Source: Actinomycetes bacterium
GTDB taxonomy: Bacteria > Actinomycetota > UBA4738 > HRBIN12
NCBI GenBank assembly: GCA_031364965.1
Contig: JANLXF010000222.1
Coordinates: forward strand, 1-45,464
Direction: 5' to 3'
DNA: 45,464 nt
Shown: piece after piece, positions 1 through 45,464 of the stretch
Layout of the letters: every line of letters begins with the position of its first letter
Numbering within the stretch: position 1 is the first letter of the stretch
Translations under genes and position numbers: made by a program
The notes under the pieces: model-generated
The model's database searches: none
Told to the model about the DNA's origin: nothing
What the model saw: only the letters and a program-made list of their open reading frames with translations

Positions 1-675
1 ACGCGCAGCACCACGACCGCCGCGCTGAAGGCGGCTGGTAGGCGAGCCCCTCGACCCGGGACGGTGGACAGCCTTGCGGTCGGCTCGGTCGCGGGACGAG
101 ATCGCGAGGCCCGCGAGGCCGATCACCGCCGCAGCGCTCCACCGGGCGATGATCGCTGGCCAGCCTCCCGGGATGTCGCCCATCGGCAGAGGCCGCCACC
201 GGGGGGCGAACAGCGTTGACATGATCAGCGCGGCGAACAGGGTGGGCGCGACGGCGATCCCACCCAGCCCGCGCGGGGATCGCCGAACGGCGGTTCCCGC
301 GATCCCAAGGGCCAGGCCCACGAGCCCCGCGAACATCGCGCCGAGTGCGACCGCCTCGCTCCGATCTGCCGTTCCGTGCCACGCGAGCAGGGTCGTGTAG
401 AGCAGGACCGTGGGGGGCAGGGCCAGGATCAGACGATGCTGTCGGCGTTGCCAGAGCGACACCGGCGACGGCCCGACGACTTCGAACGCCGGATCGTCGA
501 GCGCGTAGCCGAGCCCGCTCGCGAGGACGACTGCGGCGACCTGCAAAGGGAACGCCGCGCCGTCGTCCAGCCGCGCCGCCACGACCGCGGTCGCCACGAC
601 GTAGGCGGCCACCGGCGGGAGCCACGGCATCGCCCGCGCGGTGGATCCAAGCGCGTCGCGGGTCAGAGCAGACAT
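1..675 (-). CDS. Multi-pass membrane protein, likely ABC permease subunit (3' end runs off the window)
   Basis: ATG at 675 (MSALTRDALGSTARAMPW...) overlaps the end of the upstream gene; frame open to position 1; several hydrophobic segments; last gene of the ECF/ABC operon. Confidence 0.65.
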   Translation of the reverse strand, partial: MSALTRDALGSTARAMPWLPPVAAYVVATAVVAARLDDGAAFPLQVAAVVLASGLGYALDDPAFEVVGPSPVSLWQRRQHRLILALPPTVLLYTTLLAWHGTADRSEAVALGAMFAGLVGLALGIAGTAVRRSPRGLGGIAVAPTLFAALIMSTLFAPRWRPLPMGDIPGGWPAIIARWSAAAVIGLAGLAISSRDRADRKAVHRPGSRGSPTSRLQRGGRGAAR

Positions 676-1460
676 CGCCCCACCGATGGACATGCCCCGT
701 CGACGAGCACGACCGCGGATACCGATATGAGGGTCATCGAGGCAATCGCCGGAACGATTAAGGCCCGCGGCCGGCTCGTCTTCGCGAGCGCGAGCGCAGC
801 GACCGCCGCCGTGAGGCCGGCGAGGTACACCAGGTGCCACATCGCGAGCCCGGTGGAGTTCATCGTCTCCCACGGCACGAGGCTGTGCCACGCGGCCGGT
901 GCTTCGCCCGGCGTCATGAAGAACAGGAACCACGCCACCACAGGCGCGACGAACGGGCTCGGCACCCACGCCGCCAGCGCGATGCCGATCGCGCCGAGCA
1001 ACAGGATCGACACGACGCGCTCGGCGAGGTGGATGAGCTCCACGCTGTCGGGCGCCAGGCCCTTCGCCGCACCGAACGCCGCGAGCGCAACCACGAGCAC
1101 GGCGGCGATACCGGCGGGCCACAGACTGGCGACGAGGAGTCCCGACGTTCTGACCGGCGGCCGCACGGGAAGCGTCGCGTGCTGTTCGACCGTATGCTCG
1201 CGACGGTCGCGGAGCGCCGAGTGGTTCGTGGCCACCATCGTGAGGATGCCGAGCATGAGCACGCCGACCGAGGCCATCCAGCCGTCCTCGTCCCAGGAGA
1301 TGGCCGACCCTGTGACGAGGGCTCGCACGAACGACGCGCATCCCAACAGCGCGAACGCCAGCCCGGTCAGCACGATCGGATGCGAGACCAGTTGCCATCC
1401 TTCGACGCGAGAGAGCGCGGGGACGACCGAGCCCGGAGGCCCGTCGGCCGCGGCGATCAT
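663..1460 (-). CDS. Multi-pass membrane protein, likely ABC-2 type permease
   Basis: Start MIAAADG at 1460 overlaps the ABC ATPase stop (ATGA); about six hydrophobic helices. Confidence 0.75.
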   Translation of the reverse strand: MIAAADGPPGSVVPALSRVEGWQLVSHPIVLTGLAFALLGCASFVRALVTGSAISWDEDGWMASVGVLMLGILTMVATNHSALRDRREHTVEQHATLPVRPPVRTSGLLVASLWPAGIAAVLVVALAAFGAAKGLAPDSVELIHLAERVVSILLLGAIGIALAAWVPSPFVAPVVAWFLFFMTPGEAPAAWHSLVPWETMNSTGLAMWHLVYLAGLTAAVAALALAKTSRPRALIVPAIASMTLISVSAVVLVDGACPSVGRCLL

Positions 1461-2326
1461 GCGGCAACCTCCTGTCCGACGCGCACCTCGCCGACCATGA
1501 GCAGGTAGGCGTCGTCGATCGTGGCTGCCGCCGTCTCGGCATCGGCGGGTGGGTCTCCGATATGCCGGTGGCGGCCGTCGCCCATCCGCCACGAGAGTGT
1601 CGCGCGCGGGTCGGCCGCGTCCGCGATCCACACCCGTCCGTCCGCGGTGGCGGCGAGCGTCCCGGGCGTTCCGTCGAACCGGACGACACCGCCCGCGATC
1701 ACGATCACCCGTTCGCAGAGCGCGGTGATGTCCTCCGTCACGTGGGTCGAGAGCACCACCGTCGGTCGGTTCGGAAGGTTCGAGACGAGCTCCCGGAATC
1801 GGAGGCGCTGCTCCGGGTCGAGTCCCGCGGTGGGCTCGTCTAGCAGGAGCAACTCGGGATCGCGGAGGAGCGCCTGCGCGAACGCGAGTCGCCGCCGCAT
1901 CCCGCCGGAGAGCGCCTTGACCTGGCGGCTGGCAACATCCCCGAGCCCCGCGAGATCGAGTACCCGCCGGACCTCCTCGTGGCGTAACCGGCGATCCGAC
2001 ATCTCCTTCAGGATCGCGACGTAGTCCACGAACTCGAACGCCGTGAACCGCTGGTAGAAGCCCGGCTCCTGCGGCAGGTAGCCCAGTCGCCGGCGGATCT
2101 CCACCCGATCGTCCGCATCGGTCGGATCGCGGTCGAGCAGCCGGACGGTGCCGCCGTCGGGCGCGAGCACCGTGGCGGCGATCCGCATCATCGTGGTCTT
2201 GCCTGCCCCGTTCGGTCCCAGCAGCCCGGTTACACCGGGGCCGATCCCGAGCGACAGGCCGTCCAGCGCGTGGACCCCGCCGAACCGCTTCTCGACGCCG
2301 GTCAGATCCATCGTTGTCTGCATCAT
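1457..2326 (-). CDS. ABC transporter ATP-binding protein
   Basis: Walker A GPNGAGKT, signature LSGGM, Walker B LLLLDEP, H-loop STH; AAGGAGG RBS before ATG at 2326 (or 2323). Confidence 0.95.
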   Translation of the reverse strand: MMQTTMDLTGVEKRFGGVHALDGLSLGIGPGVTGLLGPNGAGKTTMMRIAATVLAPDGGTVRLLDRDPTDADDRVEIRRRLGYLPQEPGFYQRFTAFEFVDYVAILKEMSDRRLRHEEVRRVLDLAGLGDVASRQVKALSGGMRRRLAFAQALLRDPELLLLDEPTAGLDPEQRLRFRELVSNLPNRPTVVLSTHVTEDITALCERVIVIAGGVVRFDGTPGTLAATADGRVWIADAADPRATLSWRMGDGRHRHIGDPPADAETAAATIDDAYLLMVGEVRVGQEVAA

Positions 2327-2337
2327 CCGTGCCTCCT

Positions 2338-3156
2338 TCAGATCCGGGTGGGCCGTTCGACCGCCGTGTGCCGAGCCTGCAAGATCACAGCGGCCGCCGC
2401 GGTCATCGCGGCGAAGGCGAGTTGCGCGCCGGGACCGAACGCTGCGAGTGGCCGGTCCGTCAGTCGGTCGGTGACCACCACGAGGACGAGCCACCCGCAA
2501 CCGACCGTAGCCGCCGCGGTCACGGTGGACAGCCGCGTCGACGTCGCCGCCAGAGTGACCACCGTCAGACCGAGAGCCGGCAGCAGCCATGCGGCCGCCT
2601 CCCACCCCGCGTGCGGCAACGCCGTGGCCGCGATACCGGCGAGGAGCACCGATACGGCGAGCACCGCCGTCGATCTGATCAGCATCAGGGTGAACCCCCC
2701 GGTCGGCGTCGAAAGCTCGAGTTCCCAGGCTGGATCTGCGGGCCGCCCGAACGCGGCGGTGATCCCGGCCAGCGGCACGAGCGGCGCCAGCGCCAGGAAC
2801 GGGAGCGGATCACCGCCGGCCGCGCGCGAGGCGATCACCGCGAAAGCGAGGGTGAGGGCGACGGCGACCACCCACGACCCTCGGAGCATCGGTGTGGTGG
2901 CGAGCAGACGGGCGAGATCGTTCCGCACACCCATCGCCCGCAGCAGCCGTTCGGCCGCGCGCTCCCTGGGACGTTCGATCCCTTCACGGACACCCGCCCA
3001 GATCCGCTCGTGTCGATCCGTGTCAGCACGGATCGAGAGCGCCTCGCGGCACTGCGAACAGGCCAGGACGTGGGCCTCTACCGAGAAGGCCGCGGTCTCG
3101 TCGATCCGGCCGGAGACGTAGGCGTCGATCGTCGGTGCCTGGACGTGCCAGCTCAT
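2338..3156 (-). CDS. zf-HC2 anti-sigma factor with multiple transmembrane helices
   Basis: N-terminal H...HVLACSQC (HxxxCxxC) followed by hydrophobic segments; ATGA overlap with the sigma gene. Confidence 0.85.
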   Translation of the reverse strand: MSWHVQAPTIDAYVSGRIDETAAFSVEAHVLACSQCREALSIRADTDRHERIWAGVREGIERPRERAAERLLRAMGVRNDLARLLATTPMLRGSWVVAVALTLAFAVIASRAAGGDPLPFLALAPLVPLAGITAAFGRPADPAWELELSTPTGGFTLMLIRSTAVLAVSVLLAGIAATALPHAGWEAAAWLLPALGLTVVTLAATSTRLSTVTAAATVGCGWLVLVVVTDRLTDRPLAAFGPGAQLAFAAMTAAAAVILQARHTAVERPTRI

Positions 3157-3689
3157 GCCAGTGCCTCCCGTAGCTCGCGCCGGGCCCGCATGAGCCTGGT
3201 CTTGACGGTGCCTGGAGGGATCCCCAGGAGATGCGCGGCTTCTCGCGTGGTGAGACCGTCCAGGGCGGTGGCTTGGATCACCGCTCGGAGCTCGGGGGAG
3301 AGCCGGCCCATCGCCGACGCGAGATCTCCGTGCTCGATGCCCAGCAGCACGAGCTCCTCGGCCGACGGCTCGAGGTCGGGTCGCTCAGGGAGCTCAGCCG
3401 TCTGACGGCGCGTACGAAGACGGTCGATCAGCCGTCGGATCGCGATCCCCCAGATCCACGCGGCCACCTCGCCTTCGCCCCGGTAGCGCGCCGCGCCGCG
3501 CCACACGGCGAGGAAGGTGTCCTGTACGACCTCCTCCACGATCGCGGGATCGGCGCAGCGCCGAGCGAGCCGGATCGCGAGCCATGTGCCGTGCCGGTCG
3601 TAGAGCGCCCGGAGCGCTGCGGCGTCACCCTCGCGTACCGCGGCGACCATCTCCTGATCCGTCGCGGTCGGACCGCTCACGCCGCTCAT
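3153..3689 (-). CDS. ECF RNA polymerase sigma factor
   Basis: Region 2 EEVVQDTFLAVW / AWIWGIA and region 4 GLTTREAAHLLGIPPGTVKTRLMRAR; start taken at MSGVSG. Confidence 0.93.
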   Translation of the reverse strand: MSGVSGPTATDQEMVAAVREGDAAALRALYDRHGTWLAIRLARRCADPAIVEEVVQDTFLAVWRGAARYRGEGEVAAWIWGIAIRRLIDRLRTRRQTAELPERPDLEPSAEELVLLGIEHGDLASAMGRLSPELRAVIQATALDGLTTREAAHLLGIPPGTVKTRLMRARRELREALA

Positions 3690-3697
3690 ACCCCCTT

Positions 3698-3724
3698 GTC
3701 GCATCTCGATCCCGTAACGGTTCA
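3698..3724 (-). promoter_or_regulatory. Candidate ECF-type autoregulatory promoter TGAACC-N17-CGAC
   Basis: -35 at 3724-3719, -10 at 3701-3698, 8 nt before the sigma ATG. Confidence 0.5.
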
Positions 3725-3785
3725 CGTAGGCGTGAGTCTCTTCCTGTTGGCGAGTGTCGCGCGACCCGGCGGTACGCTGCCTTGC

Positions 3786-4133
3786 ATGTGGCTCAGCCTG
3801 GAGCGCTTCGAGGAGATGATCGCCGAGGCGGTCGACGCACTGCCCGACTGGGTGCACGAGCGCCTCGACAACGTGGAGCTGTTCGTCGAGGACGAACCGC
3901 CGCCTGGTCAGCACCTCCTGGGTCTGTACGAAGGTGTCCCGCTCCTGCGTCGCGCCTCCAACTACACCAACGTGATGCCCGACCGGATCACGCTCTTCAA
4001 GCATCCGATCGAACGCGAAGGTGGGTTCAACGAGGAACGGATCCAGCGGGTCGTCTCGCACACGGTCGCGCACGAGCTCGCGCATCACTTCGGGATCAGC
4101 GACGAGCGTTTGCTCGAGATCGACGCCTACTAG
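3786..4133 (+). CDS. Zincin-like metallopeptidase family protein (DUF1025 type)
   Basis: LLGLYEG, PDRITLF and HELAHHFG (HExxH) motifs; TACGCT 7 nt before ATG. Confidence 0.88.
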   Translation: MWLSLERFEEMIAEAVDALPDWVHERLDNVELFVEDEPPPGQHLLGLYEGVPLLRRASNYTNVMPDRITLFKHPIEREGGFNEERIQRVVSHTVAHELAHHFGISDERLLEIDAY

Positions 4134-4589
4134 ATGGACCAGACGGCAAACGAACGGTTCATGGCGCTCGCCCTCGACGAGGCGCGCCGGTGCCTCGAGT
4201 GGGGCGACGTGCCCGTCGGGTGTGTGATCGTGTGTGCTGACGAGGTCGTGGCCGCGGCCGGGAACGGCCGAGAACGCCACCACGACCCCACCGCGCACGC
4301 CGAGGTACTCGCGCTCCGCGATGCCGCCGCGGCGACCGGCACGTGGCGCCTCGAGGGCTGCACGCTCTACGTCACGCTCGAGCCGTGCGCGATGTGCGCC
4401 GGCGCGATCGTCCTCGCCCGCGTCGAGCGTGTCGTGTTCGGCGCGGCTGACCCGAAAGCGGGGTTCGCCGGCTCGCTCGGAAACCTCCTGCAGGACGAGC
4501 GGTTGAACCACCGGACCGAGCTCGTCGCGGGGGCGCTCGCCGACGAGTGCGGCCATCTCCTGCGGTCGTTTTTCCGCGATCGTCGATGA
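4134..4589 (+). CDS. tadA: tRNA adenosine(34) deaminase
   Basis: DVPVG, HAE, TLEPCAMC, DPKAG and C-terminal FFR motifs; adjacent to tRNA-Ser. Confidence 0.93.
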   Translation: MDQTANERFMALALDEARRCLEWGDVPVGCVIVCADEVVAAAGNGRERHHDPTAHAEVLALRDAAAATGTWRLEGCTLYVTLEPCAMCAGAIVLARVERVVFGAADPKAGFAGSLGNLLQDERLNHRTELVAGALADECGHLLRSFFRDRR

Positions 4590-4648
4590 CCGGTGCGGCT
4601 GCCCACCCCACCTTGGGGCCGGAGACGTCGCCCGCTAGACTCGTCGAC

Positions 4649-4738
4649 GGAGGCGTGCCAGAGCGGCCGAATGGGACCGCCTCGAAAGCGGTTAGGGGCC
4701 TAATCCGTCTCTCGCAGGTTCAAATCCTGCCGCCTCCG
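4649..4738 (+). tRNA. tRNA-Ser(CGA)
   Basis: Acceptor GGAGGCG/CGCCTCC, anticodon arm ACCGC-CT CGA AA-GCGGT, long variable arm, T-loop TTCAAAT, discriminator G; no encoded CCA. Confidence 0.95.
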
Positions 4739-4740
4739 CC

Positions 4741-4798
4741 CGAGGAGCCCGGGACGAGGCGGGTGCGGGTCACCCCCGCGCTCGCCTCGGGGTCCTCG
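4741..4798. terminator. GC-rich hairpin between the convergent tRNA-Ser and cupin genes
   Basis: GAGGCGGGTGCGGG / CCCGCGCTCGCCTC stem (with G-U pairs) inside an outer CGAGGA/TCCTCG pair; no U tract. Confidence 0.55.
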
Positions 4799-4823
4799 TC
4801 GAACCTCCGCCGGCTCCCCCAGC

Positions 4824-5198
4824 TCAGCCCATCGCGGCCATGTTCCTCTCGACGGCCTCGACGGTCCGTGCGAGCTCCTCGGTGGGAGAGAACTCCACGA
4901 CCTCGGTGCCGGCGAACAGCTCGGGCGTGTGGCCCGGCCCGACGTAGTAGGCGTCGCCCGCCGAGAACGTCTCGTCGCCCCCGGCCGTATGGAACGTCAC
5001 CTTGCCCGACATCACGTATCCCCAGTGTGCGCATTGGCACCGGTCATCGGGCAGACCCTTGAACAGGTCACGCAGATCGGCGTCTGCCGTATAGCGCTCG
5101 AACCCCACGGTGTAGTCGGGGCCGAGGGTCCCGAACGCCCCTTCGTAGCCCTCGACCTCGAGCTTGTCCGGGGCCTCGGACTTCGATACGCGCGGCAT
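4824..5198 (-). CDS. Cupin domain protein
   Basis: CQCAHWGYVMSG and GDAYYVGPGH cupin motifs; GGAGG RBS. Confidence 0.85.
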   Translation of the reverse strand: MPRVSKSEAPDKLEVEGYEGAFGTLGPDYTVGFERYTADADLRDLFKGLPDDRCQCAHWGYVMSGKVTFHTAGGDETFSAGDAYYVGPGHTPELFAGTEVVEFSPTEELARTVEAVERNMAAMG

Positions 5199-5394
5199 CG
5201 CTGCCCTCCTTCCTGCGCCGGATGTCCGGCGTCCTTAAACCGGTCGTCTTCGGAGGCGACCGGGGGCCCGGGGGGTCATCCCCGGTCCCAGGCGGCGGGC
5301 AGCTCATCCTTTCTAGCGCATCTCCGCGGGCGAGGGAAGAGCCGACCACGCCGAACATCGCGAGCGCTGAAGTGTTGTGTGGGACCCTTGGCGG

Positions 5395-5949
5395 ATGCAT
5401 CGGCGGACCCTCGTCTTCTCGCTCGCTTGCCTTGTGCCGTTCGCCCTCCAGCTTCCTGCTGCCGCCGCGCGTCCGATCCCCAAGGGCCGGGTCGGGGTCG
5501 GCGACTCGATCATGCTCTCGGCGAAAGCCGAGCTGAACGCCCACGATATCCACGTCCACGCGAAGGTCGGACGGCAGTTCTCCGAAGGCGTCGCGGTCGT
5601 GCAGCGCCTCAAGACCGACGGGATCCTCGCGAAGCGCCTGATCGTGCACCTCGGGACGAACGGCCCGATCGATCCCGCCGACTGCGACACGATCGTCTCG
5701 ATCGCGGGTCCCCTCCGGCGGGTCTTCCTCGTGACGAACAAGGTGCCGCGCACGTGGCAGGACTCCAACAACGACATCCTGAACGCGTGCGCGAGCGCCT
5801 ACGACAACGTGTGGGTGATCCGCTGGTACGCGTACTCGACCGGGCACCCGCATTGGTTCGCCGACGATCGCTACCACCTGTCGGCCGAGGGCCTGCCGAT
5901 CTACGCGGACTTCATCGATTCGCAGGTTCGCAAGATCCTGGCCGGCTGA
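5395..5949 (+). CDS. Secreted SGNH/GDSL hydrolase-like protein (resembles the OatA C-terminal domain)
   Basis: Signal peptide; blocks GDS, VGRQ, LGTNG and DRYH (DxxH). Confidence 0.75.
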   Translation: MHRRTLVFSLACLVPFALQLPAAAARPIPKGRVGVGDSIMLSAKAELNAHDIHVHAKVGRQFSEGVAVVQRLKTDGILAKRLIVHLGTNGPIDPADCDTIVSIAGPLRRVFLVTNKVPRTWQDSNNDILNACASAYDNVWVIRWYAYSTGHPHWFADDRYHLSAEGLPIYADFIDSQVRKILAG

Positions 5950-5980
5950 GCCGCGCGCACGCTTCGCTAGACTCGTCGGC

Positions 5981-6070
5981 GGTGGCCTGCCCGAGCGGCC
6001 GAAGGGACACGCCTGGAAAGCGTGTAGGGGGGCAACTCTCTCGAGGGTTCGAATCCCTCGGCCACCGCCA
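5981..6070 (+). tRNA. tRNA-Ser(GGA)
   Basis: Acceptor GGTGGCC/GGCCACC, anticodon arm CACGC-CT GGA AA-GCGTG, long variable arm, TTCGAAT, G-CCA end. Confidence 0.96.
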
Positions 6071-6073
6071 GAT

Positions 6074-6991
6074 CTAGCGAAGCTCGATCACGTAGTTCGT
6101 GTACGAGCTGACGACTCGCATGCCGACCTTCTCGTAGAGCCCCAGGGCGCCCGTGCGCGAATCCGTGCTGAGCTCCACCGTGCGCTTGCCCCGCTCGCCG
6201 TACACCTGGAAGGCACGGTGCAGCATCGCCCGGGCGATCCCGCGATGGCGATGGGTCGCCTTCGTCGCGACCTGCTGGATCCAGCCATCATCGATCCCGT
6301 AGTCGATCATGAACACCACCCCCACGATCTCGCCGGACGGCTCGTCGACGGCAAGCAGCATGTTCGACGGATCGAAGGACTCGCGCCCGATCGTGAGTCC
6401 CGCCCAGTCCTCGAACGTCGCCGGGTGCCGCCCGTCCCACTCGTTGAACGCATCCTCGATCACCTGGTAGGCCTCGCGGTCGTCCACGCCTGGGTGGAAG
6501 TCCCGGAACGCGAACCCGGGAGGCAGGACGGGCGCCTCGATCCCGTGCTCGAGCGAGATCGAGAGGATCCACGAGGTGTAGGTCTCCCGGTAACCGTGAC
6601 GCAGCAGGAACGTGCGCCGGGTGGTGTCGGTGTCGTGCGCGACCTGGCGGAGGGTCGGCCCTTGGGTCCGCGCGACCTCGTGCAGCCACGGCAGGATCGC
6701 CGTCCCGATGCCGTGTCCACGGTGGTCGGGATGGATGTTCACCTCGCCGCGGCCCTCGAACGCTTCGGCCTCGGCCACCATCGCCTCGCCGTCGAAGACG
6801 CCCATGCTCATCATCGAGAGGTCAGTGCCGGGGCGAGCCCAGTCCACCGCCAGGTCCTCAGGGTCGAGCTCGGCGCGGCCGTGGTCGTGTTCCTCGCACG
6901 CGCGGATCAGTGCGACGACCAGGTCGAGGTCGTCCGTCGTCGCGGGTCGCGCGGTGAGGCCCTCGGGCAGCGTCAGTCGGGGAGCGTCCAT
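6074..6991 (-). CDS. Tandem-domain GNAT acetyltransferase
   Basis: Two acetyl-CoA binding motifs (HPDHRGHGIG, HRHRGIA) and ALGLYEKVGM; start MDAPRL. Confidence 0.85.
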   Translation of the reverse strand: MDAPRLTLPEGLTARPATTDDLDLVVALIRACEEHDHGRAELDPEDLAVDWARPGTDLSMMSMGVFDGEAMVAEAEAFEGRGEVNIHPDHRGHGIGTAILPWLHEVARTQGPTLRQVAHDTDTTRRTFLLRHGYRETYTSWILSISLEHGIEAPVLPPGFAFRDFHPGVDDREAYQVIEDAFNEWDGRHPATFEDWAGLTIGRESFDPSNMLLAVDEPSGEIVGVVFMIDYGIDDGWIQQVATKATHRHRGIARAMLHRAFQVYGERGKRTVELSTDSRTGALGLYEKVGMRVVSSYTNYVIELR

Positions 6992-7680
6992 CCGGGACAA
7001 ACTACCGGAGCGACGGCCCCGGGCAGGGTGTCGATCGTCTCCAGGGCAGATCGCACGTCGTCGAAGTGCTTCCATGGGAGATAGGGAACGCCGTCGGATT
7101 CGCAGATGCCGGGGAGCACGTCCTTCGCGAACACGATGTCGGCGTACAGGGCGGCGTACCGATCGGTCTGGCCTTCGCCGACGAACGCGACCGGCCCGTG
7201 CGCCTCGCGGTACATCGTGACGGCACGCATCTTGCAGGTCCCGCATCCCACGCACTCCGGATGCGGATGACCGAACGTCAGCCCGGCGGGCATCTCCTCG
7301 GTACTCCAGCGCTGCTCGTTCGAAAGCACCCTGAGGTGGCCGAGGCCCGCCGCGTCCAAGATCGCGTCGATGTAGAACCCGAACCCGTCGGAGACCACGG
7401 CGACCGGCACGTCGAGGCTCTCGAGCCACCTGCAGAACGGCGCGAAGGTCGGGTCGATCGGGCAATGGGCCAGCGCGAACGAGAGCATCGTCGCCCGGTC
7501 GGTCCGCAGCGCAGCGTTCTCCTCGATGATGGCTTCGCGCAGCCCGATGTCACCTCGGTCGACGGCAGCTTCCCACGAGCGCCAGGAGGGATCGGCGAAC
7601 TCGTTCAGCAGATGCTCGGCCACGTCGTGCGAACACGCCGTTCCGTCGAAGTCCACGAGTACCGCGCCGACCGGAAGCAT
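6973..7680 (-). CDS. MtnX-like HAD-IB family phosphatase
   Basis: DFDGT motif I, VSDG motif II, CxxCGTCK, FVGEGQTD, VFAKD. Confidence 0.82.
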   Translation of the reverse strand: MLPVGAVLVDFDGTACSHDVAEHLLNEFADPSWRSWEAAVDRGDIGLREAIIEENAALRTDRATMLSFALAHCPIDPTFAPFCRWLESLDVPVAVVSDGFGFYIDAILDAAGLGHLRVLSNEQRWSTEEMPAGLTFGHPHPECVGCGTCKMRAVTMYREAHGPVAFVGEGQTDRYAALYADIVFAKDVLPGICESDGVPYLPWKHFDDVRSALETIDTLPGAVAPVVCPGWTLPD

Positions 7681-7735
7681 CGATGCGACAGGCTACAGGT
7701 ACGCGGCGCCCGATCCTGGCTGTCACACTCGCCCG

Positions 7736-8491
7736 ATGGACGTTGCGGAACGGATCGCGCTCGGCGTGGTGGACGCCGAGCGCAAACGTCGCGAGCGTGT
7801 CGTCGGCGCCGAGGTCCTGGAGTTGGACGGGTACGTGCTCGCGTTCACGAACCAACCGGATCCCGCATTGAACGGGGCCGTCGTCGAACACGAGCCGAAG
7901 GATGCCGCCGGTTCGCTCCGCCTCGCGGAGGGCGAGTCGGCACGCCGCGGCTTCCCGCTCGGTGTGCACCTCCAGGCCGGACGACACGCCGCCGTCGACC
8001 GGGCCGTCCGTAGCCTCGGCCTTTCGATCAAGCTCACGCGTCCGGCGATGGCATGCGACCTGCACGATCTCGCCGATGCCGAGACGCCTGCGGGCGTCGA
8101 GATCCGGCCGGTGGCGACCGACGCCGACGTCGAGGCCCTGGTCGCCGTGGGCGTCGCGTCCTTCGAGGACGACCCCGAGGTCGGCAGGGCCGTCTACGGG
8201 GCTGGGTCGCGCGGCGTCGAAGGCGTGCAGGCGTTCCTCGCCCGGAGCGGCGACGAGCCGGTCGGCATCTCGACCGGCTACCTGGTGCGGGGAGCCGTGA
8301 GCGTGATGGGCGTGGCCGTCATGCCGGAAGCTCGGCGTGCGGGGATCGGGGGGGCGCTCACCTTGCACGCCGCACGAGCTTTCCCCGGTGCGGACCTCGC
8401 GTGGCTCCACCCGTCTCAGATGGCGCGATCGATGTACGAGTCCCTAGGGTTCGACTCGGTCTCGGACTGGGAGGTCTGGGTCCGGACCTGA
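7736..8491 (+). CDS. GNAT family acetyltransferase
   Basis: C-terminal VAVMPEARRAGIG and MYESLGF motifs; start MDVAER. Confidence 0.82.
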   Translation: MDVAERIALGVVDAERKRRERVVGAEVLELDGYVLAFTNQPDPALNGAVVEHEPKDAAGSLRLAEGESARRGFPLGVHLQAGRHAAVDRAVRSLGLSIKLTRPAMACDLHDLADAETPAGVEIRPVATDADVEALVAVGVASFEDDPEVGRAVYGAGSRGVEGVQAFLARSGDEPVGISTGYLVRGAVSVMGVAVMPEARRAGIGGALTLHAARAFPGADLAWLHPSQMARSMYESLGFDSVSDWEVWVRT

Positions 8492-8495
8492 CGGC

Positions 8496-8996
8496 TCAGG
8501 CGGCGGCTCCGTCCACGATGTCGCGTCCGCCGAGCACCGAATCGAGGGTAATCACGACGCGTTTCTGCACGGCGATCTCGATGCAGGCGACGTCGCCCGC
8601 GGTCGGATCGTTCCCTTCGAATAGGGTGATCGTGACGGCGTCGGGCCCTTCGTCGACCTGCACGCGATCGAGCACCGCGCAAGGCTCGATGCCGCTCCAG
8701 AAGTCGATCGTGACCGTTCGGTCGTCGGGGCCGACGACCGCCGTGTCATACGGCCGCGCCCGCACGTTCGCCATGCCGGGCGTGGGCTCCACGATCTGTG
8801 GCCCGGGGAGCGGCTCCGGGCTCAGCCCCGGGTCACCGGGGCACATCGTGTACGAGACGGTGGCCTCGGGACCGGTGCCGTGGATCTGCTCCCCGCAGTC
8901 GTCGCCGGGACCGGCGGCGGCTCCGGCGATCCCTGCGGTCGCCATCGCGGCGATCGCGAGGGACAGCGCGACGATCGCGCGGGTACGGATCTGCAT
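8496..8996 (-). CDS. Secreted hypothetical protein with a small Cys-containing beta-rich domain
   Basis: AGGAGG RBS, signal peptide MQIRTRAIVALSLAIAAM, four Cys in the mature part. Confidence 0.7.
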   Translation of the reverse strand: MQIRTRAIVALSLAIAAMATAGIAGAAAGPGDDCGEQIHGTGPEATVSYTMCPGDPGLSPEPLPGPQIVEPTPGMANVRARPYDTAVVGPDDRTVTIDFWSGIEPCAVLDRVQVDEGPDAVTITLFEGNDPTAGDVACIEIAVQKRVVITLDSVLGGRDIVDGAAA

Positions 8997-9044
8997 GCGA
9001 ACCTCCTGGGGGAGTGGTGGGGCCGCCGGCGCGGCGGACATCCC

Positions 9045-9074
9045 TTGGACGGTGGCCGCCTTTGCCATGGTTCC
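9045..9074 (-). promoter_or_regulatory. Candidate ECF promoter GGAACC-N17-CGTCCAA
   Basis: Matches the element upstream of the sigma gene at 14272-14301. Confidence 0.6.
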
Positions 9075-9124
9075 GGCGATCTCGCGAACGAGGCCCTGTC
9101 CGGCCCCCCGCGTATACTCCCCGC

Positions 9125-9399
9125 GTGGCCGTGCTAGGTGGGGAGCCAGCGGTGCCCTGTAACCCGCGATCCGCTTCAGCGGGGCTGAATCCCCGCCCGA
9201 GGTCCGGATGGTCCGGGGCAGCCCTCGTCACGGAGCGTTGAAGGTCGGGTCCTGCGCGACTCCAGACCGCGAACCCGGTCAGGTCCGGAAGGAAGCAGCC
9301 GTAAGCGGATCCTGGTGGGTGCCGTAGGGATGCCTGGCTGGAGCTCTGAGTTGAGGTAGCGACCGAGGTATCCGTGGTCGGAGGCGGGTGCACGGCCAC
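9125..9399 (+). ncRNA. ffs: Signal recognition particle RNA, large (Alu-domain) bacterial type
   Basis: Domain IV CGGTCAGGTCCGGAAGGAAGCAGCCG at 9276-9301; termini GTGGCCGTGC/GCACGGCCAC pair; 5' GCCGTGCTAGGTGGGGAGCCAGCGGTGCCCTGTA resembles Bacillus scRNA; TATACT at 9113-9118; lies upstream of dnaX. Confidence 0.93.
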
Positions 9400-9447
9400 A
9401 TCTGTGTCCCCGAGAGGGGAGCGCCTCCGGGTGCGGAAAGGCAGCGA

Positions 9448-11292
9448 GTGGCGGACGAGAAGCAGCACCAGGCCCTGTACCGCCGATACCGGCCGCAGAC
9501 GCCCACCGAGGTGCTGGGCCAAGACCACGTGGTGCGCGCGCTCACCGGTTCGATCCGCGAGGGCCGTCTGCACCATGCGTTCCTGTTCTGTGGGCCACGG
9601 GGGACGGGGAAGACCTCCACGGCCCGGATCCTCGCCAAGATGGTCAACTGCGAGCAAGGCCCCACGGCCGAACCCTGCGGCGTGTGCTCGCAGTGCGTGA
9701 CGATCCGCGAGGGCACCCATCTCGACGTCGTCGAGATCGACGCCGCGAGCCACGGAGGGGTCGTGGACGCGCGTGAGCTCCGCGAGAAGGCGCCCACCGC
9801 GCCGGTGCAGGGCCGCGAGAAGGTCTACATCATCGACGAGGCACAGCGCCTGTCCCGCGAGGCGTTCGACGCCCTGTTGAAGGTCTTCGAGGAGCCGCCG
9901 GCCGGCGTGCGCTTCGTGCTCGCGACCACCGAGCCGCACAAGATGCCGGCCACGATCGTGGGGCGATGCCAGCGGTTCGACTTCCGGCGGCTCTCGATGG
10001 AGCAGCTGGCCGCGCACCTCACCGACATCGCGCAGAGGGAAGGCGTTGTGCTCGAACCGTCGGCCGCGCACGCGATCGCGCGCCAGGCCGAGGGATCTGC
10101 GCGTGACGCGATCTCGCTGCTCGACCAGGCGAGCGTCCTAGGCGGCGCCACGATCGACGACGAGGCGATCCGGGCGCTCCTGGGCGCCCCGCGCGGCGAG
10201 GTCCAACAGGAGCTGGCCGACGCGGTGGCCGTCGGTGACGCGCGCACCGCGTTCGAGGTCGTCGACCGGCTGGTGCAAGACGGGCAGGACCTGCGCAACG
10301 TCACCGCCGAGTCGCTCGGGCACTTCCGGAACCTGCTGCTCGCGAAGACCGCGCCCGGCCAGCACGACCTGATCGACGTGGCCGCCGACGCCTATGAGGC
10401 CCTTCGGATCCAGGCGGAGAAGTACACGCCCGGCGAGCTCGCCCGCGTGATCTCCCTGCTGCTCGCTGCCCAGCAGGACATGCGCTGGACGACCTCGCCT
10501 CGTATCTCGCTCGAGCTCGCGCTCGTGCGCGCGACCATCCCCGATACCGACCCGAGTCCCGCGGGGCTGGTCGCTCGCCTGGAACGGTTGGAGCGGCTCG
10601 CGAATCTGGAGGCGGGCTCGGTGGTGCCGCCGGCGTCGGCGCCCACGCATGCACGCACGCCGAGCCCGGCCGACGACGTCGAGATCCCGGCGCCGGCCGC
10701 GCCGATCGAGTCGCCCCAGCCCGCCGCGCCCCCGATCGAGGACGTCACCACGATCCCGGAAGCAGCCGAGGTCCCGATCGCCCCGCCGACCGAGCCCGCG
10801 ATGACCCAGCCGACCGAGCCCGAAGCCGCTGTCTCGAAGCCGTCGACGCCCGGGGAGCACGCGACCCAGATGCCGGTGCCGCACGCCGCCGACGCCGGCA
10901 GTGTCGACGTCACGATGCTTCGCCGTTCTTGGCCTTCGCTGATCGATCACCTCGGCTCGAGCCGGCAACCGATCCTGAAGGCGATCCTGGAATCGGCCAC
11001 GGTGTCGGCGTTCGACGGCACGACCCTGGAGCTGGCGTTCCCGCCCGACCGCAAGGTCGGCCCGCAGAAGGTCGCCGACCGACAGGACGACCTTCGTTCG
11101 GCGCTGAACGATCTCTTCGGGATCTCCCCACTCATCACCTGTGTCGTGCGTGAGGCGCGGGACCCGGTGGGCGGCGTCGCCGCGGTCGAGGTGGTCGATG
11201 AAGAGGACGTACCCGACGAGGCCGAGGCGCTCCGTCGGGTCCAAGAAGTGCTGGGCGCCACCCCCGCTGATCCTGCCGGGGACGCGGGGTAG
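9448..11292 (+). CDS. dnaX: DNA polymerase III subunit gamma/tau
   Basis: [16 protein letters not shown], Zn finger C..CGVC..C, EIDAAS, IIDEA, GRCQ; GTG start after GAAAGG; Pro/Ala-rich linker. Confidence 0.97.
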
Positions 11293-11294
11293 GC

Positions 11295-11891
11295 ATGGGG
11301 TACGAAGGCCCGATCCAGGAACTGATCGACGAGCTGGCCCGTCTGCCCGGCGTCGGCCCCAAGTCGGCGCAGCGGCTGGCCTTCTGGCTGGTCAAGGCGC
11401 CGATCGACGACGCCAAACGGCTCGCCCAGGCGATCATCGAGGCCAAGGAGCGCATCTTCTTCTGCCGTGAATGTGGCAACGTCGCCGAGGGCGATCTCTG
11501 CCGTGTCTGCCGCGACGAGTCGCGCGACCGCACGCAGCTCTGTGTGGTCGAGGAGCCCAAGGACGCCGCCACGCTCGAGAAGGCCGCGCTGATCCATGGG
11601 CGCTTCCACATCCTGGGCGGCGCGATCAGCCCTCTCGACGGCATCGGGCCCGACGACCTTCGCGTGCAGGAGTTGCTCGACCGGGTCGAACGCGACCACG
11701 TCCAGGAGGTGATCCTCGCGACCAACCCGAACCTGGAGGGGAACGCCACCGCGATGTACGTCGCCGCGTTGCTGAAGCCGGTCGGGGTCAAGGTGACGCG
11801 GCTCGCGAGCGGCCTGCCGGTCGGGGGCGACCTGGAGTACGCCGACGAAGTGACCCTTTCGCAAGCCCTCGAGGGCCGGCGAGAGATGTGA
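11295..11891 (+). CDS. recR: Recombination mediator RecR
   Basis: [11 protein letters not shown] HhH, CxxC..CxxC Zn finger, [27 protein letters not shown]. Confidence 0.98.
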
Positions 11892-11895
11892 CTCG

Positions 11896-12471
11896 GTGTC
11901 GAGCATGACGCCCCCCGGAGCCGACGAGGTCGCTGACCGCGCGCTGATCCTCTACGCGCTGACGCGGCGCGGGACGATCGAGCTCGCGCTGGGGGAGTTC
12001 GCCCTCGAGCCGTCGCGGGTGGCACAGGCCGAGGCCGCCCGGGTCGAGACCGACCGATGGATCGCCCGTGAGTCGCTCGACGACGCCTTGACCGAGACCG
12101 AGCGGCGCCTGTTCGAGACGGCGTCGGGCACCTGGCCCAAGCCGGCGATCGACGACGCCCTGTGGCGGCGCGAAGCCCTCGGGGTGCTGCTGTGGGCGCT
12201 CGGGCACCTGGGTGAGATGGCCCCCTACGGTGAGGAGTTCCCCGCGCACGACCTCGAGGCCGCGATCACGCGGTACGGCTCGGTGGCCGCGTTCCGGGCC
12301 GAGGGGCGGCTCCGCGCCGCCGCCGATATCGAAACGGCGTGGATGGAGGCCGACGCGTGGTTCGGCGCGACCGAGGGCCGTGGCGACGACGACGCCGCGG
12401 TGGCCTCGACCGCGGCCGAACGGTTCCGTGCGCTCAGCTGGCTGCGTGACGGCGGCGCCGCACCAGCGTGA
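11896..12471 (+). CDS. DUF4272-like protein
   Basis: WRREALGVLLWALG and ERFRALSWL motifs; start may be ATG at 11905. Confidence 0.65.
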   Translation: MSSMTPPGADEVADRALILYALTRRGTIELALGEFALEPSRVAQAEAARVETDRWIARESLDDALTETERRLFETASGTWPKPAIDDALWRREALGVLLWALGHLGEMAPYGEEFPAHDLEAAITRYGSVAAFRAEGRLRAAADIETAWMEADAWFGATEGRGDDDAAVASTAAERFRALSWLRDGGAAPA

Positions 12472-13606
12472 CGATCGCCCAGATCGCGAGCCCGATGGCG
12501 GCGACGGGCACCAGATAGCCGAGCCCGATGATCACGGCGCTCACGACCCGAAGGAACCCCTCCCATCCGAGGCGGATCGCATCGCCCAGGCTGGGGTTGT
12601 CGGTCGTCGGCGCGGGCGACTCTTCGGGCGCGTGCTGCTCCCGGAGCTCCACCTTGATCGTCGCCTCGGCCACCTGGTTCTTGATGAACCGCAGCTGACC
12701 CTGGGACTTCTCGATCTCGAACTGCGTCTGATCGATCAGTCCCGCGAACCTGAGGATCTCCGACGACGACGTCGCCTTCGCCTGCAGGCTGCGCAGCAGA
12801 TCGCGCTGGCCGAGCAGGATTTTCAGCCGGGCGGTCTGGTCGATGAACTCGGCGGTGACGTCCTCACCGGTGACCTCATCGGCCTGGACCTCGCCGATCC
12901 CCCGCAGCCGCTCCATCGCGACGTCGAACTTCTTCGCGGGGATGCGCAGGGTGAAGGTGCCCGTGTTCTGGTCTCGTGTCGACGAGGTGAGCACGAAGCC
13001 TCCGAGGCTCGTGGCGACACGCGACACGCTCGCGAGCGAGGTCTCGAACTTCCCGTCGGGCACGATGACCGAGATACGCCCGTCGCGCACGATCTTCGAG
13101 AGATCGCCCTGGGCCTGCGCGGGTGGCAGGCTGGACGCGCCGTGAAGAGCGGCCTGACCACTCCCGCCGCTCGCAGTGTCGAACGCGTCATAGGTGATGC
13201 CGCCGCTCGTGAGCGCGCCGGCCCGGCTCCCTCCCTCATCGAGTCCGGGCGCGGGCGCCGGAGAAGCCTGTTCGAAGGTGCCGGGCTTGGGCTGGGTCGC
13301 GCCACGATCGGTGGGCACGCCGCCCACGGCGTCGCCCGAGTCGGTGAACCCCGCGCTGGCGGCCGACGAGTCTTGGCTCGAGTGCTGGCTCAGGAATCCG
13401 ATGCTTCCCGCCAGCACGACGAACGCGACGAGCGCCGCCGCGATCCCTCCCCAGTGGCGTTCACGCAGGGGAACCCGGCGCGGGCGGCCCTTCGCGTACC
13501 CCGAGCCCGACCCGGAGGCGGCGCCGGGGAGCGCGGCTGCCTCGCGGGCGGCTGCCTCGGTCAGGTCGGTCTCGAACTGCTGCAGGAAACGGATCTCGGT
13601 GTTCAT
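12434..13606 (-). CDS. DUF4349 domain membrane protein, probable anti-sigma partner
   Basis: KIVRDG...LRIPA...EDVTAEFID...coiled coil and C-terminal TM; N-terminal TM; ATGA coupling with the sigma gene. Confidence 0.8.
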   Translation of the reverse strand: MNTEIRFLQQFETDLTEAAAREAAALPGAASGSGSGYAKGRPRRVPLRERHWGGIAAALVAFVVLAGSIGFLSQHSSQDSSAASAGFTDSGDAVGGVPTDRGATQPKPGTFEQASPAPAPGLDEGGSRAGALTSGGITYDAFDTASGGSGQAALHGASSLPPAQAQGDLSKIVRDGRISVIVPDGKFETSLASVSRVATSLGGFVLTSSTRDQNTGTFTLRIPAKKFDVAMERLRGIGEVQADEVTGEDVTAEFIDQTARLKILLGQRDLLRSLQAKATSSSEILRFAGLIDQTQFEIEKSQGQLRFIKNQVAEATIKVELREQHAPEESPAPTTDNPSLGDAIRLGWEGFLRVVSAVIIGLGYLVPVAAIGLAIWAIVTLVRRRRHAAS

Positions 13607-14190
13607 GCCTCGACCTCCGTGGTCAGCTGCATCCCGCGCTCCTGCAGCATTAGCGCCACCTTCCGAAGGCCGCGGCTCACGCGTTGGCGGGCGTTCGCCT
13701 CGCTGCAGCCGAGCCGCGAGGCGACCTCGGGGTAGCCCATCTCGTCGATCACGCGAAGCTTCATCGCGTCGCGCTGGTCGGGGCTCAAGGTCTCCAGGGC
13801 CTCGCTCAAGGCCCCGCGGATGGGCGCGAAATCGATCAGGTCCTCGATGCGTTCGTAGTCCTCGGGGGGGAGCTCGCGCTCGGGGATCCCGATGCGACGG
13901 CGCGCGCTCGCGTCGACCCGTCCGCTGCGGAAGAAGCGTCCCAGCCGGTGCCGGGCGATGCCGTAGATCCACGCCACGCCGTTCACCCCCTTGTCGGTGT
14001 AACTCTGCCGTGAGGCGAACGCCTCGGCGAAGGTCTCGGCCGTCAGCTCAGCCGCCGTCTCGGGGTCCAGCGTGCGGCGCGCGAAGTACCGAAGCAGGTC
14101 CTCGGCGTGCCGCCGGTAGAGCTCGGTGAAGGCGTCCGGCTCATCTCGTGATGCGAGCAGGAGCTCGGTATCGGTGCGCTGGTCCGGCAC
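13603..14190 (-). CDS. ECF RNA polymerase sigma factor
   Basis: AFTELYRRH, AELTAETF, AWIYGIARH, YPEVASRLGCSEANARQRVSRGL; GTG start after GAAGGGGA. Confidence 0.92.
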   Translation of the reverse strand: MPDQRTDTELLLASRDEPDAFTELYRRHAEDLLRYFARRTLDPETAAELTAETFAEAFASRQSYTDKGVNGVAWIYGIARHRLGRFFRSGRVDASARRRIGIPERELPPEDYERIEDLIDFAPIRGALSEALETLSPDQRDAMKLRVIDEMGYPEVASRLGCSEANARQRVSRGLRKVALMLQERGMQLTTEVEA

Positions 14191-14271
14191 GGGGTGTCCC
14201 CTTCGTCGTGGGTCCTCGCGGGTCGGTTCTACACCCACATGCCGCGAGGCGGTTCCGGCGTGACAGGCCGG

Positions 14272-14301
14272 TTGGACGACGGGACGCGTCGCGAAAGTTC
14301 C
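14272..14301 (-). promoter_or_regulatory. Candidate ECF autoregulatory promoter GGAACT-N17-CGTCCAA
   Basis: -35 at 14301-14296, -10 at 14278-14272, upstream of the sigma gene. Confidence 0.6.
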
Positions 14302-14315
14302 CCCGCGTTGTCCGC

Positions 14316-15347
14316 TCAGCGCTCGAGGACGATCTTGCCGAGTTGATCGCCGGCGTCGAGCCGGGCCAGAGCGGCCGGGAATTCCTCGAACGAGAAGGTC
14401 GAATCGACCGGCACCGGATCCACCTCGCCACGATCGATCATGGCCACGGCGTCGGCGAACTCGCGGTGATCGTTCATCGTGGAGCCGATCACCTCGAGTT
14501 GTCGCCAGAAGAGCGTCGGGAGATGGAGCTCGGCCGTGCGCCCACTCGTGGAGCCGTTCGTGACCAGCCGCCCACCGCGCGCGAGCGACCGGATCGAGCG
14601 CTCGAACGTCGCCGGGCCCACGTTGTCGATCACGATGTCGACCCCGCGGCCGCCGGTTGCGTGACGAACCGCCCGATCGAAGTCGCCGGCAGAGTCGAAG
14701 CTGCCCGCGGCTCCGTGGGCGAGCGCCCACGCGAGCTTGTCGGGTTTGGTCGAGGTTGCGAAGACGTCCGCGCCGAGCGCCGAGGCGATCTGGAACGCCG
14801 CGGTCGAGGTGCCACCGCCGATCCCGATCACGAGCACGCGGTCTCCCGTCCGCAGTCGCGCCTGTCGGAGCATCCGTAGTGCCGACGACGTCACCAGTCC
14901 GAACGCCGACGCCTCGGCCCAGTTCAGCCGGGCCGGCTTCCGGACGGCGTTCACCGCGGGCACCACGACGTGGTCGGCATGGGTACCCCACCGGTGTTCG
15001 CCGACGATCCTGAACGTCTCGCAGAACGGGATATCGCCGTTGAGGCACGCTTCGCACGTGCTACACGACGTCGACGGGTCGATGACCACCTCGTCGCCCT
15101 CGGTGACGCTCTTCACGCCGGCGCCGACCGCGTCGACCACGCCCGCGCCATCGGCCCCGGCCACGTGGGGAAGCGAGGGCGGACGTGGCAAGCCCCGTGC
15201 GACCCAGAGATCCAGATGGTTCAGTGCGGAGGCGCGGAGCGCGATCCGGACCTCTCCCGGGCCGGGCTCGGGCGTGGGGACCTCGCCGAGGGCGTACGCC
15301 TCGGGACCGGTGACGTCGTGCAACAGCCAGGCGCGGATCGAGCTCAC
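14316..15347 (-). CDS. Zinc-binding dehydrogenase / MDR family oxidoreductase
   Basis: ALNHLD, GADGAG, structural Zn CSTCEAC..C, GIGGG, GKIVL; start uncertain (GTG at 15347 or 15353). Confidence 0.88.
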   Translation of the reverse strand: MSSIRAWLLHDVTGPEAYALGEVPTPEPGPGEVRIALRASALNHLDLWVARGLPRPPSLPHVAGADGAGVVDAVGAGVKSVTEGDEVVIDPSTSCSTCEACLNGDIPFCETFRIVGEHRWGTHADHVVVPAVNAVRKPARLNWAEASAFGLVTSSALRMLRQARLRTGDRVLVIGIGGGTSTAAFQIASALGADVFATSTKPDKLAWALAHGAAGSFDSAGDFDRAVRHATGGRGVDIVIDNVGPATFERSIRSLARGGRLVTNGSTSGRTAELHLPTLFWRQLEVIGSTMNDHREFADAVAMIDRGEVDPVPVDSTFSFEEFPAALARLDAGDQLGKIVLER

Positions 15348-15382
15348 CTCCACGAGGGGACGTCCGATGCTAGCGTGCCCGC

Positions 15383-17458
15383 ATGACGGAATCGTTCCCA
15401 CGCCAGTACGCGAGGACGCGCGGCTTCAATCTGGGTCTCCCCCGCTCCTTCTCGATCGCGTCCGACGGATCGAGGGCCGCCTTCCTGCGAACCGCGCGCG
15501 GCGACGATCCGCTCGCCTCGCTCTGGGTGCTCGACGTCGCCGACGGCCGCGAGCGTCTCGTCTACGGTCCCGATCCGGAGGGGCACATCACCGACGAGGA
15601 GCGTGACCGGCGAGAGCGCATGCGCGAAAGCCAGACAGGCGTCGTGACCTACGCAGCCGACCCGGCGTTGCGGCTCGCGTCGTTCGTCGTGGGCGATCGG
15701 TTGCTCGTCGCCGACCTCGTTCAGGGCGGGATCCGGGAGCTGACACCGGCAGGGCCGGCGTTCGACCCCCGCCCGGACCCTACCGGTCGCCAGATCGCGT
15801 ACGTGACCGCTGGCGCGCTGCACACGATCGACCTCACGGCGGGCACCGACCGACGTCTCGCGCATGATGAGGATCCAGACGTGCACTGGGGTATCGCGGA
15901 GTTCGTCGCGGCCGAGGAGATGGAGCGACGACGCGGGTACTGGTGGGCGCCCGACGGGACCAGGCTGCTCGCGGCACGGGTGGACGATCGCCCGCTCGAG
16001 GTCTGGCACATCGCCTCGCCGATCGACCCGACCGCGCCTCCACGCTCGGTGCGCTACCCACAGACCGGTACGGCGAACTCGATCGTGACGCTGCACGTGC
16101 TCGGCCTGGACGGCGTACGCGTCGATGTCGAGTGGGAGCGCGAGGCCTTCGAGTACGTGGTGGCGGTGTCGTGGACCGATGAGGGACCGCCGCTCGTGCT
16201 CGTGCAGTCGCGCGATCAGCGCGACATGCGGGTGCTGGCGATCGACCCCGAGTCGGGCGCCTCCGAGATCGCCTGGCAAGACCACGACGATGTGTGGACG
16301 CACATCACGCCCGGCACGCCGGCCTGGCTCCCGGGTGGGCGTCTGCTGACGGCGGGACACCGCGACGACACGCGTCGTCTGCTGATCGACGGCCAGTCGG
16401 TGACCCCGATCGGCCTGCAGGTCGACTCCGTGGTGTCGAGCGGCGACGAGGTCGTGTTCGCCGCCACCGACGAAGCCACCGAGCTGCACGTCTGGCGCCT
16501 GGGCGCCGACGGGAAGCTCGATCGCGTGAGCGAGCGCGTAGGCAGGCACGCTGCGGTGGCCGAGGGCGATCTCGTGGTACTCGTATCCGAGACGGCGGAT
16601 GCGCCCTTCCCGACGGCAACGCTCTTACGTAGGGGTGAGTCCATGCACACCTTCGACCGCTTCGCCGAGGTGCCCGTGCTCGAGGCCACGCCCAAGTTCG
16701 TCTCTCTCGGCGCGAAGGAGCTCCGCACCGCGATGCTCACCCCGCACGGCGAGGAGCCGACATCCCCGCTCCCCGTGTTGTTGGCCCCGTACGGCGGCCC
16801 GCACTGGTGCCGGGTCGAGCGCACCCAGCGGGCGTTCCTCGAGGATCAGTGGTTCGCCGACCAGGGGTTCGTCGTGCTCGTGATCGACGGGCGCGGCTCG
16901 CCCAACCGGGGGGTCGCCTGGGAGCAATCGATCTATGGGCTGGGTCCCGATCCGGCGCTCCAGGACCAGGTCGAAGCTCTGCTCGCCGCCGCCGAGCGAT
17001 ACCCCTTCATCGATCTCACGAAGGTCGCGATGCGCGGGTGGTCATACGGGGGCTCTCTGACGCTCGCCGCGCTGCTCCGACGACCCGACGTCTTCTACGC
17101 GGGCGTTTCGGGGGCGCCCGTCACCGACCTCGCGTACTACGACACCCACTATGAGGAACGGTACTCGGGCACCCCACAGGACAACCCCGAGGCGTACGAG
17201 CGCGGCAACCTCGTCAAGGACGCCGCCAACCTACGGGGCGAGCTGCTGATGATCCACGGGCTGGCCGACGACAACGTGTACGTGACGCACGCGTTGCAGA
17301 TGTCGAAGGCGTTGATGGAGGCGGGACGCCGGCACGCGATGATCCCGCTCTCGGGCGTCACCCATCGCCCGATCGACGAACGAGCTGCCGAGAACATGCT
17401 GATGATCGAGGTGGAGTTCTTGAAGCGGTCGCTCGGCGTGGACACGCTCAAGACGTAG
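15383..17458 (+). CDS. S9 family peptidase (dipeptidyl peptidase IV-like)
   Basis: Beta-propeller N-terminus with EE motif (AEEM), nucleophile GWSYGG, HGLADDNV, C-terminal His. Confidence 0.93.
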   Translation: MTESFPRQYARTRGFNLGLPRSFSIASDGSRAAFLRTARGDDPLASLWVLDVADGRERLVYGPDPEGHITDEERDRRERMRESQTGVVTYAADPALRLASFVVGDRLLVADLVQGGIRELTPAGPAFDPRPDPTGRQIAYVTAGALHTIDLTAGTDRRLAHDEDPDVHWGIAEFVAAEEMERRRGYWWAPDGTRLLAARVDDRPLEVWHIASPIDPTAPPRSVRYPQTGTANSIVTLHVLGLDGVRVDVEWEREAFEYVVAVSWTDEGPPLVLVQSRDQRDMRVLAIDPESGASEIAWQDHDDVWTHITPGTPAWLPGGRLLTAGHRDDTRRLLIDGQSVTPIGLQVDSVVSSGDEVVFAATDEATELHVWRLGADGKLDRVSERVGRHAAVAEGDLVVLVSETADAPFPTATLLRRGESMHTFDRFAEVPVLEATPKFVSLGAKELRTAMLTPHGEEPTSPLPVLLAPYGGPHWCRVERTQRAFLEDQWFADQGFVVLVIDGRGSPNRGVAWEQSIYGLGPDPALQDQVEALLAAAERYPFIDLTKVAMRGWSYGGSLTLAALLRRPDVFYAGVSGAPVTDLAYYDTHYEERYSGTPQDNPEAYERGNLVKDAANLRGELLMIHGLADDNVYVTHALQMSKALMEAGRRHAMIPLSGVTHRPIDERAAENMLMIEVEFLKRSLGVDTLKT

Positions 17459-17494
17459 CCTTCGGCGGGTCAGGCGTCGCGCTAGGCTTGGTCG

Positions 17495-18499
17495 ATGGGA
17501 CCGCTGGAGGAAGCGCTCGATCAGATCGCACGCCGGACTGGTTTCTCGGGTGTCGTGCGCGTTGACCGTGCGGGCCGCCTTGACCTCGCGAAGGCGTACG
17601 GACTCGCCGATCGCGCCCACGACATCACGAATACGGTCGACACCCGATTCGCGATCGCGAGCGGCGCGAAGGGCTTGACGGCGCTCGCGGTGATGAGCCT
17701 CATCGAGGACGGCTCGCTTCACCTCACCACCACGGCACGTTCGGTGCTCGGCGACGCCCTCCCGCTGATCGACGACGCCGTGACGATCGAGCAATTGCTC
17801 TCACACCGGTCGGGCATCGGTGACTACCTCGACGAGGACGCCGGTCACGAGATCACCGACTACGTGATGCCGGTCCCGGTGCATGAGCTTGCGACGTCGG
17901 AGCAATACCTGGCGGTGCTGGCGGGGCATCCCACCGCCTTTCCGCCGGGCGAGCGGTTCGCGTACTGCAACGGCGGCTTCGTCGTGCTCGCGCTGATCGC
18001 CGAGCGCACGAGTGGTGTGCCCTTCCACGAACTCGTCCGTCGACGGGTGTGCGACCCGGCGGGCATGGTCCACACCGAGTTCCTGCGTTCGGACGAGCTC
18101 CCCGGGAACACCGCGTTGGGGTACCTCTGGGACGCGGGCCTCAGGACCAACGTGCTCCACCTGCCGGTGCGTGGGAGCGGTGACGGCGGGATCTACTCGA
18201 CCGCTGCGGACCTCGCTTCCTTCTGGATCGCCTTGTTCGCGGGGCGGATCGTCTCCGGAGACCGGGTGGGCGCCATGGTGAGGCCTCGGAGCGAGGCGCC
18301 GGCCGGGTCGAAGCGCTACGGCCTCGGGTTCTGGCTCCATGCGTCGAGCGAGGCGGCGATCCTTGAGGGGTACGACGCCGGCGTTTCGTTCCGTAGCGTG
18401 CACGATCCGGCAACGAGCACTACCTACACCGTGATCTCGAACAGCTCCGATGGGGCATGGCCGATCCTGCGACTCCTCGACGATCGCCTGGGGAACTGA
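17495..18499 (+). CDS. Serine hydrolase, beta-lactamase/AmpC-like family
   Basis: FAIASGAK (SxxK), LLSHRSG, FAYCN (YxN), YGLG. Confidence 0.9.
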   Translation: MGPLEEALDQIARRTGFSGVVRVDRAGRLDLAKAYGLADRAHDITNTVDTRFAIASGAKGLTALAVMSLIEDGSLHLTTTARSVLGDALPLIDDAVTIEQLLSHRSGIGDYLDEDAGHEITDYVMPVPVHELATSEQYLAVLAGHPTAFPPGERFAYCNGGFVVLALIAERTSGVPFHELVRRRVCDPAGMVHTEFLRSDELPGNTALGYLWDAGLRTNVLHLPVRGSGDGGIYSTAADLASFWIALFAGRIVSGDRVGAMVRPRSEAPAGSKRYGLGFWLHASSEAAILEGYDAGVSFRSVHDPATSTTYTVISNSSDGAWPILRLLDDRLGN

Positions 18500-18576
18500 C
18501 TCGTCCGGCTGGCTCGTGGGCGAAGCCCCGCCGCTAGACTCGGACGCGTTCCCGAGCACCGGAGCAGGAGCGCGGC

Positions 18577-19806
18577 GTGCCCATCATCGTTCAGAAGTAC
18601 GGCGGCACCTCCGTCGGTTCCGTCGAGCGGATCCAGGCGGTGGCCGACCGCGTCGTGAAGGCGCGTGAAGCCGGGAACGACGTCGTCGTGGTGGTCTCGG
18701 CGATGGGCGACACGACCGACGAGCTGATGCAGATGGCACACCTGATCGCACCGATCCCCGATCCGCGGGAGCTCGACATGCTGCTGACGGCCGGGGAGCG
18801 CATCGCGATGTCCCTCCTGGGGATCGCGATCAACGCCCGCGGATGCAAGGCTGCGAGCTACACGGGCTCGCAGGCCGGGATCATGACCGACACCCAGCAC
18901 GGCTCGGCCAAGATCGTCGAGATCCGGCCCAAGCGCATCATCGAGGCGCTCCAGGGCGGCGTCGTCGTGGTGCTCGCGGGATTCCAGGGGCTGTCAGTGA
19001 CGCAATATGAGATCACCACCCTCGGCCGGGGCGGCTCCGATCTCACCGCCGTGGCGATGGCCGGAGCGATCGGGGCCGACGTGTGCGAGATCTACACCGA
19101 CGTGGCAGGAGTGTTCACGGCCGATCCGCGCATCGAGCCGAAGGCTCGCAAGGTCGACGTGATCTCGTACGACGACATGCTCGAGCTCGCGGCGGCGGGT
19201 GCCAAGGTGCTGCAGTCTCGATCCGTGGAGTACGCGCGGCGCTACGGGGTCAAGCTGCACGTGCGATCGTCGTTCGACGACGCACCCGGGACGTGGGTGC
19301 AGGAGGTAGATGACATGGAAGGGGTCCTGATCTCGGGCGTCGCCCTCGATGCCGAGGAGGCGAAGGTGACGCTCGACGGGGTGCCGGACCGTCCCGGCGT
19401 CGCCGCGACCGTCTTCCGGGCGATCGCCGACGATGGCATCAGCATCGACATGATCGTGCAGAACGTGTCGCACGCAGGCGCCACCGATCTCTCGTTCACG
19501 GCACCGCGCGCCGACGTCCCACGGGTACGAACGGTGATGGAACGCCTGGTCGGCCAGATCGGCGCGACGGGCCTCACGATCGACGACGACATCGCGAAGG
19601 TGTCCCTGGTGGGTGCGGGCATGAAGACCCACCCAGGTGTGGCGGCCGACATGTTCGACGCGCTCGCCGAAGACGGGATCAATATCGAGATGATCTCGAC
19701 GTCGCCGATCCGCATCTCCTGCGTCGTTCGCCGAGGTGACGGGGCGCGTGCGCTCGGGCTCGTTCACGACCGGTTCGAGTTGGACCTCGAACGGCGCGAT
19801 GGCTGA
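18577..19806 (+). CDS. lysC: Aspartate kinase (alpha subunit; beta from an internal start)
   Basis: VQKYGGTSV, VVSAMG, TLGRGGSD, DPR, two ACT domains; AGGAG RBS. Confidence 0.97.
   Translation: MPIIVQKYGGTSVGSVERIQAVADRVVKAREAGNDVVVVVSAMGDTTDELMQMAHLIAPIPDPRELDMLLTAGERIAMSLLGIAINARGCKAASYTGSQAGIMTDTQHGSAKIVEIRPKRIIEALQGGVVVVLAGFQGLSVTQYEITTLGRGGSDLTAVAMAGAIGADVCEIYTDVAGVFTADPRIEPKARKVDVISYDDMLELAAAGAKVLQSRSVEYARRYGVKLHVRSSFDDAPGTWVQEVDDMEGVLISGVALDAEEAKVTLDGVPDRPGVAATVFRAIADDGISIDMIVQNVSHAGATDLSFTAPRADVPRVRTVMERLVGQIGATGLTIDDDIAKVSLVGAGMKTHPGVAADMFDALAEDGINIEMISTSPIRISCVVRRGDGARALGLVHDRFELDLERRDG
19315..19806 (+). CDS. Aspartate kinase beta subunit (in-frame internal start)
   Basis: AGGAGG at 19301-19306 precedes in-frame ATG codon 247 (MEGVLISGVA), the start of the ACT domains. 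Confidence 0.75.
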   Translation: MEGVLISGVALDAEEAKVTLDGVPDRPGVAATVFRAIADDGISIDMIVQNVSHAGATDLSFTAPRADVPRVRTVMERLVGQIGATGLTIDDDIAKVSLVGAGMKTHPGVAADMFDALAEDGINIEMISTSPIRISCVVRRGDGARALGLVHDRFELDLERRDG

Positions 19807-20458
19807 CCTCGATCCTCCCGGCGAGCCGCAGTCATCAGCGGCCGTGGAGCCGCCCCCGAGGCCGGACCCGGTCGTCGCGGAACCGGCAGACTCGGAGGCG
19901 CCACCGGAGCCGATGCCGCACCCTCGGGCGCCGTTCTGGATCGGTCTGGTGCTGCTGTTCGTGATCTCGGGGGTCGTCGCCGCGACCATCGCCGCCCTCG
20001 CTCAGCCCGACCTGTGCGACGGCATGACCTTCCGCTCGGACCGGTTCGGGTACTGCGTGGTAGTTCCTGAGGGATGGGTGGCGGACGGTGACGGCACGCT
20101 CGGCGAGATACCGGCCGACCGGGTGCAGATGACCGACGACGTGGGCACGGTGTACGTCCAGGCCGTGCCGGTCAGCGAGGGTCAGACCCTCCGGGACTTC
20201 GCCGACTCGCTCCGATCGCTGAACGAACAGGCCGGCTACCAGCTCGAGGAGATCACCGAGCGATCGGTCGCCGGGGTGCCGGCTCTGCGTTGGGACTTCA
20301 CCACCGGGGTGAAGGGCGGCGTGCAGCTGACGATGCGCGAGATCGTCTTCATCGACGGTGGGAACGCCTGGCGGGTGCAGGTGTCGGCGGCCGAACCGAC
20401 CTTCGACGACACCGCCGGCATCGTCGACACGATGCTCTCGAGCTGGGTGTTCACGTAG
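19799..20458 (+). CDS. Single-pass membrane protein with an extracytoplasmic PsbP/DcrB-like domain
   Basis: Pro-rich N-terminus, one TM helix, FGYCVVVPEGW and terminal SSWVF pattern. Confidence 0.6.
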   Translation: MADLDPPGEPQSSAAVEPPPRPDPVVAEPADSEAPPEPMPHPRAPFWIGLVLLFVISGVVAATIAALAQPDLCDGMTFRSDRFGYCVVVPEGWVADGDGTLGEIPADRVQMTDDVGTVYVQAVPVSEGQTLRDFADSLRSLNEQAGYQLEEITERSVAGVPALRWDFTTGVKGGVQLTMREIVFIDGGNAWRVQVSAAEPTFDDTAGIVDTMLSSWVFT

Positions 20459-20508
20459 CCGACCGCTTCCCAGAGGTCGGGGAACCCCGCTGCTATCGTG
20501 GAACGACC

Positions 20509-21531
20509 ATGCGTGTCGCCGTGATCGGAGCTACGGGAGCGGTCGGCAGGGAGATGACCCGTACGCTCGAAGAGCGGTCGTTCCCCGTCGACGAGCTGAT
20601 CCCGTTGTCCTCGGCGAGGAGCGCCGGCAGCACCGTCCGGTTCCGCGACGAGGACTGGCCGGTGCGAGAGCTGTCGCCCGATCTGTTGCACGGCGTCGAC
20701 GTGGCGCTCGTGAGCGCGGGTGCATCCGTCTCGCTCGCGTTCATCCCGGCCGCGGCCGAAGGCGGCACGGTGTGCATCGACAACTCGTCTGCGTTCAGGA
20801 TGGACCCCGGCGTGCCGCTGTCGATCCCCGAGGTGAACCCCGAGGCGCTCGAAGGCTCCCCCCGGATCGTCTCGGTTCCCAACTGCACGACGATCACGGC
20901 GATGCTCGCCGTCGCGCCGCTGCATCGCGCCGCCGGGCTCCGATCGCTGGTCATGTCCTCGTATCAATCGGTGAGCGGCGCCGGGCACACGGGCGTGAGC
21001 GAGCTGCTCGAACAGGTCGAGAAACTTCGGGGCGACGAGGAGTCGCTCTCGCACCCGGTGCACGAGGCGCTTCCGACCGGGCCCACGTTCGGCAAGACGA
21101 TCGCCTTCAACGTCGTCCCGAAGATCGGTGAGTTCGAGGACGACGGTTTCACCGGGGAGGAGTCGAAGATGATGGCCGAGCCGCGGAAGATCCTCGGCCT
21201 TCCCGCCCTGCCGGTGGTGGCGACGTCGGTGCGTGTGCCGGTCATCGCGGGTCACGGCGTCTCGCTGTTGGTCGAGTTCGAGCGGCCGATCTCGGTGGCC
21301 GAGGCGCGTGACGCGATCGCATCCGCGCCCGGCGTCGAGCTGTGGGACGACCCGGGGAGCGACGTCTACCCGAGCCCGCTCGATGCGGCCGGGCGCGACG
21401 TGGCGCTCGCGGGGCGGATCCGCCAGGTGCCCGGGCGCACCGACGCGCTCGCGTTGTTCAGCTGCGCCGACAACCTCCGTAAGGGTGCCGCACTGAACGC
21501 GGTGCAGATCGCCGAGCACCTGTTCCGCTAG
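20509..21531 (+). CDS. asd: Aspartate-semialdehyde dehydrogenase
   Basis: GATGAVG, IDNSSAFRM, PNCTT, SYQSVSGAG, DNLRKGAALNAVQIAE. Confidence 0.98.
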   Translation: MRVAVIGATGAVGREMTRTLEERSFPVDELIPLSSARSAGSTVRFRDEDWPVRELSPDLLHGVDVALVSAGASVSLAFIPAAAEGGTVCIDNSSAFRMDPGVPLSIPEVNPEALEGSPRIVSVPNCTTITAMLAVAPLHRAAGLRSLVMSSYQSVSGAGHTGVSELLEQVEKLRGDEESLSHPVHEALPTGPTFGKTIAFNVVPKIGEFEDDGFTGEESKMMAEPRKILGLPALPVVATSVRVPVIAGHGVSLLVEFERPISVAEARDAIASAPGVELWDDPGSDVYPSPLDAAGRDVALAGRIRQVPGRTDALALFSCADNLRKGAALNAVQIAEHLFR

Positions 21532-21539
21532 GCGGTCGT

Positions 21540-22037
21540 CTAGTTGTCGTCGATCGGCTGGCCGCCGGGCGTCACGGACTCCGTCAGGGGCTTCACGAAC
21601 CACTTCCCGTAGTCGCTCCACCCTTCCTTCGCATAGAAGGCGGTCGTCGCCTCGCGCCACGAGGCGGTTACCAGCGCCATACGGAAGCAGCCACGCTTGC
21701 GCGCGAGGTCCTCGGCGGCGCGCAAGAGCGCCGAGCCGACGCCCAGCCCGCGTGCGGTCGCGGTGACGACCACGTCGTGCACGCGTGCCTGGGGTCTGTG
21801 GTCGCCCAGTCGCTGGTGGTACTCCATGTCGACCACGCCGACGACCGACCCCGCCGCTTCAGCGACCAGGGTGACGTTCCCGATCTGCCGCAGGTGGCCC
21901 GCGAACGCCTGGCGGTGGGTCGGGTCGTCGGCCGTTCCCTCCGCGACACCGCGCCCCAGCTCCACCAGCAGCCCGGCGACGGCGGGCCAGTCCTCGGGCC
22001 GGGCGAAGCGGACGGCGACGCGAGCAGGCTCGTCCAT
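21540..22037 (-). CDS. GNAT family acetyltransferase
   Basis: VVTATARGLGVG, AFYAKEGW; TGATG coupling to the upstream gene. Confidence 0.85.
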   Translation of the reverse strand: MDEPARVAVRFARPEDWPAVAGLLVELGRGVAEGTADDPTHRQAFAGHLRQIGNVTLVAEAAGSVVGVVDMEYHQRLGDHRPQARVHDVVVTATARGLGVGSALLRAAEDLARKRGCFRMALVTASWREATTAFYAKEGWSDYGKWFVKPLTESVTPGGQPIDDN

Positions 22038-23227
22038 CAGAAGAAGAACGGGGTCCATGGGTCGGGGCCGTCGAGGATCGCCGCGAGCGGGTCGACGACG
22101 GGATCGTCTGCGTCGAGGTGGCCGAGCCGCACCGCATCGTGCGCGCGAAGGTAGCCGGTGAACATCGACGACAAGACGCCGATCGGCAACGCTCGCCGAT
22201 CGTGCCCTTCCGCGCGCTCGACCGAGGCGCGACCGCCGCTGACGGCGAGGCGCCATGCGCCCGCGTTGTCGGGGTACATCGGGTCGTCGACCGCGAAGGT
22301 GGCGTCCACGTCGATCCCCGGGTAGCCGCGCGCCCCGAACGCGGCCGGCACGTCGAGGATGCGCAGCATCCAGTCGTAGCGGTACGGGCGCTCGACGAAC
22401 GCGTCCAGGGAGCTGAGCGCGATCGGATCGTTCGGCGGCCCGGCCCACTGCAGCCAGGTGCCGAGCCCGCGGTACCGGCGGAAGTAGGACCAGAGCGCGC
22501 GCTGGGCCGTGGGTGTCACCGCGAACAGCGCGCGGCAGTCGATGCCGAACGCGATGTCCAGCAGTCCCGGCTCGGTCTGCCGCGTGAACGACGCCACGCC
22601 GGTGATGCGGCCGCCCTCCCGGACCACGACCGTGCGCCCGGCGTCATCGTCGGATGCCGGGAGCAGGCGGGAGATCCAGAGCTCGTCGGTGACCGGCTCG
22701 ACGGGCCCGGCCGAGGTCGAGATCCACTCACGATATGCCGCGTGCATCTCGGAGACATCGCGCGGCGGGTCGGCGAGCTCGACGTTCGGGAGGGCGTCGT
22801 CGCCCGGCGGCAGCGCGTCCAGCGCCACTCGGTGGCGGGTCAATACCCCGGCGGTCTCGTAGCCCATACGGCGGTAAGGACCCAGGACGGCGGGGAAGAG
22901 TGCCGTGAGTGGGATGCCACGCTCTCGGGCGCGGTCCAGTAGCGCACGGATACACGCGGTGGCCAGCCCGCTCTCGCGGTGCTCGGGCAGCGTCGCCACA
23001 CCCCAGATCCCCGAGCAGCCGATCGGCCGTCCTCCGAACCACTGGTCGAAGTGGAAGTCGCCCGCGGTGGCCACGACCCTGCCGTCCTCGATCGCGACGC
23101 GCATGTCTTCCAACGGCCAGAACGGGGAACGTTCGATCGCTCGTTCTCGCGAGAAGTTCAGCGCGGTGGACGTCGTCTCGGCGATGCCGAGCAGGTGCTC
23201 TTGGCTAGGGGCGACGATCGTCGTCAC
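22037..23227 (-). CDS. Eis-like GNAT acetyltransferase with C-terminal SCP2-like domain
   Basis: GVATLPEHRESGLA, YRRMGY, MLRILDVPAA, aromatic C-terminus; GTG start overlaps the MazG-like stop (GTGA). Confidence 0.85.
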   Translation of the reverse strand: MTTIVAPSQEHLLGIAETTSTALNFSRERAIERSPFWPLEDMRVAIEDGRVVATAGDFHFDQWFGGRPIGCSGIWGVATLPEHRESGLATACIRALLDRARERGIPLTALFPAVLGPYRRMGYETAGVLTRHRVALDALPPGDDALPNVELADPPRDVSEMHAAYREWISTSAGPVEPVTDELWISRLLPASDDDAGRTVVVREGGRITGVASFTRQTEPGLLDIAFGIDCRALFAVTPTAQRALWSYFRRYRGLGTWLQWAGPPNDPIALSSLDAFVERPYRYDWMLRILDVPAAFGARGYPGIDVDATFAVDDPMYPDNAGAWRLAVSGGRASVERAEGHDRRALPIGVLSSMFTGYLRAHDAVRLGHLDADDPVVDPLAAILDGPDPWTPFFF

Positions 23228-23511
23228 GGGAAGGCACATCCGCAAGGCTTCGAGCCGCATCGAGGGCAACCATCGGCGTAGCGCGCCATCGCCACCTCGA
23301 GGTCGATCCCCTCGACGTTCGCGAGGGACAACAGCCACGCGAGGACGTCGCCGAACTCGTGCTCGAGGTTCGCGCGATCGCCGGTCCGCAGTGCCTTCGC
23401 GAGCTCCCCGACCTCCTCGGTGAGCCAGCGGAACGTGGCGTCGCGACCCCGCTCGGCGTCTCGCGTGAGATAGGTGTCCCGGAGTGCTGACTGGAGTGCG
23501 GCGAGTTCCAT
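23224..23511 (-). CDS. MazG-like nucleotide pyrophosphohydrolase
   Basis: WLTEEVGELA...EHEFGDVLAW (ExxE...ExxD) and Cys-rich tail CPRCGSKPCGC. Confidence 0.88.
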   Translation of the reverse strand: MELAALQSALRDTYLTRDAERGRDATFRWLTEEVGELAKALRTGDRANLEHEFGDVLAWLLSLANVEGIDLEVAMARYADGCPRCGSKPCGCAFP

Positions 23512-23568
23512 CGGGCGAGTCTAGCGGCGGACACCTTCGTCTCGGCCGGCGGCGTCTCGGATCCCGAC

Positions 23569-23598
23569 TTGTCTACCAACCGGTAGAGAAGGCATACT
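23569..23598 (+). promoter_or_regulatory. Promoter TTGTCT-N18-CATACT with overlapping palindrome TCTACC-N4-GGTAGA (candidate TetR operator)
   Basis: Perfect 6-bp inverted repeat at 23572-23587 overlapping the -35 and spacer; ATG 7 nt after the -10. Confidence 0.65.
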
Positions 23599-23605
23599 CC
23601 TGCCC

Positions 23606-25894
23606 ATGGCGGACAGCGGGGGGACCGCGCCTTCGATCGTGGAGAAGCTGTCGGGGAAGCGGATCCTGCTGACCGGCGTCACCGGCTTCCTCGCGCAGGT
23701 GGTCTTCGAGCGCCTGCTCGCCGACTTCCCCGAGACCGAGGTCGTCCTGCTCGTCCGATCTCAGACGAGCGCCACCAGCCGGGAGCGCGTCGAGTACCTG
23801 CTGCGCAAGCCCGCCTTCGATACGTTGCGTGAGCGCATCGGGGCTGACGGCCTCCTGCAGCTCTTGGACGAGCGCGTCCAGGTGGTCGACGGCGATTTCG
23901 GGCGTGGCGTGCCCGAGATCCCCGGCGGGATCGACATCGCGTGCCACTCGGCCGCGACCGTCAGTTTCGACCCGCCGATCGACGAGGGGTTCATGACGAA
24001 CCTGCAGGGCGCGATCAACCTGTACCAGGGTGTGCTCGCCGGCGGCTCGACACCCTCGCTGGTCCACGTCTCCACGGCGTACGTGGCGGGTGTGCAGAAG
24101 GGCGTGATCCCCGAGGGTCCTCTCGAGCACAAGGTCGACTACCGCCTGGAGCTCGAGCTTGCCATCGGGGCACGCCGCGACGTCGAGGTGTCATCTCGCC
24201 GCCCGGAGCAGCTCGCCGCCTTCCTCGAGAAGTCGAAGAAGGCGCACTCCCGTGCCGGCCCGTCCACGGTGGCCGAGGACGCAGAGGACCGCCGCCAGCG
24301 GTGGGTGACCAAGCGACTCGTCGAGTACGGCCGCATGCGCGCTCGGTCGCTCGGCTGGCCCGACGTCTACACCTTCACGAAGGCGATGGGCGAGCGCGCC
24401 GTCGAGGAGCTGGCGCGCGAGGCGAACCTGCCGCTCTCGATCGTCCGTCCGTCGATCATCGAGTCCGCACTCCTGCATCCCTTCCCCGGGTGGATCGACG
24501 GGTTCAAGATGGCCGACCCGATCATCCGCGCCTACGGCCTCGGCCAGATCCCCGAGTTCCCGGGGATCCCCGAAGGCATCATCGACCTGATCCCCGTGGA
24601 CTTCGTCGTGAACGCGATCCTGGCGGTCGCGGCGAACCCCGCCCAGCCGGGAGAGGCCCTCCACTACAACGTCAGCTCGGGCTACCGCAACCCTGTGCGG
24701 TTCTTCGAGCTCTACGACTGGATCCGGGGCTACTTCGAGGAACACCCGCTCCCCGAGCGCGGTCGGGGCGAGCACAAGGTGCCCGAGTGGAAGTTCCCAG
24801 GGAACCTGAGCGTGGACCGGATGCTCCGCCGGGCCGAACGGCTCACCGACGTCGCCGAGCAGATCGTCACGCATCTGCCCAAGTCCTCGGGGATGCGCAG
24901 CGCGATCCGCCGCGTCGACCGCGACAAGGCGCGCGTCGACTTCGTCAAGCGGTACAGCGAGCTCTACGGCATGTACACCGAGACGGAGGTCGTCTACACC
25001 GACGACCGCACTTTCGCGCTCTTCCAGAGCCTGAACGATCAGGACAAGGCGTACTTCCCGTTCGACGCCGCCATGGTCGACTGGAAGTACTACCTGAAGG
25101 ACGTGCACACCCCGGCCGTGACGCAGTCGCTCCGCGAGCTGTCGAAGCGCGATCGCGAGAAGCCGACGGTGAAGATCACGCCCCGCGACCAGCCGGTGGT
25201 GGCCGTGTTCGACATGGAGGGCACGATCATCACGTCGAACGTGGTGGAGTCCTATGTCTGGACGCGCATGGCCGACCTGGAGCCCGACGACTGGCCCAAG
25301 GAGCTCCTGAGCGTCTTCGGGAAGATCCCCGGCTACCTGCAGATCGACCGGCGTGACCGCGGGGACTTCCTCCGGATCTTCTTCAGGCGGTACGAAGGTG
25401 CGAGCGTTGACGGCATCGATCGGCTCGTGAGGGCGCACGTCGGGGAATTCATGCTGCAGAAGGCGAGCGCCGCGGCGATCCGCCGGGTGCGGGCGCATCG
25501 CGCAGCGGGCCATCGCACGATCTTGATCACCGCGGCGGCCGAGCCGTTCATCAGGCCGTTGTCGCCGCTCTTCGACGTCGTGATCGGGGCGGAGTTGGAG
25601 CACCGAGACGGCCGCTACACCGGCTTCATGTCGGCGCCCCCGCTCGTGGGCGAGGCGCGCGCCGCGTGGCTCAAGCGGTACGCGCTGCTCGAGGGCGTGG
25701 ACCTGAAGCACTCGTATGCCTACGCCGACTCGTACTCCGACCTTCCGTTGCTGCGGGCGGTCGGCACCCCCGTCGCCGTCTCGCCCGACTCCGCGCTCTA
25801 CCGCCACGCCCGCCGCCGCCGGTGGCCGGTCGAGGAGTGGGCGATGACCAAGAGCATGCCGCGCGTGCGGTTCCCGAGGCCGGCGGTCCGATGA
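23606..25894 (+). CDS. Fatty acyl-CoA reductase (extended SDR, male-sterility type) fused to a C-terminal HAD-IB hydrolase
   Basis: TGVTGFLA, HVSTAYV, YTFTK (YxxxK), RPSII, DLIPVDFVVN; then FDMEGT, LITAA, YADSYSD. Confidence 0.88.
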   Translation: MADSGGTAPSIVEKLSGKRILLTGVTGFLAQVVFERLLADFPETEVVLLVRSQTSATSRERVEYLLRKPAFDTLRERIGADGLLQLLDERVQVVDGDFGRGVPEIPGGIDIACHSAATVSFDPPIDEGFMTNLQGAINLYQGVLAGGSTPSLVHVSTAYVAGVQKGVIPEGPLEHKVDYRLELELAIGARRDVEVSSRRPEQLAAFLEKSKKAHSRAGPSTVAEDAEDRRQRWVTKRLVEYGRMRARSLGWPDVYTFTKAMGERAVEELAREANLPLSIVRPSIIESALLHPFPGWIDGFKMADPIIRAYGLGQIPEFPGIPEGIIDLIPVDFVVNAILAVAANPAQPGEALHYNVSSGYRNPVRFFELYDWIRGYFEEHPLPERGRGEHKVPEWKFPGNLSVDRMLRRAERLTDVAEQIVTHLPKSSGMRSAIRRVDRDKARVDFVKRYSELYGMYTETEVVYTDDRTFALFQSLNDQDKAYFPFDAAMVDWKYYLKDVHTPAVTQSLRELSKRDREKPTVKITPRDQPVVAVFDMEGTIITSNVVESYVWTRMADLEPDDWPKELLSVFGKIPGYLQIDRRDRGDFLRIFFRRYEGASVDGIDRLVRAHVGEFMLQKASAAAIRRVRAHRAAGHRTILITAAAEPFIRPLSPLFDVVIGAELEHRDGRYTGFMSAPPLVGEARAAWLKRYALLEGVDLKHSYAYADSYSDLPLLRAVGTPVAVSPDSALYRHARRRRWPVEEWAMTKSMPRVRFPRPAVR

Positions 25895-25907
25895 GGAGGT
25901 ACGCGTG

Positions 25908-27113
25908 ATGGCCCAGGCGCTCGAGCTCTTCCGCAGCGCGCCGCGGTTCCTCACCGCGCGGACGGTGGGAGACCGCATACCCGGGCTCGTGTCCGGACCC
26001 CTCGCCCCGCTCCGCCTGGTCAACAAGGCGGACCCCGTGCCCACGCGGGACGGATGGGCGCGGGTCAAGCCGCTCTTATCCGGGATCTGCGGCAGCGATC
26101 TCTCGACGCTGGCCGGGAAGTCCTCGTTCTACTTCTCGCCGTTGGTGACGCTCCCGTTCGTGCCCGGTCACGAGGTCGTGGGCGAGCTGCTCGACGATTG
26201 CGGCGATCTGAAGGCCGGAACCCGCGTCGTGCTTTCCTCGGTCCTGGGGTGCGCCGCGCGCGGACTCCCAGAGCTCTGTGCGAACTGCGCGGCCGGCGAG
26301 TATGGCCGATGCGACCGCGTGACGGTCGGCGACCTCGATCCGGGCCTGCAGACGGGCTACTGCCGCGATACCGGGGGCGGGTGGAGCAGGCTGATGCTGG
26401 CACACCGGTCGCAGCTCTGGGCCGTGCCCTCCGCACTCAGCGACGAGACCGCGGTGCTGATCGAGCCCCTCGCGTGCGCGATCCATGCCGCGCTCAGGGC
26501 GCGGGTTCCCGACGGTGGCTCCGTCCTCGTGATCGGTGCCGGCACCGTGGGCTTGCTCACCTCGATCGCGCTACGGCGTTTCGCGAACCCGGGACGCGTG
26601 GTCGTGGCGGCGAAGCACCCCCGTCAACGCGCCGCCGCGACGCTGGCCGGCGCCGACGAGGTCGTCCGCCCCGAGCACGCCCTCAAGGCGGTGCGGCGTT
26701 CCTCGCAGGCCGTGAAGCTCACCCCCGAGCGAGGGCAGGACTTCCTGCTCGGGGGGGTCGACGTCGTGCTCGAATGCACGGGCTCAAAGAGCGCGCTCGA
26801 TATGGCCTTGCGCACGACGAAGGCCGGCGGCCGCGTGGTGGTGAGCGGCATCCCCGCCCCGGGGGCCGACCTCACCCCGCTCTGGTTCCGCGAGCTCGAG
26901 CTCGTCGGGGCTTACACCAGCGCGATGGAAGACGTCGACGGGGGCCGACGGCATTCATTCGCCCTCGCCCTGGAACTTGCGAGCAACCTGCCCATGCTGG
27001 ACCAGCTCGTGGGCGCGACCTATCCGCTCGACCGCTGGCGCGACGCGATCGATCACGCGATGTCCGCCGGACGGCTCGGCACGTTCAAGGTGGCCTTCGC
27101 GCCCCAGACCTAG
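25908..27113 (+). CDS. Zinc-dependent alcohol dehydrogenase (MDR family)
   Basis: GICGSD, GHE, four structural Cys, EPLAC, GAGTVG; AGGAGG RBS; start GTG 25905 or ATG 25908. Confidence 0.9.
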   Translation: MAQALELFRSAPRFLTARTVGDRIPGLVSGPLAPLRLVNKADPVPTRDGWARVKPLLSGICGSDLSTLAGKSSFYFSPLVTLPFVPGHEVVGELLDDCGDLKAGTRVVLSSVLGCAARGLPELCANCAAGEYGRCDRVTVGDLDPGLQTGYCRDTGGGWSRLMLAHRSQLWAVPSALSDETAVLIEPLACAIHAALRARVPDGGSVLVIGAGTVGLLTSIALRRFANPGRVVVAAKHPRQRAAATLAGADEVVRPEHALKAVRRSSQAVKLTPERGQDFLLGGVDVVLECTGSKSALDMALRTTKAGGRVVVSGIPAPGADLTPLWFRELELVGAYTSAMEDVDGGRRHSFALALELASNLPMLDQLVGATYPLDRWRDAIDHAMSAGRLGTFKVAFAPQT

Positions 27114-27123
27114 GAGACCGACG

Positions 27124-28713
27124 ATGCCCAGACCAGGATTCGTGTTGGAGGTGGACGAGCGGACACCTCCTCTCCTCGTGCATGAAGGCGAGCGCTTCCG
27201 CATGCAGAAGTTCCCGCTGGGGACGCGCGTGGTCTACCCACCCGACGCGCTCCCCGGGGTGCCAGACGTGCACGCCGCGATCCGTCACGCGCTGCTGCAT
27301 CCCGTGGGGGACTCGAAGCCACTGCCCGAGTTGCTGTTCTCGGGGATGAAGCTCACGATCGCGATCGACGACATCTCGCTGCCGTTGCCGCCGATGGTGA
27401 CGCCCGACATGCGCCAGCGCGTGCTCGAGCACGTGATCGAGTTGGCGGCGCGCACGGGAGTGGAGGACCTCGAGATCATCGTCGCCACCGCGCTGCATCG
27501 GCGGATGACCGGCGCGGAGATCCGACGGGCAGTGGGCGAACGCGTCTTCCGTTCGTTCTGGCCCACGCAGCTCTACAACTTCGATGCCGAAGATCCGAAC
27601 GCGCTGCTGCACATCGGCATGACCGACCAGGACGAAGACGTCGAGATCTCCAAGCGCGCGGCGGAGTCCGACCTGATCATCTACGTGAACATCAACCTCG
27701 TCGCGATGGATGGTGGCCACAAGTCGGTGGCTGTCGGCCTGGCCGGCTACCGGTCACTGAAGCATCACCACAACGTCAAGACGATGATGCACTCCAAGTC
27801 GTACATGGACCCGCGTGAAGGGCACAGCGCGATCAACGACTCGGTGGTGCGCATGGGCCGGGTGCTGGCGGCGAGCGGCGTGAATATCTTCCAGATCGAG
27901 ACCACGTTGAACAGCGAGACGTTCCCCTCGAACCTCGGGTTCCTCAACAAGCGGGAGTGGGAGTGGAGCGCGTACGACCAGGGGTTGATGATGGCGGCCC
28001 GCAAGGGCAACGAGCTCGCTCCGCCGCGCATGCGTCGCGAGCTCTACCGGCGGATCGAGGCGCCGTACAAGCTGACCGGCATCAACGCCGGCGAGGTCGA
28101 GGCAGTGCATGAGCGCACGCTCACGAACCTGCACCGGCAACAGCTCGTCGAGGTGAACGGTCAGTCCGACATCTTGATCATGGGGTTGCCGTATCTCGGT
28201 CCCTACAACGTGAACTCGGTCCTGAACCCGATCCTCGTGCACTGCCTGGGCCTCGGGTACCTGTTCAACATGTACCGGAACAAGCCGCTCGTCCGCCAGG
28301 GCGGCGTCGTGATCTTGCACCACCCGGTGCCGTGGGAGTTCCACCAGATCCATCACCCCAGCTACATCGACTTCTTCGAAGAGGTGCTCGCCGAGACCAC
28401 CGACCCCGCCGAGATGGAGAAGAAGTTCGAGGAGAAGTACGCGACCGACCCGTGGTACATCCACCTGTACCGGACCTCGAACGCGTACCACGGCGTGCAC
28501 CCGTTCTACATGTGGTATTGGGGCGCGCACGGCCGCGATCATGCCGGCGACGTGATCTTCGTCGGCGGGGAGGCCAATTCGGTGGCCCGGCTCGGGTACC
28601 GGCGGGCCGACAGCCTCCGCGACGCGATCGAGATGGCGAAGGACACCGTGGGCTCCAGTCCCACGATGACCTACTTCCACGCGCCACCCGTGATGATCGC
28701 TGACGTCCGGTGA
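27124..28713 (+). CDS. Lactate racemase (LarA/DUF2088) superfamily protein, divergent
   Basis: ALLHPVGDSKPL, TIAIDD, IVATALHRRM, AAESDLII, GGHKS, GGVVIL; AGGAG RBS. Confidence 0.78.
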   Translation: MPRPGFVLEVDERTPPLLVHEGERFRMQKFPLGTRVVYPPDALPGVPDVHAAIRHALLHPVGDSKPLPELLFSGMKLTIAIDDISLPLPPMVTPDMRQRVLEHVIELAARTGVEDLEIIVATALHRRMTGAEIRRAVGERVFRSFWPTQLYNFDAEDPNALLHIGMTDQDEDVEISKRAAESDLIIYVNINLVAMDGGHKSVAVGLAGYRSLKHHHNVKTMMHSKSYMDPREGHSAINDSVVRMGRVLAASGVNIFQIETTLNSETFPSNLGFLNKREWEWSAYDQGLMMAARKGNELAPPRMRRELYRRIEAPYKLTGINAGEVEAVHERTLTNLHRQQLVEVNGQSDILIMGLPYLGPYNVNSVLNPILVHCLGLGYLFNMYRNKPLVRQGGVVILHHPVPWEFHQIHHPSYIDFFEEVLAETTDPAEMEKKFEEKYATDPWYIHLYRTSNAYHGVHPFYMWYWGAHGRDHAGDVIFVGGEANSVARLGYRRADSLRDAIEMAKDTVGSSPTMTYFHAPPVMIADVR

Positions 28714-28723
28714 GGAGCCGCAG

Positions 28724-29635
28724 ATGACCGGCATCCGCGACGATCTGAAGAGGATGGCGGAGGGGTTCCGTTGGGGGCGCCGGCCGATGGTGCCACGCTC
28801 CGCCGAGCCCTATGCACTCGAGCGTACGGATCGAACGTTCCCCACCGACTGGGCGCGCACGGAGGCGGGAACGGCCGCGAGGCAGGTGATCCTGAAGTCG
28901 GTGATCCTGCCGATGCTCCGCAACGAGGTGGCCCTGAAGGTCCACGGCCGCGACGTGCTGGACGGCGTGCAGGGTCCGTTGATCTTCTACTCGAACCACA
29001 CGAGCCATCTGGACGCGACGATCATCATGACGTCGCTGCCCGACCGCTGGCAGTCCAAGACGGCGGTGGGAGCGGCGCGCGACTACTTCTTCGACGTGTG
29101 GTGGCGTCAGGCGTTCACGGCACTGGTGTACGGGGGGTTCCCGATCGACCGGGCCAAGGGCGGACGCGGTTCGGTCACGAAGGCGCGCGAGCTCCTCGAC
29201 GACGGCTGGTCGCTCGTCGTGTTCCCCGAGGGGCAGCGATCGCCCGACGGGCACGTGCAACGGTTCCGGCACGGCACCGCGAGACTCTGTATCGAGGCGG
29301 GTGTCGGGGCTGCGCCGATCGGGATCCGCGGGGCCTATCAGGCGTGGCCGAAGGGATCCAACTGGCCCAAGGCGGGCCGCCCACCGGTGAACGTCCGGTT
29401 CGGCGCGCCGATCTACCCCGAGGAAGGCGAGACCCACCAGGCGTTCTCGCTGCGGATGACCCAGGCCGTAGCCGCGCTGCACGACGAGGATCGCTCGACG
29501 TGGTGGGAGGCGTTGCGTCGGGCAGAGCACGGGGAGACGCCGTCGCTGCACGGACCACAGGGACCGGACTGGCTCCGCCGCTGGGAGGGCCTCCGACCGG
29601 TACCGAGACGCCGATCGTCCTCGACCTGGGAGTAG
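28724..29635 (+). CDS. Lysophospholipid acyltransferase (PlsC family)
   Basis: NHTSHLD (HxxxxD), FPIDR, FPEGQRS. Confidence 0.92.
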   Translation: MTGIRDDLKRMAEGFRWGRRPMVPRSAEPYALERTDRTFPTDWARTEAGTAARQVILKSVILPMLRNEVALKVHGRDVLDGVQGPLIFYSNHTSHLDATIIMTSLPDRWQSKTAVGAARDYFFDVWWRQAFTALVYGGFPIDRAKGGRGSVTKARELLDDGWSLVVFPEGQRSPDGHVQRFRHGTARLCIEAGVGAAPIGIRGAYQAWPKGSNWPKAGRPPVNVRFGAPIYPEEGETHQAFSLRMTQAVAALHDEDRSTWWEALRRAEHGETPSLHGPQGPDWLRRWEGLRPVPRRRSSSTWE

Positions 29636-29637
29636 AT

Positions 29638-30258
29638 GTGCCCCGCGGCGACGGCACAGCTCGGCGCGGCACGATCGTCGAGGAGGCGATCCGCCAGATC
29701 GGCCGCGACGGCTACCGCGGCGCCAGCCTCGATCACATCGCGAACGCGGTGGGGGTGCGCAAACAAACCGTGCTGTACTACTTCCCCAACAAGGACGCGC
29801 TCCTCGAAGCCTGCCTTGCGGCCGCGGGGGAGCGGCTCATGCGAGAGATCGCCGCTGCGCTCGAGGGCAAGGAGACCTACTGGGATCGCGCGGAGGCCGT
29901 GATCCACGCGGTCTTCAGTCTTGCCTCCGAGTGGCCGGAGTTCCCGATGTTCGTGCGCGAGGCGGGGCGCCTCGGCCCCGACGCGTTCGACCGATTCGCC
30001 GGCGGGCTCGACCCTCTTCGGCGCCGCGCGATCGACTTCCTGCAGGCGGGTATGGATCAGGGCGAGATCCGGAAGCAAGATCCCGCCCTGCTCCTGTTCA
30101 CGCTCTACACGGCGGTGGTCGGGTCGCTCACCGAAGCCAGCGTCCTCAACGCGGTGGTCGGTCCGGGCAAGAGCCGACAGTCACTGCGTCGGCGCGAGCG
30201 CGAGGTGATCGCGTTCGTCCGTGCGGCGCTGCAGCCCGCCGAGCGGGTCTCCGACTAG
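29638..30258 (+). CDS. TetR/AcrR family transcriptional regulator
   Basis: HTH GYRGASLDHIANAVGVRKQTVLYYFPNKDALL; GTG 2 nt after the plsC-like stop. Confidence 0.92.
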   Translation: MPRGDGTARRGTIVEEAIRQIGRDGYRGASLDHIANAVGVRKQTVLYYFPNKDALLEACLAAAGERLMREIAAALEGKETYWDRAEAVIHAVFSLASEWPEFPMFVREAGRLGPDAFDRFAGGLDPLRRRAIDFLQAGMDQGEIRKQDPALLLFTLYTAVVGSLTEASVLNAVVGPGKSRQSLRRREREVIAFVRAALQPAERVSD

Positions 30259-30944
30259 ATCGTCGAGACGCGGAAGTCCAGGAACTTCGAGCGGCCGTCG
30301 TCTTCGTCCCGGCGGTTGCCGTTGGCCACGATGCGGATCCGCATCCCGGCCTTCTTGCCGCCGCCGAACGCGGACGCCTGCTCGGGTGTCATGCGGTACC
30401 GGATCGAGTCGATCAGGGTGGCCCCGTCGTAGATCGAGCACCGGATGATCCGCCGCGTGCGCTCGCTGACCAGCAGGTAGATCTGGCCGGCTGTGATGCT
30501 CAGGCCGGACTTGTCCTTCTCGACGTTCGGCTCGCTGCCGTGCAGCCGGTCGCCGATCACCAGGTACCCGAGCGGGTGCGCGGGCGTGAGCTCGACGCGG
30601 CAGTACAGGTGGTTCTCGACGTTCTTGTACGGGGCGACGATCCCGACGTTCGACTTGCCGGGGGACAGGCGTACGTGCATCTGCGTCCGTTGGGACTTGT
30701 GCAAGCCCTTGGTGCCGATCACCGCGTAGCCGATGTTCGTGACCGGATCGACGGTCGACGGGTTCACGCGCGCCGTGCCCTTCGTCGTCCGCCAGGTCGA
30801 GTTGATCTGCCGCCACGCCGCACGGAGGACCGGACCGTCGAAGCGGTCGCCCACGATGATGGCGGCCTGGGCCGGCGGTGCGAAGGCGGCGAGCACGCCG
30901 AACGTGAGGAGCACGGATACGAGGGAACGACGACGTCGGTTCAC
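30255..30944 (-). CDS. Secreted basic beta-rich hypothetical protein
   Basis: AGGAGG RBS, GTG start, signal peptide ending AQA; mature part rich in alternating beta-strand patterns. Confidence 0.7.
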   Translation of the reverse strand: MNRRRRSLVSVLLTFGVLAAFAPPAQAAIIVGDRFDGPVLRAAWRQINSTWRTTKGTARVNPSTVDPVTNIGYAVIGTKGLHKSQRTQMHVRLSPGKSNVGIVAPYKNVENHLYCRVELTPAHPLGYLVIGDRLHGSEPNVEKDKSGLSITAGQIYLLVSERTRRIIRCSIYDGATLIDSIRYRMTPEQASAFGGGKKAGMRIRIVANGNRRDEDDGRSKFLDFRVSTI

Positions 30945-31016
30945 GGGGGCCTCCTGAGGTCTCATGCCGTCTTTGTACACCACGGGTGGTGCCAGCGTCG
31001 ACCAGAAGGCCTCCGC

Positions 31017-31054
31017 GCCAGCAGGTCGGGCCTAGGCCAGCAGGTCGGGCCTAG
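31017..31054. repeat. Perfect 2 x 19-bp tandem repeat GCCAGCAGGTCGGGCCTAG
   Basis: Copies at 31017-31035 and 31036-31054; the second contains the rpsD stop. Confidence 0.95.
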
Positions 31055-31653
31055 GAGTAGAACTCCACGATCAGACGCTCCTCCACCTCGACGGGCAGGG
31101 GGACCTCGGCGCGCTCGGGGAGCCGGCTGAGGGTGCCCTGCAGCTCGTCCTTGTTCCGGTAGAGGTAGGTGGGCGGGTCTGCGGTGATCTGCACGGCCTC
31201 CCGCACGGCGACGAAGTTCTTCGCCTTCGCCGTGATCTCGATCGTCTGACCGGGCTTGACCCGCGCGCTCGGTACGTTCAGGCGCTTGCCGTCGACGGTC
31301 ACGTGACCGTGCGAGACCAGCTGGCGCGCCTGGCGGTTCGTGAGCGCGAAGCCCAGACGAAGCACCACGGCGTCGAGACGGGTCTCGAGCTGACGGATCA
31401 GCTCCTCGCCCGTCACGCCCTTGGAGGCGGCGGCGCGGTCGTAGTACGCACGCATCTGGCTCTCGCTCACGCCATAGATGTGGCGGAGCTTCTGCTTCTC
31501 GAGCAGGCGTGTCTGGTACTCGGAGATGCGCTTGCGCCCACGGCCGTGCTGGCCGGGCGGATAGGGGCGCTTGTTCGACGGGCAGTTCGGGCGCCCGCAG
31601 AGGGCGGCGCCGACCCGGCGGCACGTGCGGTGCTTGGGTCCGATCTTGTCCAT
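31051..31653 (-). CDS. rpsD: 30S ribosomal protein S4
   Basis: RPYPPGQHG, SEYQTRLLEKQK, LETRLD, ARQLVSHGH, LIVEFYS; start MDKIGPK. Confidence 0.96.
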   Translation of the reverse strand: MDKIGPKHRTCRRVGAALCGRPNCPSNKRPYPPGQHGRGRKRISEYQTRLLEKQKLRHIYGVSESQMRAYYDRAAASKGVTGEELIRQLETRLDAVVLRLGFALTNRQARQLVSHGHVTVDGKRLNVPSARVKPGQTIEITAKAKNFVAVREAVQITADPPTYLYRNKDELQGTLSRLPERAEVPLPVEVEERLIVEFYS

Positions 31654-31834
31654 GTGCTCGTGTCCCTGTATGGCCCTCGACTGCAGGGTGTTCCCGCTGG
31701 TCAGGGCGTCGGGCCATCGACCCCGGACCGTGAAGTGTTCACCTGAAAGGGCAGGTGACCTGCGGAAACTCGTGCCCTCGGTGCCCAACGAAGATACCAG
31801 CCGAGCCGTCGGGTAGCCCAGCTAGGCTACGCCC

Positions 31835-32749
31835 GTGAACGGGGTTCGTGACCGCGCGGTGGGAAGCATCCTGGGGCTCGCCATGGGAGACGCCCTCGGA
31901 GCCCCGTTCGAGTTCCGCCGTCGCTCCGCGATCCCGGTGCCGCTGCCGGCGTTCGAGCTGTCGTGGATGGGCCTGCCGCCCGGAACCTGTACCGACGACA
32001 CCGCGATGGCGCGGAACCTGTGGACCTCGTTGACCTCGCGGGGAGGTGACCTAGACCTCCCGGACGTGCTCGCGCGGCACCAGGCGTGGCTCGCGACCGG
32101 CCCGCCCGACGTCGGGAACCTCACGCGGCGAGTGCTTACCGGATGGCGGGACGGTGCGCCGGATCCGGCTCGCGCGTATGTGGAGGCGCGAGGCCCCGAG
32201 GTGAGCGCCGGGAACGGGTCGGTGATGTACTGCGCGCCACTCGGCGTCGTGCGGGCGTTCGCGGCCGATCGACTCGGCAGCGAGGCGCCCGCGCTGAGCG
32301 CCCTCACCCACTGGGACGAGCGCTGCCGCACGGCGTGCCTCGTCGTGACGCGTGCGGTGGCGGCGCTCGTATCGGGGGAGCCTGCCGACGACGCCATCTC
32401 CGCCGCGGTCGCGGCGGTGGCGGAGCGTGAGGGCGGAGAGGAACTGGAATACCTGGCCGCCGAGGCCGGCCTGGCCCGCCCGATCGACGGCCCCGACATG
32501 GGGTTCACGCTCTTCACCGCGGGAGTCGCGCTCCGCGTTGCGGCCGAGGCGGCGAGCGTCGAGGCCGGGCTCCGGGAGATCGTTGCCTTCGGCGGCGACA
32601 CGGACACGAACGCCGCGGTCGCCGGCGCACTGCTCGGCGCTCGGTTCGGTCGCGACCGGTTGCCGGGCGAGTGGCTCGCCAAGCTTGCCGACCGCGAGGC
32701 GATCGAGGCCGAGGCAGAGGCGCTCGCTGCGCTGGTGGCGGCACCCTGA
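31835..32749 (+). CDS. ADP-ribosylglycohydrolase family protein
   Basis: GDALGAPFE, TDDT, GNG, LTH, GGDTDTNAAVAGAL. Confidence 0.92.
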   Translation: MNGVRDRAVGSILGLAMGDALGAPFEFRRRSAIPVPLPAFELSWMGLPPGTCTDDTAMARNLWTSLTSRGGDLDLPDVLARHQAWLATGPPDVGNLTRRVLTGWRDGAPDPARAYVEARGPEVSAGNGSVMYCAPLGVVRAFAADRLGSEAPALSALTHWDERCRTACLVVTRAVAALVSGEPADDAISAAVAAVAEREGGEELEYLAAEAGLARPIDGPDMGFTLFTAGVALRVAAEAASVEAGLREIVAFGGDTDTNAAVAGALLGARFGRDRLPGEWLAKLADREAIEAEAEALAALVAAP

Positions 32750-33549
32750 TGTCGTTCGCCGTGAACGCCATCGACGGGACCCGTGTCTCCTTCGAAGACG
32801 AGGGTGGCTCAGGGATCCCGGTCGTGATCCTCGGTGGCTTCCTCGACCCGATCGGCCTCGTGCGGGACGCGCCCATCGTGCGGGCGCTTTCGGACCGGTC
32901 ACCGGAGTTCCGGCTCGTGTTCGTCGACCATCGCGGGCACGGCCGGAGCGGTGCACCGCACGATCCGGCGAGCTACGCGATGCCCGTACGCGTGGCCGAC
33001 GTCGCCGCGGCGATGGACGCCGCGGAGATCGACCGTGCCCATGTCGTGGGGATCTCGTGGGGCGGCCGACTCGGGTTCGGTATGGGGGCCGTCGTGCCCG
33101 AGCGTCTGCGATCCCTCGTCGCGATCGGTCAGCAGCCGTACGCGATCCGTCCGGACGGACCCCTGGCCACCGCGGTGGCTCGAGCGATGGCCGATGCCAA
33201 GCAGCGAGGGGTGGCCGCGCTGGTCGAGACTTTCGAGGCGGTTGCGGGTCGCTACCCCGAGGAGGTTCGGTCGATCTACCTGAGCTCGGACGTGGACGCG
33301 CTGCGCGCGGCATGGCGGTGCGTGAGGGACGAGGGTCCGATCGGCGGGGACCTCTGTGCGTGGACGACGCCGTGCCTGATCGCTGTGGCAGAGGACGACG
33401 GCGACTTCTTCGAGCAGGCGAGGATGGCCGCCTCGGAGATCCCCCGGGCTCGGTTCGTCGTGATCCCGGGCGCCGATCATCTCGGGGTCGACGTCGCGCC
33501 GGTCGACACATATCTCCCGGCGGTGCTTCGCCTCCTCCGCGAAGCGTGA
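32749..33549 (+). CDS. Alpha/beta fold hydrolase
   Basis: DHRGHGRS, nucleophile GISWGG, EDD, GADH; TGATG coupling. Confidence 0.88.
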   Translation: MSFAVNAIDGTRVSFEDEGGSGIPVVILGGFLDPIGLVRDAPIVRALSDRSPEFRLVFVDHRGHGRSGAPHDPASYAMPVRVADVAAAMDAAEIDRAHVVGISWGGRLGFGMGAVVPERLRSLVAIGQQPYAIRPDGPLATAVARAMADAKQRGVAALVETFEAVAGRYPEEVRSIYLSSDVDALRAAWRCVRDEGPIGGDLCAWTTPCLIAVAEDDGDFFEQARMAASEIPRARFVVIPGADHLGVDVAPVDTYLPAVLRLLREA

Positions 33550-33645
33550 CCTGACGCACCCACGAACGCCCCAAGCGACTGTAACGTCCGTGGGGCCCGG
33601 GCAGACCGTGCCCGGAAGACCCGAACCCGACGAGGGGAACGAACG

Positions 33646-34857
33646 ATGGAGGAGATCGAGCTCTACGGCGCCAGCTGGTGTCCCGACTGCCGAAGGGCGA
33701 AGAAGTTCCTGGCCGACCAGCGGATCGCGTACGTGTGGCACGACATCGAGCAGCGTCCCGATCTCGTGGAGATCGTCGAGCAGAAGAACGACGGCAAGCG
33801 CACGATCCCCACGATCGTGTTCCCCGACGGGTCCCACCTGGCCGAGCCCTCGAACGAGGAGCTGGCCGACAAGCTCGGCATCGCGCGGGTCGCCGACATG
33901 CATGTCTACGACCTCGTGATCGTCGGGGGCGGCCCCACCGGGCTCACGACCTCGCTCTATGCCGCTCGCGAGAATCTCGAGACGTTGGTGATCGACTCGA
34001 AGGGTCTGGGCGGTCAGGCGGGCGTTACCGAGCGGCTCGACAACTACCCGGGGTTCCCCGAGGGGATCGCGGGCGCCGAGCTCGCCGACCGCTTCGTGAA
34101 GCAGGCCGAGCGTTACCGGGTGGAGATGCTGCAGGCTGTGAGCGTCACGCACATCACCGACGAGGGCCACCGCGAGCTCGACGTCGAGACCGCCACCGGC
34201 GACCACTACCACGCGCGCGCCGTGCTGATCGCGACCGGGTCGTCGTACCGCAGAACCGGCGCTGAAGGCGAGGAAGATCTGATCGGCGCCGGCATCCACT
34301 TCTGCGCGACGTGCGACGGGCCGTTCTACAAGGGGTCGGAGGAGTTGCTGGTGATCGGCGGCGGGAACAGCGGCCTCGAGGAAGGGCTCTTCCTCACCCA
34401 GTTCACCGACAAGGTGACGGTCGTCGAGTACGGCCAGGAGCTCCGCGGTTCCAAGATCCTGCAGGACAAGGTCCAGAACCATCCGAAGATGGAGGTTCTG
34501 CTCGGGCACGGCGTGACGTCCTTCGCCGCGAAGGACGACGGTAGCGGCAAGCTGGGGACGGTCACGATCGAGGACCGTGCATCGGGAGAGCTGGTCGAGC
34601 GGCGTCCGGCCGGGGTCTTCGTGTTCGTCGGGCTCGATCCGAACACCGGGTTCCTCGAGGGACAGGTCGGCCTCGACGAGCGGAAGTTCGTGACGACCGA
34701 CGCGACGTTCATGACCGACCTCCCCGGGGTGTTCGCCGCCGGTGACGTGCGGAACGGCTCCACGAAACAGCTCGCCTCGGCGGTGGGCGAGGGCGCCGCC
34801 GTCGCGATCCAGATCCGCGGGTACCTCGACCGCATCGAGCGGGAGGAGGCGGTCTAG
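33646..34857 (+). CDS. Glutaredoxin/mycoredoxin-like domain fused to thioredoxin reductase
   Basis: N-terminal WCPDC...TIPTI; then GGGPTG, CATCDG, GGGNSG, FAAGD. Confidence 0.9.
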   Translation: MEEIELYGASWCPDCRRAKKFLADQRIAYVWHDIEQRPDLVEIVEQKNDGKRTIPTIVFPDGSHLAEPSNEELADKLGIARVADMHVYDLVIVGGGPTGLTTSLYAARENLETLVIDSKGLGGQAGVTERLDNYPGFPEGIAGAELADRFVKQAERYRVEMLQAVSVTHITDEGHRELDVETATGDHYHARAVLIATGSSYRRTGAEGEEDLIGAGIHFCATCDGPFYKGSEELLVIGGGNSGLEEGLFLTQFTDKVTVVEYGQELRGSKILQDKVQNHPKMEVLLGHGVTSFAAKDDGSGKLGTVTIEDRASGELVERRPAGVFVFVGLDPNTGFLEGQVGLDERKFVTTDATFMTDLPGVFAAGDVRNGSTKQLASAVGEGAAVAIQIRGYLDRIEREEAV

Positions 34858-35082
34858 ATGGCGACGCCCGACGAGATCTTCCAGCTGATCATCAAGGCGG
34901 ACGAGAAGCTGAAGTACGCCACCGCCGGCAAGGGAGATGTGCGCGCACAGCAGGCGGGCGACCTGCTCGCCGAGGCGATGCGCGAGGCCAACGCGATCGG
35001 GAACGAGGGCCTCGCCCAGCAGGCGAAGGTTCGGCTCGCCGACCTCGAGACCTTGCTGACCGGCGGCGACCCGGCTATCTGA
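34858..35082 (+). CDS. Small helical hypothetical protein
   Basis: Starts immediately after the reductase stop; natural-looking composition. Confidence 0.65.
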   Translation: MATPDEIFQLIIKADEKLKYATAGKGDVRAQQAGDLLAEAMREANAIGNEGLAQQAKVRLADLETLLTGGDPAI

Positions 35083-35088
35083 GCCGGG

Positions 35089-35343
35089 CTAGGCCCCGGC
35101 CTCGCTGCGCCAGGCCCGGAAGACGCCCCGGATCGGCTCGAGCGCGTCCTGGGCGACCTGTTCCTCGGTGAGCGTGCCCGTCACTCGGATCGCCTCGCGG
35201 AGCTGGTCGAGCGCCGCCGTGCACCCATCGCACCGGGCCAGGTGCGCGTCGAGGCGCGCGCGGTCGGGGGGCGGGATCGCGCCGTCCAGATAGTCGGTCA
35301 AGAGCTCGACCACTTCGCGGCACGTGATGTCGTCGGTGGTCAT
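35089..35343 (-). CDS. Small soluble zf-HC2 anti-sigma factor
   Basis: CREVVELLTDYLD...HLARCDGC; ATGA coupling with the sigma gene. Confidence 0.88.
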   Translation of the reverse strand: MTTDDITCREVVELLTDYLDGAIPPPDRARLDAHLARCDGCTAALDQLREAIRVTGTLTEEQVAQDALEPIRGVFRAWRSEAGA

Positions 35344-35984
35344 GCGTCGTCTCCGAGGTAGGCGTCGAGGGCGCGTCGCACCTTGGCGCGCGCCCGGTGC
35401 AGCAGCACCCGTTGATTGGTCTCGGTCAGATCCAGAGCGTTACGTACCTCTTGGGAGGTCCATCCCGCGACGTCGCGCAGCCGGAGCACTTCGGCCTGCA
35501 TCGGGGGCAGCGAGGCGAGCACGCCGGCGACGATGCCGCGGGTCTCGGCCGAGAGCAGGCGCTCCTCGGGGATGCCCCGCCAGTCGTGGGGCAGACTCGA
35601 CCAGTGACCGGCCCACGGCTCACCTTCACCCTTGAACGAGGATGGGTCCCACGCTGGCGCGTCGAGGTCGTCGCCCGCGAGCGAGGCGAAGGGGACGCTT
35701 CGGCCCTCTCGCTGACCGCGGGTCTTCGCGATGTTCGTGAGGATCCGGAAGATCCAGGTTCGAAGCGACGACCGACCCTCGAACGTGCCGAGCCCCTGAA
35801 GGACGCCGAGCCAGCACTCTTGGACGCATTCTTCGGCGACGGCCTGCGTCGATACGAACATCCTTGCGACCCGGAGCATCGATGACTGCAGCCGCTCGAC
35901 GAGCGCCATGAACGCGTCCTCGTCGCCGGCGCGGAGCCGTTCGACCAGGGCGAGATCTGCCGCGTAGGGAGTGTTGTCGTCCAC
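35340..35984 (-). CDS. ECF RNA polymerase sigma factor
   Basis: AEECVQECW, FEGRSSLRTWIFRIL, TNQRVLLHRARAKVR; start uncertain (GTG 35984 or TTG 35993). Confidence 0.92.
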   Translation of the reverse strand: MDDNTPYAADLALVERLRAGDEDAFMALVERLQSSMLRVARMFVSTQAVAEECVQECWLGVLQGLGTFEGRSSLRTWIFRILTNIAKTRGQREGRSVPFASLAGDDLDAPAWDPSSFKGEGEPWAGHWSSLPHDWRGIPEERLLSAETRGIVAGVLASLPPMQAEVLRLRDVAGWTSQEVRNALDLTETNQRVLLHRARAKVRRALDAYLGDDA

Positions 35985-36033
35985 GAGGCGCAAGCCTACG
36001 GCAGAGCGGGGAGCGAGCGAGTGAACCGGCGCG

Positions 36034-37146
36034 CTAGCTCGGGCGGGAGACGCCGATGACCGGTTCCCCGTAGCCGGCCACGCTCCCGATCTGGACCTGG
36101 CCGCCGGGACCGGGGTGACGCGCGTGGATCATCATGCCGCCCCCCATGTAGAGCGCAACGTGGCTGATCGGGGAGTAGAAGAACAGCAGGTCGCCCGGCT
36201 GCATGTCGCTGATCGGCACATGGGGGTACGACGAGTACTGCGAGGCGGAGGAGTGCGGGATCGAGACGCCCGCTTGCGCCCACGCCCACATCGTGAGGCC
36301 CGAGCAGTCGAACCCGACGCTGGGATCGGCCGAGCCCCACACGTACTGGACCCCCAGGACCGACTTGGCGGCTGCGATCGCGATCTGCGCGCCGCTCGCG
36401 TTGGGTGGGGGGACGAAGCCACCGCCACCGCCGCCACCCGTGGTGCCGCCGGTGCCCCCGGTGCCCCCCGTGCCGCCGGTGCCCGGGTCGCCGGCCGCGT
36501 TCGCCTCGTCGTTCGCGGCCGCTTGCGCGGCGGCCTCCTGCGCGGCCAGGTAGTCCTGGTAGTCCTTGTTGAGCGTCTCGTACAACTGCTGCTGTTCTTG
36601 GAGCATCTTTTCGATGTCGCCGCGCTTGGCAGCCATGTCGTCGAGCTGGCCCTGCTTCGCGTTCAGCTGGGTGTCGTACTGCTGCGCAGCCCACTCGGCT
36701 TGCTGGCGGGCGGTGTCGGCGGCGGTCGCGAGGTCGGCGTCGTTCTGGGCGATCGACCCCATGAACTCCAGCCGGTCGGAGAACTCCGAGAGATCCTGGG
36801 CTCCGAGCAACACATCGACCTGCGAGCCCATCCCTGTGTACGCCTCGACCGCGCGCGCAGCGAGCCGCGTCGTGGCGGCCGACGCGAGGGCTTCCGCCTG
36901 TTGCTTGGCCTTCAGCGTCTGCGCCAGCTTGGTCTGCACGAGCTGGAGCTGGTATTTCGCCTCGTTGTACTGCTCGATCACGAGCTCGAGATCGTGGCCC
37001 AGCTGCTGGGCCTTGGCCTTGGCGGCCTCCACCTCGGCCTTCGAAGGGGCGGCGGAGGAGGCGGCGGTGAAGGAACCGAGGGCCAGGGGGAGGACGAAGA
37101 CCACGGCTGTGGCCAGCCGTGCGATCCGCGTTCGCGCCCTGGTCAT
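36034..37146 (-). CDS. Secreted NlpC/P60 peptidoglycan endopeptidase with coiled-coil N-terminus
   Basis: Signal peptide, coiled coil, Gly/Thr linker, YVWG...FDCSGL, PGDLLFF, HVALY, IHA. Confidence 0.93.
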   Translation of the reverse strand: MTRARTRIARLATAVVFVLPLALGSFTAASSAAPSKAEVEAAKAKAQQLGHDLELVIEQYNEAKYQLQLVQTKLAQTLKAKQQAEALASAATTRLAARAVEAYTGMGSQVDVLLGAQDLSEFSDRLEFMGSIAQNDADLATAADTARQQAEWAAQQYDTQLNAKQGQLDDMAAKRGDIEKMLQEQQQLYETLNKDYQDYLAAQEAAAQAAANDEANAAGDPGTGGTGGTGGTGGTTGGGGGGGFVPPPNASGAQIAIAAAKSVLGVQYVWGSADPSVGFDCSGLTMWAWAQAGVSIPHSSASQYSSYPHVPISDMQPGDLLFFYSPISHVALYMGGGMMIHARHPGPGGQVQIGSVAGYGEPVIGVSRPS

Positions 37147-37221
37147 GGTCCTCCGTAGGGTGGGGGATGGGGGATCTGACTGATATCAGAAAGGCCCCGT
37201 TTCCGGGACCTACGCGGAAAG

Positions 37222-37250
37222 AGGCTATCGGGCGGTCGGGGGGTCGTCAA
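37222..37250 (-). promoter_or_regulatory. Sigma-A type promoter TTGACG-N17-TAGCCT of the NlpC/P60 gene
   Basis: -35 at 37250-37245, -10 at 37227-37222. Confidence 0.65.
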
Positions 37251-37264
37251 ACGCCCGGGTGCGG

Positions 37265-37300
37265 GCTCGAAGGGCGGGCCTTGCGACCCGCCCTTCGAGC
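37265..37300 (-). terminator. 14-bp perfect hairpin downstream of tRNA-Pro
   Basis: GCTCGAAGGGCGGG / CCCGCCCTTCGAGC with an 8-nt loop; no U tract. Confidence 0.7.
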
Positions 37301-37308
37301 TCCTCGAG

Positions 37309-37382
37309 TCGGGACGGCGGGATTTGAACCCGCGACCTCAGCGTCCCGAACGCTGCGCGCTACCAAGCTGCGCCACGTCCCG
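37309..37382 (-). tRNA. tRNA-Pro(CGG)
   Basis: Acceptor CGGGACG/CGTCCCG, anticodon arm CAGCG-TT CGG GA-CGCTG, TTCAAAT; no encoded CCA; TACACT upstream at 37398-37393. Confidence 0.96.
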
Positions 37383-37432
37383 AGGGCTTGCCAGTGTAGC
37401 GAGCCGGCGCCGACCTTCACCAGAGGCCGTCC

Positions 37433-38308
37433 TCAGGCCGGCGCCCGCCCGAGCTCCAAGATCGTGGCTTCAGGGCGGCAGCCGAAGCGGAAGGGAGCGA
37501 ACTTGCTCGTCCCCAGTCCGGGCGAGGTATGCAGGATCGAGCCGCCCATCCGGATCAGGCCGCTCACGAGCCGGCGCGGCATCGTGCAGTTCGTGACCAG
37601 GGCGCCCACCAGCGGGAGCCGGACCTGACCGCCGTGGGTGTGTCCCGCGACCATCAGCCGGTACCCCAGCACGGCCGTCTCCGGCGCAGAGTCGGGCGAA
37701 TGCATCACGGCGATCCCGAACCGATCGGGTGCCGTGCGCGGCGCCACCCGGGAGTCGTGCCACGAGATGTGCGCGTCGTCGAGGCCGAGCAGCTCGATCG
37801 GGAGGCCGGCGAGGTTGTCCTCGCGCCGGGCGTTCGTCAGGTCGGTCCAACCGCCGGCCGCGAGCTGGGCGACCAGGTCGCTCGAGCGGCCCCGGGCGGC
37901 GCGCCGGCGCGTGCGGTTCCGGCGGAAGTACGCCAGATAATTCAGCGGCATCGGGACGAAGTAGTCGTTCGAACCGAGAACGAACCAGGAGCCCAGCCCG
38001 CCACGCACCGGCTCTACCGCCGCCACCACCGTCTCCACTGCCCCGGGCTCCGCGAGGAAGTCCCCGGTCACGATCGTCACGTCGGCGGGCGGCAGGCTCG
38101 CCAGGAATCGTGTCTTCTTCGGATCGTCCGCCACGAAGTGCAGGTCCGACAGGTGCAGGACGGTCAGCGAGTCGGGTCCCGGACCCCCCGCCGGTAGGAT
38201 GTCGAGGCGGTAACGGCGCACGCGGTACCACGAGTGCTCGATCAGGGTGCCGTACAGCACGCACACCACGCCGATCGTGGCGATCGCGAGCGGGATCAGG
38301 GGCAGCAC
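37433..38308 (-). CDS. Metallophosphoesterase (actinobacterial type found next to ponA)
   Basis: HLSDLH, TGDF, GSNDY, HSPD, GHTHGGQ, RPEA. Confidence 0.9.
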   Translation of the reverse strand: MLPLIPLAIATIGVVCVLYGTLIEHSWYRVRRYRLDILPAGGPGPDSLTVLHLSDLHFVADDPKKTRFLASLPPADVTIVTGDFLAEPGAVETVVAAVEPVRGGLGSWFVLGSNDYFVPMPLNYLAYFRRNRTRRRAARGRSSDLVAQLAAGGWTDLTNARREDNLAGLPIELLGLDDAHISWHDSRVAPRTAPDRFGIAVMHSPDSAPETAVLGYRLMVAGHTHGGQVRLPLVGALVTNCTMPRRLVSGLIRMGGSILHTSPGLGTSKFAPFRFGCRPEATILELGRAPA

Positions 38309-38321
38309 GGGAGGAGTCTAC

Positions 38322-38777
38322 GTGGGCGACGACACGCTCAAGACGCAGGTTCAAGCGCAGATGACCGGGGCCATGAAGGCCGGGGACAAGGTCCGGCTGG
38401 GCGCTCTCCGGATGCTCATCGCGGCCATCACGAACCGCGAGAAGGAGGTCATGCACGACCTCAGCGACGACGAGGTGCGCGAGATGGCCGGCAAAGAGGT
38501 CAAGAAGCGCACCGAGTCGATCGAGGCCTTCGACGCGGCCGGCCGGACCGAGCTCGCCGACAAGGAACGCGAGGAGCGCTCGATCCTCGAGGCGTTCGCA
38601 CCCTCGCAGCTCTCGACGGAGGCCACCGACGCGTTGATCGACGAGGCCTTTGCCGCGACCGGCGCCACGACCGCCCAGGAGCTGGGCAAGGTCATGGGAT
38701 TCATCATGGGCAAGGCCAAGGGGCAGGTCGACGGCGGCGCCGTGCAGCAGAAGGTGAAGGCTCGGCTCGAGAGCTGA
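38322..38777 (+). CDS. GatB/YqeY domain protein
   Basis: AMKAGDKVRLGALRM, KKRTESIEAF, LGKVMG; GGAGGAG RBS before GTG 38322. Confidence 0.92.
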   Translation: MGDDTLKTQVQAQMTGAMKAGDKVRLGALRMLIAAITNREKEVMHDLSDDEVREMAGKEVKKRTESIEAFDAAGRTELADKEREERSILEAFAPSQLSTEATDALIDEAFAATGATTAQELGKVMGFIMGKAKGQVDGGAVQQKVKARLES

Positions 38778-38795
38778 GCGAACCGCGCGCCGCCC

Positions 38796-41216
38796 CTACC
38801 TCCGGTGGGTGGGCGCCCCGTTGCCTCCCACCTTCTTGCCCACGGTGATCGTCACGGTCGTGCCTTGGTCGGCCTTCGTGCCGCCGCCGGGGGCCTGCAG
38901 GAGCACCACGCCGTAGCGGGCGGGATCGGTCACTTCCTTCTCCACCACCTTGACGAGGAACCCGGCATCCGTCAGGGCCGCCTGGGCCTCGGCGGACTTC
39001 ATGCCCACCACTTTGGGCACGACGACCACGGCGGGAACGCCGCTGCTCACCTCGAGCGTGATGAGGCTCCCGAGGGCCGTCACGGTGCCTCCCGCCGGCG
39101 TCTGGGTCACCACGACACCCTTGGGCTCGGCCGAGTCGACGACCGTCACCCTGGCCTGGAACCCCGCGAGCGCCAGCTTCTGCACCGCGCCGGGCTTGTT
39201 CAACCCGACGACGTTGGGCACTGGTCCGGTCGGCGGCGCGGGCGGCGCGGGGAAGCCCTCGGCGGGCATGCCGAGCATCACGCGCGACATGTACGCGCGC
39301 CAGATCGGCGCCGCGAGGGTGCCGCCGAAGACGTCGCCCATCGAGTACGGGTCGCCGGGCGACCCCACCCAGACCGCCGTCACCACTTGCCGGGTGTACC
39401 CCATGAACCACACGTTCGTGTTGCCGTTCGCGGTGCCCGTCTTGCCGGCCACCGGCCATGACCCGAGGTTGGCGGCGGTGCCCGTTCCCTGACGCACGAC
39501 GTCCTCGAGCATCGCCGAGATCTGGTGCGCGATCTCGGGCTTGATCGCCGGCGCGCACCCGTCGCCGTGGACGTAGATCTCGCCTTTGTCCCCGACGATC
39601 CTGTCCACGCTGTACGGCGGACAGTGCACGCCGCCGTTCGCGAGCGTCTGGTAGCCGGAGGCCATCTCGAGCGGCGTGACGTCCACCGAGCCCGTCGCCA
39701 GCGCGTCGACCGCCGGGATGTCGGTCGTGATGCCCATCCGGTGCGACATCGTCACGACGTTCGAGGCGCCCACGTCCTGGATCAGCTGGGCGAACACGAC
39801 GTTCACCGAGTCGGTGGTGGCCTGGTACAGGTTGATGAAGCCCCGACTACCCGGGCCCTCGGCGTTCTGGACGCAGTTGCAGTCGCTCCCGGGCCATCCC
39901 CCCGGCGGGAAGTACGGAGAGGTGCTGTCGTACACCTGGGTGGGCGGGATCCCCTGTTCGAACGCCGCTGCCAGCACGAACGGCTTGTAAGACGAGCCGG
40001 GCTGGTGCGCGGTCGTCGCCAAGCGAAGGAGGTCCTCGCGGTAGTTCCTGCCCGAGAGCATCGTGCGGATCGCCCCCGTCCGCGCCTCGAGCGAGACGAT
40101 CGCCGTGTCGGGTTTGAGCTTGCCGGGGGGCGTGTAGGGCGAGACGGCGTACGGCTGGTTCGCGGCGGACTGGGCGTAGGCCTGCCACCTCGGGTCCAGC
40201 GTGGAGTAGATCTTCAGGCCGCCCTCGTAGAGCGAGCGCCGGCGCGCCTTCTCGCTCTTGCCGAGCACGTCGAATTCACCGTCGGGGTTCTGGATGATCT
40301 GCTCGGTCATGTAGGTCACGAAGAACGGCGGTCGCTTCAGCTTGAGCTTGCCCGCGTCCTTCGCGAGCTCGATCTTCGTCGCCTTGACCTTGTCGGCCTT
40401 GACCTGCGTGATGATGCCGTCGGCCGCCATCCGGTTCAAGACGTCGTTGCGGCGCAGCCGCGCCTTCACCGGCTTGTCGAGCGGGTCGTAGTACTCGGGT
40501 GCCCGGATCATGCCGGCGAGCATCGCTCCTTCGGGAAGGGTGAGCTCCGACGCGGGCTTGCCGAAGTAGAAGTCCGACGCGGTGCCGAAGCCGTAGATCC
40601 CGTTCCCCATGTAGATCTGGTTCAGGTACAGCTCGAAGATCTCGTTCTTCGAGTACTTCTCCTCCACGCGCAGGGCGAGCGCCAGCTCCTGGAACTTGCG
40701 CTCGAACGTCTGGGATGTGTCACCGCCACCGATCGTGTTCTTGACCAGCTGCTGGGTGATCGTGGAGCCGCCCTGCACGACCTGGCCGGCCCGTGCGTTC
40801 TCGACGAGGGCACGAACCAGCGAGCTCCAGTTCAGCGCGCCATGCTCGTAGAACCCCGAGTCCTCGATCGCGAGCACGGCCTTGCGCGCGATCGGGGCGA
40901 TGCGCTTGAGGCGCACGAGCTCGCGGTTGTCCAGGTACACCGTCGCGAGCACGGTCCTGCCGTCGGCGGCGTAGATCGTCGAGCGCTCGGGGAACCGGGG
41001 GATCCGCGTGAAGTCGGCGCCCAATCGGTCCAGCTTGGCCTGGATCCGGTGGGCTCCGAAGGCGGCGCCCGCGAACGGCGGCGCGAGGATGATCGCCATG
41101 AGCCCGGAGGCCAGCAGGACGACGGGCACGATCAAGAGCGCCGCGAACGGCTTGAAGGCCGGCCGGTCCGAGAGCGGACGCAGGTCGGTCCGAGGCGTGT
41201 GGGAGACACCGGCCAT
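38796..41216 (-). CDS. ponA: Class A penicillin-binding protein with C-terminal PASTA domains
   Basis: TM anchor, transglycosylase EDSGFYEHG / GGSTITQQLVKN / RKFQE, transpeptidase SSYK, SVN, KTG, two PASTA repeats. Confidence 0.93.
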   Translation of the reverse strand: MAGVSHTPRTDLRPLSDRPAFKPFAALLIVPVVLLASGLMAIILAPPFAGAAFGAHRIQAKLDRLGADFTRIPRFPERSTIYAADGRTVLATVYLDNRELVRLKRIAPIARKAVLAIEDSGFYEHGALNWSSLVRALVENARAGQVVQGGSTITQQLVKNTIGGGDTSQTFERKFQELALALRVEEKYSKNEIFELYLNQIYMGNGIYGFGTASDFYFGKPASELTLPEGAMLAGMIRAPEYYDPLDKPVKARLRRNDVLNRMAADGIITQVKADKVKATKIELAKDAGKLKLKRPPFFVTYMTEQIIQNPDGEFDVLGKSEKARRRSLYEGGLKIYSTLDPRWQAYAQSAANQPYAVSPYTPPGKLKPDTAIVSLEARTGAIRTMLSGRNYREDLLRLATTAHQPGSSYKPFVLAAAFEQGIPPTQVYDSTSPYFPPGGWPGSDCNCVQNAEGPGSRGFINLYQATTDSVNVVFAQLIQDVGASNVVTMSHRMGITTDIPAVDALATGSVDVTPLEMASGYQTLANGGVHCPPYSVDRIVGDKGEIYVHGDGCAPAIKPEIAHQISAMLEDVVRQGTGTAANLGSWPVAGKTGTANGNTNVWFMGYTRQVVTAVWVGSPGDPYSMGDVFGGTLAAPIWRAYMSRVMLGMPAEGFPAPPAPPTGPVPNVVGLNKPGAVQKLALAGFQARVTVVDSAEPKGVVVTQTPAGGTVTALGSLITLEVSSGVPAVVVVPKVVGMKSAEAQAALTDAGFLVKVVEKEVTDPARYGVVLLQAPGGGTKADQGTTVTITVGKKVGGNGAPTHRR

Positions 41217-41265
41217 TGGGATCGCGGTCAGGATACCCCTCCCTGCCTGCGGGTACGATGGGCAG

Positions 41266-42600
41266 ATGCGACGCGTGGCCCTGTTCCTGTGCGCCCTCGG
41301 CATGGTTGCGAGCTGGCCGGGTTCCGCCGGCGCGCAGTCCACGAGCACGTCGGTCGTCGTGCTTCGCGTGGAAGGAGCGATCGACCGGCCCCTCCTGTCC
41401 TACCTGCAGGACCGCCTAACGCAAGCCGAGGCCGACGGCGCGATCGTCGTGCTGCAGATCGACACATCGGGCACGATCGACGAGGACGGTGTCGCGCTGG
41501 CGCAGATGGTGGCCGACCTCGAGGTCCCGACGATCGCATGGGTCGGTCCCGCCCCGGCGCGAGCATCGGGGGCAGGGCTCCTCCTGTTGTATGCGAGCTC
41601 GATCGCCGCCGTGTCGCCGGGCTCGCAGACGGGTCCGCGCTCGCCGATCGACCTCGTGCATCCCGACCGGCCCGCTCCGGGGCTGGACGCGACGATCGCG
41701 GGGTGGCTCGCGGCCAAGGACAAGCCGATCCCCACCGGCGACGACGAGCACCCGATGCCGGGTCAGGAGGCGATCGATTCCGGGATCGCGACCCAGGCGG
41801 CCACCTCGGTGCCCGAGCTGCTGAACCAGGTCGACGGCCTCACCGTGCAGACGCCCGTCGGACCCGTCGAGCTGCAGACGAGGATCGCCACCGACGCGCA
41901 GCAGGCGAACCAGCGTGTGGTCGACATCCGGTTCGACAACATGGGACCGGTGATGCGGACCGCGCACGGGGTGGCGTCGCCTTCGATGATCTATTTCTTG
42001 CTGGTGATCGGACTCGCGTGCCTGGCCTTCGAGATGACCCAGCCCGGGTTCGGCTTCGCCGGGTTCGCAGGGGCCGGCATGGTCGCCCTTGCCGCGTACG
42101 GGATCTGGGTGGTGCCGCCGTTCTGGCCCGGCATGCTGCTGCTCGTTGGCGGGGTGGGGCTGATGATGCTTGATGTCCGGATCCGGAACCTCGGTCTGGT
42201 GACGGTGCTCGGGCTCGTCGCCTTCGCATCAGGTTCCGTGCTCGCCTGGCACGGGGTGGCCGAGACGATCCGCGTCTCGCCGTGGCTGATCGGTGGCGCG
42301 ACGGTGGCGAGTCTCCTCTATTACGGGTTCGGGCTCACGGTCGCCCTGCAGTCGCGCGATCGCATCTCGAACACCCAGCGCGGTCTGATCGGGCTGGTGG
42401 GCGAGGCGCGCGGCAAGCTCGCCCCCGAGGGGCCCGTCTACGTGAAGGGCACGATGTGGCGCGGGCGGAGCACGACCGGCGCCATCGCGCCCGGTACGCC
42501 GGTGCGGATCCGCGGCGTCGACGGGCTGGTCCTGCGGGTCGAGCCCGACCCCGGCGCCACCCCGACCCTCCGAGACCCGGAGCCCGTGCAAGCAGAGTGA
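41266..42600 (+). CDS. NfeD family protein (ClpP-like domain, TM region, OB-fold)
   Basis: VEGAID...LQIDTSG, WVGPAPARASGAG, FEMTQPG, GLIGLVGEA...GPVYVKGTMWRG. Confidence 0.85.
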   Translation: MRRVALFLCALGMVASWPGSAGAQSTSTSVVVLRVEGAIDRPLLSYLQDRLTQAEADGAIVVLQIDTSGTIDEDGVALAQMVADLEVPTIAWVGPAPARASGAGLLLLYASSIAAVSPGSQTGPRSPIDLVHPDRPAPGLDATIAGWLAAKDKPIPTGDDEHPMPGQEAIDSGIATQAATSVPELLNQVDGLTVQTPVGPVELQTRIATDAQQANQRVVDIRFDNMGPVMRTAHGVASPSMIYFLLVIGLACLAFEMTQPGFGFAGFAGAGMVALAAYGIWVVPPFWPGMLLLVGGVGLMMLDVRIRNLGLVTVLGLVAFASGSVLAWHGVAETIRVSPWLIGGATVASLLYYGFGLTVALQSRDRISNTQRGLIGLVGEARGKLAPEGPVYVKGTMWRGRSTTGAIAPGTPVRIRGVDGLVLRVEPDPGATPTLRDPEPVQAE

Positions 42601-42684
42601 CCGCGTGACGATCCGGTAACGAGACCCATGTATCCGGCCGCGGCCAGAATCCTTCGGGGCCTGCTTCTCGAATCACCTATCGAG

Positions 42685-42954
42685 ATGCCCGACGACCTCA
42701 CCACCCGTTGGCAGCACGACGCCGCCTGTCGCGGTGAGGATTCCAGCTACTTCTACGCGCCCAACTACTTCGAGAAGCGCGCCCAGAAGAACGCCCGCGA
42801 GGCGGTGGCCAAGGCGTTGTGTGTGCGATGCCCGGTGCGCGAGGTCTGCTTGGAGTACGCCCTCGATGTCCGCGAGACCCACGGGATCTGGGGCGGCTAC
42901 AACGAGATGGAGCGGCGCGCGATCCTGCGCGAACGAGCGCGCCGGGCGGGCTGA
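42685..42954 (+). CDS. WhiB family Fe-S transcriptional regulator
   Basis: WQHDAAC...CVRC...C and GIWGG; start uncertain. Confidence 0.93.
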   Translation: MPDDLTTRWQHDAACRGEDSSYFYAPNYFEKRAQKNAREAVAKALCVRCPVREVCLEYALDVRETHGIWGGYNEMERRAILRERARRAG

Positions 42955-43001
42955 CCCGGCCGGCCCTGCGGGATGGCCGACGCCGTGCGAGGATGCCCGC
43001 T

Positions 43002-43472
43002 ATGAACGACGCCGAGGTGATAGCCCGCCTGTCCGCGCTCGGGATCGAGCTGCCGCCCGTCCCCAAGGCCGTTGCCGCCTACGTGCCGGTCCGGATCGCC
43101 GGAACTACGCTGCACGTGGCCGGTCAGGTCCCGATGCGCGACGGCGTGCTGGTCCACCCCGGGCACCTGGGTGCGAACGTCATGGTGGACGACGGCCGTG
43201 AGGCCGCCCGGCAAGCGGCGCTGCAGGCGCTTTCGGCGATCCGCGACGCGCTCGGCGGCTTCGACCGGCTCGATCGCCTCACGCAGGTCACGGTGTACAT
43301 CGCGGCGACACCCGAGTTCGTGGAACACCCGACCGTCGCGAATGGTGCCAGCGAGGTGCTCGCCGACGTGTTCGGGGAGGCGGGGCAGCACGCCCGCGCA
43401 GCCGTCGGGATGTCGTCGTTGCCGCTCGGTGCGTGCGTCGAAGTACAGGTGGCCGCGCAGCTGACGGGCTAG
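43002..43472 (+). CDS. RidA/YjgF family protein
   Basis: LGIELP, AYVP, AGQVP, VANGAS, HARAAVG, LPLGACVEV. Confidence 0.92.
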   Translation: MNDAEVIARLSALGIELPPVPKAVAAYVPVRIAGTTLHVAGQVPMRDGVLVHPGHLGANVMVDDGREAARQAALQALSAIRDALGGFDRLDRLTQVTVYIAATPEFVEHPTVANGASEVLADVFGEAGQHARAAVGMSSLPLGACVEVQVAAQLTG

Positions 43473-45334
43473 GCGTCCGAGGAACCCGCGCCCCGCGGGA
43501 ACCGAAGATCGCCCTCCCGGCGCGTGACACCGCGGAGGTCGAACCATTCCAGCAGGGGCAGGGCGAACTTCCTGCTCGTGCCGAGCGCCTCGCGGAACGC
43601 GCTCACGGTCGTGCCGGTGGCTCCGGCTCCGCGTACGACGGACTCGGCTCTCGCGACGAATCCTGGCGTGAACACGAGCTCGGGCGAGACCCTGACGACC
43701 AGCCCGGCGCGAGCGGCGGCCTCGATCACGTCGCGGCCGACCCCGCTTGTCAGCAGCTCCTTGACCGTGGGGGGCGTCGACTCGCGTGCTCCGCCGACCA
43801 GCGCGAGCAGGCGCTCGACGTCGTCGGTTCGTTCGCCGAGCGCCACGCGATGACCGGGGAGCCGTACGGTGGCCGCGTTCCGTGCGACGTCTCCGCGGGT
43901 CGCGAGGTCATCGAGCAGCGCCTCGACCAGCACCGGATCACGCGGCGCGCCCGCGGCCACGAGCGCGTCGGCCACGGCGTCGCGCGCGCCGGATGCCGGC
44001 ATCCCCTCTTCCAGCGGATGAGCCGCGTGGAACGCCTCGAGCGCCCCCGAGAGCGCGCGTTCGACGGCGCCACCGAGGTCGTCACGGACGAACCACCCGC
44101 CAACCCGGGCCGCCGCGGCCGCCGGTGAGCCCGTGAGCACCAGTGCTTCGTCCGCACGGACCGCGCCGCGCTCCGCCGTGAGCAAACGCGGCAGGTCATC
44201 GCGGCGGGCGCCGGCGCGCGCGGCGAGCCGGAGGTGTGCGTCGCGGCCGGGGCGCGAAGGCGGGAACGGATCGAGGACCGTGCCGCCCCCCACCGTCTCG
44301 CGACGCCCGGCTTCTCGGAGCACGAAGCGATCGAAGGGGTCGAGCACGAGCGGACGCGTGAGCCGCACCCGGACGAAGGCTTCGCCTCCGGGATCGAGCT
44401 GCGTCGGACCCAGGAACCGGAGCGTCGCCCCGGCCTCCGCCGCGCCCGCGTGCACCATGAAGGCCCCTTTGCTCGTAACCGGGTGCTCCAACCCCCGCAC
44501 CGGCCTGACCACGGCGTCGAAGGTGGCCGTCGCCCGGCGGACCCCCACGGGACCGAGGACCTCTCCCCGCGCGAGCTCGGCACGATCGATCCCCGCGAGG
44601 TTCACGGCGACCCGGCTGACCGGGCACGCGCGTTCCTCGCTCTGCTCGTGGGTCTGCAACCCGCGGATCCGCGCGCGCATCCCCGAGGGGAGGAGCTCGA
44701 CGTCGTCACCGACCGCGAGACAGTCGCCCGCCAGGGTGCCGGTGACCACCGTTCCGGCTCCCTTGATCGTGAAGACGCGGTCGACGAAGAGCCTGGCGCG
44801 GCCGGGCTCGGGCTCGCCGGCCCCTGCGAGCATCGCGTCGAGGGCCGCGATCAACGTGCCGATCCCGTCGCCGGTGCGCGCCGAGACCGGCAGGATGGGC
44901 GCAGACGCCAGCGCGGTGCCGGCGAGCCGGTCGCGCACCTCGGCGTCGGCGAGCGCGAGCGTCTCGTCGTCGACGAGGTCCCGCTTCGTGAGGGCGACGA
45001 CACCCCCCGCGACGCCGAGCACGTCGAGGATCTCGAGGTGCTCTTCGGACTGGGGCATCCAGCCTTCGTCGGCCGCCACGACGAACAGCACGAGCCGTAC
45101 GGGGCCGACGCCCGCGAGCATGTTCCCGATGAACCGCTCGTGTCCGGGCACGTCGACGAACCCGGTCTCGCGCCCGCTCGGAAGCGTCGCCCAGGCGTAG
45201 CCGAGATCGATCGTGAGCCCGCGCCGCTTCTCCTCCACCAATCGATCGGGATCGATGCCGGTGATACGCGCGATCAGCGCCGACTTGCCGTGGTCGACGT
45301 GACCGGCGGTGGCGGCGACGCGGAGCTCGCCCAC
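43469..45334 (-). CDS. selB: Selenocysteine-specific elongation factor
   Basis: TAGHVDHGKS, RGLTIDLG, DVPGHE, TKRD; C-terminal winged helix SRKFALPLLEWFD...TRREGDLR. Confidence 0.95.
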   Translation of the reverse strand: MGELRVAATAGHVDHGKSALIARITGIDPDRLVEEKRRGLTIDLGYAWATLPSGRETGFVDVPGHERFIGNMLAGVGPVRLVLFVVAADEGWMPQSEEHLEILDVLGVAGGVVALTKRDLVDDETLALADAEVRDRLAGTALASAPILPVSARTGDGIGTLIAALDAMLAGAGEPEPGRARLFVDRVFTIKGAGTVVTGTLAGDCLAVGDDVELLPSGMRARIRGLQTHEQSEERACPVSRVAVNLAGIDRAELARGEVLGPVGVRRATATFDAVVRPVRGLEHPVTSKGAFMVHAGAAEAGATLRFLGPTQLDPGGEAFVRVRLTRPLVLDPFDRFVLREAGRRETVGGGTVLDPFPPSRPGRDAHLRLAARAGARRDDLPRLLTAERGAVRADEALVLTGSPAAAAARVGGWFVRDDLGGAVERALSGALEAFHAAHPLEEGMPASGARDAVADALVAAGAPRDPVLVEALLDDLATRGDVARNAATVRLPGHRVALGERTDDVERLLALVGGARESTPPTVKELLTSGVGRDVIEAAARAGLVVRVSPELVFTPGFVARAESVVRGAGATGTTVSAFREALGTSRKFALPLLEWFDLRGVTRREGDLRFPRGAGSSDA

Positions 45335-45338
45335 CGGG

Positions 45339-45464
45339 TCAGTCCTCGTCGAGGTCGTCGCCCTCGAGCGCGTACAGGAGCGCTCGGGCCAGGTGCGGCT
45401 CCTCAGTGGGCGCGACCGTGCGCAGGTCGAGCAGCACGGCGCCGTCCTCGACGCGGCAGAAGAC
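45339..45464 (-). CDS. selA: L-seryl-tRNA(Sec) selenium transferase, 3' end only
   Basis: Frame reads VFCRVEDGAVLLDLRTV...* (SelA C-terminal LLDLRT motif); stop 4 nt before selB. Confidence 0.8.
   Translation of the reverse strand, partial: VFCRVEDGAVLLDLRTVAPTEEPHLARALLYALEGDDLDED

What the first reader, a model, noticed from the sequence alone, without database searches (positions are those of the whole stretch)
23606..30258. Five-gene FAR-HAD / Zn-ADH / LarA-like / PlsC / TetR operon: candidate split ether-lipid (elb-like) pathway
Seen: five co-oriented genes separated by 2-13 nt, the three internal enzyme genes with AGGAG(G) RBSs. They encode a fatty acyl reductase fused to a HAD phosphatase, a Zn dehydrogenase, a LarA-superfamily protein, an acyltransferase and TetR. 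Established: FARs make fatty alcohols/aldehydes, and in Myxococcus the multidomain ElbD (reductase, acyl-CoA synthetase, carrier, acyltransferase) with neighbouring genes makes alkyl ether lipids. My recollection that this cluster also includes HAD and DUF2088/LarA-like genes needs checking. Inference: this is a rearranged actinobacterial version making alkyl-glycerol ether lipids or another fatty-alcohol lipid, with the LarA-like protein and ADH supplying the unexplained redox/ether-forming steps. I know of no characterised pathway with this gene set.
Basis: partly seen in the sequence, partly recalled or inferred. Interest (0 to 1): 0.85.

Follow-up and report, generated by a model that had tools for sequence, protein, structure and literature searches.

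The report
Actinobacterial lipid operon with nickel-enzyme homolog
This is a real five-gene operon, found in about a quarter of sampled Actinomycetota, that joins a fatty-alcohol-forming reductase, a phosphatase, a dehydrogenase, an acyltransferase and a relative of the nickel-dependent lactate racemase, and it is a strong but untested candidate for making ether-linked membrane lipids in aerobic bacteria.

Summary
Window 23606-30258 holds five co-oriented genes 2-13 nt apart: FAR fused to HAD-IB phosphatase, Zn-ADH, a LarA homolog, a PlsC acyltransferase and TetR.

The LarA homolog belongs to the uncharacterised LarAH14/15/16 family (881 bits, cut-off 740). It keeps the cofactor-tethering Lys, the Ni-binding His and one catalytic His. 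It lacks the second catalytic His and the carboxylate-binding Arg.

FAR-HAD, ADH and LarAH are colinear in 36 of 36 fetched loci. All four core genes are present in 75 of 80 named loci; the other 5 are cut by contig ends. Carriers include Frankia, Nocardioides, Kribbella, Micromonospora, Actinomadura and Acidimicrobiales.

In Rubrobacter, whose membranes are reported to be dominated by mixed ether/ester lipids, plsY replaces PlsC (6 of 6 loci). larBCE cofactor genes flank the cluster in 15-16 of 116 loci.

An ether-lipid function is the best reading (about 0.5) but is untested. Likeness to the Myxococcus elb operon is only at domain level, and a LarA-like ElbC could not be checked.

One puzzle remains: 11 of 98 carriers, including all five sampled congeners, lack LarC, yet LarAH stays under purifying selection.

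The parts
23572..23587 (+). Palindrome TCTACC-N4-GGTAGA, the likely TetR operator, 19 nt upstream of the g1 start codon
   Evidence: It is the only match in the window with up to 1 mismatch (expected 0.04). The arms are invariant and the spacer varies in 17 of 18 loci that carry the downstream TetR; L089 lacks it. Binding by TetR is inferred.
23606..25894 (+). g1: fatty acyl-CoA reductase (about residues 1-520) fused to a HAD-IB phosphatase domain (about residues 533-745), 762 aa
   Evidence: Pfam gives NAD_binding_4 at residues 22-338, Sterile at 444-502 and HAD at 533-717. PDB 7eoz 'Fatty acyl-CoA reductase' matches at E 2e-48 over residues 10-507. TIGR01488 HAD-IB scores 55.4 bits against a cut-off of 45. 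Among 99 orthologs, GxTGFxG is kept in 98, YxxxK in 99, the HAD nucleophile Asp in 99, the +2 position is Glu in 58 and Asp in 41, and DSxSD is kept in 98.
25905..27113 (+). g2: zinc-dependent medium-chain dehydrogenase of the polyol/threonine-dehydrogenase type
   Evidence: Pfam gives ADH_N plus ADH_zinc_N. The nearest PDB entries are ketose reductase and xylitol, threonine, sorbitol and butanediol dehydrogenases. The catalytic Zn ligands Cys/His/Glu are kept in 111 of 111 orthologs and the structural Zn cysteines in 106 of 111. No acidic residue follows beta-2 ('AAKH'), from which I infer NADP(H) use.
27124..28713 (+). g3: LarA homolog of the LarAH14/15/16 family (nickel-pincer-nucleotide enzyme superfamily), 529 aa
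   Evidence: NCBIfam NF052592 scores 881.5 bits against a cut-off of 740. The AF2 model has pLDDT 92.8. The best fold match is 9q3k_A, TM 0.76/0.84. D82/D83, H125, K200 and H215/H216 are invariant. The Arg75 equivalent is Leu86, and there is no His at the His174 position. It is the only Lar_N gene in the genome.
28724..29635 (+). g4: PlsC-family (LPLAT) acyltransferase, 303 aa
   Evidence: Pfam Acyltransferase, E 8.5e-20. PDB 5kym, a 1-acyl-G3P acyltransferase, E 3e-10. NHxSHxD is kept in 101 of 101 orthologs and the FPEGxRS block is conserved. In the Rubrobacter family plsY takes its place.
29638..30258 (+). g5: TetR-family regulator, 206 aa, GTG start 2 nt after the g4 stop codon
   Evidence: Pfam TetR_N, E 1.4e-11. 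Among 36 loci it lies downstream and co-oriented in 10, divergent upstream of g1 in 10, and was not found in 16.

Best explanation
The five genes are a TetR-controlled operon for making a lipid built from a fatty alcohol and a glycerol phosphate backbone. The most likely product is 1-O-alkyl-glycerol-3-phosphate, the precursor of mixed ether/ester (or alk-1-enyl) membrane lipids.

Assignments that rest on sequence:
- The FAR domain reduces acyl-CoA or acyl-ACP to a fatty alcohol.
- The PlsC-type enzyme (PlsY in Rubrobacter) acylates glycerol-3-phosphate or DHAP.
- The Zn-ADH is a ketone/secondary-alcohol oxidoreductase, probably using NADPH.
- The HAD domain is an active phosphatase.
- TetR binds the TCTACC-N4-GGTAGA palindrome.

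Inferred steps:
- That oxidation activates C1 for exchange of the acyl group against the fatty alcohol, the job AGPS does in eukaryotes.
- The hydride then returns to the same face. This would explain why only one catalytic histidine is kept.
- The ADH reduces any free acyl- or alkyl-DHAP (or fatty aldehyde).
- The role of the phosphatase is open.
For: 1. Conservation.
- NF052592 is over its cut-off in 98 of 401 sampled genomes of the phylum.
- FAR-HAD, ADH and LarAH are adjacent, in the same order and strand, in 36 of 36 fetched over-cut-off loci. They accompany 0 of 4 sub-cut-off paralogs.
- All four core genes are present in 75 of 80 named loci; the other 5 are cut by contig ends.

2. All catalytic motifs are conserved in 99-111 orthologs.

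3. Link to glycerolipid synthesis.
- The 6 loci without PlsC all have plsY overlapping the FAR-HAD start. None of the other 110 loci has plsY in its flank.

4. Link to ether lipids.
- Those 6 loci belong to the Rubrobacter family. The L075 LarAH is 520/520 identical to a protein that NCBI labels Rubrobacter radiotolerans.
- The cluster is in 31 of 31 sampled genomes of that family.
- Rubrobacterales are cited for dominant mixed ether/ester lipids.
- The only other strong NAD_binding_4 protein there is an A-T-R reductase without an acyltransferase domain.

5. Cofactor.
- larE-like, larC and larB genes flank the cluster in 15-16 of 116 loci.
- 87 of 98 carriers have LarC.
- The window's genome has larBCE, and this LarAH is its only Lar_N gene.

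6. Domain parallel with elb: ElbD (FAR, AT) and ElbB (HAD) are the pair most conserved in elb-like clusters.

7. A weak hint of expression: two short contigs of an RNA library match ADH and LarAH.
Against: - No lipid analysis exists for this organism. I know of no report of ether lipids in Nocardioides, Kribbella, Micromonospora or Frankia (recalled, not searched genus by genus).
- The ether-lipid link rests on one lineage, Rubrobacter. There plsY is the only copy in 4 of 5 genomes, so its position beside the cluster could be incidental.
- No known ether-forming enzyme is in the operon, and the role given to LarAH is pure inference.
- A Frankia LarAH14 loaded with cofactor showed none of 7 hydroxyacid activities. 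This is neutral for a lipid substrate.
- 11 of 98 carriers lack LarC, among them all 5 sampled congeners, which also lack LarB where checked. Yet their LarAH is under purifying selection: dN/dS 0.063 at dS 0.23. This argues against strict dependence on the nickel cofactor.
- A phosphatase is not needed to make alkyl-acyl phospholipids.
- I could not read the Rubrobacter paper.
Confidence: 0.5

Rival explanations
1. The operon makes an ester-only neutral or storage lipid from a fatty alcohol. Examples are wax-type esters, or monoacylglycerol made by the acyltransferase plus phosphatase pair, as I recall the plant GPAT4/6 enzymes do. ADH and LarAH would modify a head group or a small hydroxy compound. 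No ether bond is formed.
For: FAR is an alcohol-forming type. A HAD-IB plus PlsC pairing is a known way to make dephosphorylated acylglycerols (recalled). An aldehyde dehydrogenase follows the cluster in 8 of 116 loci. TetR control is common for conditional lipid metabolism.
Against: This reading gives no reason for the strict co-inheritance of a LarA homolog and a polyol-type dehydrogenase in 116 loci. No wax synthase (WS/DGAT) gene is among the recurrent neighbours. It also leaves unexplained the fusion with the housekeeping plsY operon in an organism group whose lipids are mostly ether/ester.
Confidence: 0.2
2. LarAH acts on a 2-hydroxyacyl thioester. FAR reduces that thioester to a long-chain 1,2-diol, which the acyltransferase esterifies, giving diol-based rather than glycerol-ether lipids.
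For: All characterised LarA enzymes act at the C2 hydroxyl of 2-hydroxy acids. The Arg that binds the free carboxylate is replaced by Leu, which fits a thioester substrate. A paralogous clade sits directly after a family III CoA-transferase in 2 of 4 paralog loci, both from one family.
Against: No 2-hydroxylase or other source of 2-hydroxy fatty acids is in the cluster. The plsY link points to glycerol-3-phosphate. By the title seen, the Rubrobacter lipids are glycerol ether/ester lipids. The CoA-transferase context is confined to one family.
Confidence: 0.1
3. The operon is catabolic or a repair system, for example turnover of lyso-lipids, alkylglycerols or fatty aldehydes, induced through TetR.
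For: TetR regulators often control catabolic operons. Aldehyde dehydrogenase neighbours occur in 8 loci.
Against: FAR enzymes of this type work in the reductive, biosynthetic direction (family knowledge). PlsC and PlsY are biosynthetic. TetR is missing from 16 of 36 loci. In Rubrobacter the genes sit with the only plsY.
Confidence: 0.05

Closest known systems
Myxococcus xanthus elbABCDE ether-lipid operon (ElbD = FAR-ACS-ACP-acyltransferase; ElbB = HAD; ElbA/ElbE = NAD-dependent epimerase/dehydratase family; ElbC = unknown)
   Same: Both have a FAR domain, a PlsC-type acyltransferase domain, a HAD phosphohydrolase and an NAD(P) oxidoreductase in one operon of an aerobic bacterium. ElbD plus ElbB are the conserved core of elb-like clusters, as FAR is fused to HAD here.
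   Different: This operon has no acyl-CoA synthetase or carrier-protein domain. FAR is fused to HAD, not to the acyltransferase. The oxidoreductase is a Zn MDR, not an SDR. A LarA homolog is present. Whether ElbC is LarA-like could not be tested: it is called 'unknown function'. An Atlas cluster of LarA-like proteins commonest in Myxococcota is only a lead.
Eukaryotic peroxisomal ether-lipid pathway (FAR1, GNPAT, AGPS, acyl/alkyl-DHAP reductase), as described in the review read
   Same: The steps map one to one: fatty alcohol supply (FAR), acylation of the triose/glycerol phosphate (PlsC family), a reductase for the 2-keto intermediate (ADH), and later dephosphorylation (HAD).
   Different: The operon holds no FAD-dependent AGPS. 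The position of the ether-forming enzyme would be taken by a nickel-pincer-type LarA homolog. An AGPS elsewhere in the genome was not tested.
LarA superfamily: nickel-pincer-nucleotide racemases and epimerases, in particular the single-histidine LarAHs of PDB 9q3j, 9q2u and 9q3k
   Same: The fold matches over the whole length. The cofactor Lys, the Ni-binding His, the ribose Asp and the first catalytic His are conserved. The second catalytic His is lost, as reported for Desguin groups 14 and 15.
   Different: Sequence identity is about 20%. Arg/Lys75 is replaced by Leu. The genomic context is lipid synthesis, not sugar or hydroxyacid metabolism. Four further invariant His residues lie in the C-terminal domain. 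A minority of carriers have no cofactor synthesis genes.
Anaerobic routes to bacterial ether lipids (Ger / modified PlsA; PlsAR plasmalogen synthase)
   Same: The proposed end product is the same, an sn-1 alkyl or alkenyl glycerolipid.
   Different: Ger converts an existing ester under anoxic conditions and is unrelated in sequence family. The carriers of this cluster are mostly aerobes (recalled).

Membership tests
NCBIfam NF052592, LarAH14/15/16 family | Whole-protein score over the curated cut-off of 740 bits | tested here: met
   881.5 bits, covering profile positions 1-520.
LarA superfamily (NPN-dependent enzymes) | Lar_N domain and the two-domain LarA fold | tested here: met
   Lar_N at E 7e-38. 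AF2 model with pLDDT 92.8. Foldseek finds 19 matches at E <= 0.001. The listed ones are LarA-family entries by title, except 4nar, whose title does not say.
LarA superfamily (NPN-dependent enzymes) | Cofactor-binding residues: Lys184 (tether), His200 (Ni), Asp72 (ribose), Arg75 (phosphate/carboxylate) | tested here: inconclusive
   K200, H215/H216 and D82/D83 are invariant in 19 sequences. The Arg75 equivalent is Leu86. Three of the four residues are kept.
LarA superfamily (NPN-dependent enzymes) | Two catalytic histidines (His108 and His174) for inversion of the stereocentre | tested here: not met
   H125 (equivalent to His108) is invariant. No His lies in the 'VNINLV' stretch that aligns with His174. 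The literature says the same of groups 14 and 15. It is therefore not expected to be a racemase.
LarA superfamily (NPN-dependent enzymes) | larB, larC and larE present in the same genome | tested here: met
   Met for this genome: C221:4319-6910. Across the phylum sample it holds for 87 of 98 carriers. It fails in 11, including 5 of 5 sampled congeners.
Alcohol-forming fatty acyl-CoA reductase (FAR) | NAD_binding_4 Rossmann domain with GxxGxxG and YxxxK, plus the C-terminal 'Sterile' domain | tested here: met
   Sterile scores 35.3 bits against a cut-off of 35.4. Activity and chain-length preference cannot be tested here.
HAD-IB phosphatase | Motif I DxDxT nucleophile, motif II Ser/Thr, motif IV acidic pair; TIGR01488 score over its cut-off | tested here: met
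   TIGR01488 scores 55.4 bits against 45. TIGR01490 scores 94.6 against 98.3, just below. The window has DxEGT; among orthologs the +2 position is Glu in 58 and Asp in 41.
PlsC / LPLAT acyltransferase | HX4D catalytic block and FPEGTR block | tested here: met
   NHxSHxD in 101 of 101 orthologs; the FPEGxRS block is conserved. The acceptor (G3P, DHAP or lyso-lipid) cannot be tested here.
elb ether-lipid gene cluster (Myxococcus type) | ElbD architecture: FAR, acyl-CoA synthetase, carrier protein and acyltransferase in one protein | tested here: not met
   None of the five proteins has an AMP-binding or PP-binding domain. FAR and the acyltransferase are separate genes.
   ElbC is described as 'unknown function'. 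No myxobacterial genome could be reached. No held paper contains both DUF2088 and 'ether lipid'.
Eukaryote-type AGPS route | FAD-dependent alkyl-DHAP synthase | not tested
   None is in the operon. The rest of the genome was not searched, because the Pfam domains involved are too generic to be decisive.

The most novel reading that the evidence does not exclude
The LarAH14 protein is the long-sought ether-bond-forming enzyme of aerobic bacteria. On this reading it is a nickel-pincer-cofactor enzyme that performs a hidden redox cycle on 1-acyl-glycerol-3-phosphate and swaps the acyl chain for a fatty alcohol. That would be the first non-racemase reaction of the LarA family and the first nickel-dependent step in membrane-lipid synthesis. 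About a quarter of Actinomycetota genomes, including common soil genera, would then be unrecognised producers of alkyl (or alkenyl) glycerol ether lipids.
Probability: 0.25. Interest if true: 0.9.

Novelty: new variant of a known kind. Interest (0 to 1): 0.72.

Why it matters
How aerobic bacteria form the sn-1 ether bond is unresolved even for the Myxococcus ElbD system.

The producers of the non-isoprenoid alkylglycerols that are widespread in the environment are largely unknown. Aerobic Actinobacteria such as Subtercola and Kineococcus yield plasmalogen-type dimethylacetals that have no known pathway.

This operon offers a compact, widely distributed and directly testable candidate. It is present in cultured, tractable genera.

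It would also give the uncharacterised LarAH14 group a biological context. That context could extend nickel-pincer chemistry beyond racemisation, which the field states is its only known scope.

The carriers that lack cofactor genes offer a natural experiment on whether the cofactor is needed.

Tried and rejected
Things tried that led nowhere:
- Promoter and terminator scan of 23200-30600: no promoter-like site, and one terminator-like site inside g1, no more than in shuffles. Not used.
- The inverted-repeat tool at default length found nothing upstream of g1. The 6+4+6 palindrome was found by eye and by pattern search.
- Contamination test of contig C221, which holds larBCE. Its GC is 68.2% against 70.0 +/- 1.4, and its tetranucleotide distance is at the 88th percentile of contigs of like length. 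Synteny with congeners from about position 9400 shows it is genuine. I first took the two 60-73 nt conserved pieces for tRNA genes, but ARAGORN finds none.
- Attempt to reach a non-actinobacterial genome through L136, which NCBI labels Candidatus Velamenicoccus. Its 'phylum' sample returned what are evidently Actinomycetota genomes again, with the same coordinates as. The question whether a LarA-like gene lies beside elbD stays open.
- The representative search and cluster look-up found distant relatives labelled Lokiarchaeota, Heimdallarchaeota and Propionibacteriaceae, but none from Myxococcota.
- The Pfam scan of long or fused representatives gave one partial LarAH-plus-acyltransferase open frame (P0324) and one LarA plus chlorophyll-a/b-binding chimera (P0298). 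Both are single records and were not used.
- The CoA-transferase beside a paralog is confined to one family. It appears only under a rival explanation.
- Sequencing runs: shares under 0.2 are not used for habitat. The parts of the operon without RNA cover in X20 mean nothing.
- Supplements are closed. Table S1 of Desguin 2020 lists gene neighbours of each LarAH group and may already record this context for group 14.

Papers and what I saw of each:
- Passages only: PMC7583248, PMC11770544, PMC9131029, 10.64898/2026.06.23.733905, PMC13159169, PMC13524815, PMC11796402, PMC7472656, PMC5945732, PMC11150832, PMC11181052, PMC11868695, PMC13012113.
- PMC12611868: abstract and sections 2.1, 2.5 and 2.6.
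- Sinninghe Damste et al. 2023 (Syst Appl Microbiol 46:126404): title and citing sentences only. Its operon statement is recalled.
- Lorenzen 2014: not seen.

Unpublished genomes:
- The tallies include genomes flagged unpublished. G088, G148, G226 and G318 are among the 98 carriers, and all four have LarC.
- The tallies also include flagged genomes.
- I took no sequence from any of them. The tool itself made loci L018, L029 and L034 from three of them; I did not use these.

Full report
**The observation**

The window is 70% G+C. Between 23606 and 30258 five genes lie on the + strand with gaps of 10-13, 10, 10 and 2 nt. GGAGG or AGGAG sites precede the second, third and fourth gene.

Pfam and NCBIfam give these assignments:

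| Gene | Coordinates | Assignment |
|---|---|---|
| g1 | 23606-25894 | NAD_binding_4 + Sterile (fatty acyl reductase) fused to a HAD-IB phosphatase domain |
| g2 | 25905/25908-27113 | Zn medium-chain dehydrogenase |
| g3 | 27124-28713 | LarA homolog |
| g4 | 28724-29635 | PlsC-type acyltransferase |
| g5 | 29638-30258 | TetR |

The neighbours on both sides are unrelated housekeeping genes, so the five genes form a discrete unit. These neighbours are aspartokinase, aspartate-semialdehyde dehydrogenase and an Eis-like acetyltransferase upstream, and an unknown gene and rpsD downstream.

**The parts**

*g1.* The reductase half aligns over its whole length with the solved 'fatty acyl-CoA reductase' 7eoz (E 2e-48). 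Both halves keep their catalytic motifs in 99 orthologs. More than 4000 proteins in the large collection share the fused architecture. All carry only automatic names.

*g2.* It is closest to polyol, ketose and threonine dehydrogenases, which act on secondary alcohols next to a primary one. It is less close to aldehyde reductases. All zinc ligands are invariant. The residue pattern after the second strand of the Rossmann fold suggests NADP(H) (this is an inference from family knowledge).

*g4.* It keeps the HX4D and FPEGxRS blocks.

*g3.* It scores 881 bits against NCBIfam 'LarAH14/15/16' (cut-off 740).
- It folds with high confidence (pLDDT 92.8) into the LarA fold.
- The closest structures are the recently solved 'single catalytic histidine' LarA-like enzymes.
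- In an alignment of 19 family members several residues are invariant: the cofactor-tethering lysine, the nickel-binding histidine, the ribose-binding aspartate and the first catalytic histidine.
- The second catalytic histidine is absent.
- The arginine that binds the substrate carboxylate in characterised enzymes is a leucine.

The literature agrees with this picture.
- Groups 14 and 15 lack the His174 equivalent.
- A Frankia LarAH14 loaded with cofactor had none of seven hydroxyacid activities.
- The known chemistry of the family is limited to racemisation and epimerisation.

**Conservation**

NF052592 is over its cut-off in 98 of 401 genomes sampled evenly from the phylum. I fetched 8 kb on each side of 36 such genes from about 20 families, and of 4 sub-cut-off paralogs.
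- FAR-HAD, ADH and LarAH are adjacent, colinear and co-oriented in 36 of 36. One FAR-HAD is cut by a contig end.
- PlsC follows in 30 of 36.
- None of the 4 paralogs has these partners.

A scan of one genome per species found at least 599 further loci. Of the best 80, 75 show all four core genes in the same order, and the other 5 are cut by contig ends. Named carriers include Frankia, Nocardioides, Kribbella, Micromonospora, Actinoplanes, Actinomadura, Thermomonospora, Jiangellaceae and Acidimicrobiales.

TetR is the variable part. Among the 36 loci it lies downstream in 10, divergent upstream in 10, and was not found in 16. Where it lies downstream, a palindrome TCTACC-N4-GGTAGA stands just upstream of g1 in 17 of 18 loci. 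Its arms are fixed and its spacer is free. In the window it is at 23572-23587 and is unique.

**Link to glycerolipid and ether-lipid synthesis**

The six loci without PlsC all carry plsY, the acyl-phosphate:glycerol-3-phosphate acyltransferase. It lies directly upstream of FAR-HAD and overlaps it. None of the other 110 loci has plsY nearby. In four of five such genomes it is the only plsY.

These loci belong to the Rubrobacter family.
- Their LarAH proteins carry that label in NCBI, and one is identical to a protein named Rubrobacter radiotolerans.
- All 31 sampled genomes of that family have the LarAH gene.
[quoted passage not shown] I saw the title and citing sentences only; the paper is not held.
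- I recall that its abstract mentions a putative operon for 1-O-alkyl glycerol phosphate that resembles the elb operon. I could not verify this, nor whether it is this cluster.
- The only other strong FAR-type domain in those genomes belongs to an adenylation-thiolation-reductase protein without an acyltransferase domain. This cluster is therefore the obvious candidate.

Separately, aerobic Actinobacteria such as Subtercola, Agreia and Kineococcus yield dimethylacetals, the marker of alk-1-enyl ether lipids. These are easily mistaken for 2-hydroxy acids by routine methods. I could not test whether those genera carry the cluster.

**The cofactor**

The window's genome has larB, larC and larE together on contig C221, and g3 is its only Lar_N gene. 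Clustering the flanking reading frames of all 116 loci showed a LarE-like PP-loop enzyme, LarC and LarB next to the cluster in 15-16 loci, in Actinomadura, Micromonospora, Thermomonospora and others. Cross-tabulating, 87 of the 98 carriers have LarC, against 190 of the 303 other genomes.

Eleven carriers have none. They include all five sampled congeners of the window's genus, which also lack LarB where checked.
- C221 is a genuine contig of this genus.
- Its lar genes are bracketed by a 73-nt direct repeat.
- In two congeners without lar genes, LarAH evolves under strong purifying selection (dN/dS 0.063 at dS 0.23) and keeps the cofactor residues.

This is unexplained. Possible accounts are scavenging, another route to the cofactor, or a function that does not need it.

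**How it most likely works**

Shown by sequence:
- an alcohol-forming reductase;
- an active phosphatase;
- an NADP-type secondary-alcohol dehydrogenase;
- a glycerolipid acyltransferase;
- a LarA-fold protein built to hold the nickel-pincer cofactor but not to invert a stereocentre or bind a carboxylate.

The set maps onto the eukaryotic ether-lipid route except for the flavoenzyme AGPS: FAR1, the PlsC-family GNPAT, and acyl/alkyl-DHAP reductase, followed by dephosphorylation.

My inference is that LarAH fills the AGPS gap in three steps.
1. It removes the C2 hydride of 1-acyl-glycerol-3-phosphate onto the cofactor.
2. The resulting 2-keto intermediate lets the fatty alcohol replace the acyl group at C1.
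3. The hydride returns to the same face, so one histidine suffices.

I give the ether-lipid product about 0.5 and this specific mechanism about 0.25. The rivals are ester-only fatty-alcohol lipids, 2-hydroxyacyl or 1,2-diol lipids, and catabolism. They are set out in their own section.

**Comparison with what is known**

The operon works like the elb operon but is not a member of that family.
- It shares the FAR, acyltransferase, HAD and oxidoreductase functions.
- It lacks ElbD's synthetase and carrier domains.
- It uses a different dehydrogenase family.
The recollection of a DUF2088 gene could not be confirmed, because ElbC is described only as unknown.

Three full-text searches found no paper that links LarA or nickel-pincer enzymes with lipid genes.

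**Verdict**

The finding is real, widely conserved and functionally coherent. It is a new variant of bacterial ether-lipid gene clusters, with an unprecedented nickel-enzyme homolog at its centre and partial precedent in Rubrobacter. Nothing about the product has been shown experimentally.

A weak hint of expression comes from two short contigs of one RNA library that match ADH (192 nt, no mismatch) and LarAH (261 nt, 2 mismatches).

The tallies include genomes flagged as unpublished. No sequence from them was used.

Noticed in passing
G000 contig C221:3342-3414 and 7597-7669 (outside the window): The larE-larC-larB block (C221:4319-6910, minus strand) is bracketed by a 73-nt direct repeat, 92% identical. 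The repeat is also 92-98% conserved in congeners that lack the lar genes. ARAGORN finds no tRNA there. It looks like an insertion or deletion site.
   Followed up: partly
Phylum sample; loci L042, L043, L045, L077: Eleven of 98 genomes with the LarAH14 cluster have no LarC, including all five sampled congeners. Their LarAH is nevertheless under strong purifying selection.
   Followed up: partly
L064:6605-7795 and L065 (paralog loci): A sub-cut-off LarA paralog (about 40% identical, same conserved residues) sits directly after a family III CoA-transferase and near an AMP-binding enzyme. This is seen in two genomes of one family and hints at thioester substrates in this branch.
   Followed up: partly
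L123:9301-10914 and 7 further loci (L058, L096-L100, L120): A 538-aa aldehyde dehydrogenase lies downstream of the cluster, mostly co-oriented, in Frankia-like and Micromonospora loci.
   Followed up: no
L052:11413-12069 (Rubrobacter-family locus): A protoglobin gene and two further reading frames are inserted between the ADH and LarAH genes.
   Followed up: no
P0313, P0364: Full-length relatives of LarAH14 at 32-33% identity are labelled Candidatus Lokiarchaeota and Candidatus Heimdallarchaeota. Their gene context could not be read.
   Followed up: no
L167:6844-10092 and L168:6857-10024: Rubrobacter-family genomes carry an adenylation-thiolation-reductase protein followed by an SDR, next to a BCCT transporter in L168. 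The arrangement is reminiscent of betaine/choline-type carboxylate reductases.
   Followed up: no
window 33646-34857 (+): A glutaredoxin domain is fused to a pyridine-nucleotide-disulfide oxidoreductase.
   Followed up: no
window 22037-23338 (-): An Eis-like GNAT acetyltransferase with a C-terminal SCP2 domain lies divergent from the operon. It is not a conserved neighbour in other lineages.
   Followed up: partly
L136 (contig labelled Candidatus Velamenicoccus archaeovorus): This contig carries LarAH-PlsC-TetR at 60-73% identity to the window. Its genome's 'phylum' sample behaves as Actinomycetota, so the public label looks wrong or the contig is mis-binned.
   Followed up: partly
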